Below are positions 1 to 64,000 of a DNA stretch of 64,000 bases, piece after piece. The notes below the pieces were generated by a model. That model worked only from the letters and a program-made list of their open reading frames with translations. It did not search any database and was not told the DNA's origin. The DNA is from Promethearchaeia archaeon (GTDB lineage: Archaea > Asgardarchaeota > Lokiarchaeia > Sigyniarchaeales > SOKP01), in the NCBI GenBank assembly GCA_029856155.1, contig JAHQWL010000102.1, positions 1 through 64,000 of the forward strand. Direction: 5' to 3'. Both the position numbers and the translations under genes were made by a program. Every line of letters begins with the position of its first letter. Positions within the stretch are counted from its first letter, which is position 1.

Positions 1-108
1 CTATTCCAAATATACTTTTTGCACATGGTTACAAAAATACAAAAACTACTTTGATCCTTGTTGTTGGTGAGGAGGTTTTTCTTTTAAATCTAATTTTTTC
101 TCATTTGA

Positions 109-1629
109 TTACTTTTTTCCCTTAATGTCAACATTTAAATCTTCTAATTCTTCCTTATACGGTTTCACAGGCTTTAAGTAATCAATTGGAGTATCACACA
201 CCCAACATACATTTTCTAAATTGGTTAACGCTCTCGCACAGTTTTCACAATAAATCGCACCACACTCACAAATATATGTGAATCTTAACACTGCACCCCG
301 ACAGATTAAGCAAATTTTAGTTTCTTTGGAAATTGCCACTTTTTCTTCAGTCATAAAAGCAGGCAACATAGTCCGTTTCTCAAGAATTTCCTCAATATGT
401 TCGTTTAAATGAGCCAATTTTATACGCTCATCCATTGGTGCCCCCATCTCCTTTAATTTTTCCCATAAATCTGATTGCTTAATTAATTTAGATTGTTCAT
501 TTGCAATCCTCTCTATTAATTCTTTATACCCAAATCTTTCAGATATTTTTTGAGCTTGAGTTAAAAATCTTCTAGCTTTCTTTAGATCAGAAGTTAATAA
601 AGAAAGTTTTGCCTGTAAAAGGTAAGTTTCGGCTAAAATTGCATACAAATGCTGACGTTCAGCAAGATTCAATAATTCTTGAATATATGGCTGGATCTCA
701 TCTAATATTTCTGGATCATTAGTTATCCGAAGTTCAATTAAAAATAAATCGCACAAATTTATAATGGATTCATACCGTTGTTCATAAGCTATGGTATTGT
801 CCATAGCCAATTCTTTAAAAATATCTTCCGATTTAATACGATCTCTTGCTCGCAGACTTGATTTTAATAATAAAGCATTGGTATACTGATACAACATGTA
901 TGTCCTTTTATTATCAGATTTCTCTTTAAGTTCGCACAACTGATCAAGGTAAACTTTTGCTTCTTTAATATTTCCCTTTTTAATCAAGATATGAATTAAG
1001 GTACCTAATGGATATGACAACAGAGGTCCATGATTAACCTTAACAGCTTCCTTAGCATACATTATTGCTTTATCATATTCTTTCATCCGAATATATTTGT
1101 CAGCAATATTATTAAGACTAGCAGAAATCAATTCTTTATTACTTGTATCTTTAGCAAGTTCATAAGCTTTTTTATTTAGTTCTAGGGAAGGTTGAATTTC
1201 TCCTTTAAAATAATGATTATTAGCTTTTATCCTTACCAAAAAAGATTCTCTTTCTCTTAAATCTATTCTAAATCTTTCTTTAATTATTTTAAATAGATCT
1301 TCTGCTTGTTTAACTATATTTTCACTCTGACTTATATTTCCCATCATAGAATGTGCATATGCTTTAATAGTTAAAGCATCAAAGGATGTAAGTAAATCTC
1401 CTTGTTTTTGACTTTCTTGAAAAATATCATCAGCGCTCTTAATGGCATCCAAAAAGTTTCCTGATTTATATAATAGATAAGCTTTAAGAAGTTTACATGA
1501 GAGCAGTTCCTGAGCTTTTAAGTTATCCCTTTTCTCTAATTCCAAAACGATTTGGAAAGCCTTCTTAATTTCACCTTGATCCATTAGTTGTTTTGCTTGC
1601 TTTAATTCTATAAGTTCAGAACGAGACAT
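109..1629 (-). CDS. TPR-repeat protein with C-terminal Cys8 RING-like zinc finger
   Basis: Helical TPR-like repeats (e.g. ASLNNIADKYIRMKEYDKAIMYAKEA); C-terminus CLIC-x9-CEC-x4-CENC-x10-CWVC. Confidence 0.75.
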   Translation of the reverse strand: MSRSELIELKQAKQLMDQGEIKKAFQIVLELEKRDNLKAQELLSCKLLKAYLLYKSGNFLDAIKSADDIFQESQKQGDLLTSFDALTIKAYAHSMMGNISQSENIVKQAEDLFKIIKERFRIDLRERESFLVRIKANNHYFKGEIQPSLELNKKAYELAKDTSNKELISASLNNIADKYIRMKEYDKAIMYAKEAVKVNHGPLLSYPLGTLIHILIKKGNIKEAKVYLDQLCELKEKSDNKRTYMLYQYTNALLLKSSLRARDRIKSEDIFKELAMDNTIAYEQRYESIINLCDLFLIELRITNDPEILDEIQPYIQELLNLAERQHLYAILAETYLLQAKLSLLTSDLKKARRFLTQAQKISERFGYKELIERIANEQSKLIKQSDLWEKLKEMGAPMDERIKLAHLNEHIEEILEKRTMLPAFMTEEKVAISKETKICLICRGAVLRFTYICECGAIYCENCARALTNLENVCWVCDTPIDYLKPVKPYKEELEDLNVDIKGKK

Positions 1630-1800
1630 CTTTTTGATAAATTTGATAGTTTTATTCTATTTTGGATCTATTTACTATTATAAGCTAATAGCTATTTTAA
1701 ATATAATGCAAAAATCCAAATTTCTATGTGTCTTTAAAATAAGATAATTATATGTTAGTAAAATAAAATTAAAAAAAGAATAAGAAAAAAAATTGATTAA

Positions 1801-1887
1801 TTATAGGTCTTTCAATCCAAATCTGTATCTTTTTGGATGAGAAACAAAATCTCCGAGTGTTGCATCCATACCTTTTTTATTTGACAT
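1801..1887 (-). CDS. 28-aa micro-peptide A (MSNKKGMDATLGDFVSHPKRYRFGLKDL)
   Basis: Manual translation; GAGGT Shine-Dalgarno-like site upstream; same-length paralog at 2175-2261; TATA/operator upstream and T-rich tract downstream. Confidence 0.75.
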   Translation of the reverse strand: MSNKKGMDATLGDFVSHPKRYRFGLKDL

Positions 1888-1937
1888 TTTTTTTTACCTC
1901 TGTGTTTTCTTATACTTATAATATAGATTTGATTCAA

Positions 1938-1973
1938 TATATAGTTTTTATTGCGGAACTTTGAGTGAAGTTC
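1938..1973 (-). promoter_or_regulatory. TATA/BRE promoter with upstream palindromic operator GAACTT-N6-AAGTTC (copy 1)
   Basis: TATATA 1938-1943, A-rich BRE-like stretch, palindrome 1956-1973; same layout and spacing at 2434-2469. Confidence 0.65.
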
Positions 1974-2174
1974 GAATTTAAAGGAATGTTATGAAACAAA
2001 ATTAGATAGTTTTTTTTTCTGAATAGATTCAGGGCTAATGACAAATTTTATTCAATAATTAAATCAATTATTAAAGATTTAAGAGAAACTATGTTTGTTT
2101 CTATTTTTAATATAAGTAAAATGAATAAAAATCATAAATAAAAAGAAGAAAAAATAAGAAAAAAAACTAATTAA

Positions 2175-2261
2175 TTATAGGTCTTTCCATCCAAAGGAGT
2201 ATTTCTTTGGATTTGAAAGATAATCCGAAAGGGTTGCTTTCATACCTTTTTTATTTGACAT
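2175..2261 (-). CDS. 28-aa micro-peptide B (MSNKKGMKATLSDYLSNPKKYSFGWKDL)
   Basis: Paralog of 1801-1887, no indels, same GAGGT leader. Confidence 0.75.
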   Translation of the reverse strand: MSNKKGMKATLSDYLSNPKKYSFGWKDL

Positions 2262-2305
2262 TTTTTTTACCTCTTTGTTTTCTTAATATTATAAAAATTA
2301 TTTGA

Positions 2306-2383
2306 TTAATCTCGAATGATGTCTTGAGAAACAATGACATCATTCCTTATCTTGATAATTCGAGTCTGATTTATTTTTTTCAT
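2306..2383 (-). CDS. 25-aa micro-peptide C (MKKINQTRIIKIRNDVIVSQDIIRD)
   Basis: Same AAGAAAACAAAGAGGT leader as peptide B; first gene behind operator copy 2. Confidence 0.5.
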   Translation of the reverse strand: MKKINQTRIIKIRNDVIVSQDIIRD

Positions 2384-2433
2384 TTTTTTTTTAACCTCTT
2401 TGTTTTCTTAATTATAATACAGATAAACATTAT

Positions 2434-2469
2434 TATATAGTTTTTATTACGGAACTTCGTGCGAAGTTC
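2434..2469 (-). promoter_or_regulatory. TATA/BRE promoter with palindromic operator GAACTTCG-TG-CGAAGTTC (copy 2)
   Basis: TATATA 2434-2439; perfect 8-2-8 palindrome 2452-2469; lies between the peptide genes and the divergent regulator. Confidence 0.65.
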
Positions 2470-2549
2470 GAATATTTAAGAAATAATTTAAATAGTAAAA
2501 AAACATATCTATAAATAATTAAAGAATTTAATTAAGGATCTCTTAAGCT

Positions 2550-4445
2550 ATGAGTGTAATTAATTATCCTCCAGAGGAGATATATAAAACTCCAAAATTT
2601 GGAAAAAGAAATTTTGAACATATTATTCTCTGGATGTTATCTAATAATGATGAATGTCAGTGGTCAGATTTCACTGAAAAACCACTTGAGCTTAGTTTAT
2701 CTACCTTATCTAAGTATCTGTCAATGTTAAAAGGTAGGGGTTATGTTGATAATTATGCTCGAGGGCATTATAAGATAACTCCAGAAGGTCAAAAGAGATT
2801 TCATGAAGTCTCTGGAGTTCTTAGGAAGAAGAGGAAATTAAATTATCCTCCTGATGTTATTAAAAGAAGAAGAAATTACGATCATTGGATTCTTTGGATG
2901 GTATATAACAATGATTATTTGAAATGGTCCAATTTTCTTGAAGAACCACTTTCTATAAATCAATCATCCTTATCAAAAAATATGAATTTGTTAATGGATA
3001 AGAGATTTGTAATAAAAGAGAATAAGAGGTATAGAATCACTCAATCAGGTAAAATGGAATATTCAAGAATGTTACAAAACTACGATTTAGATAGACAATC
3101 AATTTTAGACGATGAAACCAAACGAATTGAGGAGATTACTAAAAAAACTGTCAACTTTTTTGAAAATTATGATATTAAAAATGAAGATATTCAATTTAGG
3201 TTTCTCAACAATGTTTTAAGATTAGATTATACAAGAGTGAAAGCTATGTTAAGAGATGAGGAAGAATTTAACAAGATTTTACTTTTTCTTTCAATTAATC
3301 ATCCAGATCAATATCCTAATAGTATTTCTATGGAGGATTTTTCAAATACATACGGAATTAAGAAGTCAAAATTAGAGTATTATATAGATGAAATTGTCGA
3401 AAATCAGATATATCCAATAAAATTTTTCAAATTAGTTATGTCTCCAGATGAATATTATTATTTCCAGGAAAACGAAAGATTAGAGATTATGCTTCGGGCT
3501 ATAACAGAAGATTATATAACAAAATATACGTATTTAGGTAAGTTATTTTCAAGGACACTAGATTTACGAGCAATACTTAATAATATCTTAGATGATATAT
3601 GTGGACTATTATTTAATGAATATTTTAGAGAAACATTAACTGAATTTTTACATCAATATATTAATTACTTAGCTTATAAAATTGAAGCGAAAGTTGAATT
3701 GAGAGAACGATATGAAAAATTAGAAGGAATAATCTGGCGGGATATGATTGATTTATTTCAATCTCAGAGTTCTGGAGGTTTAAAAAACCAATATAATGAA
3801 AAAATTAGAGAGATTGATAAAGATCTTGAGTCTAATCCGGATAATATCGATTTATACAACACTAAAATATCAATTTTGCTCTATTATGCTCAATTTGATG
3901 ATGCACTGAAATTATTAGAAGAGATGTTAGAGATATTCCAAGAAAATGAGATTGACATTAAGATGAAAAAAGCATCAGTTTTTAGAAGAATGCGAGAAAT
4001 AGAGAGTGGTTTAGATATAATTAATGAATTACTTGAAAAATATCCGGAAAATAATGATCTTCTAAATTATAAAGTCTATTGGCTGCAATTTTTAAATAGA
4101 AAAGAAGAAGCATTACAATTAATCCAAGATTTAGTTGATAAAGTTCCTGATAACGGAACATACCATGATACGTATGGAGAAATTTTAATGTATTACGAAG
4201 AGTATGAACAAGCTATAGAAAAATTCTTGAAAGCAATTGAAGTGGCTAAAGATGAGTGGTATATAAATCAAACTTACATAAAGTTAGGAATTTGTTATAA
4301 AATGCTTGAAAATTATGATTTAGCACTTAAAAATCTTAAAAAAGGGAGAGAATTAACAAGAAAAAGCTCCACTGACGATGATACTAAGGAAAAATGGCTT
4401 ACAATTGTCGATCTTTTTATTAATGAAATAAATGAATTTCTCTAA
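2550..4445 (+). CDS. Putative transcription regulator: tandem winged-helix domains plus C-terminal TPR domain
   Basis: Two homologous wHTH units (ILWM...STLSKYLSMLKGRGYV...YKITPEG; ILWM...SSLSKNMNLLMDKRFV...YRITQSG), a possible third; TPR motifs (YHDTYGEILMYYEEYEQAIEKFLKAI). Confidence 0.75.
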   Translation: MSVINYPPEEIYKTPKFGKRNFEHIILWMLSNNDECQWSDFTEKPLELSLSTLSKYLSMLKGRGYVDNYARGHYKITPEGQKRFHEVSGVLRKKRKLNYPPDVIKRRRNYDHWILWMVYNNDYLKWSNFLEEPLSINQSSLSKNMNLLMDKRFVIKENKRYRITQSGKMEYSRMLQNYDLDRQSILDDETKRIEEITKKTVNFFENYDIKNEDIQFRFLNNVLRLDYTRVKAMLRDEEEFNKILLFLSINHPDQYPNSISMEDFSNTYGIKKSKLEYYIDEIVENQIYPIKFFKLVMSPDEYYYFQENERLEIMLRAITEDYITKYTYLGKLFSRTLDLRAILNNILDDICGLLFNEYFRETLTEFLHQYINYLAYKIEAKVELRERYEKLEGIIWRDMIDLFQSQSSGGLKNQYNEKIREIDKDLESNPDNIDLYNTKISILLYYAQFDDALKLLEEMLEIFQENEIDIKMKKASVFRRMREIESGLDIINELLEKYPENNDLLNYKVYWLQFLNRKEEALQLIQDLVDKVPDNGTYHDTYGEILMYYEEYEQAIEKFLKAIEVAKDEWYINQTYIKLGICYKMLENYDLALKNLKKGRELTRKSSTDDDTKEKWLTIVDLFINEINEFL

Positions 4446-4583
4446 ATTTAAGGATAAATAAGTAAGTCTTAACATTATGATCTTTAATGTATAAACCTTT
4501 TTAGACTAAAATATAAATAATGTAATATAGATTGTATTATTAAAAATATACGTATTAAATGAATAATTTAGATAAGAATTCTA

Positions 4584-4988
4584 ATGGATGAATTGAGAAG
4601 TAAGCGATATCAGGATAAGATCCAGCATATATTTGATTATATGCAAGAGCTTCCATTAAAACCGAAAAATGAACTTGAAAAACGTGGAATTTTTTATTCT
4701 CTTCAAACGTCCATTGAAGCTATGGTAGATTTAATAGCAATGCTTGTAAAAGATTTAGGGATTCAAGTAAAAGATGATAACAGAAATATTTCTGAAATAG
4801 TACAAAAAAGAAACTTAAAACACGAATTGGGAGAGAAATTAAAAAAAGCCAATGGTTTAAGAAATATAATTGTTCACCGCTATAATGAAATTGATGAAAA
4901 ATTAATATTAGATTCTGTAAAAGACGTTAAAGATCTCTTAGTACGTTGGATTGAAATTATTGAGGAATGCATAAATGAAATTAAATGA
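4584..4988 (+). CDS. HEPN/DUF86 (HepT-like) ribonuclease toxin
   Basis: RX4HXY motif RNIIVHRY; overlaps the downstream MNT gene. Confidence 0.85.
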   Translation: MDELRSKRYQDKIQHIFDYMQELPLKPKNELEKRGIFYSLQTSIEAMVDLIAMLVKDLGIQVKDDNRNISEIVQKRNLKHELGEKLKKANGLRNIIVHRYNEIDEKLILDSVKDVKDLLVRWIEIIEECINEIK

Positions 4989-5373
4989 ACTTAGACAAAT
5001 AAGAGAAGATTTAAATTTTTTAGAGGAGAAATATGACGTAATAGTTTATGGATCCTATGTGGAGGGATCAATGCGCCCAAATTCAGATATTGATATATCT
5101 ATACTTTCATACGAGACAAAGAATGGTGAAAATATTGAAATACTAAAAAAATTTTTAGGAAAGTTTCCTCTGAAGTATGATATCAGAATTTTTGAATTGT
5201 TTCCTATATATATTCAAATTTCGATTATTGAAAATTATCAAGTTATTTTTGGAGATCCTCTTGAAATATCAGAATATTTTTATTCATTTAGAAAAATGTG
5301 GGATGATTGTAAATACCGTATCTTTTCTAACCAATTTTCAAGCTACAGCGAACGTCTATCTTTAATAAAATAA
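4975..5373 (+). CDS. Minimal nucleotidyltransferase (MntA-like antitoxin)
   Basis: GS-x10-DxD motif GSYVEGSMRPNSDID. Confidence 0.85.
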   Translation: MKLNELRQIREDLNFLEEKYDVIVYGSYVEGSMRPNSDIDISILSYETKNGENIEILKKFLGKFPLKYDIRIFELFPIYIQISIIENYQVIFGDPLEISEYFYSFRKMWDDCKYRIFSNQFSSYSERLSLIK

Positions 5374-5524
5374 AGAATTGAACTATTTCTAGAAGTTAAA
5401 CTTTAAAATTTCTATTTAGTTCTTCTTTTAAAAACTCTATTTCACTATCTTTTTCAATCAATATTGATATGATATGTTTCCAAAATAGAAAAAATTCTTT
5501 TAAAATCGAATTTTTATCTTTGTA

Positions 5525-6190
5525 ATGATTAAAGAAATTGAGCTGCAATATCAAAATATAATAGAACATTTTCCTAACACAGTAACTATTGAAAATGAAA
5601 TTACTCACATTAAAATTGAATTAATTAAGGGAATTATTTTAGAAATTGATTATTCTAAATATCCTAAAAAACCAAAAGTTAAGCTTATTAACCAAACAGG
5701 GAAAGTATATAAAAAATTAAGTAATGACATCACTTCTTTAAAAAATTGGAAAATAGATAAGACTAAGTCTATTTTAAAGGTTATTAATGAAATTATTTTT
5801 ATTTTAAAGGATCTTCAATCAAATATAGTAAAAATAAAAAGGGAGTTACTAATTGGATTTTTAGCGTTATGTCGGGCGCATCATCCAAAAGAATTTTTAG
5901 GAATCCTTAAAATGGATAAAAATGTATTTACTGAATTTATTTTACCACCAGGTGCAATCACTTCGAAACATTCAGGAGTATTCTTTCCAAGTAGACTCCC
6001 AACAAATCGATATTATCAAGGAACTATTCATTCACATCCATCTGGAAATTTACATCCTTCTCTACAAGATTTAAATAGTATATTTAAAGGGAATAGATTT
6101 CACTTTATTGTAGGTTTTCCATATAATTTATACAATATTAAATGTTACGATAAAAATGGTACAGAACTTCAATTTAAAGTGATTAGCTAA
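5525..6190 (+). CDS. JAB/MPN+ (JAMM) metalloprotease with N-terminal RWD/UBC-like domain
   Basis: JAMM motif E...HSHPSGNLHPSLQD; N-terminal YPKKP resembles the YPxxP turn of RWD/UBC folds. Confidence 0.75.
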   Translation: MIKEIELQYQNIIEHFPNTVTIENEITHIKIELIKGIILEIDYSKYPKKPKVKLINQTGKVYKKLSNDITSLKNWKIDKTKSILKVINEIIFILKDLQSNIVKIKRELLIGFLALCRAHHPKEFLGILKMDKNVFTEFILPPGAITSKHSGVFFPSRLPTNRYYQGTIHSHPSGNLHPSLQDLNSIFKGNRFHFIVGFPYNLYNIKCYDKNGTELQFKVIS

Positions 6191-6288
6191 TATTCAATTA
6201 CTTCTTCAAAATTAAATTTATATTAAATTCATAAATTTTAACTTAACCACTTAGGATTTATAATAATTTGCATTTTTAAATATACCTC

Positions 6289-6363
6289 CTACATTCTATC
6301 TGCAAGTATTGAAATTATGTTATTCCCAAATCCGCCAAAATTACATGTTATCCCTGTTTCTGA
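6289..6363 (-). pseudogene. C-terminal remnant of a thiolase paralog (SETGITCNFGGFGNNIISILADRM*)
   Basis: Closely matches the end of 8608-9831 (AETGITCNFGGFGNNILSIIVEKM*); in-frame stop a few codons upstream. Confidence 0.75.
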
Positions 6364-6625
6364 TCTTATTTTTTAAACCTTTACATTTTGTTTTTTTCTC
6401 TTTTCTTGTCAGTTTTATCTGCGGGAAAGATATCTCAAAATATCGTAAGAATAGAATAAAATAAATGATCCAAAAATTTATTTTTATTGAATATAAAATT
6501 AAACATTTTAATTTATTCTCGTTATTTTTAGGGTATATTTATTTAAAATCGATCAATATCAAGCTATTCAAAAAAAGTAAAAGTTAATATGATCTTATTT
6601 TGAATATTTTTTTGGAGATTAAATT

Positions 6626-8503
6626 ATGAATGATACAAAATTTGATTTAAATATAACAAAAACAGATTATAAATCTATATTCAAGAAATTCCCTACGCCT
6701 ACTTATCTGTGGCAAAAAATTGGTGATGAATTAATATTGATTGATTTTAATAATGCTGCAAAAGAAATCACAGAGGAGAAAATAATAAATTTTTTGGGGA
6801 TTAAAGCTTCAGAGTTATATAAAGAACAGCCTCAAATTTTAGAAGAACTATGCAGGTGCATGAATGAACAAAATTGTATTTCTCGAGAAATGATATATCA
6901 TTATCAATCTACAGGACAAGAAAAAATTCTCTTTGTAATTTATGATTATGTTTCACCAAATCTAGTATTAGTTCATACAAAAAATATTACCGAGCAAAAA
7001 AAAGCAGAAGAAAAATTGCGAGAAAGTGAAATACATTTTCGTTCCATTGTAGAAAATTCTCATGATGGAATTCTTATTGTAAACGATAGCTTTCAATTCA
7101 CCTATGTAAATAATGTTTTATGTCAAATTTTAGATTATTCTTATGATGAGATTGTTGGTCAAGATTTTCGAAATTTCTTAGATGAAGCAGGTAAAAAACT
7201 TGTAGGAGATCGTTATGTTCGCAGACAAAGAGGAGAAAAAGTACCTCCCAGATATGAATTTAATGTTGTTAGGAAAAATGGTGAAAAACGGCACGTAGAA
7301 ATCATTTCTACAGTAAGTACAGAGTTAAGGGGAGGAATAACGACCATTGCTCAAATCTTGGATATAACAGAGCGGAAAAAAATTGAACAAAAACTGAAAG
7401 AATCGGAAAAAAAATTTAGGAGAATATTTGAAGATTCACCCTTTTCTATAGTTTTGATTAATCTGAACGGAAAATTAGTTGACTGTAATCCTGCAACAGA
7501 AAAATACAGCGGATATAAAAAAGAGGAATTAATTGGTAAGGATTTTAGAGATCTTTCTTTAATTCATCCAAAATTTTTACTTTCACTTGAACAAACCTTT
7601 AATCGCCTTTTAAAAGAAGAGAAAATTTATAATGCAGATATTCAAATGTATAAAAAAAAGGGAGACTTGATTTGGATAAATTTACAATCTTCTCGGGTTA
7701 AATTAAACGGTGAAACATTTTTCCAAGTTATAATACACGATATTAACAAACAAAAAAATGCAGATCTTCTTATAAGAGAACAGATTAGAAAATTAAAAGA
7801 ATTGAATAAAATTCAAAAAGAATTTATTACTAGAGCTTCCCACGAATTAAAAACCCCATTAATGTCTATTAGTGGAGCTAGTGAACTTCTAAGAGACGTT
7901 TATAATGATAAATTAGATAAGAATGCTTTAGAAATGCTTGAAATTATTCAAAGAAATAAGCAACGATTAGAATTTCTTATCAATAACTTACTTGACATTG
8001 TACATATAGATTATAAGAAACTCAAATTGAAGAAACAATCATGTAATCTCTCTAACATAATTCAAGAAATAATTAAAGAATGGGACTATTTTTTAAAAAA
8101 AAGTGAAATTAATTTAATTTTAGAACTTCCTACGAGTGTAATATTAAATATCGATAAAATAAGATTTGAACAAGTGTTTGCAAATATCCTTTTAAATGCT
8201 GTTAAAAATTCACCTCCTAATAGTAATGTTAAAATTATTGTTAAATATAAAGGAAAAAGCGTAAAAATATCGATAAGCGACACTGGAATAGGGTTAACTG
8301 AAGATGAAATCAATAAATTATTTACCAAATTTGGTAAGATTGAAAGATATGGTAAAGGAATGGAATTTCTTGATATTCAAGGTTCTGGTCTTGGACTATA
8401 TATCTCAAAAGAAATTATTGAATTACATGGCGGAAAAATTAGTGTAGAATCTGCGGGAAGAAACATGGGAGCGAAATTTACAATTGAATTACCAAAAGAA
8501 TAA
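6626..8503 (+). CDS. Multi-PAS sensor histidine kinase
   Basis: Three PAS-like modules; H-box SHELKTPL; N, G1 (DTGIG) and G2 (GSGLGL) boxes. Confidence 0.9.
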   Translation: MNDTKFDLNITKTDYKSIFKKFPTPTYLWQKIGDELILIDFNNAAKEITEEKIINFLGIKASELYKEQPQILEELCRCMNEQNCISREMIYHYQSTGQEKILFVIYDYVSPNLVLVHTKNITEQKKAEEKLRESEIHFRSIVENSHDGILIVNDSFQFTYVNNVLCQILDYSYDEIVGQDFRNFLDEAGKKLVGDRYVRRQRGEKVPPRYEFNVVRKNGEKRHVEIISTVSTELRGGITTIAQILDITERKKIEQKLKESEKKFRRIFEDSPFSIVLINLNGKLVDCNPATEKYSGYKKEELIGKDFRDLSLIHPKFLLSLEQTFNRLLKEEKIYNADIQMYKKKGDLIWINLQSSRVKLNGETFFQVIIHDINKQKNADLLIREQIRKLKELNKIQKEFITRASHELKTPLMSISGASELLRDVYNDKLDKNALEMLEIIQRNKQRLEFLINNLLDIVHIDYKKLKLKKQSCNLSNIIQEIIKEWDYFLKKSEINLILELPTSVILNIDKIRFEQVFANILLNAVKNSPPNSNVKIIVKYKGKSVKISISDTGIGLTEDEINKLFTKFGKIERYGKGMEFLDIQGSGLGLYISKEIIELHGGKISVESAGRNMGAKFTIELPKE

Positions 8504-8607
8504 GTTCTTCTCTTAATAAATTTATAGAATCTCCCAATTTTAATAGTTTTAGAATACATACTGCTCAATAATTGAAAAGTTAAACTTGAGTTTTTGTAAC
8601 AGATTAC

Positions 8608-9831
8608 TTACATTTTTTCAACTATTATTGAAAGAATATTATTTCCAAATCCACCAAAATTGCAGGTTATCCCAGTTTCTGCACCATCAATTTGCCTTTT
8701 TCCAGCATCTCCTCTTAATTGCCAAACTAGTTCTACAACTTGAGCAACACCAGTAGCTCCAAGTGGATGACCTCTGGCTTTCAATCCTCCTGAAGGATTA
8801 ATTGGAATTTTTCCACCAATTTCAGTTAAACCTTCATGAGCTGCTTTAGCACCTTCTCCTTTGTCAAAAAACCCAATATCTTCCGATTGAACAGCTTCAA
8901 GAATCTCAAAAGCATCGTGTAATTCAGCTACATCTATATCATCTGGTGTTTTATTAGCCATTTTATATGCTTGACCTGAACAGATTCTCAAAGCTTTAAG
9001 AGTGGTAAAATCTTCACGTTCATATACTATGTGAGTGTCTGTAGCTTGACCAATACCAGAAATTAGAATTGATGTATCATTAAATTCCTTAGCTTTTTCA
9101 GCATTACATAACACTAGAGCTGCCGCTCCATCTGAAATAGGACAAATATGAAATAGTCTTAGAGGGTCTGCTATTATTGGATTGTTTTTATCATCATTAA
9201 GGAAATCATGAACGTTATCCCAACTCCCCTTTCCTTTCTGAATTGCACTTGCCATGAGATCATCAATAGTCCTCTGAAAATGTGCATAGGGATTTAATGC
9301 TCCATTCTTATGATTTTTAATGGCAATATCCGAAATCCAATCAAGCTCAGCATCATATTTATCGAGATATGTTCGTGTTAACATACCTGCAAATGAAGGA
9401 AGAGAGACTCCATGGCATCTTTCTGCTTCTGGATGTGTCAAAGTAGCTACATTTGAAGTTACATAACCAGGAGTTGTGATATGCGTCATTTTTTCACCAC
9501 CAACCACCAAAACAAAATCACTCATTCCAGAAGCAATTGCTTGAAAACCAACTTTAACCGCTGATCCCCCACTTGCAGGACCATTTTTAATATGATCAGC
9601 AGCAGCAGGTAATAAACTTAATTTGTCAACAAGGGCACTTGCAACCCCAGATAAATTATTGAAAACGGAAGGACTCATGGCACCAACATACACAGAATCA
9701 AAGTCTTTATCATTAGTATTTGAATCTTCGATTGCCTCTAAGGAAGCTTCAGACATTAAATCAAGGAGTCCTTTATCCGGTAATTGTCCAAATTTTGTAT
9801 GTCCAACTCCAATTATCGCCACTTTTTCCAT
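8608..9831 (-). CDS. Thiolase-superfamily protein (archaeal/SCP2-type) lacking the N-terminal catalytic Cys
   Basis: ELHDAF and GHPLGATG motifs; NGPASG where CASG is expected. Confidence 0.85.
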   Translation of the reverse strand: MEKVAIIGVGHTKFGQLPDKGLLDLMSEASLEAIEDSNTNDKDFDSVYVGAMSPSVFNNLSGVASALVDKLSLLPAAADHIKNGPASGGSAVKVGFQAIASGMSDFVLVVGGEKMTHITTPGYVTSNVATLTHPEAERCHGVSLPSFAGMLTRTYLDKYDAELDWISDIAIKNHKNGALNPYAHFQRTIDDLMASAIQKGKGSWDNVHDFLNDDKNNPIIADPLRLFHICPISDGAAALVLCNAEKAKEFNDTSILISGIGQATDTHIVYEREDFTTLKALRICSGQAYKMANKTPDDIDVAELHDAFEILEAVQSEDIGFFDKGEGAKAAHEGLTEIGGKIPINPSGGLKARGHPLGATGVAQVVELVWQLRGDAGKRQIDGAETGITCNFGGFGNNILSIIVEKM

Positions 9832-9987
9832 AAATTTTCACCATATTATAATATATTCTTATGTCATTCTGAATAATAAATATTTAAATTAAGTTATAAG
9901 TACTAATTGTTTAGCCTAGATCTGAAACAATTAATATCTTATGACCTAAATTAATTCTTGAGGATTAGAGGAAAAAAATTTTGGAAT

Positions 9988-11160
9988 TTATTTATTTCTT
10001 GTATAACTTTTTTCTATCAAATTAGAGATTTCTTCAAAATTAGCTATTTTTGGATGAAGTGTGTAATTACGGAGATTAAGTGTATCATTAGCTATCGCTC
10101 TAATATTGTCTTTAGATACTGCTTTATCTTCTAAACTTATCCATAATCCAATTTTTTTCAAGAATGATTCAATTTCATCACAACAATTTTCAGCAGCCGA
10201 TTCATCAGAACTTTTTTCTAGAGCGGGGTTAAATAAACGTCCAACAACAGCATATTTCTCAATTGCATGTCTCCAGGTCCAACGATTAACTTCAGGGTAA
10301 AATATCGCGAGGCCTTCACCATGACTGATACCAGATGCATGTCCTCCAAGAGCCATTGCTATTCCGTGAGCGAGTGTGGTTCCTATATTCGAAATGCATA
10401 GACCGCCAAGTGTAGCGGCGAATGAAAGAGCTTCTCTTGCTTCTTTATTGGTGCCATCTTTAATAGCAATTGGTAGATATTTTATTACATTTCTTAATGC
10501 ATGTAGAGCGTATAGATCTATAAATTCTGATGAGTTCTTGTTTATAAATGTTTCAAATGAATGAGTAAATGCATCGAAACCAGTAGAAGCTGTAATTTGT
10601 GGTGGAACAGTCAATGTAAGTTCAGGATCGACCAGTGCAACACTAGGAGTAAGATCCCAACTAGCTAATGCCGATTTAGTTTTATCTTTAGAACTTTTTA
10701 TCACTGACATATTAGTGACTTCTGCCCCTGTACCGCCTGTAGTTGGTACAGCAATGATTGGAAGGATTTTTTTACTGTCAATTCGTTTTTGACCTAACCT
10801 ATAATCCCAAACATTCCCTTCATGCCTAGCACCTACAGCAATAGCTTTTGCGGTGTCAATACTTGAGCCTCCTCCCACTCCTAGGATTACTTCTACTTTA
10901 TTTTCTGCTGCAATCTCAGAGCCTATGTCTACGCATTCATCGGTTGGTTCAGGAATAGCTCCATCATAGTGAATTATTTCTACTCCTTCTTCTTGGCACA
11001 GCTTGCTCACTTTTGTAAATAATTCTTCCATTGCTGGAAAAGGTTTAACAGTAACTAATAAACATTTTTTACCATTTCTTTTCACTACTTTTCCAATCTC
11101 ATTTACACGACCCCAACCAAAATTAATTCGTGTTGGATGATAATAATTAAAATTTCTCAT
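9988..11160 (-). CDS. Iron-containing alcohol dehydrogenase
   Basis: GGGSSIDTAK, PTTGGTGAE, DAFTH and later His ligands. Confidence 0.9.
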   Translation of the reverse strand: MRNFNYYHPTRINFGWGRVNEIGKVVKRNGKKCLLVTVKPFPAMEELFTKVSKLCQEEGVEIIHYDGAIPEPTDECVDIGSEIAAENKVEVILGVGGGSSIDTAKAIAVGARHEGNVWDYRLGQKRIDSKKILPIIAVPTTGGTGAEVTNMSVIKSSKDKTKSALASWDLTPSVALVDPELTLTVPPQITASTGFDAFTHSFETFINKNSSEFIDLYALHALRNVIKYLPIAIKDGTNKEAREALSFAATLGGLCISNIGTTLAHGIAMALGGHASGISHGEGLAIFYPEVNRWTWRHAIEKYAVVGRLFNPALEKSSDESAAENCCDEIESFLKKIGLWISLEDKAVSKDNIRAIANDTLNLRNYTLHPKIANFEEISNLIEKSYTRNK

Positions 11161-11311
11161 AATTCATCAATTTTAGTTTTATTTGCTAGTTTATTTAAAT
11201 AATTATTGATTAAAAGGTTTTGAATCTTTAATTTTGTGTTATAATTAAAAACTATATAGAAATGTAAATAATAATCTTCAAAAAATTAAAATATTTTCGG
11301 AGGAATAAATC

Positions 11312-12214
11312 GTGTTGAAAGGAATCCATTTTTTATTAACCTATACCTGTAATTATACATGTGAACACTGCTTTTTATATTGTAGCCCAAATTCTCAAGG
11401 GACCTTTACAATTAAGCAAATTAGAGAAGTTTTAAGAGAAGCAATAAAAATTGGGACTGTAGAATGGATCTATTTTGAAGGAGGTGAACCATTTTTATAT
11501 TACCCAATAATGCTTCAGGGCCTTAGAGAAGCAAAGGAATCAGGATTCAAAACGGGAGTAGTGACGAATTCATATTGGGCAACAAGTGTTGAGGATGCAG
11601 AACTATGGCTTAAACCTATTTCTGAAATTGGAATTTCAGAATTAAGTATTAGTAATGATGCTTTTCATTATGGAACTGAAGAATTAAATTTATCAAAAAT
11701 GGCTGAAAAAGCGGTAAAAAGTCTGAATCTACCTTCCTCTTCAATTTGTATTGATAAACCTACTAAAGAAGAAGGAATTGATAAAGATCAAGAAAAGGGA
11801 GAACCTGTAATCAAAGGCGGGGCAATGTTTAGAGGTAGAGCTGTTGAAACTTTAACTGAAAACTTACCTCGAAGGTCATGGGAGGAAATGAATAAGTGTC
11901 CGTATGAAGATCTTGAAGGTCTTGGACGTGTACATGTAGATTCATTTGGGAACGTACATATCTGTCAAGGTTTGAGTATTGGAAATATGTGGCAGACACC
12001 CCTTTCAGAAATTATTAATAAATATGATGCCAAAACTCATCCTATCTGTAGACTTTTAATTAATGGGGGTCCGTCTCAACTTATACGAGAATATGAAATA
12101 GAGCATGAGGATAACTATGTTGACGAATGCCATCTTTGCTATCTTGCAAGAATGAAGCTTATAGATAAATTTCCACAATATCTTGCTCCTAAGCAAGTAT
12201 ATGGATTAGAGTAA
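11312..12214 (+). CDS. Radical SAM protein with C-terminal Cys-rich (SPASM/twitch-like) extension
   Basis: CNYTCEHC; EGGEP; later Cys residues (KCPY, HICQ, ECHLC). Confidence 0.85.
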   Translation: MLKGIHFLLTYTCNYTCEHCFLYCSPNSQGTFTIKQIREVLREAIKIGTVEWIYFEGGEPFLYYPIMLQGLREAKESGFKTGVVTNSYWATSVEDAELWLKPISEIGISELSISNDAFHYGTEELNLSKMAEKAVKSLNLPSSSICIDKPTKEEGIDKDQEKGEPVIKGGAMFRGRAVETLTENLPRRSWEEMNKCPYEDLEGLGRVHVDSFGNVHICQGLSIGNMWQTPLSEIINKYDAKTHPICRLLINGGPSQLIREYEIEHEDNYVDECHLCYLARMKLIDKFPQYLAPKQVYGLE

Positions 12215-12459
12215 TTTTATAATTCTAATAAGTTCTTACTTCAAGTAAGGTTCTACTTTTTATTTCTCGTTACCGATAATTACAAAATAATTAAAGGGGT
12301 TATATTAGATAGAAATTCTTATTTAAAAGTATTTCTATGAATTTTTTTTATGATTTTAACCATTTACTATTAAAAGAATTCAAATATCAAAAATCTATTA
12401 TTGTTGCATAGGTAATAAATATTCATTCTAATTTTAAAATGATAAAAAACTGAATCACA

Positions 12460-13653
12460 ATGACTTATATTGATAAAGATAAGTTACGAGCATTATTCAA
12501 ATGGTATATGCAAGAAGTAGGAGATATTTTAGTTTCTGTTCTTTTAGTTGACCGAGACGGATTAATAGTTAATATTTTAACGAGAGATTCTGATAAATTA
12601 GATGAAAAAAAATTTGTTGGGGCATTTAGTTCTTTAGTTGAATTAGTACTAAAAAAATTAACACAAGATTTTGATCTTGGAACCTTTGGTGCGGGCACAT
12701 TTGATACAAATAAATACAGATTTATTTTTTGTGAATCTGGATCGGAACATGTTCTAGTCTCAATACTCAATCATACTGCCTTAGTTGATGATATATTTCC
12801 ATATACTTATTTAACTGCTGATAAAGTAGCAAGGATTATCGATGGAGAACTACCAGTCAGCCCTGTGATTCCAAAAGTAAAAAGAGATACTGAACTTGAA
12901 AAAATTAAGCGAAAAATGGAATATTATCAAAGTAAGCCTCACTCACCTGAGTATGTCTATAAACTTTCTTTGATCGGAGATGGTGGAGTGGGAAAAACTA
13001 GTATGGCTCAAAGATATGTTCATGGAATATTTAATGCAGATTATAAAGCAACCATTGGTACTTATATCTCTAAGAAAGAATGTGAATTTAAAGAATTGGG
13101 AACGTCTATCAGATTTATGATATGGGATTTAGCGGGACAAAGTCAATTCGAAAGATTATGGCCAGATTATTTAACAGATTCTCGTGTGGGAATCATAATT
13201 TTTGATATAACAAACCTCGAATCATTTAAGCATATAAAGAAATGGCATGATATAATTAAAAGAGTTGCATTGCCTCATATTGTTTTAATTCTTGTTGGAA
13301 ATAAAGTTGATTTAAAAGATTCTAGAGTAGTATCAACGGAAAAAGGTATGAATTTAGCCAAAGAATTAGGCATTTATTATATGGAAACCTCTGCAAAGAC
13401 TAATCAAAATATTGAAGAAGTTTTTGAATGGATTGCACTCCAAATTATCAACCAAAATATTGAAGATGTAAAAGACAATTTATTTGATAAACAAATTGAA
13501 GAAGGAATTAAATATGTAATTTCAAGTCCGCAATTAAAGATATTAAATCAATATTTTACTAAACAACTTGATTATTGTATTGGAAAGAGTGGTACTACAG
13601 AAATTATTAAGTATTTAGATATATTAAAAGCAATTGAAAAAAATAAGTTATAG
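12460..13653 (+). CDS. Roadblock/LC7-like domain fused to Rab-like small GTPase
   Basis: N-terminal LLVDRDGLIV roadblock pattern; GDGGVGKT, WDLAGQ, GNKVD, ETSAK. Confidence 0.85.
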   Translation: MTYIDKDKLRALFKWYMQEVGDILVSVLLVDRDGLIVNILTRDSDKLDEKKFVGAFSSLVELVLKKLTQDFDLGTFGAGTFDTNKYRFIFCESGSEHVLVSILNHTALVDDIFPYTYLTADKVARIIDGELPVSPVIPKVKRDTELEKIKRKMEYYQSKPHSPEYVYKLSLIGDGGVGKTSMAQRYVHGIFNADYKATIGTYISKKECEFKELGTSIRFMIWDLAGQSQFERLWPDYLTDSRVGIIIFDITNLESFKHIKKWHDIIKRVALPHIVLILVGNKVDLKDSRVVSTEKGMNLAKELGIYYMETSAKTNQNIEEVFEWIALQIINQNIEDVKDNLFDKQIEEGIKYVISSPQLKILNQYFTKQLDYCIGKSGTTEIIKYLDILKAIEKNKL

Positions 13654-13670
13654 AGCAATTTAGTAACATA

Positions 13671-16559
13671 TTAATCATTTATATAAAGAGCGGGCTTGAA
13701 CGGTTTTGCTCTTGTAGATCTTTGTTTTGGATCAAAATCAGAATTAATTACAATCAAGGAATTTACTCGTTTTTCTATATAAGATTTATAATGATTAAGT
13801 AATTCAACTTCTTCTACTTGTAGCCATTGTTTTTCCCATATTCGGTCTCTTAATTGACTATTTATAAAAGGTACGAGTTCTTTATTACTAATCAACTTAC
13901 TATCTTTTTTTATCTCAGACATTATATCATTAAAATTCCCTTTTTTTGATATTATTAAGTCTGAAGTTTTATACTTCCACCTAGGAGCCGTATATAGATT
14001 TATTTCACCAGATTTCAGTGATTTTATGATTTTTTTTATACTGAAAATATCCTCAATAACATTTGAGATATAATCGAATTCAAGTTCAAGGTTGTTATTA
14101 ATATAGTGTTTATTAAAGTCTCCCCAAATTACTTTTGATATTAATCCAATGTTTCCGGAAAATTCCCACAATTCCTCGCATATATGAGGTAGTGTTAAGG
14201 AAAGCATTTTTAACCAATCCTCATAAACTAATTTAAATACTATTAGAAAATCATCTATATTGTCAGTATCTCTATAAAATTCCTGTACTAGATTAAAAAT
14301 CTCATAAAATGAAGTTTGAAGATATCTCCTTATATTGTATTCTTCTAAAGCTTTTTGAGCTTCAATAAATCTTTTAATAATTTTAGAAAGTATCACTCTT
14401 GAATATTTAGATTTAATAGTTCCAAATTTAGCGTCAATTTTTTTTGATTGCTCGATTTTATCAGAAATAAAAGTATAAAATTTGAATATGTGATTTTTAA
14501 CCGTCTCTATTTCTTTTTGTCGAAAATCCATATAAACACCAAAATCCGCACCATGAGATATATAGAATCTAAATAAATCAGCAGAATATTTTTTTTTAAT
14601 ATCTGCAAGAGGAACCACGTTTCCTTTTGATTTACCCATTTTCTGGCCTTCTACATTGACTGGTTCGATTAAACTAATAATTTTTGGCCAATGTTTTTCT
14701 GGAAAAATAGCAACATGATGAAATATGTAAAAACTCAAATGATTGGAAATGTGCATTATTGCAGTATGGCGATGGTCAACTGGATACCAATATTGGAACT
14801 CTTCCTGCATTTCTTTAAGGATTTTCTCTTCAATATTGATTTTTTTTGATAGTGTAGTCACATCTCTTTTCTTTAAGAGTACAAAATCAAAGAAATCTGG
14901 AATTAACTGTTCTGGTTTAATTTGATATTCTATTATTTTATGTGATATTGTATAGAATGCCATGTATATTGTCGAATCGCTTAGAGATTCTATTATCCAC
15001 TCGTTATTGAAAGGCAATTGTGTCCCTAGACCCCTCTTTCTTGCGCAGGGTCTTTTTTCAAGCCATTTAAAAATATTTTCAAAATTTAATCGATACTTAT
15101 TAGGTATAATTTTCATGTTATTAAGACATTCAAATGCATTCTTTTTCCAATCTCCCGCATTAAAATTAAGAAACCACTGATCCTTTAGAATGGAAACTAT
15201 AATGTTAGCACCACATTTGCATCTAAGGTTTTTAGTAACCGGAATAAATAATTTATCTGCTCTATTCTCTTTGATTAAATCTTCTGAAACCTGTTTGGCC
15301 GCATCACTAACTTTCATTCCTTGGTATTTACCACATTTATCATTAAGAAATCCATTATAAAATTCATTTTTATAATTCTCACTTGTTGCTAAATCTAGTT
15401 CTTCTTTGTCTTTTTGAGAATCGACATTATATTTCTCACAGTAAATTTTTGCAGGAAAATCTTTGAAGCCTTTTAATTCGATAATCTGAATTGGATAAAT
15501 TAATTCGGTTTCTCTTTTATCTAAATTAAATTCTTCAGTTAGTTCTGTATCTTTTTGCAAATCAATTAGTGCTATGTAATCATAAGGAGCATGAGCTGGA
15601 ACTGAATAAACCACACCAGTAGCTGTAGCTGTATCAACAAAATCTCCGGGTAAAATCGGAATTTCTTTAATTCCATAGACATCTCTAGCCTTTTTACCAA
15701 CAATTTTACTTCCTTTAAAATTATCTAATACTTTAATCTCTTTATTTTGATTTTCTAACAAGTGGGTTGCTTCCTCGGAGATAAACCATATTTCTCCATT
15801 TATATTAGCCTTAATATAATCTCCATTTGGTTTTATCCATATATTTGTGATTCCATATATTGTTTCTGGTCTTAATGTTGAAGCTATAAGAAAACCATCC
15901 TCAAAAGGGAATTTTATACAAATAAATTCATTAATATTAAGGTCTAATTCATCCCCACTAACAATATCGTCCTCACCTACGGCATTATCATCTCGTGGGC
16001 AATATAAAATTGGATATTCACCTTTTTCAATATATCCCTTTTCATTTAAATGATAATATTGCCATTCGATGAATTTATTATAGATTTTGTCTCCAGTCGT
16101 AAATTCTCTTCTCCAGTCCAAACTCATACCAATTGATTTAAAATCCATTTTAATAGTGTTAGAAAAGTATTTTACAATATTCCAAGGATCTACAAAACTA
16201 TCAACAATTTCATCTACTCTTTTCTGATCTTTAGTATGTAATAATACGTATTCTTTCATCCTAGTTATTTGTATTTGATCCCCTCTTTCTATAGATGAAG
16301 AAATTGCTAAAACTGGAGTTCCTGTTATATGAAATGCCATAGGATATAACACATTATATCCTTTCGCCCGATAATATCGAGCAAATATATCTCCGTTAAC
16401 AAAACTCCTCCCATGACCTATATGAGTAGGACCTGAAGCATATGGATAAGGAGAGGTAATAAATATTTTCTCTATTTTCTTATCTGGATTTGCTTCGAAT
16501 ATTTTCGTTTCTTCCCACTTATCCTGCCATTTCTTTTCAATTTCTTGTGGATTATACAT
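13671..16559 (-). CDS. leuS: Leucyl-tRNA synthetase (archaeal type)
   Basis: HIGH and KMGKS signatures; TLRPET editing domain; C-terminal AKPFKPALYI. Confidence 0.95.
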   Translation of the reverse strand: MYNPQEIEKKWQDKWEETKIFEANPDKKIEKIFITSPYPYASGPTHIGHGRSFVNGDIFARYYRAKGYNVLYPMAFHITGTPVLAISSSIERGDQIQITRMKEYVLLHTKDQKRVDEIVDSFVDPWNIVKYFSNTIKMDFKSIGMSLDWRREFTTGDKIYNKFIEWQYYHLNEKGYIEKGEYPILYCPRDDNAVGEDDIVSGDELDLNINEFICIKFPFEDGFLIASTLRPETIYGITNIWIKPNGDYIKANINGEIWFISEEATHLLENQNKEIKVLDNFKGSKIVGKKARDVYGIKEIPILPGDFVDTATATGVVYSVPAHAPYDYIALIDLQKDTELTEEFNLDKRETELIYPIQIIELKGFKDFPAKIYCEKYNVDSQKDKEELDLATSENYKNEFYNGFLNDKCGKYQGMKVSDAAKQVSEDLIKENRADKLFIPVTKNLRCKCGANIIVSILKDQWFLNFNAGDWKKNAFECLNNMKIIPNKYRLNFENIFKWLEKRPCARKRGLGTQLPFNNEWIIESLSDSTIYMAFYTISHKIIEYQIKPEQLIPDFFDFVLLKKRDVTTLSKKINIEEKILKEMQEEFQYWYPVDHRHTAIMHISNHLSFYIFHHVAIFPEKHWPKIISLIEPVNVEGQKMGKSKGNVVPLADIKKKYSADLFRFYISHGADFGVYMDFRQKEIETVKNHIFKFYTFISDKIEQSKKIDAKFGTIKSKYSRVILSKIIKRFIEAQKALEEYNIRRYLQTSFYEIFNLVQEFYRDTDNIDDFLIVFKLVYEDWLKMLSLTLPHICEELWEFSGNIGLISKVIWGDFNKHYINNNLELEFDYISNVIEDIFSIKKIIKSLKSGEINLYTAPRWKYKTSDLIISKKGNFNDIMSEIKKDSKLISNKELVPFINSQLRDRIWEKQWLQVEEVELLNHYKSYIEKRVNSLIVINSDFDPKQRSTRAKPFKPALYIND

Positions 16560-16629
16560 TTTTTTTTAACACAATCTTGACTTTTCTGTTCTTTATTTCA
16601 ACTCGAATCCTTTTTTGAGTTATCAACCG

Positions 16630-16725
16630 CCTATATTCTTTTTCAATTAAATTTACCAGCCAAGCAAACAAATCCATGGAAAAGGTAAAAGAAAAAGAGT
16701 ATAGGGATTTGTTTCGCTCAAGATA
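16630..16725 (-). promoter_or_regulatory. Structured leuS 5' leader with two interleaved inverted repeats
   Basis: A 16705-16719 pairs with A' 16661-16675; B 16691-16705 pairs with B' 16630-16644 (14/15 bp); B is a pyrimidine/U-rich tract in the mRNA. Confidence 0.65.
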
Positions 16726-16777
16726 ATAATAAAACTGCGAGTAAATACACTAAAGATATTTTTTCCTTTAGGTTCAT
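16718..16777 (-). CDS. Putative Leu-rich leader peptide MNLKEKISLVYLLAVLLLS
   Basis: 7 Leu in 19 codons, including TTA-TTA-TTA just before the last codon; upstream of leuS and downstream of a TATATATA box (~16817-16824); alternative in-frame ATG at 16804. Confidence 0.6.
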   Translation of the reverse strand: MNLKEKISLVYLLAVLLLS

Positions 16778-17003
16778 CTTTAAAGCAGTCTTATTTGAAT
16801 TCATTCTTATAAAGATTATATATATTTTTATATTAAAATATTTCTAGGATCTTGAGTCATATTTTATTAATCCAATAGAATATAGAAGATAAGGCTAAGA
16901 TTTAATTCTTTTGCGATAACTCGTTTTTAGAAAATAGTACAAATTGTTAAATATATCCTTTTATTTCATTTTTTAGTGCTTCATTTAAAATAATACTAAT
17001 TAT

Positions 17004-20000
17004 TTGAAAGAAATTGGGGTTAAGTATATCGTGAAAAATATTACTACACGTAATAAACTTAAAGTTGATTTTGAAAATAACGATAAACTATGGCAAATAA
17101 CTCTTGATGCAATGAGTGAATCTGTTTTTCTCATTGATTTAGAGCATAAAATCCTCCAATGTAATAAAGCAACTTTAGATATTTTGGGAAAGTCTAATTT
17201 CAATGAAATTATAGGCCATTCTTGTTGGGAACTAGTGCATTGTACTACAGCACCAATTAATTGGTGCCCCGTTAACCGTATGAGGCAAACGGGCCAAAGA
17301 GAGTCTACAGTTCAGATTTTAAACGGTAGATGGGTTGAAATTTCTGTAGAACCCGTTTTCAGTGATGAGGGAGAGATCACTGGAGCTGTTCATATCATTA
17401 CTGACATTAGTGCCCGAAAAAAAGCAGAAGATGATCTAAGTGAATCAGAACAGCAATATCTCACAATTCTTAATTCTTTAAGTGATGCTATGCATGTGGT
17501 GGATAGAGATTTAAAAATCATATTCCAAAATCCCGCTATGATTCAATGGCTCGAACAGTTGAATTTAAGTTCTGATCTTATAAGTAAGACCATTTTCGAG
17601 GCATTTCCTTTCTTAGATTATAATAAAGTCTATAATGAATATGATAAAGTCTTCAATGATAGGGAACTTCTAATCACTACAGAAGCTGTCAAACTATTTG
17701 ATCGAAATGTATTTACTGAGACTATAAAAATTCCAATGATTAGGGAGGGTGAAGTTAGCCATATTATTACTATTTTAAGGGATATTACTGATCAAAAGGA
17801 AGCTGAACAAAAACTAAGAGCTTCTGAAGAAAAATATCGATATTTAATTGAAAATGCATTTGAAGGAGTATGGGTTATAGATTCAAATGCTGATACAGTT
17901 TTAGTTAATCCTAGTATGGCACATATTTTAGGTTATTCTGCAGAGGAAATGATTGGAGAATCTTTATTTTCTTTTATGGATGAAAAAGCAGTTAAAATTA
18001 CTAAAAACCATTTAGAAAAACGAAAACAAGGTATCTCTGAGGAACGAGATGCTGAAATGATTCATAAAAATGATAAAAAAGTCTTTCTAAGAATAAGACC
18101 AACTCCTATATTTAACCATCTCGGGAAGTATGAAGGAACCTACGCTTTTCTAGCAAATATTATACAGAGAAAATCGGCTGAGCAAAAGTTGAAAGAATCT
18201 GAAAAGAAATTTAGAAATCTATTCGAAAATTCTCCTAATATAATAATACTTTTAGATCAAAAAGGTGTCATCCTGGATTTTAATCAATTATTTCTAAATA
18301 AATTTAATTTTGAAAAGAAAGAATTAGTAGGGAAGGATTTTCGTGATATTCTTAGGATTAATTCAGGGAATACCTTAACTGCCGTTGAACAATATAAAAA
18401 ATTAATACAGAATGGAAAAGTAGAACCTTTTGAATTAGGAATAACAAATGTAGAAGGAAAGCAGGTATGGATCAATCTTCAGGCTTCCGAAATTGAAATA
18501 GGTAATCAACATATTATACAAGTAATATTACAAGACATTACGGAAAAAAAGTTTGCTGAAACTGAATTAAAAGAATCTGAAGAAAAGTTCAGGATTATTG
18601 CTGAACAGTCATTTATGGGCATAATAATATTACAAAATGGAGTTTTTAAATATTTTAATGAACAAGCAGCTAAAATGAATGGATATTCAATGGAAGAAAT
18701 ACGAAATTGGGAACCGTATGAATTTCAAAAACTTATTTATCCAGATGATAGAGATTTTGTTATGGCACAAGTACGAAAAAAACAAGCTGGTGAACCAGAT
18801 GTTTTTTCTCATTATCAATATAGGGTTATAAAGAAAAATGGAGAAGTAATTTGGGTTGAAAATTTTTCAAAGACAATAAACTACGGAGGAAGACCTGCTG
18901 ATTTTGTGATGACAATTGATATTGATGACAAAATAAAATCAGATCAGAAATTAAAGGAATCTGAAGAAAATTTCAGAACTATTGCGGAGCAAGCTTTTAT
19001 TGGAACCTTAATAATTCAAGATGACAAAGTGGAGTATGTGAATAATGCTTTGCTGCAAATTTTTGAATATTCTCATGAGGTAATAGATAATTGGAGAAAA
19101 AATGACCTAATCAAACTTATTTACCCTGAAGATTTACAATATTTGAGAGAATATCGCAAAAAATTACGTGCTGGTGAATCTGACATAAAAGAATATTATT
19201 CTTATAGAGTGTTCACTAAATATGGTAAGATAAAATGGATTGATCAATTCTCAAGACCTATTATTTATCGAGGACAACAAGCAGAAATAGTTACCATCAT
19301 GGATATAACTGAAAAAAAGAAAGCTGAAGAAGAATTAAGAAAACTTAACACATTAAAGTCCGAACTTTTAAGAAGAACTTCTCATGAGTTGAAAACACCG
19401 CTTGTTTCAATTAAGGGTTTTTCTGATCTCTTGTTAACAGTACATAAAGACAAATTGGATGATTATGTACTAGCTACTATTCATGAAATAAAGCTTGGAT
19501 GTGAGAGGTTAGAAAATCTTATTCAAGATATTTTAAAAACAGCTGAATTAGAATCTGAATCCGTTGAACTAAAAAAATCTGAAGAAGATATATCATTTTT
19601 AATAAAATTATGCGTTAAAGAATTACAGGGCTTAATAAGGTTAAGAAATCATAATATAAACTTAGAAATTCATGATAAGTTGATAACTAGATTTGAACCA
19701 GACCAAATCCATCTTGTTTTGAGTAATTTACTCAATAATGCAATAAAATATACTCCTCCTAATGGAAAAATTAAAATTAAAACTGATCAAACTAATGATA
19801 CTATTTTAATTTCAATACAAGATAATGGAATCGGAATAACCAATGAAGAAAAAAAGAGATTATTTTCCCAATTTGGTAAAATTGAAAGATATGGACAAGG
19901 ACTTGATATTATATCTGATGGTTCTGGATTAGGATTATTTATAACTAAAAAAATAATAGAATTACATGGTGGAAAGATATGGGTTAGATCTAAAGGGAGG

Positions 20001-20057
20001 AACAAAGGTTCCACTTTTTATTTTACTCTCCCATTAATTACACAAAATAAAGAGTAA
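17004..20057 (+). CDS. Large multi-PAS (about 6) sensor histidine kinase
   Basis: Repeated PAS/PAC units joined by LKESEEKFR linkers; SHELKTPL; DNGIG; GSGLGL. Confidence 0.9.
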   Translation: MKEIGVKYIVKNITTRNKLKVDFENNDKLWQITLDAMSESVFLIDLEHKILQCNKATLDILGKSNFNEIIGHSCWELVHCTTAPINWCPVNRMRQTGQRESTVQILNGRWVEISVEPVFSDEGEITGAVHIITDISARKKAEDDLSESEQQYLTILNSLSDAMHVVDRDLKIIFQNPAMIQWLEQLNLSSDLISKTIFEAFPFLDYNKVYNEYDKVFNDRELLITTEAVKLFDRNVFTETIKIPMIREGEVSHIITILRDITDQKEAEQKLRASEEKYRYLIENAFEGVWVIDSNADTVLVNPSMAHILGYSAEEMIGESLFSFMDEKAVKITKNHLEKRKQGISEERDAEMIHKNDKKVFLRIRPTPIFNHLGKYEGTYAFLANIIQRKSAEQKLKESEKKFRNLFENSPNIIILLDQKGVILDFNQLFLNKFNFEKKELVGKDFRDILRINSGNTLTAVEQYKKLIQNGKVEPFELGITNVEGKQVWINLQASEIEIGNQHIIQVILQDITEKKFAETELKESEEKFRIIAEQSFMGIIILQNGVFKYFNEQAAKMNGYSMEEIRNWEPYEFQKLIYPDDRDFVMAQVRKKQAGEPDVFSHYQYRVIKKNGEVIWVENFSKTINYGGRPADFVMTIDIDDKIKSDQKLKESEENFRTIAEQAFIGTLIIQDDKVEYVNNALLQIFEYSHEVIDNWRKNDLIKLIYPEDLQYLREYRKKLRAGESDIKEYYSYRVFTKYGKIKWIDQFSRPIIYRGQQAEIVTIMDITEKKKAEEELRKLNTLKSELLRRTSHELKTPLVSIKGFSDLLLTVHKDKLDDYVLATIHEIKLGCERLENLIQDILKTAELESESVELKKSEEDISFLIKLCVKELQGLIRLRNHNINLEIHDKLITRFEPDQIHLVLSNLLNNAIKYTPPNGKIKIKTDQTNDTILISIQDNGIGITNEEKKRLFSQFGKIERYGQGLDIISDGSGLGLFITKKIIELHGGKIWVRSKGRNKGSTFYFTLPLITQNKE

Positions 20058-20140
20058 ATAGGCTTTCTATAAAAAAATAATAAGAATCTAAAATTCATAA
20101 CTATGTAATCCTTTTTAATAAAATTCAAATATCTTTATTT

Positions 20141-20761
20141 ATGTCAATAACGAAAAAAAATGCTGAAATCCAAGCAGAAAATATAGTAAGAAGAATATTA
20201 GAAGAAAAAAATTATCTTTCTAAAGTTTTAAAAGGAGTTATGGCTAAAGAAGATTCAGTGAGATATCCAAATGCGATCGCTTTAGAAATTCTAAGTAAGG
20301 AGAATCCTAATATAATTTATCCTGAATGGAATTTTTTTGTTGATTTAATAAAAAGCAAAAATGCTTATCATAAATCGATTGCAATCTCTACAATTTCAAA
20401 TTTAACCGCAGTAGATGAAAAAAATAAATTTGAAGAAATTTTTGAAGAATTTTTTAAGCTTATTGATGATAAAAGTGTTATTGTTTCTAGAAAGCTAGCA
20501 ATTTGTGCAGGGAGAATTGCTACTGCTAAACTATCATTAAAAAGTAAAATCACAGCAGTTTTGCTAAGTATCAATGATACTCAACATAGCCCAAGTCGCA
20601 AAGATTTAATAAAAGGAGACATTATTGAAAGTTTCAGTGAATATTTTAAAGATATTAAGGATAAAAAGACAATTATTGAATTTGTTAAAAAACAATTAGA
20701 TAGTAGTAGTCCAAGTACAATGAAAAAAGCTAAAGAATTTCTCTCAAAATGGGAAAAGTAA
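20141..20761 (+). CDS. HEAT/ARM-like helical repeat hypothetical protein
   Basis: 206-aa ORF with amphipathic helices and D-x-x-V-R-like spacing. Confidence 0.55.
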   Translation: MSITKKNAEIQAENIVRRILEEKNYLSKVLKGVMAKEDSVRYPNAIALEILSKENPNIIYPEWNFFVDLIKSKNAYHKSIAISTISNLTAVDEKNKFEEIFEEFFKLIDDKSVIVSRKLAICAGRIATAKLSLKSKITAVLLSINDTQHSPSRKDLIKGDIIESFSEYFKDIKDKKTIIEFVKKQLDSSSPSTMKKAKEFLSKWEK

Positions 20762-20866
20762 ATTAACTATTAGGTTAGTTAAAATTTCTATTTATAATTA
20801 TTAAAACTTTTAATCTTTCTGTTTATTATATAGAATTAAATTAAAATAAAATAATTGTGAAATTAT

Positions 20867-22321
20867 ATGGTTGAATTTAATCCAAAAGTTTTAAGTAAAG
20901 AGGAATTAAGTGCAATCTCAGCTGGAGTAAATGAAGAAGAATTATTATTATTTGATAAACATTTATTAGACAACTATTATGATAGTAATGTGTTCCTTGA
21001 AGCTAAAGAACCAGGGTCCCCTTGGGTTGTTGTAAAGGACTTTAAAACGGGAAAACAATCTGAAAAGCTTGATTGCACTTCTCAGTATTGGTCATTAGCA
21101 TTAGGATTTGCGCATCCTGATGTAAATTATGCTGTGGCAGAACAAATGAAAAGATTTACTCATATTAAATCGGAAGGTGTATTTCCTTCTCGTGCTAAGT
21201 TTATCAATAAATTATCTGAATTATGTCCTGGTAGATTAAAAGGAGGAAGAGTTAAGATAAATAATGAAGGCGGGAGTTTAGCACTTGAATCAGCTGTAAA
21301 ATTCGCTTTAGTTGCATCTAAAGGTGGAGATCATTTCCTAACCTTCCGAGGTGGCTACCATGGAAATACTTTAGCTATGATATCCGCATCTCAACCTTTC
21401 CATTCAATAACCAGATTTAGACCTTTTGGAATAGATTTCTTTACAAGGGTCCCACAACCTTATTGTTATCGATGTTTGTGGAATTATAAAAATGGATTAT
21501 ATGGGAAACAGGATCCCGAATGTAATTTAGAGTGCTTTAATTTGGTTAAAGAATATTTAATGGGTCTAACTTCTAGAAAATTAGCAGGAGTTATTTTAGA
21601 ACCTTGGCAGGCAGCAGGAGGACATGTACCTTTCCCGCCAGATTTTCTTGTCAAATTAAGAGAAGTTTGTGATGAAGAGAGGATCTTCATAATATACGAT
21701 GAGTCTCAAACAGGTGTGTGGAGAACAGGTAAATATTTTACTTTAACTGAAAAATATGAAAAAGAACTCGGAATTGATGTATCTCCCGATATGATGTGTT
21801 TTACAAAAGCTATTGGTGGAGGTTTTGCATTAGGAGCTATGATTGTATCAAGTAAAATAAAAAAGAGATTTGGGCCATCTGAAGATCATACAACTTTCTG
21901 TAATACACCTATAGGGTGTACAGCAGGGCTTGCTTCAATGATGGTAATAGAAAGATCAAAAATTGGAGAAAATTGTGAAGAAAGAGGTAAACAGATCACT
22001 AAGCGATTAAAAGAACTTCAGGAAAAATATAATGTAATAGGAGATATACGTGGCCCAGGTTTATTCATAGGAATTGAATTGGTTAAAAACCAAAAATCGA
22101 GAGAACCTTTTACTGAACTCATGGAGGAAATGCTCCATGAGGGTGTAAAACAAAATATACTTTTTGGACCAAGTATGCCCTATTTTAGTGGAACAGGAAA
22201 GTTGTTAAAGAGAAATTTAATAAAAGTAAAACCTCCACTCAATATTACTGAAGAAGATGCTGATTTTATCTGTGATAAATTTGAAAGTGTATTAAAATCA
22301 TCAATTAGCAATCTAAAGTAG
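20867..22321 (+). CDS. Class III PLP aminotransferase
   Basis: GYHGNT, EPWQAAGG, DESQTGVWRTG, PLP-Lys FTKAIGGG. Confidence 0.9.
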   Translation: MVEFNPKVLSKEELSAISAGVNEEELLLFDKHLLDNYYDSNVFLEAKEPGSPWVVVKDFKTGKQSEKLDCTSQYWSLALGFAHPDVNYAVAEQMKRFTHIKSEGVFPSRAKFINKLSELCPGRLKGGRVKINNEGGSLALESAVKFALVASKGGDHFLTFRGGYHGNTLAMISASQPFHSITRFRPFGIDFFTRVPQPYCYRCLWNYKNGLYGKQDPECNLECFNLVKEYLMGLTSRKLAGVILEPWQAAGGHVPFPPDFLVKLREVCDEERIFIIYDESQTGVWRTGKYFTLTEKYEKELGIDVSPDMMCFTKAIGGGFALGAMIVSSKIKKRFGPSEDHTTFCNTPIGCTAGLASMMVIERSKIGENCEERGKQITKRLKELQEKYNVIGDIRGPGLFIGIELVKNQKSREPFTELMEEMLHEGVKQNILFGPSMPYFSGTGKLLKRNLIKVKPPLNITEEDADFICDKFESVLKSSISNLK

Positions 22322-22328
22322 ATTTAAT

Positions 22329-23573
22329 ATGAATTCTCGAGAACGTGTACTCGCAAGTATTAACCATAAAGAACCTGACAGAGTACCTATTGATCTTGGT
22401 GGTTTTCCAGTTACAGGAATTTCGGCAATAGCATATCATAACTTAAAGAAATATTTAGGATTTAATTCGGGTCAAATTAGGGTCTATGATCTGATGCAAC
22501 AACTGGCTGTTCCGGAAAAAAATATACTCGATTTATTTAAAGTAGATATATTAGATGTCGGAAGCACTTTTAACACTGAAGACGAAGATTGGTATGACAT
22601 ACATCTAAATGGATATGATCTACAGTTCCCAAATTGGTTTCAACCAAGGCATAATCCTGACGATTCATATGATGTTCTCCATCGTGATGGTACAATAATT
22701 GCTAGGATGACAAAGGATGCTTTAGTTTTTGACCAAACGTATTATCCGTGCTTAGAAAATTACCCTGAAACATACGTAGACTTTCAAAAAATGGCTAGTA
22801 AAAATCCTTGGGTAGCACAAGTAACTCCTCCATTTAGTAATATTGGTCAAAAGAGATTTTGGAAAACTTTAAGAAAAAACGCTATTACATTAAAAGAACA
22901 GTCCAAAAAAGCAATAGCACTCAATTTAGGAAGTACATCTTTTGAATTAGCAAGTTCATTTAAAAGATTAGATAAATTTTTAATTGATTTAGTAAGAAAC
23001 ACTTCAAAGGTTGAAAAGTTTCTTGATTTTATGATGGAGTTCTTTTTTAATTCACTCAGTGTAATATGTAGTTATGTGGGAGATGTAATTGATATAATAA
23101 AAATAGGTGATGACCTTGGCGAAAATAAAGGTCCTTTCATTAGCCCCAGAATTTTTCGAGAAATTTTTAAACCAAGAATTACCGAGATATGCGATTTTAT
23201 CAAGAAAAAAAGCTCAATGAAAATATTTTATCATTCCTGTGGGTCTATTGTACCTTTATTGCCAGATCTGATAGATACTGGTATAGATATTCTCAATCCC
23301 GTACAAATAAACGCAAGAGATATGGATCCTAAATTTCTGAAGGATAATTTTGGGGATGAAATTACATTTTGGGGTGGTGGTGCCGATACACGTAATGTTA
23401 TTAATAGAAAAAATCCCGAAGAGGTTAAAAAGCATGTATTAGAATTGCTTGAAATTTTCTTTCCAGGAGGAGGATATGTTTGGAATACAGTTCATAATAT
23501 TTTACCAGATGTCCCCCCTCAAAACATAGTCGCTATGTTTGAAGCTATCGAGGAATTCAATAATAATCTTTAA
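22329..23573 (+). CDS. Uroporphyrinogen decarboxylase/MtaA-CmuA family protein
   Basis: MNSRERV...EPDRVPID start; GDDLG, HSCG, LNPVQ, FWGG, HNI motifs. Confidence 0.85.
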   Translation: MNSRERVLASINHKEPDRVPIDLGGFPVTGISAIAYHNLKKYLGFNSGQIRVYDLMQQLAVPEKNILDLFKVDILDVGSTFNTEDEDWYDIHLNGYDLQFPNWFQPRHNPDDSYDVLHRDGTIIARMTKDALVFDQTYYPCLENYPETYVDFQKMASKNPWVAQVTPPFSNIGQKRFWKTLRKNAITLKEQSKKAIALNLGSTSFELASSFKRLDKFLIDLVRNTSKVEKFLDFMMEFFFNSLSVICSYVGDVIDIIKIGDDLGENKGPFISPRIFREIFKPRITEICDFIKKKSSMKIFYHSCGSIVPLLPDLIDTGIDILNPVQINARDMDPKFLKDNFGDEITFWGGGADTRNVINRKNPEEVKKHVLELLEIFFPGGGYVWNTVHNILPDVPPQNIVAMFEAIEEFNNNL

Positions 23574-23579
23574 TCATTT

Positions 23580-24539
23580 CTAGGAGAAATCTTTTGCAAC
23601 AAGCCTTAAATTTTGAATAGATTTTGGTTTAAAGAAGAATTCATTTTTATTATATAGAACTATCTTCATTAACGGTAAGAAATTCGCTAAATAAAGAGAG
23701 ATTCCTCTAATTTCTTTATCATTAAGTAAAAATTTGATATTTTCAAATTTGAAAAACCCCAACTGTCCACTTATTTCATGCAAATTTCCAATTTTTTGAG
23801 AGCCTATATATACTGGAGATAAATTGTTAGATATATTTTTTTGCTGGAAAATTACTGTACCAATTTTATAGTGAGGAATTCCCCCATCCAAAAGACATTC
23901 TAAATTGTTGACTATTATCTTAACTCCATAGAAGGGAAAGAGATTATGATAAAAATGTTTTGGTAAAGATGCTAGAATCATCTCTGGATATGTGGAATGA
24001 ATTTCGATAGGAATTTGATTCGTATTTATTTCTTCAGAAAATTCATTTAACGTATTTTTCTTTTCAATTGCCAAAGAAAAACTTTTTCCTCCTCTAGCAC
24101 GAATAGCATCGTTGATTGGTCTTATTTCCAGATGCAAATGAGGACTCGACCAGTATGCAAAATATCCATTACGAATAGTTTTTCCTAAATGATCACCTAC
24201 TTCAATTTGATCTCCTACTTTAACATTTGGATTAACATGCATGATTTTCCAAAGAATCTCAGAATTTAGAGGATTACTAAGTAAAATCAAATAATCGACA
24301 TCAACCCCATCAGAAAATTTAGCCTTAGGTGCTCTTAATTTTTTGATTTGCTGGATTTTTCCTGAAACTGGGCTTAGAATTTCAATGTTTTCCAATGTTA
24401 GATTAGGATAGATATCAATTGCGAGTCCGTGCTGATGGGCGTAATAAGGGGATGTTCCTATACTAAAATGACTTGCTTGTGGTATTGATACTCTTATTCC
24501 ATCCATTTTGACTATATCATAAAATTTAGAGTTAGTCAT
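23580..24539 (-). CDS. M23-like metallopeptidase domain protein
   Basis: HQHGLAID and PHLHLE motifs; SPVSGKI. Confidence 0.65.
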   Translation of the reverse strand: MTNSKFYDIVKMDGIRVSIPQASHFSIGTSPYYAHQHGLAIDIYPNLTLENIEILSPVSGKIQQIKKLRAPKAKFSDGVDVDYLILLSNPLNSEILWKIMHVNPNVKVGDQIEVGDHLGKTIRNGYFAYWSSPHLHLEIRPINDAIRARGGKSFSLAIEKKNTLNEFSEEINTNQIPIEIHSTYPEMILASLPKHFYHNLFPFYGVKIIVNNLECLLDGGIPHYKIGTVIFQQKNISNNLSPVYIGSQKIGNLHEISGQLGFFKFENIKFLLNDKEIRGISLYLANFLPLMKIVLYNKNEFFFKPKSIQNLRLVAKDFS

Positions 24540-24839
24540 GAAAAACTTTTGGTGTTCTTGAGTAATAGTTATAATTAATGAGTTATGCCAAAATAAATTA
24601 TTTAATTAGTTTACAAAGAATATAGAATAGAATGGTTAACATATTCTTGGTCCTATATTCCAATTTTTACTTTTTTCAATTTTAAATTCATTTTTATAAT
24701 CTTTGTCTTAAAAGACCTCAAAAAAGTCAAAGTTTATTATTCTTGGTCTCCTATTCTTTATTGATTCTTTAGAATTTAAAGAATTTTTAAAAAAGTAAAA
24801 TAATTTGGTTTTTCCAAGTTTCGAAATTTGTGACATAAT

Positions 24840-25100
24840 ATGGTAAAAGGAACTGTAAAATGGTTTAACAGCCGTAAAGGCTTCGGATTTATAAATTCGG
24901 AAGAAGGAAGCGATGTTTTTGTTCATTACACTGCATTATCTGGTAGAGATGACGAATACAAGACTTTGAACGAGAACGATAAGGTTGAGTTTGATGTTGT
25001 CGAAGGTCAAAAAGGACCGCAAGCCAGCAACGTTGTAGTAACTGAAAAGGCTCCTCCTAATCCATATAATAGGGGCGGCAGAAGAAATCTCCGTTTTTAA
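24840..25100 (+). CDS. csp: Cold-shock domain protein
   Basis: [15 protein letters not shown] (RNP1), VFVHY (RNP2), KGPQASNV. Confidence 0.95.
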
Positions 25101-25251
25101 ACAAAAAGACTTTGTAAATCTACAAAAAGGAAAATATAATATAAGAAATAAATAATAATTAGTAAAAAACTGTTTTTGCGATTGTTATCGAATCTTATCT
25201 TTTTTTTTATTTTTAATCTAAAAAAATACTTAATTTAATATTCATTTGAAT

Positions 25252-26700
25252 TTATTTCCAAATATTAATACCTTTGGCTACTAAATCTTTAAGGATTAAT
25301 TCTACTTCTAAATCTTTTCTTGTAGCTATTGGAGTATTTGCAATATATAAATCAGTAAGAGATTGAAGATCCAATAAAAATTCTGGGATTTTACTTATAG
25401 GATTATTATTTAACCATAAAACTTTTATAGATTTTAAATTACAGATATTTTCGGGAAACCTTTTTATGATATTATTACTCAAATCTAGAATTTCAAGATT
25501 CTTAAATCCAAATTTAATATCGACAAAATCTTCCAATTGATTGAAACTTAACCCTAAAACTTTTAATGAATTCATTTGATTCATATTTTTAGGTAAATTT
25601 CTAAGCTGATTACCCCATATAGAAAAAATTTCTAACTTTTTTAATTCGCAAATCGTTTCAGGTAAAAATTGAAGAACATTATGATTTAAATGCAATTCTT
25701 TAAGATTAATTAGTTTGCCAATCTTGTTTGGGAGTTTAATCAAGTGATTATCACTCAAATTTAATAATTTTAAACTCGTTAAATTACCTATTGAATCCGG
25801 AAGATATTTTAATCTGTTTTCTGTCATATATAACTCTTCTAAGGACTCAAACTTTCCTATCGAAGAAGGTAATACTCTCAACCCACATCGATTAAGACCT
25901 AGAGCATTAACTCTACCTTTTGCGTAGGAGAACCCCATATGAGTTTCTTTATTAATAACATCAACTGGTTTTAAGCGATTAATTAAAAATATCCTAGAAT
26001 TTTTTAAATTAATCTTAATAATGTCTAATAATACTTCAATTTCAGCTTCTTCAAGATTAGAACCTTGTTTCTTTTTAAATCTCTTTTTTAATTGCTCAAA
26101 GAGTAATTCCATCAATAGTTCTATTTCCTGATTATTAAAATATTCAAGATAATTTTCTTGAATTAAATATTGAGCAACATTTGTATAAAGATTCATGAGT
26201 CTCTCAATAATCTCATCTTTAAAAACTCGTCTTGCTACAGGATCTCCCTTATCAGTCAATTTTTTGAGAAGTGGAAAAGCTAAATTACTATGTAGCAAAT
26301 TAGTATCATAAAAGTTTTCAGACCATGCTTGTAGGTTGGAACAATGCCCCCAGAATTCAACTTCAGGGTTTAATTTGCGATATTTAGTGTCATATTCTAA
26401 AGAATGATCAAGCTTTTCACTAACATCATCTATTGACCTGAAATCATCGAATTCATTAATTCTATCTTCTGGAATTTCAATTAATAAATATTTACATTGA
26501 AGAAATTTTTCATCCTTAACATAAATTACAGATTTACCCTTTTCAAATTTTAATGTGATAAAATCATTTATCTTATAATCAGTTACTTCCTTTTTTGCTA
26601 GTTTAATATCTTCGATTGAGAACTTTATTCTCGTACCACATTTCCGACAGAAATTATAAGTTGTTTTATTCCTCGTACCACATTTGGGACAAAAAAGCAT
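25252..26700 (-). CDS. Zinc-ribbon plus leucine-rich repeat protein
   Basis: CPKC..CRKC N-terminus; many LxxLxLxxNxL repeats. Confidence 0.9.
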   Translation of the reverse strand: MLFCPKCGTRNKTTYNFCRKCGTRIKFSIEDIKLAKKEVTDYKINDFITLKFEKGKSVIYVKDEKFLQCKYLLIEIPEDRINEFDDFRSIDDVSEKLDHSLEYDTKYRKLNPEVEFWGHCSNLQAWSENFYDTNLLHSNLAFPLLKKLTDKGDPVARRVFKDEIIERLMNLYTNVAQYLIQENYLEYFNNQEIELLMELLFEQLKKRFKKKQGSNLEEAEIEVLLDIIKINLKNSRIFLINRLKPVDVINKETHMGFSYAKGRVNALGLNRCGLRVLPSSIGKFESLEELYMTENRLKYLPDSIGNLTSLKLLNLSDNHLIKLPNKIGKLINLKELHLNHNVLQFLPETICELKKLEIFSIWGNQLRNLPKNMNQMNSLKVLGLSFNQLEDFVDIKFGFKNLEILDLSNNIIKRFPENICNLKSIKVLWLNNNPISKIPEFLLDLQSLTDLYIANTPIATRKDLEVELILKDLVAKGINIWK

Positions 26701-26969
26701 ATTATCTTGTTAGAAGCTTTAATTAAGCGAGATATCTTTTATTTTATAATAGGTTTAGCTTTTTTATACTTATTTGCTTTCCAAAATAATCATATTTCTC
26801 TTAATTTTTTGATTTAATTAGGATTATATTTTCGGCATAGGAATTGTCATAAATTATTGGAATCTTATGACAGAAAATTTAGAATATGATAGTAAGCAGG
26901 AGAGTTCAAAGCACGCTAATCTGTTTGAAGAATGCCATATAAAATTCCAATGATGGAATTTTTAATCCT

Positions 26970-27965
26970 TTAGTAAAAACTCAATGATGCTAATGGAGTA
27001 ATAAATTCATCAATTACTCTTAATACATTTAAAATAATTATGTATGTAGTTAAACTAAGGAAATAAATACTTAGAAATTTTTTTTTGCTCTTTAAACTAG
27101 TTTTGTAAAATCTAAACAACAACTTTAGCGTTAGTGCGAATGTCAAGATTAAGAATGGAAAGAAAATGAAAAAAAGAGTCCAAGGATTATATCCTATATT
27201 CACAAGTGATAACACATCACTCCTTATGTTGAGAAATTGAGGAAACGTGAAATAAAGAGCGACTCGATTTAAAAAAAGCATTGAAATTACAATCGATAAA
27301 AGCCATGTGAAGCTATTCTTTTCTTTTTTCCGTAAAATAATAGTTAGCGAAATTGACGCAAACACACATTCTAAAATTAACCCCCCGAGTGAAATTATCG
27401 TAGCTTTAAGAAGAAGAAATGGATCATCCCCCATCAGATTTCCAGACGCCCAACCTTGGAGAAAGATATTAATTCTTATTTCTCCATAATAGGTTCCAAC
27501 AAGAATATCTGCCATTGCGTGACCAAACTCGTGAATGTACAAATTCAAAAAACCTACTATATAAAAAAGGCAAAAAAGTAAGAAAATTGATATAAATTTA
27601 TCAGTAGTCTTATCGAGTTTAAATATATCTTCTTTTATTTTGGAGAGAAAAGATTGTACATCAATTATAGATTGATCTTCTTTAAATAAATCTAATCTCC
27701 TTATAAGTAAAAAGGAAATTGATAGAAGTACTACATTTACGAATATTACGTACGTTAGACAACTATTTAATGGAAATATGGAAAAATCTCCATTATAATC
27801 TCTTCGAAATATATTAATAATGTTTAAAGAAATATATATGTTAAAAACACACAGTACTCCTAAAAATAATAATCCAACTCTTTTCTTCTCTTTAATTAGA
27901 ACTGCACTTAAAAATATTGTTAAAGCTGGTAAAATTGGAGCAACAATCGCCCAATAAAAATTCAT
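26970..27965 (-). CDS. Multi-pass membrane protein with HExxH motif (M50-like metalloprotease)
   Basis: IHEFGH next to a TM helix; several hydrophobic segments. Confidence 0.6.
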   Translation of the reverse strand: MNFYWAIVAPILPALTIFLSAVLIKEKKRVGLLFLGVLCVFNIYISLNIINIFRRDYNGDFSIFPLNSCLTYVIFVNVVLLSISFLLIRRLDLFKEDQSIIDVQSFLSKIKEDIFKLDKTTDKFISIFLLFCLFYIVGFLNLYIHEFGHAMADILVGTYYGEIRINIFLQGWASGNLMGDDPFLLLKATIISLGGLILECVFASISLTIILRKKEKNSFTWLLSIVISMLFLNRVALYFTFPQFLNIRSDVLSLVNIGYNPWTLFFIFFPFLILTFALTLKLLFRFYKTSLKSKKKFLSIYFLSLTTYIIILNVLRVIDEFITPLASLSFY

Positions 27966-28154
27966 TTTTATATTCCTCTGAAAATGAATGATTCAATAAT
28001 AGGATAATAGGATAATTATATTTATTAAATTATTATTTTTACCTAAATATCATTCCCACCCCTCGATATTGGAATTTTCATCTTGTCTTTGGGATTTTAT
28101 TGTTGTTGTTTTTATGTATAGAGTTTTTTAATAAAAATTACTGTTTAATATTTT

Positions 28155-28180
28155 TTCCTAATTAGGAATAATTCTTAATT
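28155..28180. promoter_or_regulatory. Overlapping palindromes upstream of catalase (candidate operator)
   Basis: TTCCTAATTAGGAA (28155-28168, perfect) overlapping AATTAGGAAT-A-ATTCTTAATT (28160-28180, one mismatch). Confidence 0.4.
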
Positions 28181-28276
28181 CGCTGTTTTTTATATATGTT
28201 ATAAGAAAAAGGCTTAAATATTATCAAAAAACGAATAAAATTAGATCTACACAAAAGAAAAAAAAGGCAAATAAAT

Positions 28277-29746
28277 ATGGTAGATAAAAAAAAAGAAAAT
28301 AAAACCCTTACCACTGCTGGTGGAGCACCCGTCTCTGATAATCAAAACTCTGAAACCGCGGGCGAGAGAGGTCCTGTTCTCATGCAAGATGTTCACTTAC
28401 TTGAGAAATTAGCTACATTTGCTAGAGAACGAATACCTGAGCGGGTAGTGCACGCGAAAGGAGCTGGCGCCTACGGTACTTTTACGGTTACACATGATAT
28501 AACAAAATATACAAAAGCTAAAATTTTCTCTGAAATTGGTAAAAAAACCGATATGTTCGCCCGTTTTTCAACAGTTGCAGGTGAAAGAGGTTCAGCTGAT
28601 ACAGTTAGAGATGTCAGAGGTTTTGCATTAAAGTTTTATACCGAAGAAGGAAATTGGGATTTAGTAGGTAATAATACACCAGTATTTTTCGTCAGAGATC
28701 CCTTAAAGTTTAGTGATTTCATCCACACACAGAAACGTATGCCGAAATCAAACCTTCGATCTCAAACAATGTGGTGGGATTTCTGGTCTCTAGTTCCTGA
28801 AGCATTGCATCAAATAACCGTCCTATTTTCAGATCGTGGTATCCCTAAAGGTTTTCCCCATATGAATGGCTATAGTAGCCATACTTATAGTTTTTTAAAT
28901 GCAGATGATGAACGCTTTTGGGTTAAATTTCATTTTAAAACTATGCAAGGAATAAAGTGTTTCACACAAACCGAAGCTGATGAGATTGCTGGTAAAGATC
29001 CAGATTGGGCAACTCGCGATCTTTTTGAAAGAATTGAAAAAGGAGACTATCCTAAATGGGAACTATCAGTACAAATCATGCCAGAGCTCGAAGCTGAAAC
29101 GTATGAGTGGAACCCCTTCGATCTCACTAAAGTATGGCCCCATAAGGATTATCCATTGATTAAAGTGGGAATTATGGAGCTAAATAGAAACCCAGATAAC
29201 TATTTTGCAGAAACCGAACAAAGTGCTTTTGATCCTTCCAATAGAGTACCAGGTATTTCCTTTTCACCTGATAAAATGCTTCAAGGGAGATTATTCTCAT
29301 ATGCTGATGCACATAGATACAGATTAGGTGTCAATTATCAAAGTTTACCGATCAATCGTCCAAAAGCAGCACAAGTTAATACATATCATAGGGATGGTTC
29401 CATGAGATTTGATGGTAATGCAGGAGACGCAGTAGTCTATGAACCAAATAGTTTTGGAGGACCCAAAGAAGACCCTGCTTTTAAGGAACCCCCCCTAAAG
29501 ATTTCGGGTGATGCAGATAGATATAATCAACCAAGAGTTGATGCAGATTTCATTCAACCCGGTAATCTCTATAGATTGATGCCCCCTGATGAACAGGAAC
29601 GTCTAATCCAAAACCTTGTTAATAGCTTAAAAACTGTGCCAAAGTCCATTCAGGAACGAATGCTTCAATATTTTTATAAAGCTGATTCGACCTGGGGCGA
29701 TAGAATCGCAAAGGGATTAGGAATTAAAGCCTTAGCTGCAGTCTAA
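28277..29746 (+). CDS. katA: Monofunctional heme catalase (small-subunit)
   Basis: [31 protein letters not shown] proximal heme motif. Confidence 0.95.
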
Positions 29747-29998
29747 TAAAAATATATTTAAAAATAACTCTTTCTTTTTTTTATTTTATTATTATAATTT
29801 TAATGTCATTTAAGCAAAATAGTATTGAATAAATAAGATTAAAAGAAAAAATTAATGGGTGAATTAATATGTTCAATTTCTTCATAATGAACATACTCTT
29901 ATTAGAAAGCCCAATCTTTGTTAAAAATTAAATAAAAATTTATGAAAAATAGTCATAAAATTAAATAAAACTCTATTAATATCAAAATAAAATAAAAA

Positions 29999-30820
29999 AT
30001 GGTGTTTAAAATTACGCAATATAAATATGAAAATAAAAATACTGAAGATATCATTGATAATTCAAACTCCATTGAAGTAAAAGATTTAAAGAAATATTTC
30101 ATAGGGAAAAAAAGTTTTAACGACGTTAAAGCTGTTGATGGAATATCGTTTGAGGTAAAAAGAGGTGAGCTATTTGGACTTTTGGGACCTAATGGAGCTG
30201 GCAAGACAACTACAATAAATATGTTATGTGGTTTATTAAAACCTACAGAAGGGACTGCTATAGTTGGAGGTTATGATGTAAAGGAGAATCTTAATAAGGT
30301 TAAGGAATTAATTAGTGTATGCCCACAAGAAGCGGCAGTATTTCCATTTCTTACAGGCAGAGAGAATATTGAGTATTTCGGAAACATGCACCTGATGTCG
30401 AAAGAAAAAATAAATGAGCGAGCAGAAAAACTATTAAATTTATTAGGTTTATTTGAAGCCAGTACGCGGAAAGCAAAAGCATATAGTGGAGGAATGAAAA
30501 GACAACTAAATTTAATAGTTGCGTTAATAAACGAGCCTAACATTCTATTCTTAGATGAACCGACAGTAGGAATGGACCCTCGAGTTCGACGAACTACATG
30601 GGAGTTTATTAATTCTTTAAAAAATGAAAATAGAACCATCATCTTAACAACCCATTATATCGAAGAAGCAGAAGCTCTCTGCGATAGAGTTGCGATTATT
30701 GATTATGGGAAGTTAGTAGCACTAGACTCCCCTAAAAAATTGATGGAAGAACATGAATCTAAAAATTTAGAGGAGGTTTTTTTGAAAATTACTGGAAGGA
30801 GAATTTTGGAGGGGGTCTAA
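29999..30820 (+). CDS. ABC transporter ATP-binding subunit (drug-export type)
   Basis: GPNGAGKT, YSGGM, FLDEPT. Confidence 0.9.
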   Translation: MVFKITQYKYENKNTEDIIDNSNSIEVKDLKKYFIGKKSFNDVKAVDGISFEVKRGELFGLLGPNGAGKTTTINMLCGLLKPTEGTAIVGGYDVKENLNKVKELISVCPQEAAVFPFLTGRENIEYFGNMHLMSKEKINERAEKLLNLLGLFEASTRKAKAYSGGMKRQLNLIVALINEPNILFLDEPTVGMDPRVRRTTWEFINSLKNENRTIILTTHYIEEAEALCDRVAIIDYGKLVALDSPKKLMEEHESKNLEEVFLKITGRRILEGV

Positions 30821-30822
30821 CA

Positions 30823-31578
30823 ATGAAAAGACAAAGAATTCTAACAGTTTTTAGGATGGAAATGAAGAAGCTGATAAGAACACCGATGTATCTATTTTTC
30901 TCGCTATTTTTTGTCGCGATGCTTGTTATAATATTAGGACTAGCGCTAGGTAATGTTTATGAATGGGGGCCTGATGCATATGGAAATCCAAGAAGTATTT
31001 TTGAACATATGGTACCGGGATTATTTGCTTACTCAGGTATTATGATAATATTTACTTTCGCGTCATCTGTTACGGGAGACCGTGATAATGGAGTGCAAAG
31101 AAGAATGAAAACAACTCCGATAACCTCTGGAGAAGTAATAGTCGGTCAAATGTTATCATATACAATTATACCACTCATTCAAACCGCTATAATTTTAATA
31201 ACTGCGCTTATCATGGGTTTTAATCCAAAACTTACTATTGAGGGGGTAGTAATGGTATTTGTTTTTATGATTTTTCTGAGCTTTTGCTCGGTAGGGCTTG
31301 GATTGATTACCGCTACTATTGCAAAAGATGCTAGAGCTGCAGGTAGTTTAGCTTTCATCTTTATCGTGCCACAACAGTTGTTTGGGTCGTTCATATACAT
31401 GGGTGAGTCAATGAGAGTAATCGGAGTAGTTATGCCAAGTCAATATGTTACTGAGGGCATATACCGAATCTTCTATGGAGGTACTTTAACCGATGTATTT
31501 ATTTGGCTTGACCTATTAGTAATTGTAATTATAAGCTTTATAATATACGTTATTGGGTTAAAATTGTTTGATAGATAA
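30823..31578 (+). CDS. ABC-2 type permease
   Basis: About 6 TM segments; follows the ATPase gene. Confidence 0.85.
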   Translation: MKRQRILTVFRMEMKKLIRTPMYLFFSLFFVAMLVIILGLALGNVYEWGPDAYGNPRSIFEHMVPGLFAYSGIMIIFTFASSVTGDRDNGVQRRMKTTPITSGEVIVGQMLSYTIIPLIQTAIILITALIMGFNPKLTIEGVVMVFVFMIFLSFCSVGLGLITATIAKDARAAGSLAFIFIVPQQLFGSFIYMGESMRVIGVVMPSQYVTEGIYRIFYGGTLTDVFIWLDLLVIVIISFIIYVIGLKLFDR

Positions 31579-31619
31579 ACACCAAAGGTGTTAATTAAAT
31601 ACACAAAAAAGAAAAAAAA

Positions 31620-32555
31620 ATGGAAAATAATAGTAAAAAAATGAAAGCGGTTGTATACAAAAAATACGGCCCTCCAGATGTTCTTCAGCTCAAAGAGGTA
31701 GAAAAACCTACTCCAAAGGAAAATGAAGTACTGGTAAAAATACATGCAACAACAGTACATGTAGGTGACACGATTCTTCGAAAAGGCAAACACCCTGATT
31801 CCAAATTATTTACCGTCATGTTGCATATGATGTTAGGAATTAGAAAACCAAGAAGAAACATACTAGGAATGGAGATATCTGGGGAAATTGAAGCGATAGG
31901 TGAAGATGTTAAATTATTCAAGAAAGGTGACCAGGTTTTTGCATCTACCTTTGGGGAGAAATTAGGTGGTTATGCTGAGTACAAATGTATGCCTGAAAAT
32001 GGGATAGTGGCAATAAAACCTAACAATATGTCCTATGAGGAAGCTACCGCTGTTCCTGCTGGAGCTCCAACCGCATTGAATAATCTTAGAAAAGCGAATA
32101 TCCAAAGCGGACAGAAAGTCCTAATTTATGGCGCTTCGGGAAGTGTAGGTACTTTTGCTTTACAGCTTGCCAAGTACTTTGGTGCAGAAGTTACTGGAGT
32201 TTGCAGTACTAAAAATTTAGAATGGGTGAAGGCCCTGGGAGCCGATAAAGTAATTGATTATACTAAAGAAGATTTTACTGAAAGTGGTGAGACCTATGAT
32301 ATCATTTTTGATGCAGTAGGTAAGAGTTCATCTTCACATAGTAAGAGAGCGCTGAAGGAAAATGGAGTTTTTCGTTCGGTTTTTAGTTCCACAGGAAAGG
32401 AAAAGATAGAAGATCTAATTTTCCTTAGAGAGCTTATCGAGGCGGGGAAACTAAAGTCGATCATTGATAAAACCTACCCCATGGAACAAATTGTTGAAGC
32501 TCATAGGTATGTTGATAAAGGGCACAAAAAGGGAAATGTAGTAATTACTATTTAA
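31620..32555 (+). CDS. MDR-family NAD(P)-dependent oxidoreductase (quinone reductase-like)
   Basis: [27 protein letters not shown]. Confidence 0.9.
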
Positions 32556-32563
32556 GAATCCTT

Positions 32564-33571
32564 ATGAAAGCGATTGTATGGACAAAATATGGACCACCAG
32601 ATGTTCTTCAGCTGAAAGAAGTAGAAAAACCTACTCCTAAGGACAATGAAGTACTGATAAGGATATATGCGACAACAATATCAGCAGGGGACTGTGAAAT
32701 GCGAAGCATGAAAGTCGCAATTTTGTACCGGCTCTTTATGCGATTATATATTGGTCTAAGAAAACCAAAGAGAATAACTATACTAGGGATGGAATTAGCC
32801 GGGGAAATTGAATCCGTAGGCAATGATGTAAAACGATTTAAGAAAGGAGACCAAGTTTTCGCAGCTACCGGTATTATTGGTACGGGTGCTTATGCTGAGT
32901 ACATATGTTTGCCTGAAAAACCTGAAGAAGGAGTAATGGAAATAAAACCAACCAATATGACCTATGAGGAAGCAACTGCCGTTCCTGTTGGAGGTCTTGA
33001 AGCACTGCATTTTATTAGACAAGGAAATATCCAGAGCGGAGAAAAGGTTCTGATTAATGGCGCGGGTGGAACTATAGGTACTTTTGCGGTACAACTTGCC
33101 AAGTACTTTGGGGCTGAAGTGACTGGCGTTGATAGCACGGAGAAATTGGACATGCTGCGCTCCATTGGTGCAGACCAAGTCATTGATTACACTCAAGAAG
33201 ATTTCACCAAAAGTGGTGAGACCTATGATTTTATTCTTGATGTAGTAAGCAAGAGTTCGTTTTCAGGTAGTATAAGATCCTTAAAGCAAAACGGACGCTA
33301 TCGTATAGCTAACCCTGGGCTGTCACAGATGGTTCGAGGGCGTTGGACTTCAATGACAAGCAGCAAGAAAGTGCTATTCGGGTCAGTAAAAGAAAAAACT
33401 GAAGATTTAATTTTCCTCAAAGAGCTTATTGAGGCGGGAAAGATAAAATCGGTAATAGATAGAAGCTATCCGTTAGAACAGACTGCCGAGGCCCACAGGT
33501 ATGTTGAAACAGGGCACAAAAAGGGACATGTAGTAATAACTGTGAAAAATGAATTGGAGGATTCCCTATGA
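32564..33571 (+). CDS. MDR-family NAD(P)-dependent oxidoreductase, tandem paralog
   Basis: Same motifs; visibly high DNA identity to 31620-32555. Confidence 0.9.
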
Positions 33572-34227
33572 ATGTCTTAGTGATGTTATGTGGTTTTCTC
33601 TTTCTGTTTATTATAATTACAAACCTTGCAAGTGGTATATTTGGTTATAAAACGTTCGGTGATGTGGACTCAGATGTTCAACTACAAAAGATTAACAATG
33701 ATCCAACAAAATTTAAAATTAGCGTCGTTTTAATCCTCATAGAGCACCTTAGCATAATTTCTCTTGCTGTAACGTTGTTTATTACTTTTAGTCCATATAA
33801 CATAATACTTGGAATTGTTTGGTGTATCTTTCGAATAGGAGAAGGCTTGATCCAAATTTATGATAAAAAAAACTACTGGGGACTTCTAAATATAGCAAAA
33901 CAATACCCAGATACTAATAGTGCTGAAAAAGATGCGTTAATTGATTTAGGTCGTAGCATTCTCAAAACAAAAGCCTCTAGATTCGCATTTGCACAAATCT
34001 TATTCTCCATTGGTACGCTCGCATATTCAATCCTTTTTGTTACCTATGGAGTTGTGCCAACAATTATCGGATGGTTTGGGATTGCTGCCAGCATTCTCTA
34101 TGGCTTCGGTAATGGAATATCCCGTATAAAGTCTAACTTTAAAGTCCTGTGGAACATCGGAGGTCTGTTAATTTTTATTTTTGAAGTAATCTTGGGAGGA
34201 TGGCTATTGTTTTTTCCACACATATAA
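33568..34227 (+). CDS. DUF4386-like membrane protein
   Basis: Multi-TM; VPTIIGWFG and [10 protein letters not shown] typical of DUF4386. Confidence 0.65.
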
Positions 34228-34289
34228 ATATACCCTTCAAAGAAAAAGAACGCATTTCAAAATATAAAAAAAAGAATTAGAATTTTGTT

Positions 34290-36287
34290 TTATTTAAGTT
34301 TATCTTTCATTTCCATGTAGAAATTCAGGGATTCTGGGTTTCTTAGAGCGCTACGATTGGTTATTTCTATACCATGTATAATTTTAGTCACTGCAATTTC
34401 AACTTTCTTGTTACTGAAAGTGTAAGGAATTCCATCAGAGGGTGCTGCATATATTAACTTTGGCACGTGTCGTGGACTAGTTTTTTCTCTGATTGTTTGT
34501 TGTATTTTTGTTTTTAATTCATCAGTTAATTCATAAGCTTCATTTAATAGAACGAACATGACAATGCGAATATCACCTTCCCATTGTTGGCCAATTACCA
34601 GTGAGTCTGAAATTTCAGGAAGTTGTTCTACTACGTTATAAATTTCAGCTGTGCCAATTCTTACACCTGAAGGTTTTAAAACAGCATCAGAGCGTCCCCA
34701 AAAAGTAATTCCGCCTGTGTCACTGTGAATTACTATATAATCGCCGTGCCTCCATACATTTTTTCCTGTACCTTTAAAGTGACCAAAATAAGCTGCTTTG
34801 TATTTAGTCATATTATCATCATCTCCCCAGAAATATATTGGCATTGAAGGAGCGGGTGCTTCACACACAAGCTCTGCTTGCTCATCTTCAACAGGTTCTG
34901 CATTATCATTATATGATTCTACTTTCATAGCTAACGCTCGACCTTGTAATTCACCAGAATATACAGGTAAGATGGGTATGGCTCCTGCAAAGCATCCATT
35001 TATATCAGTTCCTCCGCTAATTGAATTGAAGTAAAGATCTTTTTTGATTTCTCTATACACATATTCAAATCCTTCGGGAGAGAGTGTGGATGCTGTTTGT
35101 GAGATTTCTCTAAGTGCACTTAAGTCATATTTTTCAGCAGGTTTCACTCCAAGACCCATTAAATAATGAATATAAGCAGCACTAGTGCCAAAAATCGTAA
35201 CCTTATGCTTTTCGATTAATTCGAAGAATCTTAAGGGATTTGGGTACAGTGGATTACCATCATATATAAATATTGTACACCCTACTGCTAAGCCACTAAT
35301 TAACCAATTCCACATCATCCATGAAGGTGCGGTAATGTAATTAAGAACATCGCTCCTTTTACAATCTGTAGAGAGGATTAGTTCCTTTAAATGATTAATC
35401 AATACACCACCAGTGCTTTGAACCATACATTTAGGCTTTCCTGTTGTACCACTTGAGAACATTACATAAATAGGGTGATCAAAAGGCAATTGTTCAAACT
35501 CAAGTGGAGGATCCTCATCAGGGGAGATAAAGTCTTCCCAATTCACTGCTTTAGGGATTCCACTAACATCACACTTTCCTTGAGTTACATATGATACAAC
35601 CACCACTTTTTCTATGGAAGGAATGGCATCCACTACGGCCTTTGCATTTTCCCGGATATCAAATACTTGATCTCTGTAAAAGTATCCATCAACAGTAAAG
35701 AGCACTTTAGGCTCAATCTGACTAAATCTATCAATTACAGCATTTGGTTGGAGTTCAGCTCCACATGATGCCCAAGTAGCTCCTATTACCGCTCCGGCGA
35801 GCATGGCAACTGGTGTTTCAATTAAGTTAGGAATATAAGACACGACTCGATCTCCTAATTTAACACCTGCCTCCTTGAGAGACTTTGCTAAGCGAGCTAC
35901 AATTTTATTTAATTCCGCATATGTGATTTGTTTAGATATTTTGGTCTCTCCTTGAAAGACGAAGGCTAATTGATCATCCTTATACTTTAACAGATTTTCA
36001 GCAAAGTTTAACATCGCTCCAGGAAACCATTTAGTACCTGGAAAAACGCTTAAGTCTTCGACAACTTTATCATAAGGTTTAGAAGCAATTATCTCAGAAA
36101 ATTTCCACATCGCATCCCAGAAATCTTCTATCTTCTCAACAGAAAACTTATAAAGGTCTTTTCCTCCATTCAGGTCTTGTCCATAGTTTTGATTGACATA
36201 TTTGATGAAGCGAGTGGCTTCTGCGTTTTTAATCCATTCTTCAGAGGGTTCCCATAGTTTTTTTCGCACATCATTCATTATTTTCAC
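34290..36287 (-). CDS. Acetoacetate-CoA ligase (acetoacetyl-CoA synthetase)
   Basis: WFPGAMLNFAENLL, FSSGTTGKPK, SISGGTD, GRSDAVLKPSGVRIGTAEIY. Confidence 0.9.
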   Translation of the reverse strand: MKIMNDVRKKLWEPSEEWIKNAEATRFIKYVNQNYGQDLNGGKDLYKFSVEKIEDFWDAMWKFSEIIASKPYDKVVEDLSVFPGTKWFPGAMLNFAENLLKYKDDQLAFVFQGETKISKQITYAELNKIVARLAKSLKEAGVKLGDRVVSYIPNLIETPVAMLAGAVIGATWASCGAELQPNAVIDRFSQIEPKVLFTVDGYFYRDQVFDIRENAKAVVDAIPSIEKVVVVSYVTQGKCDVSGIPKAVNWEDFISPDEDPPLEFEQLPFDHPIYVMFSSGTTGKPKCMVQSTGGVLINHLKELILSTDCKRSDVLNYITAPSWMMWNWLISGLAVGCTIFIYDGNPLYPNPLRFFELIEKHKVTIFGTSAAYIHYLMGLGVKPAEKYDLSALREISQTASTLSPEGFEYVYREIKKDLYFNSISGGTDINGCFAGAIPILPVYSGELQGRALAMKVESYNDNAEPVEDEQAELVCEAPAPSMPIYFWGDDDNMTKYKAAYFGHFKGTGKNVWRHGDYIVIHSDTGGITFWGRSDAVLKPSGVRIGTAEIYNVVEQLPEISDSLVIGQQWEGDIRIVMFVLLNEAYELTDELKTKIQQTIREKTSPRHVPKLIYAAPSDGIPYTFSNKKVEIAVTKIIHGIEITNRSALRNPESLNFYMEMKDKLK

Positions 36288-36391
36288 GACTCATATCTAA
36301 AGAAATTTACTTAGTAATTGTTTTAAATTGATTTTAATTTTAAATTATATTAATGTTTTTACATAATAATCATTATAATAAGAATAATTAG

Positions 36392-36592
36392 GTGTTGCTT
36401 ATAGACGAAAAAGATAAAACTAAAAAAAAGAAAAAGGAACAAACTGCTGAAGAAATTGCCCAAATTATGGTTGAAAATATGAAAGCAAATATGGCTAATC
36501 CGAATTTTTGGGCTGAGAAAGAAGAAAGTCTACGAAAAGCTCGGGATAAGGTTTTAAAAGAAAGAAAAGAAAGACATAAAAACGAAGAATAA
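36392..36592 (+). CDS. Small charged hypothetical protein
   Basis: 66-aa ORF filling an intergenic gap. Confidence 0.5.
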   Translation: MLLIDEKDKTKKKKKEQTAEEIAQIMVENMKANMANPNFWAEKEESLRKARDKVLKERKERHKNEE

Positions 36593-36675
36593 ATTTTCTA
36601 GTAATTTACGTAAAGAAATAATAATTACTTAATTAGATTTAAGGAGCATTCTCTCTATTAAAAAAAATTATAAAG

Positions 36676-38157
36676 TTATTTTCGTTTTTGTTTGAAATCG
36701 ACGTATTCGCATACTTTGGCTAAGGCATTTACGGGGCGATCCCATAATTTAAATAGCATTGCCCCATTTTTTCTAAGTTTCTTCGACCAAGGTGCGTTAA
36801 AATTCATTGGATTGATATACAATATTGGTATTGAGTATTTATGAGAATTTTTCATAGTTGGTTGGAGTAATTTCTGGGCTAATCTATCTACAATCTCATC
36901 TGGTTGATGTTGAAATTCAGCATGTTTTGCTATTTGATCATACTTTAAGTATTCATCCAAAACTTCTTGAAAACCAACTACACCATATTGGATTATGGCA
37001 TCGATTTCTCCTGATTTCATCAAGATTTCAGGTAGAGTAATATAAAAATAAGGAAGATCCATATCAAATGTACAATCTACAGGATTTTTAAAACTCGCTG
37101 TCGCAGGTAAAGTGCTCTTTAATTCATTTTGGAGCGAATCTGAGAATTCAGGAATAAATAAACCATGATTTTCAGCATTATTTGCAGCCATTGCTCCCGG
37201 TCCGCCTGAATTGGTTATAATACCAAGGCGTTTTCCTTTAGGTAAAATTCCTTTCGATAGAATAAAAGCAATATCTAAAAATTCTTGAACATAATCAGTT
37301 TGTATAATACCTGTTTCTTTAAAGACAGCTTCATATATATTAGAATTACCTGCAAGAGATCCAGTATGACTTTGTAAAGCACGATTACCTGCATTAGAAC
37401 CTCCTACATAGATCGCAATAATTGGTTTTTTGGGGGTGATTTCCTTTGCTAATTCTAAGAATTTCTTTCCCCTTTTTATCTCTTCAATATATAAACCAAT
37501 TATTTCAGTATACTCATCATCCTTATAGTACTCTAAACAATCTACAATATCAATATTTGCTTCATTTCCAACAGATAAAGATCTACTTAAACCTAAATCT
37601 AAATTCTCTGGATCATACCAAATATGGCAAGAAAGGGTACCTGATTGAGAAGCGATTGAAAACTTACTTCTCTTGAGATTTTCCCAAATAAAGATATTAA
37701 AGGATTTATTTTCTTCTTCTGGTCCATACCAATTATTATAAACACCCAAACAATTAGGGCCAATAAATCTTATCCCATACTCATTTGAAATATCGTTGAT
37801 TTGATCTGTAAGAGAGTTTTCACGTTCTTCTACTAATTCACGGAAACCTCCAGAAATTAAGACTATCCTTTTCACACCTTTTTCTCCGCATTCCCTAAAA
37901 ATTTGAGATACCACTTTAGCTGGAAGAACAATCACTACAAGATCAGGAATTTCTGGAACCTCTGTAATTGATTTATAGGCTTTAAATCCCATGACTGATT
38001 CCAATTTTAAGTGTATTGGATACACTTTACCATCATAGGTAGACTTAATTAAATTCATTATCTGAAGACCAGCTAAAGAATTTCCTTTATTATTAGCACC
38101 ATAAATAGCGACGCTTTCTGGGTGTAAAAATCTATGTAAGAAATGAGATTCATTCAT
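36676..38157 (-). CDS. ADP-forming acyl-CoA synthetase alpha subunit (AcdA-like)
   Basis: CoA-binding N-terminus, GPNCLG, SQSG, phospho-His SHTGSLAG, TNSGGPG, NPVD. Confidence 0.9.
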   Translation of the reverse strand: MNESHFLHRFLHPESVAIYGANNKGNSLAGLQIMNLIKSTYDGKVYPIHLKLESVMGFKAYKSITEVPEIPDLVVIVLPAKVVSQIFRECGEKGVKRIVLISGGFRELVEERENSLTDQINDISNEYGIRFIGPNCLGVYNNWYGPEEENKSFNIFIWENLKRSKFSIASQSGTLSCHIWYDPENLDLGLSRSLSVGNEANIDIVDCLEYYKDDEYTEIIGLYIEEIKRGKKFLELAKEITPKKPIIAIYVGGSNAGNRALQSHTGSLAGNSNIYEAVFKETGIIQTDYVQEFLDIAFILSKGILPKGKRLGIITNSGGPGAMAANNAENHGLFIPEFSDSLQNELKSTLPATASFKNPVDCTFDMDLPYFYITLPEILMKSGEIDAIIQYGVVGFQEVLDEYLKYDQIAKHAEFQHQPDEIVDRLAQKLLQPTMKNSHKYSIPILYINPMNFNAPWSKKLRKNGAMLFKLWDRPVNALAKVCEYVDFKQKRK

Positions 38158-38459
38158 ATATTTTCCCTTATATCAAGAAATATTTCATGATTTTAAAACC
38201 TAAATTTTTAAAGCAAAAATCATAGATGACAAATTTAATTTAGAGATTTTGTTATTTATTTCATATAATTATCCAATAATCAATGTAGATCCAAAATACT
38301 ATTACATATCTTAGAGATTCTTTTAAATGACGATGGATCAAAAATATTGAGCTTAATTTTAGGTTTTTTGTTATAATAATTTAGGCATGGCTAAATTTAA
38401 ATATAATTTTGTATTTTAATAATTTAGATAAATAAATTCTATTTTGATGGTGAAAAGTT

Positions 38460-39386
38460 ATTAAAATATTAGTCTATGGAGCAGGAGTAATAGGTAGCAT
38501 TTTTGCTTATAAACTCAAAAGTGGTGGAAATGATGTTTCAATCCTAGCGAGAGGAAAGCGTCTTGAAGATTTAAAAAAGTATGGGCTTATTATTCGAGAT
38601 GATATTTTTCATAAAGTATACAAAACAGATATTAATGTTGTAGATCGATTGAATAAGGAAGATCTTTATGATGTTGTCTTAGTAATTATGCAACGACAAC
38701 AAGTTAGTCAAATTTTACCCATTCTAAAGGAGAACATTAGCCCCATCATAATTTTTGCGGGAAACAATCCCGCAGGGGCGACTGAATATTTAAATAGTAT
38801 TGAAAAAAGTAGAATTTTACTTGGGTTTGGAGGCCCAGGAGGATATAGAGAAGATTATAAAATTATTGCAGCTTATGTAGACAATGCGATTTTATATGTT
38901 GGGGAGCTTGATGGAAAAAAAAGTGATCGATTAAACAATATTGAACACGTTTTTACAAATTCAGGAATCAAAGTTGATATTAGTGAAGATATTGATGCCT
39001 GGTTAAAAACCCATATAGCATTTATAAGTCCATTAGCCATGGGGAGCGAAGCAGCAAAAAAGCAAAATAAAACACTCGGAGCAGATATTGAACTCGCTAA
39101 ATTAGCTCTCAAAGGATTTCGAGAAAATATTAAAGCATTAAAAGAGCTTGGTATCCCTATTCTTCCTAAAAAATTTAAGTTACTTACTTGGATTCCTTTA
39201 TCTATAATAAGAAAAAAGCTTCTTAAACTTATTAATTCTGAGTTTGGGAGAATTGCCTTATCAGGACATGCTAGTGCTGCGAAAAATGAAATGAAAAGGC
39301 TTTCAGAGGATTTTCTTGAAGTCGTAAAAGATGTCAAAACTGATATGAGTTCAAATCAAAAACTCTACAAATTGAGTTTCGCTTGA
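38460..39386 (+). CDS. Ketopantoate reductase family protein; true start about 63 codons upstream of the ORF call
   Basis: In-frame extension (I)KILVYGAGVIGS...ILARG supplies the Rossmann GxGxxG; begins at ATT 38460 after a GGTGA SD-like site; WLKTH motif. Confidence 0.8.
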   Translation: MKILVYGAGVIGSIFAYKLKSGGNDVSILARGKRLEDLKKYGLIIRDDIFHKVYKTDINVVDRLNKEDLYDVVLVIMQRQQVSQILPILKENISPIIIFAGNNPAGATEYLNSIEKSRILLGFGGPGGYREDYKIIAAYVDNAILYVGELDGKKSDRLNNIEHVFTNSGIKVDISEDIDAWLKTHIAFISPLAMGSEAAKKQNKTLGADIELAKLALKGFRENIKALKELGIPILPKKFKLLTWIPLSIIRKKLLKLINSEFGRIALSGHASAAKNEMKRLSEDFLEVVKDVKTDMSSNQKLYKLSFA

Positions 39387-39461
39387 GTTTAAAACAAAAG
39401 AAATCTTAAAAGATGAACCCACGCAAAAAAGTATTTTAAAAATTTTTAATTTTAAAATTTC

Positions 39462-40715
39462 ATGGTAAAAATATTTGAAGGATTAAGGATCCTTGATTGC
39501 TCACTCTTCAAAACAAGCATTTCGCATTAAGGGGTAAAATTTATCTCGGGTCCATGGACAAGTACATTTTTTGCTGACCAAGGGGCAGAAGTAATAAAGG
39601 TAGAAATTTGAATGCAATTCGCATCCTATACTATAACCCCCACCCTTTGGGGAAGCATTTCGTCTTTTTATTCTTTATGATAAGCCTACATTTCCGTTAT
39701 TTTCTATTTTAAATAGAGGTAAGAAATCTATTTCACTCGATTTAAGAAAAGAAAAAGCAACAGAGATATTTAAAAGGTTAGTAGAAAAATCTGATGTCCT
39801 CATAGAAAATTTTGTTCAGGGGACAATGGAAAAATGGGGATTTGGATACGATACATTAAAGAGATTAACCCTAGGTTGATATACGCAAAAATTTCTGGTT
39901 ATGGAAATGATGGATTGGAAAAATATACTCAGAAAACAGCTTTTGATATAATAATTCAAGCTGAAGCTGGAATTCTCGATGCATTGGGTTTTAAGGAAGG
40001 TCCACCAAAATTACCTATAGCAGATTATACTGCAGGACATATTGCTGCAATCGGGATTAGTCAAGCACTCTATTATAGAGAAAAAACAGGGAAAGGACAA
40101 TTTATCGATATCTCAATGCATGATATAATGTTTTCTATAAATATTAGAGCTCAAGCGAAAGAATTTATTCCAAGAGCTCAACATATCGATGTGGCATCAA
40201 AATATCTACCAGTTTATAATCAATATCATTGCAAAGATGGATTAATTGTATTAACTACTTTAACAGAAAAACAATGGATTCGTCTCTGTGAGAATGTGCT
40301 AAGAAAGCCAGAACTAATAAAAGACACTCGTTTCGATAATGTTATAAAAAGATTTGATTATGTTGAGGTATTGGATAAGATTATTGAAGATTGGAGCATA
40401 AGATTCACTCGTGATGAAGCAATTAAACAATTAGAAGCAGTGAGAATCCCATGTGGTAAAACTTATCGAATAGATGAGGTATATAACCATCCAAATCTTA
40501 AAGAAAGAGGAATGCTATGTGATCAATTTGATTTCTCTAAATGGGGTGTTGAAAAAGCTACGATCCCTAATCGTTTGATAAATTTTTCTGATACTAAGGG
40601 CTCGGTTGAGAGTTCAGGACCTGAATTTGGAGCAAATAATGAGGAAATTTATTGTGATTTACTCGGTTATAATAAAGAAGACCTTAAAAGTTGGAGGCAA
40701 CAAAAGTTAATATAA
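39462..40715 (+). CDS. Family III (CaiB/BaiF) CoA-transferase split by two BHB introns, with a 1-nt deletion near 39858-39860
   Basis: Exons 39462-39504, 39538-39605, 39637-40715 give MVKIFEGLRILDCSQFISGPW...ADQGAEVIKVEPPPFGE...NRGKKSISLDL...DVLIENF...; catalytic-region AFDIIIQAEAG; 396 aa once the missing A is restored. Confidence 0.8.
39505..39537 (+). other. 33-nt BHB intron 1 of the CoA-transferase
   Basis: Central helix GCUC/GGGU, bulges AC^U and AA^A, inner helix CUU/AAG; contains an in-frame TAA; splicing gives DCSQFISGP. Confidence 0.75.
39606..39636 (+). other. 31-nt BHB intron 2 of the CoA-transferase
   Basis: Central helix GUAG/CUAU, bulges AA^A and AA^C, internal AUGC/GCAU hairpin; splicing removes a stop and a frameshift and gives IKVEPP. 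Confidence 0.75.
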
Positions 40716-40785
40716 TATAGTATATGGATTTTAATATTTAAAAAAATTATTTAAAATAATTAAAATTAAAATGGTGTATTTGTAA

Positions 40786-41082
40786 ATGAGTAAAGAAGGA
40801 GAAAAAAAAGAAAATTTCATTGAAAATTTGAATAAACAATTTACTGATTTCGTTGGAAGTGTTTTTGGTGAATCTGGAAAAGATTTTATAGAAGAAACTT
40901 CTGAAAAAATAAAAGAATTCAGTTCTGGTGCTATCGAAAAATTTATGGAATTTAGTGATGATGTAATTGAGAAACTCAACTTAAATGAAAATGAACAAGT
41001 AATTAAAGCTCGAGATAGCGTAGAAGATTTGTTAAAACAAGCAGGAATCTTAAAAGAAAGCGATGAAGAAGAGGAGTTTTAA
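40786..41082 (+). CDS. Small acidic helical hypothetical protein
   Basis: 98-aa ORF with plausible start and composition. Confidence 0.65.
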   Translation: MSKEGEKKENFIENLNKQFTDFVGSVFGESGKDFIEETSEKIKEFSSGAIEKFMEFSDDVIEKLNLNENEQVIKARDSVEDLLKQAGILKESDEEEEF

Positions 41083-41158
41083 TTCGTAATTTAGAATTTA
41101 GGATTTAAATTTTTATTATTTCTTTATTTATTTTAATGGCGAATATTTAGAAAAAAAA

Positions 41159-41431
41159 TCATAATACCTTAGCATTCTTTAAAAAAGATTTAACTTCTTC
41201 TTGAGTTGCATTAAATAATTCTGAAATTACCATTAAAGATGTATTTTCATCCATACCCAAATTAGTATAATCTTGATATAATTTTATCCAAGTCTCTTTT
41301 TGGGTATATTTATCTGGATGTTCTGTTTGAATATGTTGCCAATATGGGTGTTGTTAAGCCGTGAAAAATAATTTTTTTCACGATAGCTCAATACCACAAA
41401 AAGGGCAAAACCTTGACTCATCTTCACTCAT
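41159..41431 (-). CDS. 80-aa C2H2-type zinc-finger protein, intron-containing (missed by the ORF track)
   Basis: Exon 1 41431-41384 MSEDESRFCPFCGIEL; exon 2 41353-41159 QHPYWQHIQTEHPDKY...FLKNAKVL*; CxxC...HxxxxH finger forms only after splicing. Confidence 0.8.
41354..41383 (-). other. 30-nt BHB intron in the zinc-finger gene
   Basis: Outer helix GGUAUU/AACACC, central helix GAGC/GCUU, bulges UA^U and AA^C, 9-bp inner stem CGUGAAAAA/UUUUUCACG; two in-frame stops. Confidence 0.85.
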
Positions 41432-41562
41432 ATAACTTATCCCTTAAGTTTTTAATCAATTATTTTTTATTTGAATAATTGTAATAAACCAATATTAGTA
41501 TAAAAAACTTATAATTTCAAAAAGATAAAAATTTCGGATTTAGAGATTTTTTTTAAAATAAT

Positions 41563-42075
41563 TTATTCCCAGTATTCTTTTAATTCACTGCGTGTAATCT
41601 TTCTTACTTGATCTACAGCCCACACTACATAATGATAACATTTCTTTGTCCAAGTTCCATTTTTCCGATATTCTGTCATACCTTCAGCTTGACTGAAATC
41701 ATACCCACAGAGTTCTGGGCATACTACAGATCCAAATTCCTTCTCAAAATCAGACGCGAACTTAGCTGCTTTTAAATAGACCTCCAACATAATTTCATTA
41801 TCCATTCTTTTATGCCCTCCCATTATTATCCCTATTGCTGCACATCCCCCACAAACGGCACCACAGGCTCCTTGCCATCCGTTCTTTGATTTATAGCCAC
41901 CAAAACTACCCGCTAAAGGAATTGCTAGATTATGAAATATATAATTATCAATTTCTAGAATATCCAGAACACTTGTTAATGTCAGTTCTGCACAACTAAC
42001 TCCCTCTTTTAGTTTGGGTAACAATTCGTTTAATTCTTTAAGTTTTTCATCGAATCGAATATCGATATTTTGCAT
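41563..42075 (-). CDS. C_GCAxxG_C_C family putative redox protein
   Basis: SCAE, GACGAVCGG, FGSVVCPEL, KC motifs. Confidence 0.85.
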   Translation of the reverse strand: MQNIDIRFDEKLKELNELLPKLKEGVSCAELTLTSVLDILEIDNYIFHNLAIPLAGSFGGYKSKNGWQGACGAVCGGCAAIGIIMGGHKRMDNEIMLEVYLKAAKFASDFEKEFGSVVCPELCGYDFSQAEGMTEYRKNGTWTKKCYHYVVWAVDQVRKITRSELKEYWE

Positions 42076-42206
42076 TTTTTTATAAACTCGTTCTTTTTAA
42101 TAGTATATAAGCATTTAGTTTAAAATTAAATATGAAAATAACTATTAAATTCTTAACAAATATATTTAGTATTGCAATAAAAAATTTATAATTTTCTGGT
42201 TCGAAA

Positions 42207-42653
42207 TTGAAGGAACTTTTCGAGATAGGTTTTGTATTCCGGGGTTTTGTACTTGTAAATCATATCTTTAAAGAGTTACCCGTGCAAAAAGAAAGCGGAG
42301 TAAATAAAGATCTGAGAGGCGCATTTATTTCTGCTATTAATACTTTTGCAGATACTGCATTTAATAAAAGTTCTTTAGAATACTTAGAATCAGGGAATAT
42401 CTTATTTATCTTTAAATTATCTGAAGTTCAATCAGAAGATAATCGTGATAAAGAACCAATAATATTATATGGTTTAGTTGATAAGAGTAAAAAGAAATCT
42501 GATAAACTCGTCAGGAAATTTTTCGAAAAAGTTGATCCCGTGCTTCAATTGTTTATTCAAAAATATAATGGAGTTGATTTCACACAATTAAACCAATTTG
42601 AGTATTTTAATGAAACATTACTAGATTTTTTTATAAAAAAAACTCAGGAATAA
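42207..42653 (+). CDS. Stand-alone longin-like domain protein
   Basis: Beta-beta-alpha (LRGAFISAINTFA)-beta-beta-beta-alpha pattern typical of Asgard longin-like proteins. Confidence 0.55.
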   Translation: MKELFEIGFVFRGFVLVNHIFKELPVQKESGVNKDLRGAFISAINTFADTAFNKSSLEYLESGNILFIFKLSEVQSEDNRDKEPIILYGLVDKSKKKSDKLVRKFFEKVDPVLQLFIQKYNGVDFTQLNQFEYFNETLLDFFIKKTQE

Positions 42654-44324
42654 CTATTCAACTAAACACCAACCCTTCGGTTTAGCACGAGAGTATTGAA
42701 TTTTACCTTGGTCTTTTAATAAAGCAATTTCTTTATCAATTTGAGTATTAGAGAATCCTTTTTCTTGGATATCATTAACAAATTGAGCTTTTGTTTCAAC
42801 AACTTTTTGTTCCTTTAGATAAGCTATAATTGTATCTTCTAATGAACCAACAACACTAACTATTTCTTTAGACACTGGCTTTTTAGTTTTGTTTTCAAGA
42901 GCAGCGCGTAATTTTTCCTTTATAGGTTCTACTGGTTTTTCAATAACTAATGGTTGTACTTTAGGTTTTGGTTGTTCCTTAACTACAATATCTGCTTTAA
43001 CTTCTTCAGGAATTTCTTTTTGCATTTCTTCTTTAGGTAAACTCCCTACAGGATAAGTAACCTTTTCATAAGTAACTGATTTTTGTGTTTTTAGCAATGT
43101 GAATTCTTCTAATATTTCATCCTCTGAATACCCTAATTCTGTTAGTTCTTTCATTAAATTCTTTAAATGACCCTTCTCCTGCAAACTATTAAAAATAAAT
43201 TCTCTAATATTTGTTGGAACATCTTTTATTTGAGCTAATTGCTCAATAAAGTCTTCTTTTCTGATAATTGGAGTTTCTGGGATTTGAATATTTTGAGGAA
43301 TCTCAAGAGCTTGTTTTTGACCCCATTCAAAATCAGTCACGTTTCTAATTCTACGATCATATCCTCCAAATACAATTTGTTTTAATTTTTGTCCATTTAC
43401 TGAAATATAGCATACATTTTTAATCGATGATGCAACTTTTGTTTTCCATTTTAACTCAAAATCGTGGGAATTTAATGATTGATTATGAAAAACTTTTAAG
43501 GACCCATCAGCACATCCCGCAACAATTTCCTTTGCATTATCACCATCTATATCTTCAATTAATAATGAAACTGGACGACCATCATCAATTTCAATCTCTT
43601 TAATAAGTTCACCTTTACTATCTAAAATCCTAATAAATGAATCATCAGTAGCTAATACTATCTCATTAAATCCATCATTAGTAACATCTCCAACTTGAAT
43701 ATCATTAATCTGAGTATTAAAATTATTCTGCCAAATAATATCAGGCATATTTTCTGTGAATTGAATTAGCTGGATGATTCCATTTTTAGTTCCAACTAAT
43801 AATGCATAAATGGGTAAATCATTATCTGGTAGTTTCAAAAATCCTAATGTACAAGCGGTAACCCATGAATCATAATAAAAAATATATTTTGGTTCTTTAG
43901 CTTTAATATCATCGAATATTTTAAGGGTTTTATCTTCACTTCCAAAAATCATCTCAATGTTCCCATCTTGAGTAAAATCTCCTGCGATACAACAATCTAT
44001 CTTCTTGGAGGTTTTGTAGCGCATTAGTCCAGCAAGTTTCTTTTTTTCTATATTTAATTTCATAACCATAAAATTTCCATCTCCAGCTCCCACCAAGATT
44101 TCATCACATCCATCTCCATCTATATCAATTGGATAAGTGCAGCGACACCATCCATCAAAAATTCGTTCATCAAGTATATTCTTCTCTTCATCCATTAGAT
44201 AAAGAGTTTTATCATGTCCACCAAATACAAGAAAGTTTTCATCTTTACATTTCAAAATAGAACACGTTAATACGGCATCTGGACACTCAAACATCCAATT
44301 TAGCTGATAACGTTTTCTTAACAT
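42654..44324 (-). CDS. FG-GAP-like beta-propeller protein with C-terminal winged-helix-like domain
   Basis: Repeats DIDGDGCDEILVG, GDFTQDGNIEMIFGSED, GDVTNDGFNEIVL, DIDGDNAKEIVAG. Confidence 0.7.
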   Translation of the reverse strand: MLRKRYQLNWMFECPDAVLTCSILKCKDENFLVFGGHDKTLYLMDEEKNILDERIFDGWCRCTYPIDIDGDGCDEILVGAGDGNFMVMKLNIEKKKLAGLMRYKTSKKIDCCIAGDFTQDGNIEMIFGSEDKTLKIFDDIKAKEPKYIFYYDSWVTACTLGFLKLPDNDLPIYALLVGTKNGIIQLIQFTENMPDIIWQNNFNTQINDIQVGDVTNDGFNEIVLATDDSFIRILDSKGELIKEIEIDDGRPVSLLIEDIDGDNAKEIVAGCADGSLKVFHNQSLNSHDFELKWKTKVASSIKNVCYISVNGQKLKQIVFGGYDRRIRNVTDFEWGQKQALEIPQNIQIPETPIIRKEDFIEQLAQIKDVPTNIREFIFNSLQEKGHLKNLMKELTELGYSEDEILEEFTLLKTQKSVTYEKVTYPVGSLPKEEMQKEIPEEVKADIVVKEQPKPKVQPLVIEKPVEPIKEKLRAALENKTKKPVSKEIVSVVGSLEDTIIAYLKEQKVVETKAQFVNDIQEKGFSNTQIDKEIALLKDQGKIQYSRAKPKGWCLVE

Positions 44325-44471
44325 GGTTTCTTTAAGTTATTTATGATTATAGAAAGTGATAGTAATTAAATTAAATTTGATTGTTTATTCATTTAATACT
44401 TATCTCAAATGTTTATTAAACTATTATGGTAAATAAAAAAAAATAAAAAAATAAAAAATATTTATTTTGCG

Positions 44472-46637
44472 TTAGAGCGCTAATTGGGCATCAGATGGGC
44501 TGTATTTACCTGTACCCGTTATTTCATATGTGATTTCTAATTTTTCGCCAACTTCCAAAACTTCAATATCCCATTTTAACGTGTCTTGTCCTACTTCATC
44601 AGTAATTTCTGGAGTCAAGGAATAGGTACCATATTCAAAAGAGTCTGGAACCTTATCAAGTAAGATAAGGTGACTTAACTTAGATTCACCAATATTTTCG
44701 AGAGTTAATATAATTCTATAATTTCCAAGATCTCCAATAGGTACAACTTCCTTTCCAATTCTGAATTTGCGCCTAATATGCATGGCTTCGATTACAGGAA
44801 CTTCTGGTTTAAATTCTAGCTCTTGACTTATTGGAAAAGTGTTAGCGAGATATATAATTTCAGATTCAAAAGTGGATTCACGTACAGGATTCATACAATG
44901 AATAGGATATTCAAACTCCATTGTTGATTCTGGTTTAAACATACCAGTGCTACTATCCTTTAGATCTTTAAGATCAATTTTAAATTCCTTGTCCTCAAAA
45001 GATACAGCAGCCGCAGCTATTTCAACCTCTTCCCCATCCCATACTAATTTTATCTCATTTGCTTTTGGTGGTTGATATTCTTCTGAGAAAGAATGGTGTA
45101 CAACAGTTATTTCATCTAGAGGAGCTGAACCATTATTAACTACTTTAAGTGTAGCGATAACATCTTTAGGACGATAAGTTGGAACTTCGGTTAAGTTATA
45201 TGACATTACTCCAGTGATACTTCCAATTTCTAATATAACATCTGAAAGAGAAGCGGTTCCATTTACGATTGTTTGAAAATCCGGCATTACTCGAAATTCT
45301 AATTTCTTCCTAAAAGTAGGATATTCCTCACTCTCATATTGCCATTTTATTGAGTGCCATTGGGCTCCACTTGGTAAGAGATTAACCTCATTTGGATCTA
45401 TGTCTACAAATTTCTTTGATTCATCTTCAGGAGCATATACATCTGCATTAAAAAGTTGAATTATAAACTCTGAAGCGTTATCAAATACAAGTTTACAATC
45501 AAAAATACCTGGTTCTTCATCTCTTTCAACCGTATCAATATAGAACTTATTTCTAGTATAAGCATCAAATTTACCTATATCTAAACCTTCAGCAAAAGAA
45601 GAAGCACTTTGATATGTAACCTCGATTGTTCCTGTTCGTCTTTTAATAATATCAGTCACCATAATGTTGCATGTAAATTTCAACATTACAGTGTACTCTG
45701 GGGCTAATTTATCAAATGTCCAGACTATTTGGTTTCCTTCAATATTAGCTCTTCCTTCAGTAGTATCTACAATCACAGGATTTGTAAAATCATCGGGAAT
45801 ATTTTTTACAACTTTAATGTTTGATACAGGTTTATCAAACAAGCTTCTAAGAGCAATTGCAAAGTGAACAACATTTTCTCTATCAATCGAGATTCCGAAA
45901 GACTCTAAACCTGTCTCAGCTAGAGTTCCTCCATCACCCCAAGTTTCACCTAATTCATCTTCCTCTTCTTCTTCCTCCTTTTTGATTTCAGGTTCTTTTT
46001 TAGAGGGTTTAGGGGGTTTAGAGGCATTTCCGCTTTTTTTATCCTTTAATTTTGTTAACTCTTTCTCAATGTCGTTAATATTCAATACCTCATCCGCATT
46101 GGGAAGGGTGCAAATAAACTCTTTAACAAGCAATAAATTTTTTATATCTTTTGTTATTCGAAATTCTCTTGAGTCAATATTATCTGGTGTTTCTGTGCCT
46201 AATTCTTGTATTGAAATATCCTTTGATTTCAAATCAGTGCTACCAATATTTTCAAGTGAGATATCAATATCCCATAATCTATCAACAGTACTAGGATTTT
46301 CAATATTTAATTTTCCTTTATGGGTAAATGACTTAATGTTAGCATCATGATCTTGTTTTACGTCCACTTCTTCAATAATTTTAACTAATGCTAATAAACC
46401 TTCTCTATTTCCTTTTTTCAATACGATGCTTCCTTCAAGTTTACCTGTGTCTTCATCGTAAGTCTCAATAACAGGAGTCGCAGTATCTCGATCGATTAAT
46501 TCAACAAGACCAGTGTCCATATCTTTTCTTTTCAATCCCTCAGCAACGAGTTCTTCTTCAATTTCTTCCTTACCCCAGCCCATTCGCGCCGTTGGTTTTG
46601 ATTCTTTCTTTTTCTTATCTTTATCTTTTTTAGCCAT
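44472..46637 (-). CDS. Large acidic beta-sandwich protein, mu-homology-domain-like
   Basis: Beta-rich segments resembling adaptin-mu/delta-COP C-terminal domains (VKIIEEVDV...HKGKL; IVWTFDKL); recognition by eye only. Confidence 0.55.
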   Translation of the reverse strand: MAKKDKDKKKKESKPTARMGWGKEEIEEELVAEGLKRKDMDTGLVELIDRDTATPVIETYDEDTGKLEGSIVLKKGNREGLLALVKIIEEVDVKQDHDANIKSFTHKGKLNIENPSTVDRLWDIDISLENIGSTDLKSKDISIQELGTETPDNIDSREFRITKDIKNLLLVKEFICTLPNADEVLNINDIEKELTKLKDKKSGNASKPPKPSKKEPEIKKEEEEEEDELGETWGDGGTLAETGLESFGISIDRENVVHFAIALRSLFDKPVSNIKVVKNIPDDFTNPVIVDTTEGRANIEGNQIVWTFDKLAPEYTVMLKFTCNIMVTDIIKRRTGTIEVTYQSASSFAEGLDIGKFDAYTRNKFYIDTVERDEEPGIFDCKLVFDNASEFIIQLFNADVYAPEDESKKFVDIDPNEVNLLPSGAQWHSIKWQYESEEYPTFRKKLEFRVMPDFQTIVNGTASLSDVILEIGSITGVMSYNLTEVPTYRPKDVIATLKVVNNGSAPLDEITVVHHSFSEEYQPPKANEIKLVWDGEEVEIAAAAVSFEDKEFKIDLKDLKDSSTGMFKPESTMEFEYPIHCMNPVRESTFESEIIYLANTFPISQELEFKPEVPVIEAMHIRRKFRIGKEVVPIGDLGNYRIILTLENIGESKLSHLILLDKVPDSFEYGTYSLTPEITDEVGQDTLKWDIEVLEVGEKLEITYEITGTGKYSPSDAQLAL

Positions 46638-46792
46638 TGTTTTTTACCAAGAATTTGTTTTTATCAAGTTGAAAACTATTTACCAATTAATATAAATTAA
46701 TCGATAAAATAATTTCATCGCCATTCCTATAAAAAATTTATCAATATAAAGTAAGAGAGTTTTATGTAACAGAAATGAAGCTTTATCTTATA

Positions 46793-46960
46793 TTACACAA
46801 ATTTTTTGCCATCTTCTTTTAGAGGAAAGGGTAAGATATCAGGATCGCTAATTTCATGACCGCACATAGGACACACAGTCCTATCATTTTCATTTTTTGT
46901 ACTTAAAGATCTGAAGCTAAAGCCACAAGCGGGACAAATTATCACTTCACTCATTTTCAT
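46793..46960 (-). CDS. 55-aa zinc-ribbon protein (below the ORF-track cut-off)
   Basis: MKMSEVIICPACGFSFRS...RTVCPMCGHEI...KKFV*; two CPxCG motifs. Confidence 0.7.
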   Translation of the reverse strand: MKMSEVIICPACGFSFRSLSTKNENDRTVCPMCGHEISDPDILPFPLKEDGKKFV

Positions 46961-46990
46961 TACTTTTATTAAATCCTTTAATATTTAAAT

Positions 46991-48412
46991 TTAATTTGAA
47001 AAAAGAATCAAGATTATATCATTTACATTACAACCAGTTGGTCCTGTTATCAATTCCGTTCCTAACTCCTTGAAGAAGCTATTTGAATCATTATTTTCTA
47101 AAAACACCTCGGGATCAATATTTTTTATAATCATTTGTTCCAACACATAATTATCAACTAAAGCCCCCATTGCTTTACTATTTCCTTCAATGCCATCAAG
47201 ATTTACTCCAATGATTACAAAATTATAATTTAGTTTTTTAGTTTTTATATTATTTAGGAAACTTAAAAGCATTTCTTGGTTCCTACCTCCAATACCATTC
47301 CCTTTAATTGAAACCGTTAATTCTCCTGTTCCAATTAAAGCACTCTTTTCTAATTTTTCTTGGTTTGAGTAATTTTCTAAATGTTGTAACATTAAGGCAT
47401 AGAGTGATTTTCCAAATTCTCTAACCTCTCCGATTACATTGTTAGAGAAATAAATGACAGTATATCCTTTACTTTTTAAGAAAAATTTTATTTCTTCAAC
47501 CGCAGAAGTCACACTTCCAATTAAATAATTATGAACATTTGTAAAACATGGATCATAGGGTTTTGGATTTTCTAATCTATGATTTGATAACCCTTTTTCT
47601 AAATATTCTTTTATGGAGTTAGGAATTTTATTTAAAAGATCATATTTTTTTAAAAATTCAAGGGCATCTTTAAATGTAGTATTATCGGGTACTGTAGGTC
47701 CAGAAGCAATCGCATCTAAATTATCTCCAACGACATCTGAAATGATTAAAGAAATTAAGGTGGCTCCACTTGATTTATATAATTTCTTTGCAAGGTTACC
47801 ACCTTTAAAATCTGATAAATGTTTTCTAATAGTGTTAATCTCGTGAATTGACACTGCAGAAGATAAGAGTAGGGAATTAATTTTTTGTAAATCCTCAAGG
47901 TTTATACTTTGTCTTGGTAAAGGAAGTAAAGCAGAGCCTCCTCCAGAAATTAAACAAAAGATAAGATCATTATCAGTTGAATTCTCAACAATTTCCATCA
48001 TAGATTTAGTTCCTTTAAATCCACTTTCATTTGGAATAGGATGGGAAGCAATATTGATGGAAATTTTACTCTCTATAAACAATTCTTGGTTTTCCGTATT
48101 TTTTGGTATGTTAATAATCCCCTCATAATCAATATCTATAAAACTTTTCAAGTATCTTTCAAGAGACAATGCCATCTCAGCAGCTGCTTTACCACCACCA
48201 ATTATGTAAATTTTTTTAAATTTTAATAAATCAAACTCATCGTTTTGAATTAATAATTTGCCATTTTGTATTTTAAGTGATTTTTCCATCATGTTTTTAG
48301 GTTTTACAGCATTAATGGATTTCTCAATTGCTTGAAGTCCAGTTTCTCTTAAAGATAATTGATTTTTATCCAAATCATCAAAAAGCAGTTGAGAAGTATT
48401 TTTAAGGTACAA
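46991..48412 (-). CDS. Glycerate 2-kinase (GckA/TtuD, MOFRL family)
   Basis: GGGKAA, HPIP, LISGGGSAL, SDVVGD, IASGPT, GGRNQE, TGPTGCNVND. Confidence 0.9.
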   Translation of the reverse strand: MYLKNTSQLLFDDLDKNQLSLRETGLQAIEKSINAVKPKNMMEKSLKIQNGKLLIQNDEFDLLKFKKIYIIGGGKAAAEMALSLERYLKSFIDIDYEGIINIPKNTENQELFIESKISINIASHPIPNESGFKGTKSMMEIVENSTDNDLIFCLISGGGSALLPLPRQSINLEDLQKINSLLLSSAVSIHEINTIRKHLSDFKGGNLAKKLYKSSGATLISLIISDVVGDNLDAIASGPTVPDNTTFKDALEFLKKYDLLNKIPNSIKEYLEKGLSNHRLENPKPYDPCFTNVHNYLIGSVTSAVEEIKFFLKSKGYTVIYFSNNVIGEVREFGKSLYALMLQHLENYSNQEKLEKSALIGTGELTVSIKGNGIGGRNQEMLLSFLNNIKTKKLNYNFVIIGVNLDGIEGNSKAMGALVDNYVLEQMIIKNIDPEVFLENNDSNSFFKELGTELITGPTGCNVNDIILILFSN

Positions 48413-48753
48413 TTACAACACGTCGGTATTCGGATATTTTTTGTAATATATGGAGGATTTATTAAATACATATGAGAATTTCTGATAAATAATCCTTTCC
48501 AATTTAATAATTTATTTGTATAAAATTTATCTTAGGTACAGTTATTCCTAAAGAAGGTAGCTAAATTCATGAATAGTATTTGATCTTATTTAATTTATCT
48601 GCAAATTTTTATGTGTGTTTTTAGTTCGATGCGTTATTAAAAAATTCTTGCTTTTAATGAACTTTAAATAGATCTAGTTTTACTAAGTATTTGTTCTTGA
48701 TATTAATTTTAGGTAATCTATTTAATATTGATGAGTAGAATTTAATATAAGAT

Positions 48754-50109
48754 ATGCTGAGACAAGTAGTTGTACTCCAAGGAAATGATATTATTTATAG
48801 AAGAGTTTATGGAAATGCTTTGAATAATTCTGAGATTGAGGATATCAGTATTAAGATTATAAGGGAGTCAAAAAGAACCCTTGGTAAAACAACAGGATAT
48901 TTTGATTTTATAAAATTTAGAGTGTCTTATGATGTTGAGCTTGAAAATAATTTAATTTTTCTTTTTATAACAGGATTAATGGACGATTTTTATAGAGCAA
49001 TAAAAACTCAGTTGATGAATTTTAAAAATCTATTCCTACACCGTTTTATTATTAACTTAAAGGATATAAAATCAACGGATTTAGAATTTAAAGGAATTAA
49101 TGTAGCTCTTGATGAAATGCATAGAAATTTAAAGCCTAAAATTGCTGTGGTAGGTTTTGCGGGAGTTGGTAAAACAACGATAAAAAAACTAATAAAAATG
49201 GATGAGATTCCACTTCAACACATTCCGACTATTACAGGGGAAATTGCTACTATTAAAATAGGAAAACTTTTTTTTCGATTGTTTGATTTTGCTGGTCAAG
49301 AACAATTTAAATTTCTTTGGAAAGGATTTATAAAAGAAAGCGACGCAGTGCTTATTGTAACGGATTCTACACTAAAAAATGTCGAGAAAAGTAAATTCTT
49401 TTTAGATTTAAAAGTTAAAGAAGTTCCTCATGCTCGACCAGCAATTATTGGAAATAAGCAAGATCTACCCAATGCATTGAGTGTACAAGAGATTGAAACT
49501 CTCACGGGGTTAAAAACTTATCCAATGGTAGCGAATAGGAAGGAAAATCGCAATAAAATGATTCGAATTATCGCAGATATATTAGATATGAGTACAGAAG
49601 ACTCTCCGTTATTGAATGAATTGTTTAAGAATACTGACTTAAGTTATGAAACATTATTCGGGTTAGAAGAAGAAACCGGTCAGGAAGATTCCTTGATAAG
49701 AACTGAAGAACTGGTTCCTATGAAAACTACTTATATTGAGAATAATATCAATATTATTGATACTAGTCAACGGATAGATCAAATTATTTCGGAAAATGTT
49801 GTAGTAGAACCAACATTCTTTAAAGGAGCTAAAGTAATTGAAGAAAATCTAAAAATTCCCATTGAGAATGCTTTAATTTCTTCTGATTTATATATCGATT
49901 TTATGAAGACTAACTCATTTACAATAAAAGAGAAATTAGGGATTTTATTTACAGCAATTAATTGTTTCTTTCTTACAAAAACCATGCCAAAAATATATCC
50001 AAAATTCAGTTCCTTTTTAAAAATTTTCAAAATGGATGTTTTTAACTCTAAAGAAATTAATACAATTAGGAAATATTATACAAAGATTTTAAGAAACGTA
50101 AAGAATTGA
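48754..50109 (+). CDS. Longin-like domain fused to Arf-like small GTPase, with C-terminal extension
   Basis: GFAGVGKTT, PTI, FDFAGQ, GNKQD. Confidence 0.8.
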   Translation: MLRQVVVLQGNDIIYRRVYGNALNNSEIEDISIKIIRESKRTLGKTTGYFDFIKFRVSYDVELENNLIFLFITGLMDDFYRAIKTQLMNFKNLFLHRFIINLKDIKSTDLEFKGINVALDEMHRNLKPKIAVVGFAGVGKTTIKKLIKMDEIPLQHIPTITGEIATIKIGKLFFRLFDFAGQEQFKFLWKGFIKESDAVLIVTDSTLKNVEKSKFFLDLKVKEVPHARPAIIGNKQDLPNALSVQEIETLTGLKTYPMVANRKENRNKMIRIIADILDMSTEDSPLLNELFKNTDLSYETLFGLEEETGQEDSLIRTEELVPMKTTYIENNINIIDTSQRIDQIISENVVVEPTFFKGAKVIEENLKIPIENALISSDLYIDFMKTNSFTIKEKLGILFTAINCFFLTKTMPKIYPKFSSFLKIFKMDVFNSKEINTIRKYYTKILRNVKN

Positions 50110-50143
50110 AATTTTAAAAAAATTAAGAGTAAAGAACTTCAAT

Positions 50144-52195
50144 TTAACGTTTGATATATTTTATTTTAAAAGAATTTAATTTGCCATCTTTAACGATTAT
50201 TTCTCTATATCCCCCTGCAGTATCGGGGTTTCTATAGCTACCTAATCCTAAAGCGGGGGTTTGCACTACAAAAGGTCCATTCTCCTTTATACTTTTTGCT
50301 TCGGAATATATTTCAGAATAATTATCATAATATATTGCTGCTGGGTTTTCAATTTTTTTTAACCTGAATGGAGGAGCATCATACACACTAGTTTTTTTCT
50401 CGGGATTTTCTAACCTAAATTCCAATGAATCATGAGTATGACCAGCAAGAGTCAAAATACAATAATTTTTACAGAAATCAACAATTTTTTCCCAATTTGA
50501 TGAAATTGATCCATATTTCATATTAAATACACCATCAATTCGCGCTGCTGAAATAGGCTTTCCTAATTTTTTAATCAATGATTCTTTAAACTCATTTAAC
50601 TTTTGTGTAATAAATCGACTCCCTTTTTTTTCAAATATATTAATAGTATACTTTTTACCTCCAGAATTTAACGGTGGTCCATGCAAAAAAAGAAAAGTGT
50701 TAGTATCGTTTTTAATTACGTTATTAATCAAATTTTCTAAATATTTTATTTGCTTATATGAAACTCCGGTTACGGACGGATGACCAGTAATTAGATCTCT
50801 TACATTTTTAAAAGAATCAGAACCCGTATTTAAGATAATAAACAAGTTATTTCCAAGCTTAATAGAAAAGTCAAAAGAAGAATTAATTTCTGTTAAATAC
50901 CCTTTTAAAGCTAAGGAGGTTTTTGTTAAGGCGGTAATAGGAGAGGCAGAAAATAATTCATTCAATGCAATTGCTTCAGAAGCATTTAGACCAATCTTCT
51001 TGTACATCTCAGCCCATGTGAGATCATAATGAAAAGGACGATAATCATGATTCCCTAAGGTTGTAAAAATTGGACAATTTAATTCTTCACCACGAACTAC
51101 TCCTTTAAATTTCTCTTTAGATGGTATATTCAAGATTGTATTTTTGAAAGTTAACCAATTACTATCGTCATAGTTAAATTCGTTCGATTTACGAAGTTTC
51201 TTAGATAATCTACTCAAAACTGTATAATCAACAATATCTCCGGTTATTACAATGAAATCTAATTCATTCTTAAGCACTTTCCTATTCATCAGTTTTATAA
51301 ATCTTCTAAATTGATTATTTGGATTAATTAAACGCTTTCTTAAGGGAATTTTCATTTCTGAGAGTATGCTTTCTTCTTTCTTTATTTTCTTTTTGATTTT
51401 CAACTTTTTTCTTACAGTTTCAAAAAAATCATCTACATTCTCTTTAATTGAGGATTCTGTCCATTTTTTAACAATTCCATAAATTTTGTCATTTCTTTCT
51501 GCTAAGTGTAGATCTGTAGCATGAACAAATGTAAAATCTTCCCATTTTTGCTTGGAAATTACAAGGGAATGATAGTTTATTTGGTGATTAGCGCTATATA
51601 CATCAAACATAACAAAATTTCGTTCCTTTAGAAATTTCAGGACTTCCTTATTTAGAGTAAATTCGATAGTCACCTTATAAAATTTATTTAATTCGCCAAA
51701 TACATGATTTTTTATTAAAAATTCTTGTGGATTCAAATTATTTGTTGTAGAGACATTTTGAATTGGGATTATAGAAGAATTTTCAACATTTATTACTTTA
51801 GGAAAAATAGGATCCCCTCTATGTAGTCGTGATTTTAATTCTTTCAGTCGTTTTAAATTTATATCTAAATCTTTTCCAGTTTTTAATATACCTTCAAAAA
51901 ACTTTCTTCTTTTTTTTTTAGCTCTTTTCTCCCTCCACTTTGAGAATAATCCTTTTGGCTTTTTCACGAAGATTAGTTTATAGGACCATTTATAATCATA
52001 TAAGGGAACTAAAGATATCTGGTTTTGAATGGATTTGGTAAAAGTCTCTAAATCATAATGATCAGAAATAAATAAGAAATGAACTTGAAAATCTTTATTT
52101 TTTAATTTATTATTTATTTTTAAAATTGATGGATGTCCCAAGTTTGGATTTATTAAAATTGATTTGCTTATTTTTTCTAGTGCTGGTGTAGTCAA
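50144..52195 (-). CDS. Calcineurin-like metallophosphoesterase
   Basis: TDLH, TGDIVD, LGNHD, HGP, AGHTH. Confidence 0.85.
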   Translation of the reverse strand: MTTPALEKISKSILINPNLGHPSILKINNKLKNKDFQVHFLFISDHYDLETFTKSIQNQISLVPLYDYKWSYKLIFVKKPKGLFSKWREKRAKKKRRKFFEGILKTGKDLDINLKRLKELKSRLHRGDPIFPKVINVENSSIIPIQNVSTTNNLNPQEFLIKNHVFGELNKFYKVTIEFTLNKEVLKFLKERNFVMFDVYSANHQINYHSLVISKQKWEDFTFVHATDLHLAERNDKIYGIVKKWTESSIKENVDDFFETVRKKLKIKKKIKKEESILSEMKIPLRKRLINPNNQFRRFIKLMNRKVLKNELDFIVITGDIVDYTVLSRLSKKLRKSNEFNYDDSNWLTFKNTILNIPSKEKFKGVVRGEELNCPIFTTLGNHDYRPFHYDLTWAEMYKKIGLNASEAIALNELFSASPITALTKTSLALKGYLTEINSSFDFSIKLGNNLFIILNTGSDSFKNVRDLITGHPSVTGVSYKQIKYLENLINNVIKNDTNTFLFLHGPPLNSGGKKYTINIFEKKGSRFITQKLNEFKESLIKKLGKPISAARIDGVFNMKYGSISSNWEKIVDFCKNYCILTLAGHTHDSLEFRLENPEKKTSVYDAPPFRLKKIENPAAIYYDNYSEIYSEAKSIKENGPFVVQTPALGLGSYRNPDTAGGYREIIVKDGKLNSFKIKYIKR

Positions 52196-52310
52196 TTTTC
52201 AAGGATTATTATATTAAAAAGCTAATTAATGCAGGTATTTCAAATTTTTATACTAATATATACTAAATAATTTCGCGTTAAAAATATAATTAAGTCTCTA
52301 CTATTGAATT

Positions 52311-52346
52311 TTAGGACCCCTCTATGTTAGGACCCCTCTATGTTAG
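52311..52346. repeat. 16-bp tandem duplication (TTAGGACCCCTCTATG x2.25) over the Sm gene stop codon
   Basis: Exact copies at 52311-52326 and 52327-52342. Confidence 0.85.
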
Positions 52347-52608
52347 CGAGATTTACAAAGATGACATTATCTCCTCTAATTACACAATTTCCTATGTTTT
52401 CGTGTTCTTCTCTAATGTTGCCTTCATCATCTTGATATTCAAAAATCTGACTGGTTTCTTCAAGATAGAGATTTAAGTGTTCGTCGAATCCACCTAAACG
52501 CCCCCTAAACAATCGATTACGCTTTACTTTAATAAGAATTATTTCATTAATAGAGGACTTCAAATAATCAATTGGACGATTTGATCTTGAATAACTTTCA
52601 CGTGACAT
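52327..52608 (-). CDS. Sm-like (Lsm/SmAP) RNA-binding protein
   Basis: Sm1 GRLGGFDEHLNLYL; Sm2 IRGDNVIFV. Confidence 0.92.
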   Translation of the reverse strand: MSRESYSRSNRPIDYLKSSINEIILIKVKRNRLFRGRLGGFDEHLNLYLEETSQIFEYQDDEGNIREEHENIGNCVIRGDNVIFVNLANIEGS

Positions 52609-52777
52609 TATTAATTAAACTCTGAAAAAACAATTATTCATAAAAAAATATTTATAATTACTTTATGAATAAATTAAAATTAAAACCTTTTGATTATTTT
52701 TATAGTTTTATACTTAAATACTCACATAAAAACCGACGATTAAATTGTCTAATGAAGAAAAAGAGAAAGACTGATTA

Positions 52778-52897
52778 ATGACTTATTGTGCTATGAATTG
52801 TCAAGCAGAAATATCAATTGAAAGAGCAATAATAATCGAGGGTCAATGCTTCTGTTTTATTTTTTGTGTAGCATATTATATAAGCACTCTCAGTTAA
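52778..52897 (+). CDS. Possible 39-aa Cys-rich TRASH/YHS-like peptide
   Basis: MTYCAMNCQAEISIERAIIIEGQCFCFIFCVAYYISTLS*. Confidence 0.3.
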   Translation: MTYCAMNCQAEISIERAIIIEGQCFCFIFCVAYYISTLS

Positions 52898-52984
52898 TAC
52901 CTTAATTTTATTTCAGTAGAGATATTCATTTAACTTTTTATTATATTATACTTTTATAAAATTATACTAAAACTAAATAATTTT

Positions 52985-53090
52985 AGGCCCGTGGCCCAGT
53001 CTGGATAAGATTGCTAGCATTTTGCGACCAATGAAAAGCAGCGCCCTCCTAAGGCGAAGATCGGGGGTTCAAATCCCCTCGGGCCTGCCA
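52985..53090 (+). tRNA. tRNA-Arg(CCU) with a 28-nt intron in the D-arm and encoded CCA
   Basis: Acceptor AGGCCCG/CGGGCCT, anticodon arm CGCC-CTCCTAA-GGCG, T-arm GGGGG-TTCAAAT-CCCCT, 3' GCCA; 78 nt after removing 53010-53037. Confidence 0.85.
53010..53037 (+). other. Non-canonical-position tRNA intron (about 23/24), relaxed BHB
   Basis: Flanking helices CUG/CAG and UUG/CAA; bulges AG^A and AA^G; weak central helix GAUA/UGAA. Confidence 0.65.
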
Positions 53091-53131
53091 TTTTTCATTT
53101 TTGAAACTTTTTAAATTATCAATTTTTCTTT

Positions 53132-55084
53132 ATGGTAATGAACGAAAAATATGTTACTGACCTATCTTATTTAAAAATAGTAGTGAAGCCAAGCCTGCCA
53201 AAATTCGTACGATCATTAAATAAAATTATAATGAGACATGGAACTGTTCCCTTAGTGAAAATTTTGGGAATTTTTTTAGGGTTAGGGTATGCTAAGAATG
53301 GTGTCAAAAGGTATCCTGAATGTATTGTAAAATTAAAAGATGGAACAAGATTAGCAACAGATGTATATATTCCAAAAAAGGTCTATAAGAAAAAAAGCAA
53401 ATGTCCAACAATATTAGTACGATTACCATATTGGAAGGATACTATGAGTATTTTAGGCTATGCATATGCCACTTTTGGATTCGTAACAATAATTCAAGAT
53501 ATACGAGGAACCGGACACTCAAGTGGATTCAATTATTATTTATTCACAGAAAGAGAAGACGGATTGGATACTTTGAAATGGATCTCTAAACAATATTGGT
53601 ACAATGGGAAAATAGGCATGGCAGGAGCAAGTTATTTTGGTATAACTCAACTGGCAGTATCTTGGGATAATGACTATTTAACTTGTATCGCTCCAGCAAT
53701 TACATCAACGCTAAATTTATGGCAAAATAATGGAGGACTCGAAATTCATGCCTTAACGACTTCTATTTACAGAATAATGGTCAATATTGCATCATATAGA
53801 GAAGCCCCTGATGTAGATACGTTAACAGATTTAATGTATGAGAGATATATAAATCCTAGATATGGTTTATTTAATGACCCAATTAAAAAAAAGAGTCGGA
53901 TTAAATTATCTGAATTAAAAGGGAAATCTATTAAAAAAGTTCAAGATCTTCTAGTAGCTTTTTATAATATAGATAACTTTAATCCCTCTAAACGTAGCCT
54001 CGAAATTTATTATAAATTTTTAAATGATTTCTTAATTACACGAGGTTTAGATAAGGACTCATACAAAATGTCTGGATTCTTAGAGATGGATAATAAAAAG
54101 TTTTCACAACCTGCTTTTATGCTAGCTGGATGGCAGGATATGTTTTTTGAAAAACAATTAGAAGATTTTATCGAAATTAAAAATAACGCTATTGGTGATG
54201 CTAGAAAATATTCAAAATTGCTTATAGGGTCGTGGGCTCATGGTGCGAGTGGTCATCCTGAAAGTCGCATTAGAAATGCCGGAATGTTAAGATTTTATAA
54301 AGAATTTTTAAATCTTGCCTGGAACCGTCATTGGTTGATGGGAGATATGAATGCTTTCCCTGATATAAATAAACCTTCTATAAAGTATTGGGTTATGGGG
54401 AAAAATATTTGGAGATACACAGAGAAGTGGCCACCTGAAAATAGTGATTATAAAAAATTATATATTCATTCTGTAAGAGGAGCAAATAGTCTAAAAGGAG
54501 ATGGTGTATTAGATTTCAAAGAACCAATTAATGAATCAGAGGATACATATACTTTTGATCCTATGGATCCAGTTATTACAAAAGGAGGAAGGAACTTAGG
54601 GATTTTAAAAGGAGCTCAAAATCAAAAAGATGCCGAAAAACGAAGAGATGTCTTAATCTACTCTACTAAGCCTTTAAAAGAAGGATTAGAAATAACTGGT
54701 GCTGTAAGGATGATACTTTTTGCTTCCTCATCAGCGAAAGATACTGATTTCACGATCAAATTAATAGACGTTTATCCTCGAGGAAAAGCGATAAATATTT
54801 TAGATGCGGGAATCAGGGCAAGATTTAGAAATAATGAAGATATTCCTTCCCTTATTGAGCCAAGGAAAATCTATAAGTATGAGATAGAATTGGGAAATAC
54901 ATCTAATTATTTTAGGAAAGGACATCGAATACGAATAGAAATAACCTCAAGTAATTTTCCACGATTTGATATAAATTCAAATTTAGGAGGAGAAGGTCAA
55001 CCAGGAGATTACATCATAGCTAAACAGAAAATCTATCATACAGGAGAATTTCCAAGTCATCTTCTAATTCCTATTTTAAAATAG
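53132..55084 (+). CDS. CocE/NonD family serine hydrolase
   Basis: DGTRLATDVY, RLPY, DIRGTG, GASY nucleophile, GWQD, WAH, PepX-like C-terminal domain. Confidence 0.9.
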   Translation: MVMNEKYVTDLSYLKIVVKPSLPKFVRSLNKIIMRHGTVPLVKILGIFLGLGYAKNGVKRYPECIVKLKDGTRLATDVYIPKKVYKKKSKCPTILVRLPYWKDTMSILGYAYATFGFVTIIQDIRGTGHSSGFNYYLFTEREDGLDTLKWISKQYWYNGKIGMAGASYFGITQLAVSWDNDYLTCIAPAITSTLNLWQNNGGLEIHALTTSIYRIMVNIASYREAPDVDTLTDLMYERYINPRYGLFNDPIKKKSRIKLSELKGKSIKKVQDLLVAFYNIDNFNPSKRSLEIYYKFLNDFLITRGLDKDSYKMSGFLEMDNKKFSQPAFMLAGWQDMFFEKQLEDFIEIKNNAIGDARKYSKLLIGSWAHGASGHPESRIRNAGMLRFYKEFLNLAWNRHWLMGDMNAFPDINKPSIKYWVMGKNIWRYTEKWPPENSDYKKLYIHSVRGANSLKGDGVLDFKEPINESEDTYTFDPMDPVITKGGRNLGILKGAQNQKDAEKRRDVLIYSTKPLKEGLEITGAVRMILFASSSAKDTDFTIKLIDVYPRGKAINILDAGIRARFRNNEDIPSLIEPRKIYKYEIELGNTSNYFRKGHRIRIEITSSNFPRFDINSNLGGEGQPGDYIIAKQKIYHTGEFPSHLLIPILK

Positions 55085-55105
55085 CAGATTATGGAATAAG
55101 GGCAT

Positions 55106-55393
55106 CTAAAATACTTTTTCATAATATACCTTTAACTTATTACCAAATATCTTTATAATCTCTTGTAAAGACAATTCTAAATCAAGATCTCCTACCATCT
55201 TTCCGTTCTCATTACTTAGATAAGTATCTTTTTGTTTAAGTTTTAATTCTTTTAATAATAAACCATATATCTCATTAAATTTTTTTCCCAAATTCGATCT
55301 AGATAATGAAACCTTTTTTATTTCCCCACTCTGAATTATCTTAAATGATATAAACTCATTAATATGATTATTTATATCATCCATATCTCTCAA
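55106..55393 (-). CDS. Small hypothetical protein, possibly beta-grasp fold
   Basis: 95-aa ORF with a beta-beta-alpha-beta pattern; no C-terminal GG. Confidence 0.5.
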   Translation of the reverse strand: MRDMDDINNHINEFISFKIIQSGEIKKVSLSRSNLGKKFNEIYGLLLKELKLKQKDTYLSNENGKMVGDLDLELSLQEIIKIFGNKLKVYYEKVF

Positions 55394-55571
55394 AAAGTAA
55401 TAAACTTAGATTTGTATTAAATTTACTATTTATCTTATATTTAATTAATTTAAAAATTCGACTTAATTGTTAAGAAGGAAAAGAAGTCAAATTTATCGTT
55501 ATTACAGTTTGTACATAACGAACCGTTTAAATAAAACTGAAATACTATTATTATTTGCCTAAAAAAAAGAG

Positions 55572-57311
55572 GTGAAAAATTTGCCAAAAAAAATATTAAG
55601 AGTGAATATGAATAATCTAGAAGCTAAATTTGAAGATCTACCCGGAGATTATGCCGCTTTAGGAGGTCGTGGTATGACTTCAACGATAGTTGCTAAAGAA
55701 GTTCCACCAACTTGTAATCCATTAGGAATTCATAATAAATTAGTGTTTGCTCCTGGGATAGTCACAGGTACTGCTGCACCCTCAAGTGGAAGACTTTCTG
55801 TAGGAGGAAAATCTCCATTAACAGGAGGTATAAAGGAAGCTAATGCAGGGACCCCATTTTCCCAAATGTTAGCGAGGATGCGTATAGGAGCTATAATAAT
55901 AGAAGGTAAACATGAAGGACATGATTATTATCTCCTAAAAGTAACTATGGATGGTGGAGAATTCATAAATGCAAATAAATGGTCTGGTAAAGGACTATAT
56001 GGTGTTTATAAGGATCTCCGTAAAGAATTTGGTGAAAAAGCAGGGATATGTGGTGTAGGAATAGCAGCTGAGCTTCTTGGAGGTAATTCAGGGGTTTGTT
56101 TTGCTGATCCTGAAGGATTACCTAGTAGATATGCTGGAAGAGGTGGCTTAGGTGCTGTTATGGCATCTAAAGGCTTAAAATTTATAATAGTTGATGAAGC
56201 AGGTGCTCCAGGAGTAGAAATTGCGAACCAAGAAGTATTTAAAGAAGGTATTAAAAAATTAAGAGATGCCTTAACATCCCATGATGTTACAAAACCAGGT
56301 GGAGCTCTCAATTCATACGGTACAGCTGTATTAGTTAATATTATTAATGAAGCAGGAGGCCTACCTCAACGAAATTTCTCTAGTGGTCAAGATGAGCGAG
56401 CTGAGAAAGTCTCTGGTGAAGCGAAAGCCGAAGAAATAAAGAAAAGAGGGGGAACACGTCCTCATTTCTGTAATCCTGGTTGTATTATTCAATGTTCAGA
56501 AGTGTGGGTAAAACCAAATGGAAAAGATCCAGTCGGTGTTCTTGAATATGAAAGTGTCTGGGCTCTTGGACCTAATAGTGGTATCTACAATCTAGATGAT
56601 ATCGGTGAACTAATTCGAGCTTGTAATGATTTAGGGTGTGATACAATTGAAGCTGGAGGTACATTAGGAGTGGCAATGGAAGGTGGTTTAGTTAAATTTG
56701 GAGATGGCAAAGGAGCTTTGAAGCTCATGGAAGAGATTCGTAATAAAACCCCTACAGGAAGAATATTAGCTCAAGGTACTGAAATTACGGGAAAGGTTCT
56801 AGGAATAACAAGGATACCTACTGTAAAAGGTCAATCATTGCCTGCATATGATCCTCGGGCAATAAAAGGTATTGGAGTCACCTATGCCACGACTCCTATG
56901 GGTGCTGACCACACAGCGGGTTATGCAATTGCTCCAGAAATTCTAGGAGTTGGAGGAACGCTAGACCCATTGGATCCAAAGAAAGCTGAAGTTTCACGTA
57001 ATTTACAATTAGCTACCGCAGCTGTTGATGCATCAGGATACTGTCTCTTCATTGCATTTGCGATACTGGATATTCCTGAAGGATTACAAGGTGTTGTTGA
57101 GTCATTAAATGGTGTATTAGGAGCAAATCTAACTGTTGCTGATGTTGCACCAATTGGGAAGTCAATTATTGACACAGAACTTGAGTTCAACAAAAAAGCA
57201 GGATTTACATCTCTGGATGATAGACTTCCAGAGTTTTTTCTTGAAGAAAAACTACCCCCACATAATACTGTTTTCGATGTAACAGATGCAGATTTAGATA
57301 GTGTGTTTTAA
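55572..57311 (+). CDS. aor: Tungsten-dependent aldehyde:ferredoxin oxidoreductase
   Basis: KSPLTGGIKEAN, GRGGLGAVMASKGLK, CNPGCIIQC, EYE, YDPRA, GADHT. Confidence 0.92.
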   Translation: MKNLPKKILRVNMNNLEAKFEDLPGDYAALGGRGMTSTIVAKEVPPTCNPLGIHNKLVFAPGIVTGTAAPSSGRLSVGGKSPLTGGIKEANAGTPFSQMLARMRIGAIIIEGKHEGHDYYLLKVTMDGGEFINANKWSGKGLYGVYKDLRKEFGEKAGICGVGIAAELLGGNSGVCFADPEGLPSRYAGRGGLGAVMASKGLKFIIVDEAGAPGVEIANQEVFKEGIKKLRDALTSHDVTKPGGALNSYGTAVLVNIINEAGGLPQRNFSSGQDERAEKVSGEAKAEEIKKRGGTRPHFCNPGCIIQCSEVWVKPNGKDPVGVLEYESVWALGPNSGIYNLDDIGELIRACNDLGCDTIEAGGTLGVAMEGGLVKFGDGKGALKLMEEIRNKTPTGRILAQGTEITGKVLGITRIPTVKGQSLPAYDPRAIKGIGVTYATTPMGADHTAGYAIAPEILGVGGTLDPLDPKKAEVSRNLQLATAAVDASGYCLFIAFAILDIPEGLQGVVESLNGVLGANLTVADVAPIGKSIIDTELEFNKKAGFTSLDDRLPEFFLEEKLPPHNTVFDVTDADLDSVF

Positions 57312-57330
57312 TTCGCAAGATGGATAAAAA

Positions 57331-57615
57331 ATGCCAATTGATTTAAAATTATTCGGAGACTTAAGAAAAAAAGCAGATCCAACGGTATCAGGAACCTTAC
57401 CATTACGAATAAAGATAAATGATTCAGATATAACTTGGATAACAGATGTCTTAAGGAAGTTAAATATTGAAGATAATGAAGTGAGCCATATTTTCGTAAA
57501 TGGAAGATACGCTGGACTTAAAAAAAAAGTCATGAGTGGAGATAAAGTCTCGTTATTTCCTCGAAACATGGGATTATTATATAAATGGTATTTTAAACGA
57601 GAAGAAGATGAGTAA
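57331..57615 (+). CDS. MoaD/ThiS-like protein without C-terminal Gly-Gly
   Basis: LKLFGDLR, IFVNG, GDKVSLFP followed by an extra tail RNMGLLYKWYFKREEDE. Confidence 0.75.
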   Translation: MPIDLKLFGDLRKKADPTVSGTLPLRIKINDSDITWITDVLRKLNIEDNEVSHIFVNGRYAGLKKKVMSGDKVSLFPRNMGLLYKWYFKREEDE

Positions 57616-57853
57616 TAATACAATTTCAATTACAGTAAAATTTTTTGCTACATTAAGGCAATACGGACCCGCAAAAGAAATTTTATCAATTCCAAAAGAA
57701 AGTAGAGTAAAACTATTATTTGACGCATATAATATTCCAAAGGATGAGAGAAGAACTATAATTTTGATTAATGGACGACCTCATAAAAACCAAAATACAA
57801 TTCTCGAAGATGGAGATATAATTTCAATTTTTCCACCCATTGGTGGTGGTTAA
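57608..57853 (+). CDS. MoaD/ThiS/SAMP sulfur-carrier protein
   Basis: Likely start ATG 57608 (MSNNTISITVKFFATLR); LINGR; DGDIISIFPPIGGG*. Confidence 0.85.
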   Translation: MSNNTISITVKFFATLRQYGPAKEILSIPKESRVKLLFDAYNIPKDERRTIILINGRPHKNQNTILEDGDIISIFPPIGGG

Positions 57854-58149
57854 TTCTCCACAAAATCTAATTCTCTTTTTTTTTATATTTTTTATTTCTA
57901 AATTATAAGAAATTCTGATTTTTTTTTTCTTTTACAATTATGTCTATATTATATGAAGAATCACAATAAAGCTATATGGGTTTAAAGAAATGGAAAGTAT
58001 AATTTTTGTACGGGTTATCATAACGTAAATTCTCAATACCTTATAGAATATTAAATGAAACCTAAAATAATGTTAGTGATATAACTAATTAAATTAGATA
58101 TTTTTGCGAATTTTCTTGACATATAAGAATTTAGAGGGAATCGTTAATT

Positions 58150-60027
58150 ATGACATTAACAGAAAAGAAACTTAAAGAATCTGAAGAACGATTTAAAGCA
58201 CTATTTAAATCCAGTCCCATTCCTACATATGCCTGGCAAAAAGTAGCAGATACTTTTGAATTAATTGATTACAATAATGCTGCTGAAGATATTACCCAAG
58301 GTAATGTAAAAATGTACTTAGGGGCAAAAGCTTCTGAAATGTATAGAGATCGCCCAGGTATATTAGAAAATTTACGCCGATGTCTGAAAGAAAAAAAAAA
58401 TATTACTCATGAAACGAAGTACAAGATGCAGAGTTCAAAAGATGAAAAAGATCTTATTGTGAAATACGTTTATGTACCTCCAGATCTAGTATTGGTTCAT
58501 ACCGAGGATATTACTGACAGGAAAAATGCCCAACAGGAATTAAAAGTATCTGAGGAAAAATATCGTAAGTTATTTAGTAATGCTCCATTTGCGATTGTTC
58601 TTTTCAACATTGAAGGAACCATTCTTGATTGTAATGATGCGACCAAATTGATTACAGGATATTCTAAAGAAGAACTTATAGGTAAGAATTATAGGAGTTT
58701 TAATTTCTATATTGATACAAATTCTGCAAATATCGAAGAGAGGCAAAGTCAGACTTATTCAGGTAAAACTCCTAAAGCAAGAGAAATTTTACTGTACCAA
58801 AAAGATGGAAGTCAATTTTGGGCTAGAAGTCAAATTGAATTTATCCACATGAAAGATAGTAATTATATTCAAGCAATTATCTATGATATAACTGAAAAAA
58901 AAAAAGCGGAGCAAAAGTTAAAAGAATCGGAGGAAAAGTTTAGAAATATTGCTGAACAGTCATTAATGGGTATAAATGTAATCCAAGATGGAGTATTTAA
59001 ATACCTTAACGCTAGAACTGCGGAGGTTAATGGATATCCTTTAGATGAGCTTAAAAATTGGAACTCTAATGAGTTTGCTAAGATCATTCATCCTGAAGAT
59101 AGGGAATTTGTTATGGAACAGGCACGTAAAAAACAAGCAGGCGATCCAGATATCGTAAATCAATATTCATTTAGAATAATTAGGAAAGATGGAGAAATTA
59201 GATGGCTTGAGATCTTTTCAAAAACCATAAATTTTGAAGGCAGACCAGCGGATTTAGTAATGACAGTTGACACTACCGATAAAAAAGAAGCTGAATTAAA
59301 ATTAAAAGAATCCGAAAAAAAATATCATGAAGCTTATGATCGCGGCAATTTCTATAAAGATCTTTTTGCTCATGATATAAATAACATACTTCAAGTTATT
59401 AGCTCTTCCGCAGAACTAATTTCACTTCAACTTGATGATTCGGAAAAGAGTAAAGATATTGAAGGTATAGCTAAAATTATTAGAAAACACGTTCAAAAAG
59501 GAGCAAAATTAGTGAATAATGTACACACTCTCACGGAGTTGGAGAATGGTGATCAGATAATTGAACCTATCGAAGTAATTAGTGTATTAAAAAATTCGAT
59601 CAAATTTTTACAGAGCGCTTATTCAGAGAAAAATATTGAAATAAAAATTGATGCATTCGCTAATATAATCAGTGTTCAAGCAAATGAATTATTACAACAA
59701 ATTTTTGATAACCTCTTAATAAATGCGGTAAAATATAATGAGAATTCTAACGTAGATATTCAAATTAAAATTACAAAAGAACAAAGTGAAACTCAAAATC
59801 TAATTAAAATGGAGTTTCTTGATAATGGCATTGGAATAAGAGATGATAAAAAGAAAATTTTATTTAAAGAAGGATTTAGAACATTAAAAGGTTCCAAGGG
59901 TATGGGACTAGGGCTTTCGTTAGTTAATAAAATTATTAATAACTACAACGGTAAAATTTGGGTTGAAGATAAAGTAAAAGGAGATTATACTAAAGGAAGT
60001 AATTTTGTACTCTTATTACCAGAATAG
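58150..60027 (+). CDS. Multi-PAS sensor histidine kinase (HDINN H-box type)
   Basis: Three PAS modules; AHDINNILQ; NAVKY; DNGIG; GMGLGL. Confidence 0.9.
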   Translation: MTLTEKKLKESEERFKALFKSSPIPTYAWQKVADTFELIDYNNAAEDITQGNVKMYLGAKASEMYRDRPGILENLRRCLKEKKNITHETKYKMQSSKDEKDLIVKYVYVPPDLVLVHTEDITDRKNAQQELKVSEEKYRKLFSNAPFAIVLFNIEGTILDCNDATKLITGYSKEELIGKNYRSFNFYIDTNSANIEERQSQTYSGKTPKAREILLYQKDGSQFWARSQIEFIHMKDSNYIQAIIYDITEKKKAEQKLKESEEKFRNIAEQSLMGINVIQDGVFKYLNARTAEVNGYPLDELKNWNSNEFAKIIHPEDREFVMEQARKKQAGDPDIVNQYSFRIIRKDGEIRWLEIFSKTINFEGRPADLVMTVDTTDKKEAELKLKESEKKYHEAYDRGNFYKDLFAHDINNILQVISSSAELISLQLDDSEKSKDIEGIAKIIRKHVQKGAKLVNNVHTLTELENGDQIIEPIEVISVLKNSIKFLQSAYSEKNIEIKIDAFANIISVQANELLQQIFDNLLINAVKYNENSNVDIQIKITKEQSETQNLIKMEFLDNGIGIRDDKKKILFKEGFRTLKGSKGMGLGLSLVNKIINNYNGKIWVEDKVKGDYTKGSNFVLLLPE

Positions 60028-60072
60028 AATTTGGAATGAATTTAAAAAGAAAAAAAAGAATAATTAATATTG

Positions 60073-61464
60073 TTAAAGATTCATTTCCTCTAATTTTATC
60101 TTGTTTTCTATCGCATCTTCTTTGGATAATTTATACATAAGTGCAAAAGCGATTGTACCTATTATAAATATAATCATCGGAATTATAGACATTTGAAAGA
60201 TTAAGCCAAACTTAGCAGTATCACTATTTCCTGTTCCAAGAGCAGCATCATAGCGAGTTATCCCAGAAACTATGGCAAATATGAGGGTCTGGAAAAAGTA
60301 TGAAAAAGCAGTGAAAAATTTCCATACACTAGTATAACTTCCTTCTTCTCGTTTTCCTGAGGCAACTGTTGCGTTATCAATTCCTTCTGCTCTTAATAAA
60401 CCATAAATTGCTCCCGAAGTTGCACTAAATCCAATCCCTAGAAAACCAAATACAAGGGTAAGACCTGTTAAGCTAGTAACAAAGAACAAAAGAAAAAATC
60501 CAATTATATTTAAAACCATTCCAGCGATAAATGCTTTCTTATTGCCTATTTTTTTAGATATCCAAACCCATAATGGAGCTAAAAGAAAGCCAACAAAATT
60601 CACCGCAACTAGAGGTCCTGCTGTCTTTCCAATATCCTCTCCTAAACTATCCAACACGAAAAAATTAAGTCCATATAAGAAGCAAGCTCCACCAACAGCC
60701 CAAGCAAACCCTGCAATAACAATTCCCATCCAATTTCTATCCTTGAAAACACGAATTACGATCTCTTTTACAGAAGAAGTTGCTCTATTAGTAGCATCTA
60801 ATTCAGCGCGAAATTTTTTCATTTCATCTGGCTCTCGTATCCCAAAATTATAAGGAATAACAAAAATATATGCTATAATTACTACAATAATAACTGCTCC
60901 TAAATATCCGATCCCTTCAATTAAAGGAGGGATTAAACCACTGGCTACAATAGCAATTGTACCACCAATAATAGCTCCAATCCATATAACTTTCCCCCTA
61001 TGAGAAGATCCCCTAAATAAATCTGGAAATAAAGCATTATGATTGATCTCAACGCTAGTCATAAATGTATCATGTAAAATCATAGTAAAAATTAACCATA
61101 TCACTAAAATTGTTATATTTAATGAAATTTGAACAAAACTCATTAATAATATGATTGGACCAAAAATCAGACCAATCATAATCCAAGGGTATCTTTTTCC
61201 AAATCGAGATGTCAATCTTTTTGATCTATCCGCTAAATAACCTATAATTGGATCATTTATTCCTTCTACAATAGAATACACTAGATAAATCAATGCAATC
61301 GTTAATTGAGGAATTAAAAGAATGTCAGCTGCGTAATATTGAAGTTGCCCCCACATGGCGAATAAAAATGCAGTGCTAACTCCTGATAAATTGAAGAGTA
61401 TCATTCTTTTCGTTGTTAATGTTTCAGAATATTTGATTTTTTGAGGTTCTGACATATTTATCAC
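60073..61464 (-). CDS. MFS transporter, GPH/MelB-like family
   Basis: NDPIIGYLADR...RFGKRYPW; RREG-like KREEG motif; about 12 TM segments. Confidence 0.88.
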   Translation of the reverse strand: MINMSEPQKIKYSETLTTKRMILFNLSGVSTAFLFAMWGQLQYYAADILLIPQLTIALIYLVYSIVEGINDPIIGYLADRSKRLTSRFGKRYPWIMIGLIFGPIILLMSFVQISLNITILVIWLIFTMILHDTFMTSVEINHNALFPDLFRGSSHRGKVIWIGAIIGGTIAIVASGLIPPLIEGIGYLGAVIIVVIIAYIFVIPYNFGIREPDEMKKFRAELDATNRATSSVKEIVIRVFKDRNWMGIVIAGFAWAVGGACFLYGLNFFVLDSLGEDIGKTAGPLVAVNFVGFLLAPLWVWISKKIGNKKAFIAGMVLNIIGFFLLFFVTSLTGLTLVFGFLGIGFSATSGAIYGLLRAEGIDNATVASGKREEGSYTSVWKFFTAFSYFFQTLIFAIVSGITRYDAALGTGNSDTAKFGLIFQMSIIPMIIFIIGTIAFALMYKLSKEDAIENKIKLEEMNL

Positions 61465-61637
61465 TTTTTTATATTACATTTTTAATTAAATTGATTCGAA
61501 TGCAGATTCTAGTTATATGTAATTTTAGATATGAAACTATTTATAGATTTATTTGTATATTGAAAAAAAGTTGAAAATGCTAATGTGACAAATTTAATAG
61601 ATTATTTAGATTAAAAAAAATGGATGATAATTCAAGT

Positions 61638-62216
61638 TTATATGTCTTTTTTTACCCAATCTCTTTTGAATAACCCAAATTGGTGAAAATCAACATAGTT
61701 TCCATCGACATACATATCTTCTTTTAGCACCCCTTCTTTTTCAAAACCTAACTTTTCAGCTGCTCTAAGTGATCTTTTATTTGGGTTAATAATACTCGCA
61801 TAAATCTTATGGAAATTTAATTCTGTAAATCCATAATTGATTAATAGTTTCGCAGCTTCACCTATTAAACCTTTGCCCCAATATTCTGGTTCTCCAATTA
61901 CTGCTCCGATGAATGCATTACGATTTACCCAATTAATACGATCAAACCCAATACTACCTATAGGGCACTTATCATTCTTATGGTAGATCGTAAAAAATAT
62001 TCCTTCTTTTGCACCATGTCCCGATGGAGGTTCGAACCATCTTTTGAACTCTTCAGGAGTTCTCGGCATAACGTGGCGAGCAAAATGACGCACGTCTGGA
62101 TTATTATGCCATTTACTATATAAAGTAATCCATTTAGAATTTGGGGCTAATAAATCTATTCTTTCTCCTTCAATAAAAGGAAAAATTTGGATCTCTTCTT
62201 TCTTTTCTTCCGTCAT
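61638..62216 (-). CDS. GNAT N-acetyltransferase, RimJ/RimL family
   Basis: YWGKG, N-x-x-S-x-R-x-x-EKLGF. Confidence 0.9.
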   Translation of the reverse strand: MTEEKKEEIQIFPFIEGERIDLLAPNSKWITLYSKWHNNPDVRHFARHVMPRTPEEFKRWFEPPSGHGAKEGIFFTIYHKNDKCPIGSIGFDRINWVNRNAFIGAVIGEPEYWGKGLIGEAAKLLINYGFTELNFHKIYASIINPNKRSLRAAEKLGFEKEGVLKEDMYVDGNYVDFHQFGLFKRDWVKKDI

Positions 62217-62321
62217 TTAAAACTACCAGAATATTTTTAGAAATTATTATAATCAATATATCTATTCAAGAGATTGAAAAAATTAAAACTTTATTATTCA
62301 TATCTGATGAATTTTAGTCAT

Positions 62322-62885
62322 TTATTTCATTCTTTTTTTCATCCAATCTTCCTTTAAAATACCATATGTTTTAACATTACGATATTTTCCATCAACATAC
62401 ATAACATCTTTTTGGATTCCATTAAATTTAAATCCAATCTTCTCAGCGACACTCCATGATCCAATATTTTCTACAGCAGCTCCGCCTTGCAATTTATGAA
62501 GATTTAATTCATTAAATGCATACTCTACAAGCATTTCAGTAGCTTCAGTGGCGATATTCTTGTTCCAATATTCAGGATCCCCAATATAAAGGAAAGCATT
62601 TGCCCAACCATTAATCCAATCTATCATTGCTAATCCACATTGGCCTATTGGTTTTTTATCTTTCTTATGCCAAATTTCAAAACCAATAAATCTTTGAACT
62701 CTCCCTTCACGTGGTTCAAACCATCTTTTAATATCTTCAACGGTTCTAGGCATTTCCCATCGGGCATATCGACGAACTTTTGGATCATTCATCCACTTTG
62801 AATATAATTCGATGTGTTCTGAACATTGTGGTGTAAAACTAATGATATTCCCATCAATAAAAACTGGAAATTTTTTATCTTCCAT
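62322..62885 (-). CDS. GNAT N-acetyltransferase, RimJ/RimL family
   Basis: YWNKNIATEA, NIGSWSVAEKIGF. Confidence 0.9.
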   Translation of the reverse strand: MEDKKFPVFIDGNIISFTPQCSEHIELYSKWMNDPKVRRYARWEMPRTVEDIKRWFEPREGRVQRFIGFEIWHKKDKKPIGQCGLAMIDWINGWANAFLYIGDPEYWNKNIATEATEMLVEYAFNELNLHKLQGGAAVENIGSWSVAEKIGFKFNGIQKDVMYVDGKYRNVKTYGILKEDWMKKRMK

Positions 62886-62934
62886 TTTCTACCTTACTTT
62901 TAATAAATTTTACATTAAATACAATTGAGTTATT

Positions 62935-63516
62935 TCAATTTTTTTTTAACCAATCTTCTTTTAATAAGCAATGCACTTTCGCATCAACATACTTTCCATC
63001 AACATACATGCCATGTTTTTGTATTCCTTCAACTTTAAATCCTACTTTTTTCGCCACAGTCCAAGAACCTATGTTTTCTACAGCAACACCACCATGTAAT
63101 TTATTAAGATTCAACTCATTGAAAGCATAATTAACAAGCAATTCAGTAGCTTCAGTTGCGATATTCTTATTCCAATATTCGGGTTCTCCAATAAATAGGT
63201 ATGCATTTGCCCAACCATTTATCCAATCTATATGACCTAAACCCAAATTACCAATTGGTTTTTTATCTTTTTTGTGCCATATATCTAATGATATATGATC
63301 TGTCCACCGTTCAGTTTTACGTTCAAACTTATTTTTCTCTGCTTCAAGAGTCCTTGGTACAACTGTTCGAGCATACTTTCTTACGCGAGGATCGTTTTTC
63401 CAACGAAGGTATTGTTTTGCAAATTTTGAATTTCTAGGACAAAGATCAATGTTTTTCCCTCTAATGAATGGGATATAGTCTATTTTTTCTTCTTCATTTA
63501 CCTCTTTTGGCTCCAT
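62935..63516 (-). CDS. GNAT N-acetyltransferase, RimJ/RimL family
   Basis: Close paralog of 62322-62885. Confidence 0.9.
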   Translation of the reverse strand: MEPKEVNEEEKIDYIPFIRGKNIDLCPRNSKFAKQYLRWKNDPRVRKYARTVVPRTLEAEKNKFERKTERWTDHISLDIWHKKDKKPIGNLGLGHIDWINGWANAYLFIGEPEYWNKNIATEATELLVNYAFNELNLNKLHGGVAVENIGSWTVAKKVGFKVEGIQKHGMYVDGKYVDAKVHCLLKEDWLKKN

Positions 63517-63549
63517 TCTTTTAAACCTGTTTAATGTAAATTCTACTTT

Positions 63550-64000
63550 TCATTGAGATTTCACAAAATCTTCCTTAAAAATTGAATATTCAAGAGCATC
63601 AATATGTTTCCCATCAATATAAACTTCCTTTTGAAGTGTTATTTCATGTGTAAGCCCAATCTTTTCTGCAACTCGCAATGAAGCTTTATTTGGTGCATAT
63701 AATCGCGTAGTAATTTTATGTAGGTTAAGTTCTTTGAAACCATATTCAATAATTAATTTCCCTGCCTCTGTTCCAATGTATTGACCCCAATAATCGGGAT
63801 CAATAAGATAAAACATATAAGCATTACGAGTAAACCATTCTATCCATAGAAATCCCCCATAACCTATTGGTTTTTTATCTTCTTTTTGCCATATTTCAAA
63901 GAAAATCTCCTCCTTAACAGCTTCTTTCTTCGGTTCAAATTTTTTTTTCACATCTTCAATAGTTTGAGGCATATTGTATCCCGCATATTTCCTAATTTTG
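63550..64000 (-). CDS. GNAT N-acetyltransferase, RimJ/RimL family (5' end outside the window)
   Basis: Frame stays open upstream of the called Met (KIRKYAGYNMP), matching the paralogs' VRKYAR segment. Confidence 0.85.
   Translation of the reverse strand, partial: KIRKYAGYNMPQTIEDVKKKFEPKKEAVKEEIFFEIWQKEDKKPIGYGGFLWIEWFTRNAYMFYLIDPDYWGQYIGTEAGKLIIEYGFKELNLHKITTRLYAPNKASLRVAEKIGLTHEITLQKEVYIDGKHIDALEYSIFKEDFVKSQ

Follow-up and report, generated by a model that had tools for sequence, protein, structure and literature searches.

Do three genes for peptides of 25–28 residues, two transcription units with a common palindrome and a divergently oriented gene for a protein with winged-helix (wHTH) and TPR domains constitute a peptide-regulator circuit in an Asgard archaeon, and what would the peptides act on? 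The window analyzed here is a stretch of 64,000 nucleotides from a Promethearchaeia archaeon; the features of the locus are collected in Table 1.

Table 1. Features of the micro-peptide locus (positions in the window, or residues of the regulator where aa is given).
Feature	Position	Strand	Basis and remarks
TPR protein with C-terminal RING-type zinc finger, 506 aa	109–1629	minus	Pfam TPR_12, TPR_MalT, zf-C3HC4_3
T-runs (T8, T7) after A, probable archaeal oligo-T terminator of unit 1	1771–1792	minus	sequence reading
sORF A, AB-type micro-peptide	1801–1887	minus	28 aa, C-terminal HPKRYRFGLKDL; ORF list
Shine-Dalgarno GAGGT of A	1896–1900	minus	8 nt before ATG
Core promoter of unit 1, AAAAAC + TATATA, BRE/TATA-like	1938–1951	minus	putative; AAACTATATA conserved
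Operator 1, TTCGAACTTC-N4-AAAGTTC	1956–1976	none	orphan unit, regulator absent beside it
T-runs after B, probable terminator of unit 2	2146–2166	minus	sequence reading
sORF B, AB-type	2175–2261	minus	28 aa; second cistron of unit 2
GAGGT of B	2269–2273	minus	read from sequence
sORF C	2306–2383	minus	25 aa (MKKINQTRIIKIRNDV...); first cistron of unit 2
GAGGT of C	2394–2398	minus	read from sequence
Core promoter of unit 2, BRE/TATA-like	2434–2447	minus	putative; sequence and 47-site alignment
Operator 2, TTCGAACTTC-N4-GAAGTTC	2452–2472	none	perfect 7+4+7 palindrome between two divergent promoters
TTTAAATA, probable TATA box of the regulator gene	2487–2494	plus	inferred; about 14 nt from operator 2
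Regulator, 2xwHTH-TPR, 631 aa	2550–4445	plus	Pfam and AlphaFold2
Regulator wHTH1	aa 22–87		AlphaFold2/Pfam
Regulator wHTH2	aa 110–178		followed by a long helix
Regulator third wH-like domain	aa 237–306		followed by a helical region
Regulator disordered linker	aa 379–413		
Regulator TPR domain	aa 411–631		

Two Units Under a Common Palindrome

The ORF list contains all three micro-ORFs that a preliminary description had read from the sequence, each with its GAGGT leader at 8–10 nt from the ATG, and A and B, described there as paralogs free of indels, share 71% identity without a gap. The palindrome GAACTT-N6-AAGTTC is found at 1956–1973 and 2452–2469, with 0.37 copies expected per window and two or more copies in 5 of 100 shuffles. 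In both units its start lies 69 nt ahead of the first ATG, and 12 nt separate it from TATATA (1938–1943 and 2434–2439), so that the two palindromes, the TATATA elements at identical spacing and the T-tracts were all located as first noted. The site positions also bear out the reading that the palindrome lies upstream of the BRE, which suggests an activator-type position. Since the core promoters have a consensus-like TATA and look strong, repression by an oligomer is conceivable as well. A promoter and terminator scanner designed for bacteria yielded no useful information, calling 7 promoter-like sites (8.2 expected) and 0 terminators.

Archaeal activators at sites just upstream of BRE/TATA are exemplified by Ptr2 of Methanocaldococcus and TFB-RF1 of Pyrococcus. 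Similarly, the operator precedes the BRE/TATA-like element by 8–9 bp and the expected transcription start by about 50 bp, and a protein bound there could recruit TBP or TFB. The present system differs in its protein family (2xwHTH-TPR versus Lrp and others) and in the use of a single site by two divergent promoters.

Conservation of the Operator

The organism's own genome of 4.1 Mb contains three exact copies of the palindrome in all. The third (C65:28947–28964), revealed by a genome-wide scan such as the preliminary description had envisaged, precedes the same C-then-B arrangement, again with T-runs downstream. A scan of the genus for TTCGAACTTC-N4-RAAGTT gave 70 sites (reversed control, 2), spread over 39 of 54 genomes at a density of 1–4 sites per genome, counts that overstate the statistical weight because related genomes are not independent. 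At 34 of the 47 distinct sites a Shine-Dalgarno motif and the ATG of an ORF of 18–35 residues follow at +80 to +120, an arrangement seen at 1.1% of random genome positions, and a GAGGT-type motif precedes most of the operator-linked sORFs. In addition, AAACTATATA is conserved at a fixed distance among the 47 aligned sites and ACTATTTAAAT on the opposite strand at those adjacent to a regulator. Nineteen sites, 55–84 nt upstream of the ATG of the orthologue, are flanked by the promoter of the regulator on one side and by that of a peptide unit on the other, and the synteny of sORFs with homologs of the gene at 2550–4445 that had been anticipated is found there in the form of peptide units divergent to the regulator; the other 28 head orphan units without an adjacent regulator. 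An operator-like site at C65 ~21,650 in the own genome lies ahead of a G+C-rich non-coding stretch.

Orthologues of the regulator (63–93% identity) adjoin the operator across the genus. When orthologues are defined by an N-terminal identity of at least 65% (n = 20) and more distant relatives by 61% or less (n = 22), the motif stands 55–84 nt upstream of the ATG in 16 of the 20 orthologues. Among the 22 more distant relatives an ACTTC-type palindrome occurs in one, L059, the most distant of all, and at least 11 have [AG]ACTC-N4-6-GAGT[TC] in the same place. Orthologues and paralogues are both preceded by a lineage-specific palindrome 55–119 nt upstream of the ATG, and the genus scan gave no operator match in the four genomes G010, G012, G020 and G024, which have no orthologue of the regulator. 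The operator heads several unrelated peptide families, which turn over between species; the genes behind it encode a histidine kinase or membrane proteins in some of the genomes. Judged by these comparisons the conservation of the cassette is not due to chance, and the palindrome is conserved as an operator tied to the regulator lineage.

Coding Status of the Micro-ORFs

A profile search with the micro-peptides covered 52 genomes of the genus and detected AB-type peptides in 45. Lack of conservation of the sORFs, which the preliminary description had held would count against the cassette, is therefore not what is observed; rather, dN/dS of A/B is 0.26, indicating purifying selection. Differences per codon position (342/384/610) show a third-position bias, the other reading frames are interrupted by stops, and a synonymous double change disrupts the sole hairpin within the ORF instead of preserving it. 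The C-terminal KDL is exact and invariant in 14 of 14 aligned AB-type variants. By this pattern of substitutions A and B are real coding genes that have escaped annotation, and we infer that the sORFs are translated. For C, which we likewise regard as a gene and which is a member of a loose family of basic peptides of 21–29 residues behind the same operator, frame, length and stop are kept in six variants with differing C-termini; its coding status is less secure than that of A/B because synonymous variation is small and an RNA hairpin could form in three of the six variants. A collection of 15 billion proteins contains neither A nor B nor C, and Pfam has no family for A and C.

Could the palindrome be read by another factor, the regulator being unrelated, or could the units be non-coding or leader RNAs with incidental frames? 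It could be argued that adjacency is no proof that the protein encoded at 2550–4445 reads the palindrome, that the 28 orphan units lack a regulator, that the site at C65 ~21,650 would drive a non-coding stretch and that peptide C overlaps a 10-bp hairpin. However, operator type tracks regulator lineage, genomes without the orthologue also lack the operator, and purifying selection is frame-specific, with Shine-Dalgarno motif, ATG, stop and length conserved. Moreover, Rfam returned nothing relevant for 1600–2600, and the predicted folds of the three micro-mRNAs are not unusually stable (z +0.73, −1.98 and −1.07), for which two reasons the non-coding RNA reading was dropped. Overall, an unrelated factor or RNA units seem highly improbable.

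The Regulator and the RRNPP Analogy

The tandem wHTH and TPR domains first read from the divergent gene were confirmed by Pfam, with HTH_34 (2.9e-9), HTH_45 (1.3e-7), HVO_A0261_N and weakly MarR_2 and HTH_5 for the winged helices and TPR_12, TPR_14 and TPR_2 for the repeats, and by an AlphaFold2 model of the same domain layout (mean pLDDT 80.7), the pTM of which (0.39) means that the mutual placement of the domains is not given by the model. The modeled winged-helix units have the order helix-helix-helix-strand-strand. The N-terminal 410 residues are confined to one family of the phylum and gave no Foldseek match at E ≤0.001; weak fold matches are SarS, SarZ, MarR, NadR and PadR-like proteins, the best, though weak, being SarS-type two-domain proteins (Staphylococcus, PDB 1p4x) and multi-wHTH proteins such as RPC62/C82 (E 2e-3 to 6e-3, TM <0.3). 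In SarS and RPC62/C82 tandem winged helices also lie in one chain, where they can replace a dimer on DNA, but these proteins have no sequence relation to the regulator and no TPR sensor domain. With a wHTH domain and the palindrome in its own upstream region the protein is predicted to bind DNA, and it is best read as a lineage-specific transcription factor.

RRNPP(A) cassettes of Bacillota and phages comprise Rap/Phr, NprR/NprX, PlcR/PapR, Rgg/SHP, PrgX and AimR/AimP (PMC12700828). The likeness to these lies in a cytoplasmic DNA-binding protein with C-terminal TPRs encoded beside very small peptide genes, in the window as at 19 of the 47 operator sites, and in a peptide repertoire that differs among species. 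The differences are that 1) the regulator has tandem winged helices instead of an XRE-type HTH, Pfam finding no HTH_3/XRE in it; 2) its TPRs are canonical, without specific RRNPP kinship; 3) peptides A, B and C lack an export signal; 4) several peptide families stand under one operator; 5) the host is an archaeon. No RRNPP chain, with the core of 5 (or 9) TPRs typical of these receptors, is among 120 PDB sequence matches to the regulator or in the Foldseek top 50, and VIA-align scores for RapI (Z 16.4) and PlcR-PapR (Z 16.3) are tied with those of dozens of unrelated TPR proteins. Kinship with RRNPP is not supported, as neither sequence nor fold gives a specific signal. The RRNPP-like pairing proposed earlier holds for the layout, an HTH/TPR gene beside peptide genes, and lacks support for descent, the HTH being of the winged-helix type and the TPR generic; the likeness to RRNPP systems is confined to the layout. 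Among the proteins that residues 496–631 match best in structure (Z 16–18, rmsd 1.6–3 Å) are the TPRs of CHIP/STUB1 and Hop/Sti1 and the type III chaperones SycD, PcrH and IpgC. CHIP and Sti1 recognize tails, and A/B terminate in the invariant ...KDL; as the Z scores are tied with those of designed TPRs the similarity is generic.

Are the peptides secreted signals? They are basic and hydrophilic (pI about 10, GRAVY −0.4 to −1.0) and contain no hydrophobic stretch or signal sequence (maximum 9-residue Kyte-Doolittle mean 0.1–1.2), and these properties favor an intracellular role over secretion; the earlier statement that such a role is at least as likely as quorum sensing is sustained. In quorum sensing the peptides would be exported by way of a Sec signal or PptAB, be matured, accumulate, be re-imported and then bind the receptor, for which the layout, in which a small peptide gene adjoins that of a TPR regulator, a turnover of peptide families between species reminiscent of pherotypes and the existence of leaderless RRNPPA peptides, the export routes of which are unknown (PMC12700828), might be invoked. 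Export, however, finds neither a signal sequence nor a hydrophobic segment in the peptides, no transporter or peptidase was a consistent neighbor in the loci examined, the regulator shows no specific kinship with RRNPP receptors, and A/B are homologous to the tail of a cytoplasmic-looking protein of 46–94 residues. Leaderless export would leave no trace in the sequence and is conceivable, but extracellular signaling as a whole has hardly any likelihood.

Homology of A and B to the Tails of Longer Proteins

The profile of the micro-peptides (24–30 residues) matches the last ~24 residues of ORFs of 46–94 residues with per-genome E values of 6.6e-10 to 1e-5, by which the homology of A/B to the tail of these long forms is shown at the sequence level. 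About half of the long forms are encoded 0.4–4 kb from a regulator paralogue, divergently to it, in operons of Ras-family GTPases. No A/B long form was found in the window's own genome, in which a Ras-like GTPase is encoded at C65:21753–22307. Pfam has no family for small proteins of four kinds encoded in the paralogue operons, the A/B long form among them, and an ESM Atlas search with a 76-residue long form gave scores below 0.8. For peptide C, a likeness to the tail of 84-residue MVQVL-type proteins (...IHYRNYGNF) was seen by eye only, and C as a lone tail was rejected for now; the best hit of an HMM of 22 C-type peptides (E 0.38) is not significant and lies outside the MVQVL-type family. 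A PIP box (Q-x-x-[LIM]-x-x-[FY]-[FYLW]) was likewise rejected for A/B: the micro-peptides have x-A-T-L-x-D-[FY]-h at this position, with D, K or E instead of Q, and in the long forms, with K-Q-[ST]-[ML]-G-[YN]-Y-L, the Q is one position out of register and only the hydrophobic/aromatic part fits.

Eukaryotic microProteins such as LITTLE ZIPPER and the Id proteins are one-module derivatives of larger proteins and act as competitors. The profile search reveals A/B likewise as one module of a larger family, its free-standing C-terminal motif; they differ in that the host is an archaeon and competition is only presumed. Tentatively, A/B may be archaeal microProteins, each copying no more than the tail motif of a protein from a GTPase operon, that are made on command of the TPR factor and either compete for a TPR or RING partner or gate it; the regulator itself might be this partner. 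A candidate partner is the TPR-RING protein, the gene of which is the next downstream of peptide A. A paralogue with 80% identity follows the duplicated peptide unit on C65, and beyond this the position is conserved in none but the nearest relatives (G005, G066 and, weakly, G008). Given this distribution, we rejected the idea that the module requires the TPR-RING gene, which provides context and encodes a possible partner of the peptides.

Alternatively, unprocessed A/B, through the invariant C-terminal ...FGxKDL, or C could bind in the TPR groove of the regulator and switch its DNA binding or oligomerization, an intracellular RRNPP-like loop with peptide-gated autoregulation. Such a loop would accord with the operator common to regulator and peptide promoters, with the linkage between A/B-motif proteins and regulators, which recurs in at least three paralogue groups, with the invariant KDL of the 14 aligned micro-peptides and with a TPR domain (412–631) that superposes on SycD/PcrH with translocator peptides, CHIP and Sti1 (Z 16–18), RapI and PlcR-PapR, all of them matches that are tied and thus nothing specific. 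Private ligands would be expected to diverge, yet the A/B motif barely differs among systems coexisting in one cell. It is nearly constant between paralogous systems, the operators of which have diverged, and this constancy is easier to understand for outputs directed at a shared target than for private ligands. Furthermore, unrelated peptide families and non-peptide genes use the same operator. A peptide-gated loop therefore appears unlikely.

A Model for the Locus

The reading that we favor, and consider rather probable, is that of a lineage-specific factor, probably an activator controlling its own gene, that drives a regulon of intracellular micro-proteins, the binding of A/B to a partner of the long-form tail included. 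The 631-residue protein would recognize GAACTTC-N4-GAAGTTC, the half-sites of which are 11 bp apart center to center, most likely through its two similar winged helices (recognition helices S-T-L-S-K-Y and S-S-L-S-K-N), acting either as a pseudo-dimer within a single chain or by genuine dimerization. With the operator 8–14 bp outside the BRE/TATA of both divergent promoters, the factor would most likely activate its own gene and the C-B micro-mRNA, and also the unlinked units, unit 1 with peptide A and the C65 copy. The products would be translated, basic, hydrophilic peptides of 25–28 residues that are retained in the cell, and the long proteins of 46–94 residues together with Ras-like GTPases would be under the control of paralogous regulators. 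As A/B constitute a motif-only version of the tail, they probably occupy the binding site of the tail on a shared partner, which could be a TPR surface, of the regulator itself or of the adjacent TPR-RING protein, a RING protein or a GTPase. DNA binding by the protein, the sign of regulation and the peptide target are presumptive elements of the model. A search of open-access papers and preprints on archaeal RRNPP and Asgard micro-peptides returned no description of such a system.

Transcription regulation in archaea is poorly mapped and almost unexplored in Asgard archaea. The locus offers a complete testable unit, consisting of a lineage-specific factor and a probable 18-bp operator with paralogue-specific variants, and its regulon is made up mostly of genes of 21–30 codons that annotation pipelines miss. 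The link of the A/B tail to proteins co-encoded with Ras/Rab-like GTPases provides a handle on the role of one clade of these "eukaryote-like" GTPases and raises the possibility of peptide-based intracellular signaling in archaea. If the microProtein reading were true, the prokaryotes most closely related to eukaryotes would possess an intracellular switch that is based on peptides and connected to Ras/Rab-like GTPase modules.

Two micro-peptide units divergent from a winged-helix and TPR gene

Two short transcription units are read on the minus strand between positions 1760 and 2500, unit 1 with peptide A and unit 2 with peptides C and B. The preliminary description of the sORFs, their GAGGT leaders, the equally spaced palindromes (GAACTT-N6-AAGTTC) and the T-tracts proved accurate, all being found again in the sequence; each palindrome begins 69 nt upstream of its unit's first ATG and is separated from TATATA by 12 nt. 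A and B, proposed to be indel-free paralogs, are 71% identical without an indel, and in the divergent gene, thought to encode tandem wHTH domains and TPRs, Pfam gives two winged helices and TPRs.

Features of the two units and of the regulator
Feature	Position	Strand	Remark
Operator 1	1956-1976		unit 1
BRE/TATA-like AAAAAC-TATATA	1938-1951	minus	unit 1
GAGGT before sORF A	1896-1900	minus
sORF A	1887-1801	minus	28 aa
T-runs after sORF A	1792-1771	minus
Operator 2	2452-2472		unit 2
Promoter of unit 2	2434-2447	minus
sORF C	2383-2306	minus	25 aa, preceded by GAGGT; first ORF of unit 2
sORF B	2261-2175	minus	28 aa, preceded by own GAGGT; second ORF of unit 2
T-runs after sORF B	2166-2146	minus
TATA-like TTTAAATA of regulator gene	2487-2494	+	~14 nt from palindrome
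Regulator gene	2550-4445	+	start 80 nt from operator 2
wHTH1	aa 22-87		AlphaFold2 model
wHTH2	aa 110-178		AlphaFold2 model; long helix follows
Third winged-helix-like unit	aa 237-306		AlphaFold2 model; more helices follow
Disordered linker	aa 379-413		AlphaFold2 model
About six TPRs	aa 411-631		AlphaFold2 model

In the AlphaFold2 model of the regulator (mean pLDDT 80.7, pTM 0.39) the TPR part resembles numerous peptide-binding TPRs, among them SycD/PcrH, CHIP, Sti1, LGN, RapI and PlcR, all at Z 16-18 and tied with designed TPRs, and the N-terminal 410 residues give weak matches alone, to multi-wHTH proteins (RPC62/C82, SarS) and MarR-like factors. The recognition helices of wHTH1 and wHTH2 are alike and nearly invariant (STLSKY and SSLSKN) and the operator half-sites lie 11 bp apart centre to centre, which fits one chain, or a dimer, reaching into two consecutive major grooves. 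Within the phylum only one family has the N-terminal module (56 of its 68 genomes at E < 1e-100, a single genome carrying up to six or more copies); outside that family, among 301 genomes sampled, matches were weak, as expected of generic winged helices. At 4584-5373 and 5525-6190, just past the end of the regulator gene, stand genes for a HepT-like RNase and an MNT nucleotidyltransferase, a toxin-antitoxin type pair with a 14-nt overlap, and then one for a Prok-JAB domain protein.

Coding status of the sORFs

Are the sORFs genes? Lack of conservation had been named as a refutation; in the A/B type 14 distinct variants keep start, stop, length (24-30 aa) and a shared motif, T-L-x-D-[FY]-x-x-[HN]-P-K-K-Y-x-F-G-x-K-D-L. 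In the final 19 codons pS amounts to 0.51 and pN to 0.19 (dN/dS 0.26), differences at codon positions 1, 2 and 3 number 342, 384 and 610, and in the two other frames, which are interrupted by stops, pS is lower than pN. One variant loses the sole hairpin within the ORF (ATCCAAAG/CTTTGGAT, encoding P-K and F-G) through two synonymous changes at the same base pair, and the constraint therefore lies on the protein, not on RNA structure. Peptide C keeps frame and stop in six variants with a variable C-terminus. Other species have, behind the same operator, basic peptides of 21-29 aa that form a loose family with it, patterned M-K-K-x-x-K, then h-I-K-I-R/N-N, and frequently G-Y or N-P after that; judged from these alignments C is likely coding, less securely than A/B. 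The window has a 10-bp perfect hairpin within sORF C (2316-2350, GAATGATGTC / GACATCATTC); a stem is possible in three of the six variants, in one of them with a compensatory-looking change from GTC/GAC to GTA/TAC, and impossible in the other three. The micro-peptide units had no Rfam match, and folding of the three micro-mRNAs was not unusually stable (z +0.73, -1.98, -1.07). A, B and C are absent from a collection of 15 billion proteins, in which the regulator is unnamed.

The operator and its probable regulon

The exact palindrome occurs twice in the window against 0.37 expected, and the genome-wide scan that had been called for found only three sites in the 4.1-Mb genome (reversed control, 0). 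The third, at 28947-28964 of C65, another contig of this genome, stands at the head of a close copy of unit 2, with C' before B'; next comes a paralogue, 80% identical, of the TPR-RING gene downstream of unit 1 (109-1629). Positions 26999-28964 of C65 are a segmental duplicate of 109-2472, with C' of 25 aa (2 substitutions) and B' of 28 aa; the contig stops 105 nt past the duplicate's operator. A fourth, operator-like site on C65 (~21,400-21,680, minus strand; L007:280-580), TTCGAACTTTGTAAAAAGTT plus AAAAACTATAT, directly follows a Ras-like GTPase gene and precedes ~150 nt of G+C-rich sequence that closes with a long T-run, with no peptide ORF and no Rfam match, which may be a small RNA.

In 54 genomes of the genus the extended motif TTCGAACTTC-N4-RAAGTT gave 70 matches (control, 2), spread over 39 genomes with 1-4 sites each. 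A Shine-Dalgarno sequence and the ATG of an 18-35-codon ORF lie at +80 to +120 of the operator at 34 of 47 distinct sites, compared with 1.1% of random positions in the window's own genome, and longer genes follow at 4 more. When the 47 sites are aligned, information content is high in three places only, namely the operator, AAACTATATA and, close to where transcription is expected to start, a short ATTAAAATTAAG stretch. Membrane proteins also stand behind the operator in other genomes, as does, in three genomes of the genus (L091:1593-2300, L094, L101), with the same promoter, a 234-236-aa histidine kinase (HisKA + HATPase_c) that lacks a sensor domain; the regulon is therefore not purely peptidic.

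Does the operator belong to the regulator? In line with the synteny that the preliminary description had proposed to look for, cassette DNA and regulator protein match neighbouring, divergently oriented positions in at least 15 genomes of the genus. Of 20 regulator orthologues (N-terminal identity 65-100%), 16 have an ACTTC-type palindrome 55-84 nt before the ATG; in the other four, the site is masked by N in one, decayed and without a peptide gene in two, and reduced to a weak, imperfect palindrome in one. Among 22 more distant relatives (at most 61% identity) this type occurs only in L059, the most distant one, and at least 11 have [AG]ACTC-N4-6-GAGT[TC] at the equivalent place, between their own TATA box and the divergent AAACTATATA promoter. 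Both half-sites change in mirror fashion (ACTTC/GAAGT versus ACTCC/GGAGT), as co-evolution of a site with a protein unit of two-fold symmetry would predict. Four genomes whose best regulator match is only a paralogue (G010, G012, G020, G024) gave no operator match, a qualitative result rather than a statistical test since they are mutually related. The best-supported reading, which we consider probable, is a transcription-factor regulon in which regulator and micro-peptide genes are co-regulated: the regulator would bind the palindrome just upstream of the BRE, a position typical of archaeal activators, and would control its own gene together with the micro-peptide genes, unlinked units included.

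In seven promoter regions of regulator paralogues from other genomes (L135-L137, L144-L146, L150) a G+C-rich leader with a hairpin (GGGAGAG...GAGAGCTC-GTTGTT...AACAAC...GAGCTCTC), which may be a structured leader RNA, is conserved; it comes after a promoter with the paralogue-type operator and before Ras-like GTPase operons.

The A/B motif in longer proteins

A profile of the micro-peptides alone also finds the C-terminal ~24 residues of ORFs of 46-94 aa, in this genus and two sister genera (...K-x-W-K-Q-[ST]-[ML]-G-Y-Y-L-L-H-P-E-K-F-K-F-G-L-K-D-L-K). Roughly half of the long forms (about 18 of some 36) are divergent to a regulator paralogue whose start is 0.4-4 kb away, as judged by cross-referencing two match lists by eye in G001-G024, with chance proximity of the order of 2%. 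The 18 loci fetched hold operons of a Ras-family GTPase (PF00071, 6.7e-38), the long A/B form, an 84-aa MVQVL-type protein and an 80-aa protein; Pfam assigned a family to the GTPase alone and to none of the small proteins. The window's own genome yielded no long form, and its regulator paralogue at C65:22607 is divergent to a Ras-family GTPase. Regulator family and A/B motif thus accompany each other in at least three paralogue groups, and, from these comparisons, the partner in the window's regulator group is reduced to the bare A/B motif.

Long forms at L121, L124 and L127 are unlinked to a regulator, have a different promoter region (TTTAAAC repeats) and immediately precede the gene of a multi-pass membrane protein (346-350 aa) whose C-terminus has a RING-like zinc finger, a second recurring link of the A/B motif to RING-finger proteins.

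What could the peptides do? All three are basic and hydrophilic and no signal sequence was found in them, so that they should act inside the cell, as had been considered at least as likely as quorum sensing; secretion for quorum sensing is very improbable. Intracellular feedback, in which the peptides would act back on the regulator's TPRs, is possible, though rather unlikely. The A/B motif is almost unchanged between paralogous systems whose operators have diverged, which argues for a common cellular target, not a private ligand for each receptor.

Comparison with known systems

The analogy drawn earlier to RRNPP cassettes, bacterial HTH and TPR receptors paired with a small peptide gene (defining features from PMC12700828), stands for the layout and fails for the HTH type, which here is a winged helix, and for the export signal, which A, B and C lack; the RRNPP TPRs of RapI and PlcR score no higher against the regulator than designed and unrelated TPRs. 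Searches of open-access papers and preprints found no description of this regulator and micro-peptide system. The locus represents a regulator with its operator and regulon, possibly gated by peptides, in an unexplored lineage.

Follow-up and report, generated by a model that had tools for sequence, protein, structure and literature searches.

A leucine-rich short ORF and a predicted two-state RNA fold upstream of an accessory leuS gene in an Asgard archaeon suggest ribosome-based amino-acid sensing

Does an archaeon use a leader peptide to sense leucine? The question is raised by the region upstream of leuS in a Promethearchaeia archaeon (GenBank assembly GCA_029856155.1, contig JAHQWL010000102.1), of which we analysed positions 1 to 64,000, hereafter the window. 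A preliminary description, made from the sequence alone, proposed an attenuator-like leader: a 19-codon Leu-rich upstream ORF located between a TATA box and leuS, a long stem starting at the last codons of this ORF, a U-rich loop complementary to a downstream segment, and ribosome stalling at Leu codons deciding whether a U-tract terminator is exposed. To answer this question, we re-examined each of these features in the window and in related genomes.

All the features described were found in the sequence, so that the observation holds, with two corrections. The 19-codon ORF runs from ATG 16777-16775 to TGA 16720-16718 on the minus strand and contains 7 Leu, including TTA TTA TTA. The stem includes a 10-nt perfect inverted repeat (16714-16705 / 16675-16666), which extends to about 16 bp, and the U-rich segment 16705-16691 is complementary to 16644-16630 at 14 of 15 positions. 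However, an in-frame ATG further upstream (16804-16802) is invariant in 19/19 same-genus orthologues, whereas the ATG initially proposed, which is Met10 (16777) of the longer frame, is lost in about 8 of them. The conserved short ORF (sORF) therefore has 28 codons plus TGA (16804-16718, minus strand; sense codons 16721-16804). In addition, the conserved TATA box is TTTTAATATAA at 16838-16828 and not the TATATATA at 16824-16817. It is preceded by a purine-rich BRE-like stretch and lies 34 nt before the sORF ATG.

The downstream gene (13671-16559, minus strand) was identified by Pfam and NCBIfam profile searches as leuS, encoding an archaeal-type leucyl-tRNA synthetase of 962 aa (TIGR00395 leuS_arch, 932 bits against a cut-off of 648), with HIGH and KMGKS motifs present. 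The genus has two LeuRS types, while the other families of the order mostly have only the 931-aa type; the window gene is an accessory, second LeuRS. The canonical leuS has an ordinary short upstream region. All 19 same-genus genomes with the window-type leuS carry the element, as does one genome (G013) with a more distant accessory LeuRS, whereas the 5 genus genomes without an accessory LeuRS lack it.

We then asked whether the sORF is conserved as a coding unit. It is open, 27–29 codons long, with the same start and stop positions in 19/19 orthologues; all three indels are multiples of 3, and Leu positions are kept through synonymous changes (TTA/TTG/CTA; CTC/CTT/CTG). In the window it has 8 Leu and the tail ..LLAVLLLS, so that its last eight sense codons hold five Leu. 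The Leu-rich tail is kept in all 19 orthologues, as are the stop codon at the foot of helix A:A′ and the competing helix B:B′ that pairs the U-tract (both described below). Variation at third codon positions is only slightly higher than at first and second positions (0.25 against 0.19). To go further, a covariance model of the element was searched in the 151 genomes of the order and found it in 87, all in one family of Promethearchaeota (Lokiarchaeia-type Asgard MAGs). Among 90 distinct copies, 89 have an ATG-started sORF of 20–32 codons. The TATA box is invariant or nearly so in the 19 genus orthologues; in 56 leuS-class copies, 40 have an 8/8 TATA match, at −34 (37 copies) or −31 (13 copies) from the ATG, and all classes show the same geometry. 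From this spacing alone, transcription would start at or within a few nt of the ATG and the sORF is probably leaderless. No conserved TATA box lies between the element and leuS (0/56 perfect matches, scattered positions), although a weak A/T-rich TATA-like segment 39–44 nt before leuS in about 36/56 copies could be a secondary promoter.

The RNA following the sORF start contains three helices. Helix P0 pairs codons 4–7 of the sORF (16785-16795, AAUAAGACUGC) with 16728-16738 (GCAGUUUUAUU). It was obtained as an RNAalifold consensus. Across the family its cognate arms pair at −15.6 kcal/mol against −10.9 for non-cognate arms (82/89 better), and G.U pairs favour the sense strand. Its 3′ arm overlaps the Ala-Val-Leu-Leu codons of the run, so a translating ribosome would have to melt it, but part of the codon repetition could then serve RNA pairing. 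Arm A (16705-16721, UUGAGCGAAACAAAUCC) begins inside the last sense codon and the stop codon and pairs with arm A′ (16660-16675, GGAUUUGUUUGCUUGG). This helix is 92% paired in the genus and in the family, where 12 of the 13 pairs of its main run have compensatory changes, and the A:A′ hairpin is −13.4 kcal/mol in the window and −16.0 on average over 90 copies. Arm B (16683-16705, CCUAUACUCUUUUUC, then UUUUACC) carries the conserved U-tract. It is either the loop of hairpin A:A′ or the 5′ arm of a more stable helix with arm B′ (16630-16644, GAAAAAGAAUAUAGG), whose pairing hides the U-tract. For B:B′, the genus shows 5 pairs and 12 cells with compensatory change (0/500 shuffles), and the family 11 of 14 pairs. 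B:B′ forms in 90/90 copies when arm A is masked and in the unconstrained minimum-energy fold of 80/90. A:A′ and B:B′ thus compete, although their coexistence as a partial pseudoknot is not excluded. In the minimum-energy fold of the extended region, a weak outer closure (A″, 16615-16629) appears, in which CUCAA at 16619-16615 pairs with UUGAG at the stop codon, extending B:B′ into one long hairpin. Its support is modest (cognate −8.3 against non-cognate −7.2 kcal/mol, 56/89 better) and we retain it as optional.

The single-sequence fold is only mildly unusual (z −1.97), but the comparative data are decisive: across the 90 copies, 26 of 30 base pairs show compensatory changes and all five measures of covariation beat 500/500 shuffles. 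The position of the sORF relative to these helices is also constrained. The stop codon starts 3 nt before the invariant G of arm A in 73/90 copies, and the last L/I/V codon is the last or next-to-last sense codon in 87/89. A ribosome at the stop or at the last codons of the run would cover arm A.

The RNA scaffold is shared by the family, but the peptide tail follows the downstream gene. Tails have 57% Leu and 1% Ile before leuS (56 copies, at least 5 genera, two LeuRS clades), 40% Ile before genes for an FrhB-TrmB fusion, and 49–67% Val with 0% Ile before a small protein or an acyl-CoA dehydrogenase-ETF operon. Specificity would lie in the ORF and not in the RNA. The genes behind the Ile and Val versions have no proven tie to those amino acids, and since the classes are paralogous lineages, the peptide-to-gene link rests on a few evolutionary events and not on 90 independent ones. 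Moreover, a fourth class, which includes the second copy in this genome, has an sORF with only a short ..VVVL tail or no run at all, so the scaffold does not always need an amino-acid run.

An independent analogue was found in the same genome. The leuA-leuC-leuD-leuB operon has a non-homologous leader ORF ending in seven Leu, kept in 29 of 30 relatives with runs of 4–7 Leu, and followed 3–7 nt after the stop by a long hairpin (mean −20.8 kcal/mol, z −4.0). These values come from per-sequence folds, since RNAalifold on a MAFFT alignment of the leuA leaders, as on one of the FrhB-class downstream regions, gave no consensus because the alignments were poor.

Where could transcription end? A U-run of 5 or more is present in arm B in 68/90 copies, and of 4 or more in 83/90, whereas runs of 5 or more are rare in the A′–B′ spacer (11/90) and after B′ (10/90). 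These counts rule out a bacterial-type terminator hairpin directly followed by U's, and the U-tract inside the switch is the only U-run kept across the family. It is the candidate archaeal termination signal: aCPSF1, including a Lokiarchaeota orthologue, binds terminator U-tracts (PMC8716108), and T-runs of 5 or more follow 48% of long ORFs in this genome against 17% inside coding sequence. Control by hiding the leuS ribosome-binding site is not predicted, since the mean unpaired probability of positions −14 to +3 around the leuS start is 0.59 without and 0.54 with a ribosome footprint on the run and arm A.

Taken together, segment 16838-16615 is best explained as the promoter and 5′ leader of an accessory leuS gene, most likely working as a ribosome-sensed leucine attenuator (probability about 0.6). 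In this view, A:A′, whose arms are transcribed before B′, forms first and leaves the U-tract single-stranded in a roughly 30-nt loop. When charged tRNA-Leu is scarce, the ribosome would linger on the terminal Leu codons and cover arm A; B:B′ would then form, the U-tract would be hidden from the termination and cleavage machinery (intrinsic oligo-U signal together with aCPSF1/FttA), and RNA polymerase would read on into leuS. When Leu-tRNA is plentiful, the ribosome would terminate and leave, A:A′ would display the U-tract, and most transcripts would end or be cut before leuS. What our analysis establishes is the conserved ORF, its amino-acid-specific composition, the promoter geometry, the two conserved, covarying and competing helices and the family-wide link to downstream genes; translation of the ORF, its expression and response to leucine supply, co-transcription with leuS, the role of the U-tract as a terminator and the polarity of the switch are inferred from sequence. 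One difficulty is timing: intrinsic termination at the U-tract would happen before A′ and B′ are transcribed, so that the switch could act only through a later step (factor-dependent cleavage or termination, or RNA processing), which is an assumption. The interpretation initially proposed is supported: conservation of the uORF, its Leu enrichment and the pairings in relatives, which had been set beforehand as a test, came out clearly positive. The Ile-rich or Val-rich ORFs carried by the same scaffold before other genes, the unrelated poly-Leu leader before leuACDB and the absence of a conserved TATA box between the element and leuS also support it, while the specific claim that stalling decides whether the U-tract is exposed remains inference.

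The alternative that survives best, although unlikely, uses the same parts with opposite polarity. A ribosome reaching the stop codon in time (Leu-tRNA plentiful, tight coupling) would mask arm A, B:B′ would hide the U-tract and leuS would be read, whereas a ribosome stalled further upstream, or no ribosome, would leave A free, A:A′ would display the U-tract and transcription would end. The accessory LeuRS and the other controlled genes would then be switched on by amino-acid abundance. Since the stop codon abuts arm A in 73/90 copies, a terminating ribosome covers A at least as well as a stalled one; a stall at Leu codons 21–22 of the window sORF would leave A free; and such logic would suit catabolic-looking targets such as the acyl-CoA dehydrogenase-ETF operon behind a Val-rich copy. 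However, the run sits at the very end of the ORF in 87/89 copies, where a stall masks A. The leuACDB leader has the same layout of run, stop, then hairpin, and this biosynthetic operon has to switch on under Leu shortage. More LeuRS when Leu-tRNA is already plentiful also makes little physiological sense.

Somewhat less likely still, the sORF could be an independent small hydrophobic-peptide gene (a micro-protein or type I toxin-like peptide), with the long hairpin and U-tract as its own terminator or stabiliser, leuS transcribed from its own weak promoter and the neighbourhood inherited rather than regulatory. In favour of this, the N-terminal part (M-x-S-N-K-T-A..) is fairly well conserved as well, the U-tract about 25 nt after the stop looks like an ordinary archaeal terminator, some copies precede only small ORFs, and the weak TATA-like segment before leuS is present in many copies. 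But the hydrophobic tails, of 8–13 residues made almost only of L, I and V, are too short to span a membrane (about 18 residues or more). A generic hydrophobic peptide in a 30% G+C genome should mix Ile, Phe and Val, yet leuS-class tails have 1% Ile and 1% Phe. The element keeps its position before leuS in at least 5 genera and two LeuRS clades and occurs only where the accessory leuS occurs, and a plain terminator does not explain the conserved, covarying A′ and B′ downstream of the U-tract.

Finally, a scaffold acting itself as sensor (a riboswitch for an amino acid or metabolite, a T-box-like tRNA sensor, or an operator bound by LeuRS or another protein), with an ORF that is incidental or only tunes folding, would fit an RNA strongly conserved at nucleotide level, more so than many codon positions, a fourth class without a run and a topology compatible with a pseudoknot, but is the least likely, since no Rfam 15 family, T-box and tRNA included, matched 16000-17500 on either strand beyond chance level (E 1.9 or worse with hits allowed up to E 10, far below the gathering scores) and none reached gathering level in 5 paralogous loci, the same scaffold stands before unrelated genes while the tail changes with the gene, and the ORF is kept open, with in-frame indels and a fixed start and stop, in 89/90 copies.

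How does this leader compare with described systems? Enterobacterial leader-peptide attenuators (leuL of the leu operon, ilvL/ivbL, trpL, and pheST among aaRS genes) have, as is inferred here, a short translated leader ORF with a run of cognate codons, alternative, mutually exclusive pairings chosen by ribosome position and a target tied to the amino acid, here LeuRS, and leuACDB for the second leader; a Leu-only version exists beside mixed Ile/Val/Leu versions, as with leuL against ilvL. They differ in host domain, in having no sequence homology to the present element, in their hairpin-plus-U-run terminator and in their consecutive helices (1:2, 2:3, 3:4), whereas here the sORF is probably leaderless, the helices are interleaved (A-B-A′-B′), the U-tract is the loop of one fold and an arm of the other, and the run sits at the extreme C-terminus next to the stop. 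The mycobacterial leaderless poly-Cys sORF attenuators ('Cys ribulon'; Canestrari et al., bioRxiv 10.1101/834739) share with the reading proposed here a leaderless sensory sORF as first cistron, a run of one amino acid and several loci of one design forming a ribosome-directed regulon. There, the stalled ribosome frees a sequestered ribosome-binding site, whereas the leuS start region, predicted to be equally open in both states, points to termination or processing; the amino acids (Leu/Ile/Val against Cys) and the domain of life also differ. T-box riboswitches upstream of bacterial leuS and other aaRS genes have the same physiological target and logic, coupling aaRS expression to tRNA charging through a leader that switches fold, but bind uncharged tRNA directly and have no ORF.

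Leader-peptide attenuation is textbook bacterial regulation and depends on coupled transcription and translation. We found no published archaeal case in the literature searched, and a 2026 cross-domain review of termination does not use the word 'attenuation'. If the present reading holds, archaea, here the Asgard relatives of eukaryotes, use the ribosome as an amino-acid sensor on nascent mRNA, have built this sensor on oligo-U/aCPSF1-type termination instead of bacterial hairpin terminators, and have retuned one scaffold to Leu, Ile or Val simply by changing the codon run. A bolder and more tentative possibility, slightly less likely than not, is an archaeal 'ribulon': a family of leaderless sensory mini-ORFs, with Leu-, Ile- and Val-specific versions, sharing one scaffold that, by ribosome position, displays or hides an oligo-U signal for aCPSF1/FttA, controlling here a second LeuRS alongside the unrelated poly-Leu leader of leuACDB. 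This would be the first ribosome-mediated transcription attenuation in Archaea. The element, of about 220 nt, also gives a compact, mutable test object to ask how tightly archaeal ribosomes follow RNA polymerase, whether RNA structure can gate factor-dependent termination, and why these archaea keep a second, separately regulated LeuRS.

Some further observations concern the genomic context. The element is not a mobile (MITE-like) repeat: the intergenic region is unique in the genome by BLAST, and the covariance model gives 1–3 hits per genome, each before a defined gene class. No tRNA genes lie behind the copies that lack a long downstream ORF. A second ORF after B′, overlapping the leuS start, was seen in the window only and is not conserved by eye in the genus alignment. 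Behind the Ile-class target, MeaB follows in one genome but not in another, so that no conserved operon is claimed. A genome-wide scan for TATA-spaced sORFs with at least 7 of the last 10 residues L/I/V gave 23 hits, of which only the leuS and leuA leaders sit before amino-acid-related genes, the rest looking like noise.

leuS lies on the minus strand at 16559-13671 and encodes a bona fide archaeal-type leucyl-tRNA synthetase, as judged from its TIGR00395 score (932 bits against a cut-off of 648) and from the presence of the HIGH and KMGKS motifs. It is transcribed divergently from a gene for a PAS histidine kinase (17004-20057, plus strand), which leaves an intergenic region of 444 nt. On its other side, a gene for a 397-residue Ras-family small GTPase (12460-13653, plus strand), with weak Roc, Arf and Gtr1/RagA matches, is convergent with leuS and ends 17 nt from its end. 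In eukaryotes, LeuRS signals leucine to Rag GTPases.

All the features listed for this intergenic region in a preliminary description were recovered: a 19-codon ORF (ATG at 16777, TGA at 16720-16718) with 7 Leu and three consecutive TTA codons, a long stem whose 5′ arm starts at the stop codon (perfect 10-nt core, 16714-16705 with 16675-16666) and a U-rich loop (16705-16691) complementary at 14 of 15 positions to 16644-16630. The observation thus held, although both the start codon and the TATA box had to be corrected. The region is unique in the genome and matches no Rfam family. Folded alone, it is only mildly more stable than shuffled sequences (z -1.97). The single sequence therefore decides nothing and the case rests on comparison.

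To define the element more precisely, we fetched the orthologous leuS loci of 18 other species of the genus and aligned their upstream regions. A block of about 220 nt is far better conserved than the 60 nt just before leuS. The ATG initially assigned to the ORF is lost in about 8 of 19 species, whereas an in-frame ATG located 27 nt upstream (16804-16802) is invariant. The ORF starting at that ATG is open in all 19 species, has 27-29 codons and stops at the same place. All three indels inside it are multiples of three and Leu positions are kept through synonymous changes (TTA/CTA/TTG; CTC/CTT/CTG). The invariant TATA box TTTTAATATAA (16838-16828) starts 34 nt before this ATG. Since the archaeal TATA box is usually centred about 26-27 nt before the start site, transcription is predicted to start at or a few nt before the ATG, which would make the ORF a leaderless mini-gene. 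The TATATATA sequence initially taken as the TATA box (16824-16817) lies between the two and is not conserved outside the genus.

Three RNA helices are supported. The first, P0, pairs codons 4-7 of the ORF (16795-16785) with its Ala-Val-Leu-Leu codons (16738-16728). The second, A:A′ (16721-16705 with 16675-16660), is 92% paired in the genus. The third, B:B′ (16705-16691 with 16644-16630), has five pairs and twelve cells with compensatory change in the genus, a level reached by 0 of 500 shuffles. On a model-based alignment of 90 distinct family members, 26 of the 30 pairs of A:A′ plus B:B′ show compensatory change, all five measures exceed 500/500 shuffles, and slid controls fall to about half the pairing. 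An alignment-free test gave the same answer: each 5′ arm pairs better with its own 3′ arm than with arms from other members (P0, -15.6 against -10.9; A:A′, -16.0 against -13.4; B:B′, -15.1 against -11.3 kcal/mol). In addition, G.U pairs make P0 and B:B′ more stable on the sense strand than on the antisense strand.

A and B are contiguous and the arms are interleaved (A-B-A′-B′). The two full helices therefore cannot both form, although a partial pseudoknot is not excluded. A:A′ averages -16 kcal/mol and is made first. B:B′ is the ground state: it is present in the unconstrained minimum-energy fold of 80/90 members, and in 90/90 once arm A is masked.

To determine how widespread the element is, we built a covariance model of its core. 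This model finds one good hit in the genome of the window and hits in 87 of 151 genomes of the order, all in one family (86/131) and in seven genera. A broader model finds nothing outside that family in a phylum-wide sample (17/25 against 0/126). These genomes are Promethearchaeota/Promethearchaeia MAGs, that is, Lokiarchaeia-type Asgard archaea. Some of them carry two or three copies. We fetched 60 more loci and tabulated 90 distinct copies; individual loci are designated below by L numbers. The copies share a common layout: the TATA box at -34/-31, an ATG-started ORF of 20-32 codons (89/90), a stop codon 3 nt before the invariant G of arm A (73/90) and a hydrophobic run that ends at the last or next-to-last sense codon (87/89). 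A few copies look decayed or orphaned (L079, from contig C141 of genome G118, and L112/L119): their ORF has no run or only 20 codons, and no co-directional gene follows within 500-900 nt.

What differs between copies is the run, and it follows the downstream gene. In the 56 copies located before leuS, which come from at least five genera and two LeuRS clades, the last 12 residues are 57% Leu, 13% Val, 1% Ile and 1% Phe (for example ..LLAVLLLS). In the 17-18 copies that precede a gene for an FrhB-like/TrmB fusion protein, the tail is 40% Ile (for example ..SIIIIIVVVIII). In 8 copies that precede either a gene for a protein of about 42 residues with a strong Shine-Dalgarno or an operon for acyl-CoA dehydrogenase plus ETF beta/alpha, it is 49-67% Val and 0% Ile (for example ..VVVVDVVVVLL). 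The Ile-class elements (L072-L078, L082, L083, L087-L090, L105, L114, L118, L129 and L130) precede a gene of roughly 480 codons, whose product fuses a ferredoxin/FrhB-like (F420 hydrogenase beta subunit family) domain with a C-terminal TrmB-type HTH, possibly a redox- or flavin-sensing regulator. In one genome a MeaB GTPase gene follows, and in another a convergent gene.

In a genome with 30% G+C, a merely hydrophobic tail should be full of Ile and Phe, so near-pure Leu before leuS argues for selection on Leu itself. However, the classes are paralogous lineages, so the association rests on a handful of events, and P0 overlaps the run, so RNA pairing also constrains those codons. Moreover, in a fourth class, located before a gene for a protein of roughly 50 residues, the ORF has only ..FIPVVVL or no run at all. 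This class includes the second copy in the genome of the window (contig C26, 199005-199125, plus strand; loci L132 and L154), a weak member of the family (E 0.2 with covariance model R2) which has a TATA box, a 28-codon ORF without any L/I/V run, A/A′/B/B′ arms and a downstream 52-residue protein with a YYKDW motif; its relatives of this class end in ..FIPVVVL. The elements of the Val class (L081, L084, L086, L108, L125, L128, L131 and L143) and of the fourth class (L145-L151) are followed by two families of very small conserved proteins behind strong Shine-Dalgarno sites, one of 41-45 residues ending in ..(F)KPAE(L/M)(Y/F)I.E..IAW and the other of 45-64 residues with ..ILDYYKDW..AP..(E)SEDQ..YLR.KY.

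Independent support came from the leu operon. We scanned the whole genome for TATA-spaced short ORFs with L/I/V-rich tails. Besides the leuS leader, this returned a 33-codon ORF ending in seven consecutive Leu, 90 nt before a four-gene operon identified with NCBIfam as leuA, leuC, leuD and leuB (contig C26, about 84914-89640, minus strand; in the coordinates of the extracted locus L235, short ORF 5634-5533, leuA 5445-3823, leuC 3788-2514, leuD 2496-1978 and leuB 1978-914). This ORF has no sequence similarity to the leuS leader and neither covariance model hits it. In 29 of 30 leuA loci from ten genera of the family, an ORF of 26-41 codons ends in 4-7 consecutive Leu, the thirtieth locus being cut by a contig end. 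A long hairpin of variable sequence starts 3-7 nt after the stop in every case (mean -20.8 kcal/mol, z -4.0). This is the classical place for a Leu leader peptide, and it shows that the lineage uses the layout ‘terminal Leu run, stop, hairpin’ on a gene set that must be induced by Leu shortage.

The comparative tests set in the preliminary description were passed, and its reading of the element as an attenuator is supported and gains strong new support from these data. While the parts described so far are established by the comparison, their mode of action, including expression, termination and the polarity of the switch, is inferred. The only U-run kept across the family is the one in B (5 or more U in 68/90 copies). 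Oligo-U tracts are the archaeal termination signal; aCPSF1 binds them through its KH domains and cleaves the transcript, as has been shown with a Lokiarchaeota orthologue as well (PMC8716108). T-runs are enriched right after genes in this genome. In the most likely mode of action, we propose, the ORF would be translated as soon as it emerges. With ample Leu-tRNA, the ribosome would terminate and leave, A would pair with A′ as soon as A′ is made, the U-tract would be presented in a 30-nt loop and the transcript would then be terminated or cut before leuS. With scarce Leu-tRNA, the ribosome would sit on the terminal Leu codons with its leading edge covering the stop codon and the base of A, so that A:A′ would be weakened; the more stable B:B′ would then form and hide the U-tract, and leuS would be transcribed. 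Timing is a real difficulty for this scheme, since purely intrinsic termination at the U-tract would precede synthesis of A′ and B′, so the switch must gate a later, factor-dependent or processing step. The proposed polarity rests on physiology and on the analogy with the leuACDB leader.

Control at the level of translation initiation is not predicted, since the leuS start region is about equally unpaired with and without a ribosome on the run (0.54 against 0.59). The main argument against a riboswitch or a protein operator is that the RNA scaffold is shared while the run changes with the gene, so that any specificity must lie in the ORF. The element is not a T-box, given the absence of any Rfam match.

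In the proposed reading, the element would work like the enterobacterial leu, ilv and pheST attenuators, and like the mycobacterial leaderless poly-Cys short ORFs (bioRxiv 10.1101/834739). It lacks one defining feature of each: compared to the former it has no hairpin-plus-U terminator, and compared to the latter no sequestered ribosome-binding site. Full-text literature searches found no archaeal leader-peptide attenuator, and a 2026 review of termination signals across domains never uses the word ‘attenuation’. Regulation of this type is not established in archaea.

The LeuRS located downstream of the element is an extra copy. Most genomes of the genus encode two LeuRS types, the 931-aa type being found throughout the order and the type of the window being largely limited to this family. 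The 19 same-genus genomes that have the window-type gene all have the element, as does one further genome (G013) whose accessory LeuRS is more distant, and the five genus genomes that lack an accessory LeuRS also lack the element. The canonical leuS of the genome of the window (contig C99, 12750-13932, plus strand) has an ordinary upstream region of 150 nt. No perfect TATA box lies before the accessory leuS (0/56); a weak A/T-rich match 39-44 nt upstream in about 36/56 copies cannot be excluded as a secondary promoter. The best matches of the accessory LeuRS outside Promethearchaeota are DPANN-type MAGs (Aenigmarchaeota, Nanoarchaeota; 57-62% identity over 300 residues), above other Asgard LeuRS (about 50%), which hints at horizontal transfer. 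In the genomes sampled, the genera where the leuS leader is common mostly lack leuA (genus g1, 1/10 besides the genome of the window; genus g14, 0/11), while genera with leuA in most genomes often lack the leuS leader (genus g12, leuA 4/4 and leader 0/4; genus g15, leuA 7/7 and leader 1/7). The extra LeuRS, if controlled by Leu as proposed, may therefore go with leucine auxotrophy, although the genome of the window has both leuA and the leuS leader.

What the first reader, a model, noticed from the sequence alone, without database searches (positions are those of the whole stretch)
39462..41431. tRNA-type (bulge-helix-bulge) introns in protein-coding genes: three in two neighbouring genes
Seen: three 30-33 nt insertions break two otherwise coherent genes. 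Each folds into the archaeal BHB motif (4-bp central helix, two 3-nt bulges on opposite strands). Cutting after the second nucleotide of each bulge rebuilds the frame and the family motif: DCS-Q-FISGP, IKVE-PP, and CPFCGIEL-QHPYWQH. All three end in UAA, lie near the 5' end of the gene, and carry in-frame stops. Established: archaeal EndA cleaves BHB motifs and RtcB ligates them, mainly in tRNA/rRNA; cbf5 of some Crenarchaeota is the classic mRNA example. Inference: this Asgard lineage splices ordinary mRNAs using the tRNA machinery, and such genes are being mis-annotated as fragments or pseudogenes. Three cases within 2 kb suggest many more genome-wide.
Basis: partly seen in the sequence, partly recalled or inferred. 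Interest (0 to 1): 0.97.

Follow-up and report, generated by a model that had tools for sequence, protein, structure and literature searches.

The report
tRNA-type introns inside Asgard protein genes
Two neighbouring protein genes of this Asgard (Promethearchaeota) archaeon are broken by three 30-33-base inserts shaped like tRNA introns, and comparison with some 50 related genomes shows that such inserts are common, conserved and almost certainly cut out of the messenger RNA, something published so far for essentially one archaeal protein gene.

Summary
Observation confirmed; interpretation supported, but not shown at the RNA level.

The three inserts are at 39505-39537, 39606-39636 and 41354-41383 (minus strand). 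Related species carry the same genes without them, and the gaps fall exactly at the cut sites predicted by the bulge-helix-bulge (BHB) rule.

- Intron 2 is kept in 20 of 40 orthologues. Compensatory changes occur, including between a synonymous exon site and the intron.
- The 32 codons upstream of intron 2 evolve at dN/dS 0.08, the same as in intron-less species, so they are translated.
- Intron 3 is a near-canonical hBHBh' motif found only in this genome among 30 orthologues read.

Comparing half of a complete relative's genome with this one found five more such introns: cdhA (two), an fwdB-like gene, AMP phosphorylase and TFS. The single-copy uL11 gene has two. Across the genus, cdhA alone has at least seven intron positions.

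The genome encodes a two-subunit EndA and RtcB.

Caveats:
- No RNA data could be obtained.
- Introns 1 and 2 are relaxed motifs.
- A loose BHB motif alone is very common in this AT-rich DNA.
- The CoA-transferase of this genome also has a 1-base frameshift.

Earlier notes of this scan report the same phenomenon on other Asgard DNA. I found no paper describing it.

The parts
39462..39504 (+). CoA-transferase (family III) exon 1, 43 nt, ATG at 39462; ends with the first base of a split Gln codon
   Evidence: N-terminus conserved in 40 orthologues
39505..39537 (+). Intron 1 (33 nt, phase 1). Central helix 39499-39502 (exon) with 39532-39535 (intron). Bulges at 39503-39505 and 39536-39538. 3-bp inner helix 39506-08/39529-31. 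In-frame TAA at 39528-30.
   Evidence: absent from many orthologues exactly at this junction; present (33-35 nt) in 5 of the 40 public relatives at codon 14, with a separate insert one codon downstream in 3 more; relaxed BHB with a weak outer helix
39538..39605 (+). CoA-transferase exon 2 (68 nt)
   Evidence: dN/dS 0.08 in intron-bearing lineages
39606..39636 (+). Intron 2 (31 nt, phase 0). Central helix 39600-39603 with 39631-39634. Bulges at 39604-06 and 39635-37. Inner hairpin 39610-15/39621-26. TGA at 39609-11.
   Evidence: present in 20 of 40 orthologues; central helix 94% paired, hairpin 86% paired, with compensatory changes
39637..40715 (+). CoA-transferase exon 3 to the stop codon (PF02515). 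Its frame is broken in this genome by the loss of one A near 39848-39852.
   Evidence: orthologues have one more A
41384..41431 (-). Zinc-finger-like gene exon 1 (16 codons, ATG at 41431; holds the CxxC pair)
41354..41383 (-). Intron 3 (30 nt, phase 0), near-canonical hBHBh'. Central helix 41389-41386 with 41359-41356. Bulges at 41385-83 and 41355-53. 9-bp inner stem 41382-74/41368-60. Outer helix 41391-90/41352-51.
   Evidence: absent at exactly this junction from the 29 other orthologues read
41159..41353 (-). Zinc-finger-like gene exon 2 (64 codons plus stop; holds the His pair); no Pfam match
   Evidence: found in 48 of 54 genomes of the genus at 67-92% identity

Best explanation
The three inserts are archaeal bulge-helix-bulge (BHB) introns inside protein-coding transcripts.

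Proposed mechanism: in the pre-mRNA, four exon bases just upstream of each 5' splice site pair with four bases near the 3' end of the intron. This leaves a 3-nt bulge on each strand. The two-subunit splicing endonuclease EndA cuts after the second base of each bulge. RtcB then joins the exons and probably circularises the 30-33-nt intron. Only the joined message encodes the full CoA-transferase and the 80-aa zinc-finger-like protein. Stops inside the introns end translation of unspliced copies early.

Shown here: the motif, its coincidence with orthologue-defined boundaries, covariation, purifying selection on upstream exons, and the presence of the enzymes.

Inferred: the cleavage and ligation themselves, and who performs them.

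The introns are gained and lost within the genus. I3 is specific to this genome, I2 is old, and I1 and I2 share an 11-nt core, which suggests local copying.
For: **Boundaries.**
- Intron-less orthologues join the exons exactly at the predicted cuts for all three inserts.
- At I1 the cut is unambiguous and rebuilds the conserved Gln codon.

**Motif against chance.**
- I tested 78 intron instances in six genes at boundaries defined by orthologues (not independent events: about 16 intron positions).
- 45 have all four central pairs, against 3.3% at wrong offsets.

**Covariation.**
- I2 in 21 sequences: central helix 94% paired. One exon GUA-to-GUG synonymous change is matched by U-to-C in the intron. 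The hairpin shows double changes at 5 of 6 pairs. Slid controls are 19-50% paired.
- The AMP-phosphorylase intron of the same genome, in 20 relatives: central helix 100% paired. U-A changes to C-G in 6 sequences, between synonymous exon sites and the intron. The inner stem is 97% paired. Slid controls are 31-49%.

**Selection.**
- dN/dS of the 32 codons upstream of I2 is 0.08 in intron bearers, 0.078 in intron-less species, and 0.06 downstream.

**Generality.**
- I aligned 1014 orthologue pairs against 48% of a complete relative. This found 8 clean ORF-breaking 29-33-nt inserts in this genome but only 3 clean frameshifts.
- Genes hit include cdhA (two introns around a 21-nt micro-exon) and TFS.
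- The single-copy uL11 gene, found by a separate search, has two introns around a 21-nt micro-exon.

**Machinery.**
- Two EndA paralogues are present. One has the Tyr/His/Lys triad and the other lacks the His.
- One RtcB is present.
- Published work assigns Asgard archaea the broad-specificity (alpha-beta)2 EndA (PMC5829648).

**Not an artefact.**
- The same introns occur in MAGs from many studies.
- The AMP-phosphorylase intron occurs in 9 further metagenome contigs.
Against: - No RNA evidence.
- A scan of metagenome contigs found only unspliced forms of one intron. This is uninformative if those records are DNA.
- I1 and I2 have weak outer and inner helices and ordinary folding energy.
- Loose BHB motifs are very abundant in this DNA. 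A motif-plus-ORF-rescue scan of the genome barely beat a mirror-geometry control.
- For two introns elsewhere (TFS, and cdhA codon 44 in a relative), the best 4-bp register predicts a removal 2 nt short of the in-frame one. An in-frame product needs a 3-of-4-bp register or a non-canonical cut.
- The CoA-transferase of this genome has an extra frameshift, so this copy could be a recent pseudogene or carry an assembly error.
Confidence: 0.88

Rival explanations
1. Programmed translational bypassing (ribosome hopping), as in phage T4 gene 60 or the 'byp' elements of Magnusiomyces mitochondria. The insert stays in the mRNA and the ribosome jumps over it.
For: The inserts are short (29-37 nt) and contain a hairpin. 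A stop codon often follows the last sense codon directly: I2 reads GAA then AUU UGA, and I3 reads CUA then UCG UGA. Several inserts can sit in one gene, as with byps.
Against: - No matching take-off and landing codons exist for I1, I2 or I3 (read).
- Many inserts split a codon, and the conserved residue is rebuilt only by joining the RNA. Examples are Gln at I1, and Ser and Ile at the uL11 introns.
- Covariation links four exon bases to four intron bases at a fixed distance from both boundaries. The BHB model predicts this; hopping does not.
Confidence: 0.03
2. Decaying genes or assembly artefacts. The inserts are debris in pseudogenes or errors of metagenome assembly, and nothing removes them.
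For: The CoA-transferase of this genome has an additional 1-nt frameshift. The genome is a 104-contig assembly with 5.7% estimated contamination.
Against: - The same inserts recur at the same sites in independent MAGs and metagenome contigs.
- Exons on both sides stay open and evolve at dN/dS 0.06-0.08.
- The affected genes include single-copy uL11, TFS and cdhA.
- Only 3 clean frameshifts were seen in 1014 genes.
Confidence: 0.03
3. The inserts are removed from RNA, but by some other nuclease and ligase, or by a different recognition rule than the canonical EndA BHB rule.
For: - I1, I2 and the fwdB-like intron are relaxed motifs.
- Two introns elsewhere show a 2-nt register problem.
- No enzyme assay is available.
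Against: - The geometry of 4 bp plus two 3-nt bulges, with cuts 2 nt beyond each helix strand, fits unambiguously at I1, at cdhA codon 76 and at the uL11 introns.
- The (alpha-beta)2 type of EndA is the one known to accept relaxed motifs (PMC5829648).
- ARAGORN finds only 23 tRNAs here, 11 of them with introns. This fits a heavy load of BHB introns in tRNA genes, handled by the same enzymes.
Confidence: 0.06

Closest known systems
BHB intron in the cbf5 (pseudouridine synthase) pre-mRNA of Crenarchaeota (Watanabe 2002; Yoshinari 2006; Yokobori 2009, PMC2738675)
   Same: A short BHB intron inside a coding sequence. It is removed by a hetero-oligomeric EndA and gained and lost among related species.
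   Different: cbf5 is one gene with one intron in hyperthermophilic TACK archaea. Here many unrelated genes in a mesophile-type, AT-rich Asgard genus are affected. Often there are two introns per gene, separated by micro-exons of 21-68 nt. One gene (cdhA) has at least 7 alternative positions, and intron load differs greatly between species.
Non-canonical and multiple BHB introns of Asgard tRNA genes (PMC11291895; bioRxiv 10.64898/2026.10.13.758758)
   Same: The same phylum, the same motif, the same presumed enzymes, and repeated independent gains at sites where the exon can supply half of the motif.
   Different: The hosts are mRNAs, so excision must also restore a reading frame. Neither paper reports introns in protein genes.
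EndA-cleaved BHB motif in a 5' UTR of Haloferax volcanii (PMC7714728)
   Same: An mRNA is a substrate of the tRNA splicing endonuclease.
   Different: That site is in an untranslated region, not inside a coding sequence, and is a single case.
HAC1/XBP1 unconventional mRNA splicing in eukaryotes (own knowledge)
   Same: A small intron (26 nt in XBP1) is cut at stem-loops by a protein endonuclease and ligated by the tRNA ligase (RTCB in animals), which changes the reading frame.
   Different: The nuclease there is IRE1, not the tRNA endonuclease. It is a regulated stress switch in one mRNA, not constitutive removal from many genes.
Translational bypass elements (T4 gene 60; Magnusiomyces mitochondrial byps; own knowledge)
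   Same: Short hairpin-bearing inserts with stops, many per genome, that do not abolish gene function.
   Different: They need matched take-off and landing codons and remain in the mRNA. Those features are not met here.

Membership tests
Archaeal BHB (EndA/RtcB-spliced) intron | 4-bp central helix flanked by two 3-nt bulges on opposite strands, each bulge 3' of its helix strand; flanking helices h and h' in the strict form | tested here: met
   all three have the 4-bp helix and both bulges in the right geometry. I3 also has h (2 bp) and h' (9 bp). I1 and I2 are relaxed forms with weak h and h'.
Archaeal BHB (EndA/RtcB-spliced) intron | Cuts after the second base of each bulge give the functional product | tested here: met
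   Intron-less orthologues join the exons at exactly these bonds. The position is unambiguous for I1 and within 1-2 nt of sequence redundancy for I2 and I3.
Archaeal BHB (EndA/RtcB-spliced) intron | Helices maintained by compensatory change | tested here: met
   I2. Sister intron in AMP phosphorylase. I3 is a single sequence and cannot be tested. I1 shows only G-U to G-C changes.
Archaeal BHB (EndA/RtcB-spliced) intron | Genome encodes the splicing endonuclease and the RtcB ligase | tested here: met
   a catalytic and a non-catalytic EndA paralogue, and one RtcB.
Archaeal BHB (EndA/RtcB-spliced) intron | Excision seen in RNA (spliced junction, circular intron) | not testable with these tools
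The metagenome contigs held only unspliced DNA-like forms.
Translational bypass element | Identical or cognate take-off and landing codons flanking the gap; codons not split by the insert | tested here: not met
   No matching codons at I1-I3. I1 splits a codon.
Pseudogene | Relaxed selection and accumulating lesions | tested here: not met
   dN/dS is 0.08 upstream and 0.06 downstream of I2 in bearers. The exception is one extra frameshift, in this genome's copy only.

The most novel reading that the evidence does not exclude
Splicing of messenger RNAs by the tRNA machinery is a routine step of gene expression in this Asgard genus. It affects on the order of ten to tens of genes per genome, including uL11, TFS and cdhA. 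Introns are continually gained, copied next to each other, replaced at the same site and lost. This would make the genus a living prokaryotic example of intron-interrupted protein genes with micro-exons in the closest relatives of eukaryotes.
Probability: 0.8. Interest if true: 0.9.

Novelty: new variant of a known kind. Interest (0 to 1): 0.85.

Why it matters
In the papers I could search, protein-gene introns of the tRNA type are documented in archaea for essentially one coding gene, cbf5. If the reading here is right:

- An Asgard lineage splices many ordinary messages, some for core functions (ribosome, transcription, carbon fixation).
- Gene callers then truncate or split these genes, so proteomes and metabolic reconstructions of Asgard MAGs are systematically wrong at these loci.
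- Translation must wait for, or tolerate, RNA processing in a cell without a nucleus.
- Intron gain, loss and turnover can be followed between closely related species. That is directly relevant to debates on how interrupted genes arose before or during eukaryogenesis.

Tried and rejected
   - A metagenome-contig scan for the spliced AMP-phosphorylase junction found nothing.
   - A gapped pattern found 9 unspliced and 0 spliced forms. This confirms the insert in independent samples but says nothing about RNA.
2. **Homologue search for a cDNA-like full-length product.** Searching 5.8 billion proteins with cdhA exon 3 gave no hit above 93% identity.
3. **Motif-only genome scan.** A 4-bp central helix plus an inner stem of at least 4 bp gave 240,603 hits, against 240,840 for a mirror-geometry control.
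   - After an ORF-rescue filter the counts were 4534 against 4415.
   - Only at inner stems of 8-9 bp or more and 26-38 nt was there a small excess (35 v 24; 16 v 9).
   - A tblastn check of these candidates was too lenient and was dominated by antisense-frame matches.
   - I therefore relied on the homology-based census.
4. **Mobile-repeat idea.** None of the three introns has other copies in the genome. The shared I1/I2 core pattern occurs only 5 times in 4.1 Mb.
5. **Bypassing, pseudogene and artefact readings** were rejected, as set out under the rival explanations.
6. **A 19-nt candidate at window 16976-16994** and several jumps at N- or C-termini in the census look like alignment noise at gene ends and were not counted.

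Full report
**The sequence.**
On the plus strand an ORF starts at ATG 39462. It reads the N-terminus of a family III CoA-transferase and is interrupted twice: at 39505-39537 (33 nt) and at 39606-39636 (31 nt). From 39637 the frame continues into a clear PF02515 match.

On the minus strand an ORF starts at 41431. It reads 16 codons ending in a CxxC motif, is interrupted at 41383-41354 (30 nt), and continues for 64 codons holding two His residues.

Each insert carries a stop in the incoming frame.

This genome has one A fewer than all orthologues in an A-run near 39848-39852, which shifts the CoA-transferase frame.

**Geometry.**
In a real BHB motif each bulge lies 3' of its strand of the central helix. 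The 5' strand of that helix is exon and the 3' strand is intron. I checked this against the canonical tRNA 37/38 case.

With that geometry all three inserts have four pairs at the required place, with the cuts after the second bulge base.
- I3 is close to a textbook hBHBh' motif (9-bp inner stem, fold z = -2.8).
- I1 and I2 are relaxed, with folds no better than shuffles.

A loose BHB definition matches 4272 times on one strand of the window. So the motif by itself proves nothing.

**Independent boundaries.**
The genus holds at least 54 species-level genomes, and the relatives are named Promethearchaeota MAGs.

The CoA-transferase occurs without introns, with I2 only, or with both. In every intron-less copy the exons are joined exactly at the predicted bonds.
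- Among 40 public orthologues, I2 is present in 20.
- An insert at or next to the I1 site is present in 8.

The zinc-finger-like gene is found in 48 of 54 genomes. All 29 other copies I read lack I3, again with the junction at the predicted bond. I3 therefore looks like a recent gain.

I tested 78 intron instances from six genes at orthologue-defined boundaries. All four central pairs form in 45 of them, against 3.3% at wrong offsets. The instances are not independent: they represent about 16 intron positions.

**Covariation and selection.**
- For I2 (alignment A2, 21 sequences) the central helix is 94% paired and the hairpin 86%. Six pairs show changes on both sides. One of these is a synonymous exon change matched by an intron change. 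Slid controls are 19-50% paired.
- The 32 codons upstream of I2 have dN/dS 0.08 in intron bearers. That equals intron-less lineages (0.078) and is close to the downstream region (0.06).

So the small upstream exons are translated as part of the protein.

**The rest of the genome.**
I wrote a protein-to-DNA aligner that allows jumps, and tested it on the window. I then aligned ORFs from 1.6 Mb (48%) of the complete relative G006 (CP070831.1) to this genome.

Among 1014 orthologue pairs there are 8 clean ORF-breaking inserts of 29-33 nt and only 3 clean frameshifts. They are the three window introns plus:
- two in cdhA, around a 21-nt micro-exon;
- one in an fwdB-like molybdopterin enzyme;
- one splitting the KHST|GG motif of AMP phosphorylase;
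- one in TFS.

It has two introns (37 and 36 nt) with perfect central helices around a 21-nt micro-exon. G006 lacks both but has its own canonical 28-nt intron a few codons downstream.

The reverse comparison found only one clean intron in 906 pairs in G006. Intron load therefore differs several-fold between species.

**Across the genus.**
- The AMP-phosphorylase intron is present in 21 species. Its central helix is 100% paired. U-A changes to C-G in six sequences, between synonymous exon sites and the intron. The inner stem is 97% paired.
- cdhA has introns at codons 43, 44, 69, 70, 76, 115 and 170 in different species. At codon 69 two close relatives carry unrelated 32-nt and 29-nt sequences.
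- Public cdhA entries of 687-723 aa are the truncated calls this produces.

**Machinery.**
The genome has two EndA paralogues.
- One has the catalytic Tyr/His/Lys and is most like crenarchaeal catalytic subunits.
- The other lacks the His.

It also has one RtcB. Published analysis assigns Asgard archaea the (alpha-beta)2 EndA with the loop that confers broad substrate range (PMC5829648).

ARAGORN finds only 23 tRNAs in this 97%-complete genome, 11 of them with introns. That fits the heavily interrupted tRNA genes reported for Asgard archaea (PMC11291895).

**Problems and limits.**
- No RNA data.
- For the TFS intron and one cdhA intron of a relative, the best 4-bp register predicts a cut 2 nt away from the in-frame one. 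A register with three of four pairs restores the frame.
- The fwdB-like intron has only three of four central pairs.
- A motif-only genome scan cannot separate signal from noise.
- This genome's CoA-transferase may be a recent pseudogene or carry an assembly error. The introns themselves are conserved in intact orthologues.

**Literature and earlier notes.**
Seven full-text searches found no report of BHB introns in Asgard protein genes. The documented coding-sequence case is cbf5, plus a Haloferax 5' UTR site.

Earlier notes of this scan describe the same thing in other windows of this genome and in other Asgard genomes. One note claims RNA support on other DNA, which I could not check.

**Verdict.**
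- The feature is real.
- It is best explained as EndA/RtcB-type mRNA introns (0.88).
- I class it as a new variant of a known kind and rate its interest high.

Noticed in passing
window 39848-39852: One A fewer than in all orthologues (a run of three A instead of four). This shifts the CoA-transferase frame in this genome only. It could be an assembly error or a recent inactivation.
   Followed up: partly
G000 contig C86, minus strand, about 80367-80398 and 80315-80345 (L240): cdhA (CODH/ACS alpha, about 782 aa) carries two introns (32 and 31 nt) around a 21-nt micro-exon that encodes ICDMCCL. The second is a canonical hBHBh' motif (h 4 bp, h' 9 bp).
   Followed up: yes
G000 contig C44, L244 about 1261-1355: The only uL11 gene has two introns (37 and 36 nt) around a 21-nt micro-exon. 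The complete relative G006 lacks both but has its own 28-nt canonical intron a few codons downstream.
   Followed up: yes
G000 C98 57026-57055; C25 12762-12791; C58 2994-3022; C72 106002-106031: Further 29-30-nt ORF-breaking inserts in AMP phosphorylase (inside KHST|GG), TFS (inside the acidic-loop/zinc-ribbon region), an fwdB-like enzyme (after CPFCG) and a small gene on C72 (central helix ACGU/GCGU).
   Followed up: partly
cdhA codon 69 in G000/G066 versus G005/G042 (L178-L180): Close relatives carry unrelated intron sequences (32 nt versus 29 nt) at exactly the same site. This suggests replacement or repeated gain at a site whose exon can supply half of the motif.
   Followed up: no
TFS intron (L243, L173-L176) and cdhA codon 44 of G044 (L188): The best 4-bp register predicts a removal 2 nt shorter than the in-frame one. 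An in-frame product needs a 3-of-4-bp register or an unusual cut. Cut-site mapping is needed.
   Followed up: partly
window 39517-39527 and 39614-39624: I1 and I2 share an 11-nt core (10 of 11 identical). The pattern occurs only 5 times in the 4.1-Mb genome, which hints that one intron was copied from the other.
   Followed up: partly
whole genome G000: ARAGORN finds only 23 tRNA genes (11 with introns) in a 97%-complete genome, and none in this window. Many tRNA genes are probably hidden by non-canonical introns.
   Followed up: no
public protein records: Many Promethearchaeota cdhA entries are 687-723 aa instead of about 782 aa. At least one comes from a contig where I see an intron (G061 C27), so gene callers truncate these genes.
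   Followed up: partly
window 16976-16994: A 19-nt gap in the spliced alignment near the start of a 220-aa gene. It is probably alignment of a conserved upstream region rather than an intron.
   Followed up: no

Follow-up and report, generated by a model that had tools for sequence, protein, structure and literature searches.

Why do two introns that lie 68 nt apart in one archaeal protein-coding gene carry nearly the same sequence at their core? The gene encodes a family III CoA-transferase in an Asgard (Loki-type) genome of 4.1 Mb and 30% GC (G000), and it lies in the window analysed here, a 64,000-nt stretch of contig C102 (Table 1). The cores of its introns I1 and I2, GCATTTCGCAT and GCAATTCGCAT, are identical at 10 of 11 positions. 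The original prediction, whose motif coordinates and 10/11 identity agreed with the sequence, took this likeness as a hint of a mini-intron family spreading between tRNA and mRNA, or else of a protein-binding loop. Our preferred reading, to which we give a probability of about 0.6, is that a class-wide constraint on the hairpin tip accounts for the resemblance of I1 and I2, and that neither a recent copy nor an exchange with a tRNA-Arg intron does.

Table 1. Features of the window discussed in the text
Feature	Position	Strand	Basis
CoA-transferase family III gene	39462-40715	+	PF02515 matches
Exon 1, CoA-transferase III (MVKIFEGLRILDCS and base 1 of the Gln codon)	39462..39504	+	base-for-base alignment with intron-free orthologs
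Intron I1, 33 nt, in-frame TAA	39505..39537	+	BHB geometry; intron-free orthologs
I1 apical element GC-ATTTC-GC(AT)	39517..39527	+	MFE loop C-ATTTC-G
Exon 2, CoA-transferase III (..QFISGPWTSTFFADQGAEVIKVE)	39538..39605	+	PF02515 positions 12-33, E = 1.2e-5
Intron I2, 31 nt, with TGA, frame-breaking	39606..39636	+	BHB geometry; intron-free orthologs
I2 apical element GC-AATTC-GC(AT)	39614..39624	+	MFE loop C-AATTC-G
Exon 3, up to stop codon	39637..40715	+	PF02515, E = 3e-20 and 3e-53
Intron I3, neighbouring gene, 30 nt, helix GAGC/GCUU, bulges UA↓U and AA↓C	41354..41383	-	G006 ortholog without it
tRNA-Arg(CCU) gene, encoded CCA	52985..53091	+	alignment with 13 orthologs that lack introns or have other interruptions
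tRNA-Arg intron, 28 nt, D-arm, between positions 23 and 24	53010..53037	+	ortholog alignment

Two exact inserts in a CoA-transferase gene under selection

By reading frame, the CoA-transferase gene of G000 falls into four pieces. Exons 1 and 2 are in the same frame, with 33 nt containing TAA between them; exon 3 is in the +1 frame after a 31-nt stretch with TGA, and its frame shifts back at an AAA run at 39858-39860. We aligned orthologs from 18 genomes, to which four were later added, and the intron-free orthologs define the inserts to the base: their joints read ...TCAC↓AATT... and ...GTAG↓AACC..., and by this measure I1 starts on the first nucleotide of the span 39505-39636 and I2 finishes on its last. 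Among the orthologs, I1 and I2 are each present or absent as a whole, always with the same exact joint. I1 is carried by nine genomes (G000, G005, G016, G012, G017, G066, G057, G021 and G042) and I2 by ten (G000, G005, G014, G016, G010, G012, G066, G057, G021 and G042), with eight genomes carrying both; both are exactly absent from seven congeners and three outgroup genomes. Once the introns are taken out, the exons run on into the PF02515 matches, and the introns sit, as had been predicted, in conserved motifs (LDCS↓QFISGP and IKVE↓PPP.GE).

The intron-stripped gene had a dN/dS of 0.04-0.12, the 37 codons of exons 1 and 2 included, and internal stops were found in the intron-stripped orthologs of no genome. 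Between G000 and G012, 31 of the 37 residues encoded by exons 1 and 2 are identical, with 24 nucleotide differences. These comparisons indicate that the gene is under strong purifying selection. As the gene is in use, judging by its freedom from stops and its low dN/dS, the frame-breaking 31-nt block must leave the RNA. The locus was contained in 20 sequencing runs, including one metatranscriptome with a small share of it.

The locus might alternatively be a decaying pseudogene, with inserts that are ordinary insertions or assembly artefacts, and G000 does carry an additional 1-nt deletion: in this genome only, a single A is absent from the run at 39858-39860 (alignment column 333), one A of an A4 run having gone, which produces the frameshift noted above and makes the old frame stop at 39877-79. 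The deletion may be genuine, or an uncommon error of assembly, or the site may be recoded at a low level, and the G000 copy may, given this deletion, be newly inactivated. The site, UUA AAG, would permit a -1 slip of tRNA-Lys. Against the pseudogene reading, up to 10 independent assemblies have these inserts at identical positions, every other copy of the gene is intact without its inserts (dN/dS about 0.1), and the junctions are exactly those predicted by BHB geometry. Among 742 G000 ORF regions orthologous to G006 we found just one frameshift-like break, so the G000 assembly is not generally error-prone. We consider that the pseudogene reading is hardly credible here, and for the genus it is refuted.

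On a tree built from the exons, both introns are scattered, and many nodes are weakly supported. G008 has neither intron, yet groups with G000 and G005; G017 has I1 only, G014 and G010 have I2 only, and G012, on a deep branch, has both. Because the copies are homologous, each intron arose once, early, and I1 and I2 are both old, with orthologous copies on deep branches of the genus. Their scattered pattern then calls for precise loss on several occasions, or for alleles passed on by recombination. Presence and absence, which it had been proposed to map on a tree, gave no order of origin for I1 and I2 on this exon tree.

Both inserts have the geometry of tRNA-type introns

Each insert has the core of a BHB motif, with two 3-nt bulges on opposite strands and a 4-bp helix between them. 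The central helix of I1 pairs GCUC (39499-502) with GGGU (39532-35), between bulges AC↓U and AA↓A; that of I2 pairs GUAG (39600-03) with CUAU (39631-34), between bulges AA↓A and AA↓C. The pairing of each intron's 3' end with its own upstream exon, which was part of the original prediction, is therefore the central helix itself. Cutting behind base 2 of each bulge (arrows), as predicted, gives exactly the boundaries defined by the orthologs and restores one open frame.

The central helices are also maintained between species. For I2, 98.7% of pair cells were standard in six species, compared with 25-57% for slid partners, and there was one compensatory change from A-U to G-C together with several one-sided switches among G-U, G-C and A-U. 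The central helix of I1 is conserved in five or more species, and its partner GGGU has become GAGU in G012 and G017, improving a U-G pair to U-A.

Beyond this core the structures are less regular. The outer exon-exon helix h is weak, with one G-C pair in I2. The inner helix h' of I1 is irregular, with 3 bp and an internal loop, while that of I2 is a 6-bp stem (GAAUGC/GCAUCC) with loop AAUUC and a 3x4 internal loop beneath. Owing to the weak outer helix and the irregular inner helices, I1 and I2 are relaxed BHB forms. The lower stem of I1 is weak in the G000 copy, and taken alone I1 and I2 fold no better than shuffles (z = -0.8 to 0).

The host encodes two EndA paralogs (PF01974; contigs C13 and C52) and one RtcB (PF01139; C83). 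Asgard EndA is reported to be of the broad-specificity (alpha-beta)2 type, with a loop that confers broad specificity (PMC5829648). A heterotetramer-type splicing endonuclease formed by the two EndA paralogs would cut after base 2 of each 3-nt bulge, RtcB would join the exons, and the spliced product would rebuild ...LDCS-Q-FISGP... and ...IKVE-PPP.... Judged by sequence and geometry, I1 and I2 are genuine BHB mini-introns, for which we infer splicing. Translational bypass or programmed frameshifting was also considered and was rejected, as matching take-off and landing codons are lacking and the BHB cuts give the junctions exactly.

The shared core is a conserved hairpin tip

The shared core of the two introns, GCATTTCGC at 39517-39525 in I1 and GCAATTCGC at 39614-39622 in I2, is the tip of the inner hairpin, where a 5-nt NWTTC loop is closed by G-C and C-G pairs. 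MFE folding returned the GC-closed 5-nt loops that had been proposed for both (Table 1). In composition-preserving shuffles of I1 and I2, a window matching at 10 of 11 positions arose with P = 0.0056.

The tip is kept over considerable distances. In I1, the 9-mer GC-NNNTC-GC is found in eight of nine species, with a compensatory GT...AC (GU...AC in RNA) in G016, and across the nine species, with dS up to more than 1, the apical 9-mer has an identity of 0.91, compared with 0.67 and 0.79 for its flanks. For I2, GC-NNNTC-G(C/T) is conserved in all ten copies. The I1 of G066 also carries the exact 11-mer of the G000 I2. The tips of I1 and I2 wander within one constrained sequence space, and this conservation argues that selection keeps the tip in both introns. 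The option of a functional or protein-binding loop, one of the two that the original prediction had offered, fits best, the tip being the most conserved part of I1. Mimicry of a UUCG tetraloop or a T-loop, looked for by eye in I1 and I2, was discarded, there being no C...G closure around UUCG and no equivalent of A58.

The tip signature recurs in other mRNA mini-introns

From the same genome we assembled a set of 15 mRNA mini-introns, as a convenience sample: I1, I2, I3, those in the genes for AMP phosphorylase, rnhB, dodecin and a ThiS-like protein, two each in rpl11 (a and b) and cdhA (a and b), and those in Roadblock, TFS, C44:81451 and C1:10074. By MFE folding, a 5-nt apical loop of the form A-W-W-T-C/A (A-W-W-T-M) caps nine of the 15. 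Among 5704 hairpins with a 7-bp stem and a 5-nt loop in the whole genome, 183 (3.2%) have such a loop, giving a binomial P of 1.5e-10 for a pattern that was chosen post hoc, from loops already seen. The narrower loop A-W-T-T-Y, set a priori, occurs in three of the 13 other mini-introns (AMP phosphorylase, rnhB and rpl11-a) against a background of 1.8% (P = 0.0016), so that the proposed motif is more frequent in introns than background, as the original prediction had supposed. In the rnhB and rpl11-a introns the closing pair is likewise that of C-AWTTC-G. In the set of all BHB-shaped candidates, 131 of 3436 had the loop compared with 77-117 in controls, a comparison that is uninformative with a list made up mostly of false positives.

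Several members of the set merit individual description. I3 has a perfect 9-bp stem with the loop AAUUA. The two rpl11 introns (G000 C44:~135955-136046, + strand), of 37 and 36 nt, lie 21 nt apart and have similar cores, AAUC-AUUUC-GAUU and AAGC-GUAUC-GCUU, and so make a second pair of neighbouring look-alikes. In the TFS gene (C25:12731-12800, + strand), the best BHB register takes out 28 nt (AUGA/UCAU), whereas the frame of the Zn-ribbon is restored by removal of 30 nt; the cuts would then fall at non-canonical sites, or else the gene is read in some other way. A hairpin with the loop and closing pairs of I2, AGTAGC-AATTC-GCTACT, is also found outside the set, at C25:~22630-22660 (+ strand), in a GC-rich stretch resembling a structured RNA gene.

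Comparison with the congener G006 over 1.6 Mb, made without reference to the motif, revealed few differences and confirmed I2, I3, the AMP-phosphorylase intron and the two cdhA introns. With so few differences, most introns are probably common to G000 and G006. In G006 itself, a 30-nt frame-breaking insert (G006:C1:1505071-1505100) is missing from the G000 ortholog, and intron content hence differs in both directions between congeners. A search by paralogs (tblastn of all ORFs against the genome) gave nine loci with one clear intron. In genome-wide scans combining BHB motifs with restoration of ORFs, candidates in the true register never outnumbered those in registers shifted by 1-2 nt, the signal being swamped by hairpins at ordinary gene boundaries in a genome of 30% GC.

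The introns bear no trace of recent copying

The original prediction of a spreading family of mini-introns was not borne out. A covariance model built from six I2 orthologs, which scores I2 itself at 63.7 bits, did not detect I1 in the window (E<=10, filters off) and gave no second I2-like site in G000; in 54 congener genomes it found one site each, orthologous to I2, in 10, and nothing else. blastn-short in G000 returned no paralogs, with a best off-target E of 0.23 for I1 and I2. In the local alignments of the 91 pairs formed by 14 mRNA mini-introns of G000, the I1-I2 pair, with a score of 9, ranked 7th-9th, and the rnhB intron is at least as similar to each of them (12 with I1, 10 with I2). 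Members of a propagating family should be some 70% or more alike over most of their length, and I1 and I2 are not. We see in these sequences no sign of spreading, or of movement between tRNA and mRNA, at present.

Might the likeness be chance, between two short AT-rich hairpins, with the tRNA match a degenerate pattern drawn post hoc? The genome-wide search that had been suggested, for GCAWTTYGC, gave no excess (75 observed, ~97 expected); the 11-mer pattern was at expectation in the genome (4 observed, ~4 expected), and the 9-mer pattern was not enriched in the window (3 observed, 1.5 expected, with 17 of 100 shuffles reaching 3). A match at 10 of 11 positions is reached by three of the 91 mini-intron pairs, and the Y was put into the pattern so that it would cover the tRNA site. 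For I1 and I2, chance is nevertheless disfavoured by the shuffle P value given above, by conservation of the tip over 9-10 species in both introns, and by the presence of the same loop type in other mini-introns far above background; we hold it to be improbable.

An ancient, local event is a more serious candidate. One intron may have begotten the other in the ancestor of the genus, either through DNA duplication or through an excised circle that was reverse-spliced into a site ~100 nt away and then recombined as cDNA, with all but the selected tip diverging since. The nearness of the two introns within one gene and their joint presence in eight genomes suit such an origin, as do the identical 11-mer that can occur in either intron and the similar cores of the two rpl11 introns; intron families spread by transposition are moreover known from tRNA genes of Thermoproteales, as presented in PMC4090602. 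Other observations speak against it: I1 is invisible to the I2 model at E<=10; the helix partners (GGGU and CUAU), the lengths and the lower stems all differ; the intron of rnhB, another gene, is as similar to I1 or more so; the gene tree gives no order of origin, and genomes with I1 only (G017) or I2 only (G014 and G010) exist; and for the tRNA introns of Asgard archaea, no route by which they are copied was found in a preprint (10.64898/2026.10.13.758758). On balance we think it unlikely that one intron begot the other, and very deep common ancestry could still be a source of the likeness.

The tips could also be kept alike within each genome by ongoing gene conversion or co-evolution of I1 and I2. 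Both introns have the loop ATATC in G012 (L128), and in G057 (L130) the loops are GTTTC and GGTTC, with a G at loop position 1 that is otherwise unseen; within-genome loop matches totalled 31 over eight genomes (permutation P = 0.07). This value is not significant, and the eight genomes are related. Two loop positions differ between the introns in G005 and in G042, and the stem bases beside the loop are consistently different in I1 and I2. Within-genome agreement of the loops would fit gene conversion or a common trans factor, and we judge that there is only a slim chance that such a process explains the resemblance.

A class-wide tip and its relation to known splicing systems

A class-wide constraint remains the reading that we favour. 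On this reading I1 and I2 are two separate, old, tRNA-type (BHB) mini-introns in the CoA-transferase III mRNA, and their common 11-mer is the inner hairpin tip, in which two pairs (G-C/C-G) close a loop of 5 nt whose last bases are UUC or UC. This tip is one form of an A-W-W-U-C/A apical-loop consensus found on most of the mRNA mini-introns in this genome; it may serve as a point of contact with the splicing machinery or with a cofactor, or be required for folding. More tentatively, a dedicated factor may read the tip (GC/CG-closed NWUUC or, more broadly, A-W-W-U-C/A), be it a cofactor recruiting the tRNA-splicing enzymes to mRNAs or a machinery for intron insertion; we lean against so specific a proposal. 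Were it true, a conserved cis signal would act in protein-only archaeal splicing in addition to the shape of the BHB.

In eukaryotes, the HAC1 and XBP1 mRNAs are spliced by Ire1 and tRNA ligase, and have conserved hairpin loops. The mini-introns resemble them in the removal of an mRNA intron by a protein endonuclease and a tRNA-type ligase, as we infer here, and in their conserved loops. In HAC1/XBP1, cleavage takes place inside the conserved 7-nt loops, whereas here the predicted cuts are in the bulges and the loop is away from both.

The nearest archaeal precedent is the mRNA BHB intron in the pre-mRNA of cbf5 (pseudouridine synthase) in Crenarchaeota (Watanabe 2002; Yokobori 2009, PMC2738675), which is cut by a hetero-oligomeric splicing endonuclease (PMC2738675). 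As in cbf5, a protein-coding gene has a short tRNA-type intron that is gained or lost among relatives; unlike cbf5, there are two introns of 31-33 nt in one metabolic gene of an Asgard genus, and they belong to at least 15 mRNA mini-introns in one genome, most of them with a conserved apical loop. In the searchable literature, splicing of archaeal protein-coding mRNA by the tRNA machinery is described for cbf5 alone, compared with at least 15 introns in the one Asgard genome studied here, and an apical-loop signature of BHB introns is described nowhere.

Families of tRNA introns in Thermoproteales have spread by transposition and are ~70% identical over the whole intron (Fujishima et al. 2010, as relayed in PMC4090602 and 10.64898/2026.10.13.758758). 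The original prediction was of this kind, in that BHB introns of similar sequence at different sites would imply copying; here, by contrast, the likeness is confined to a hairpin tip of 9-11 nt, and neither the model nor BLAST finds a second copy. Asgard tRNA genes are heavily interrupted, and no route of intron arrival was found for them (bioRxiv 10.64898/2026.10.13.758758). That study shares with ours the lineage, the enzyme system and D-arm introns missed by annotators; unlike ours, it deals with tRNA genes only, treating protein-coding genes only as neighbours, and reports no apical-loop consensus.

What is new here is the conserved hairpin tip, together with the negative test of propagation. 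These mini-introns are not arbitrary hairpins, as their tips conform to a consensus and show conservation across species, and the tip offers a concrete, mutable element for testing intron recognition and mobility. The idea of visible intron copying is tempered, as none is seen at the sequence level.

A private intron in tRNA-Arg(CCU)

The tRNA gene that had been linked to I1 and I2 encodes tRNA-Arg(CCU); its intron hid it from both ARAGORN and Rfam. ARAGORN intron calls are unreliable at non-canonical tRNA sites, and the loop statistics given above cover mRNA mini-introns. The G000 genome has a tRNA-SeC and numerous interrupted tRNA genes.

The predicted similarity holds in part. The motif does lie inside the 28-nt intron, which contains GC-ATTTT-GC (GCATTTTGC at 53017-53025), but the likeness to I1 and I2 is weak, GC-ATTTT-GC being all that they have in common, and no canonical BHB register with at least three of four central pairs gives the 23/24 junction defined by 14 orthologs. 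A relaxed BHB motif is possible. Transfer between tRNA and mRNA, which the similarity had suggested, finds no backing in so short a match and in an intron without a canonical register. blastn-short in G000 returned no sequence related to this intron, with a best off-target E of 3, and the Y in GCAWTTYGC had been fitted so as to take in the tRNA-Arg site. Chance is the leading reading for the motif match of the tRNA-Arg intron.

Among the orthologs examined, the intron at 53010-53037 is present in G000 only, and G005, the closest relative, is intron-free. The tRNA-Arg(CCU) genes of G006 (L102) and G017 (L106) have another intron, of 30 nt, farther 3', between the variable region and the T-stem. 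With these differing introns in G000 and in G006 and G017, tRNA-Arg(CCU) is interrupted at several sites within one genus. In G012, G020 and G021, BLAST pieces suggest yet another interruption of this gene, in the T-arm.
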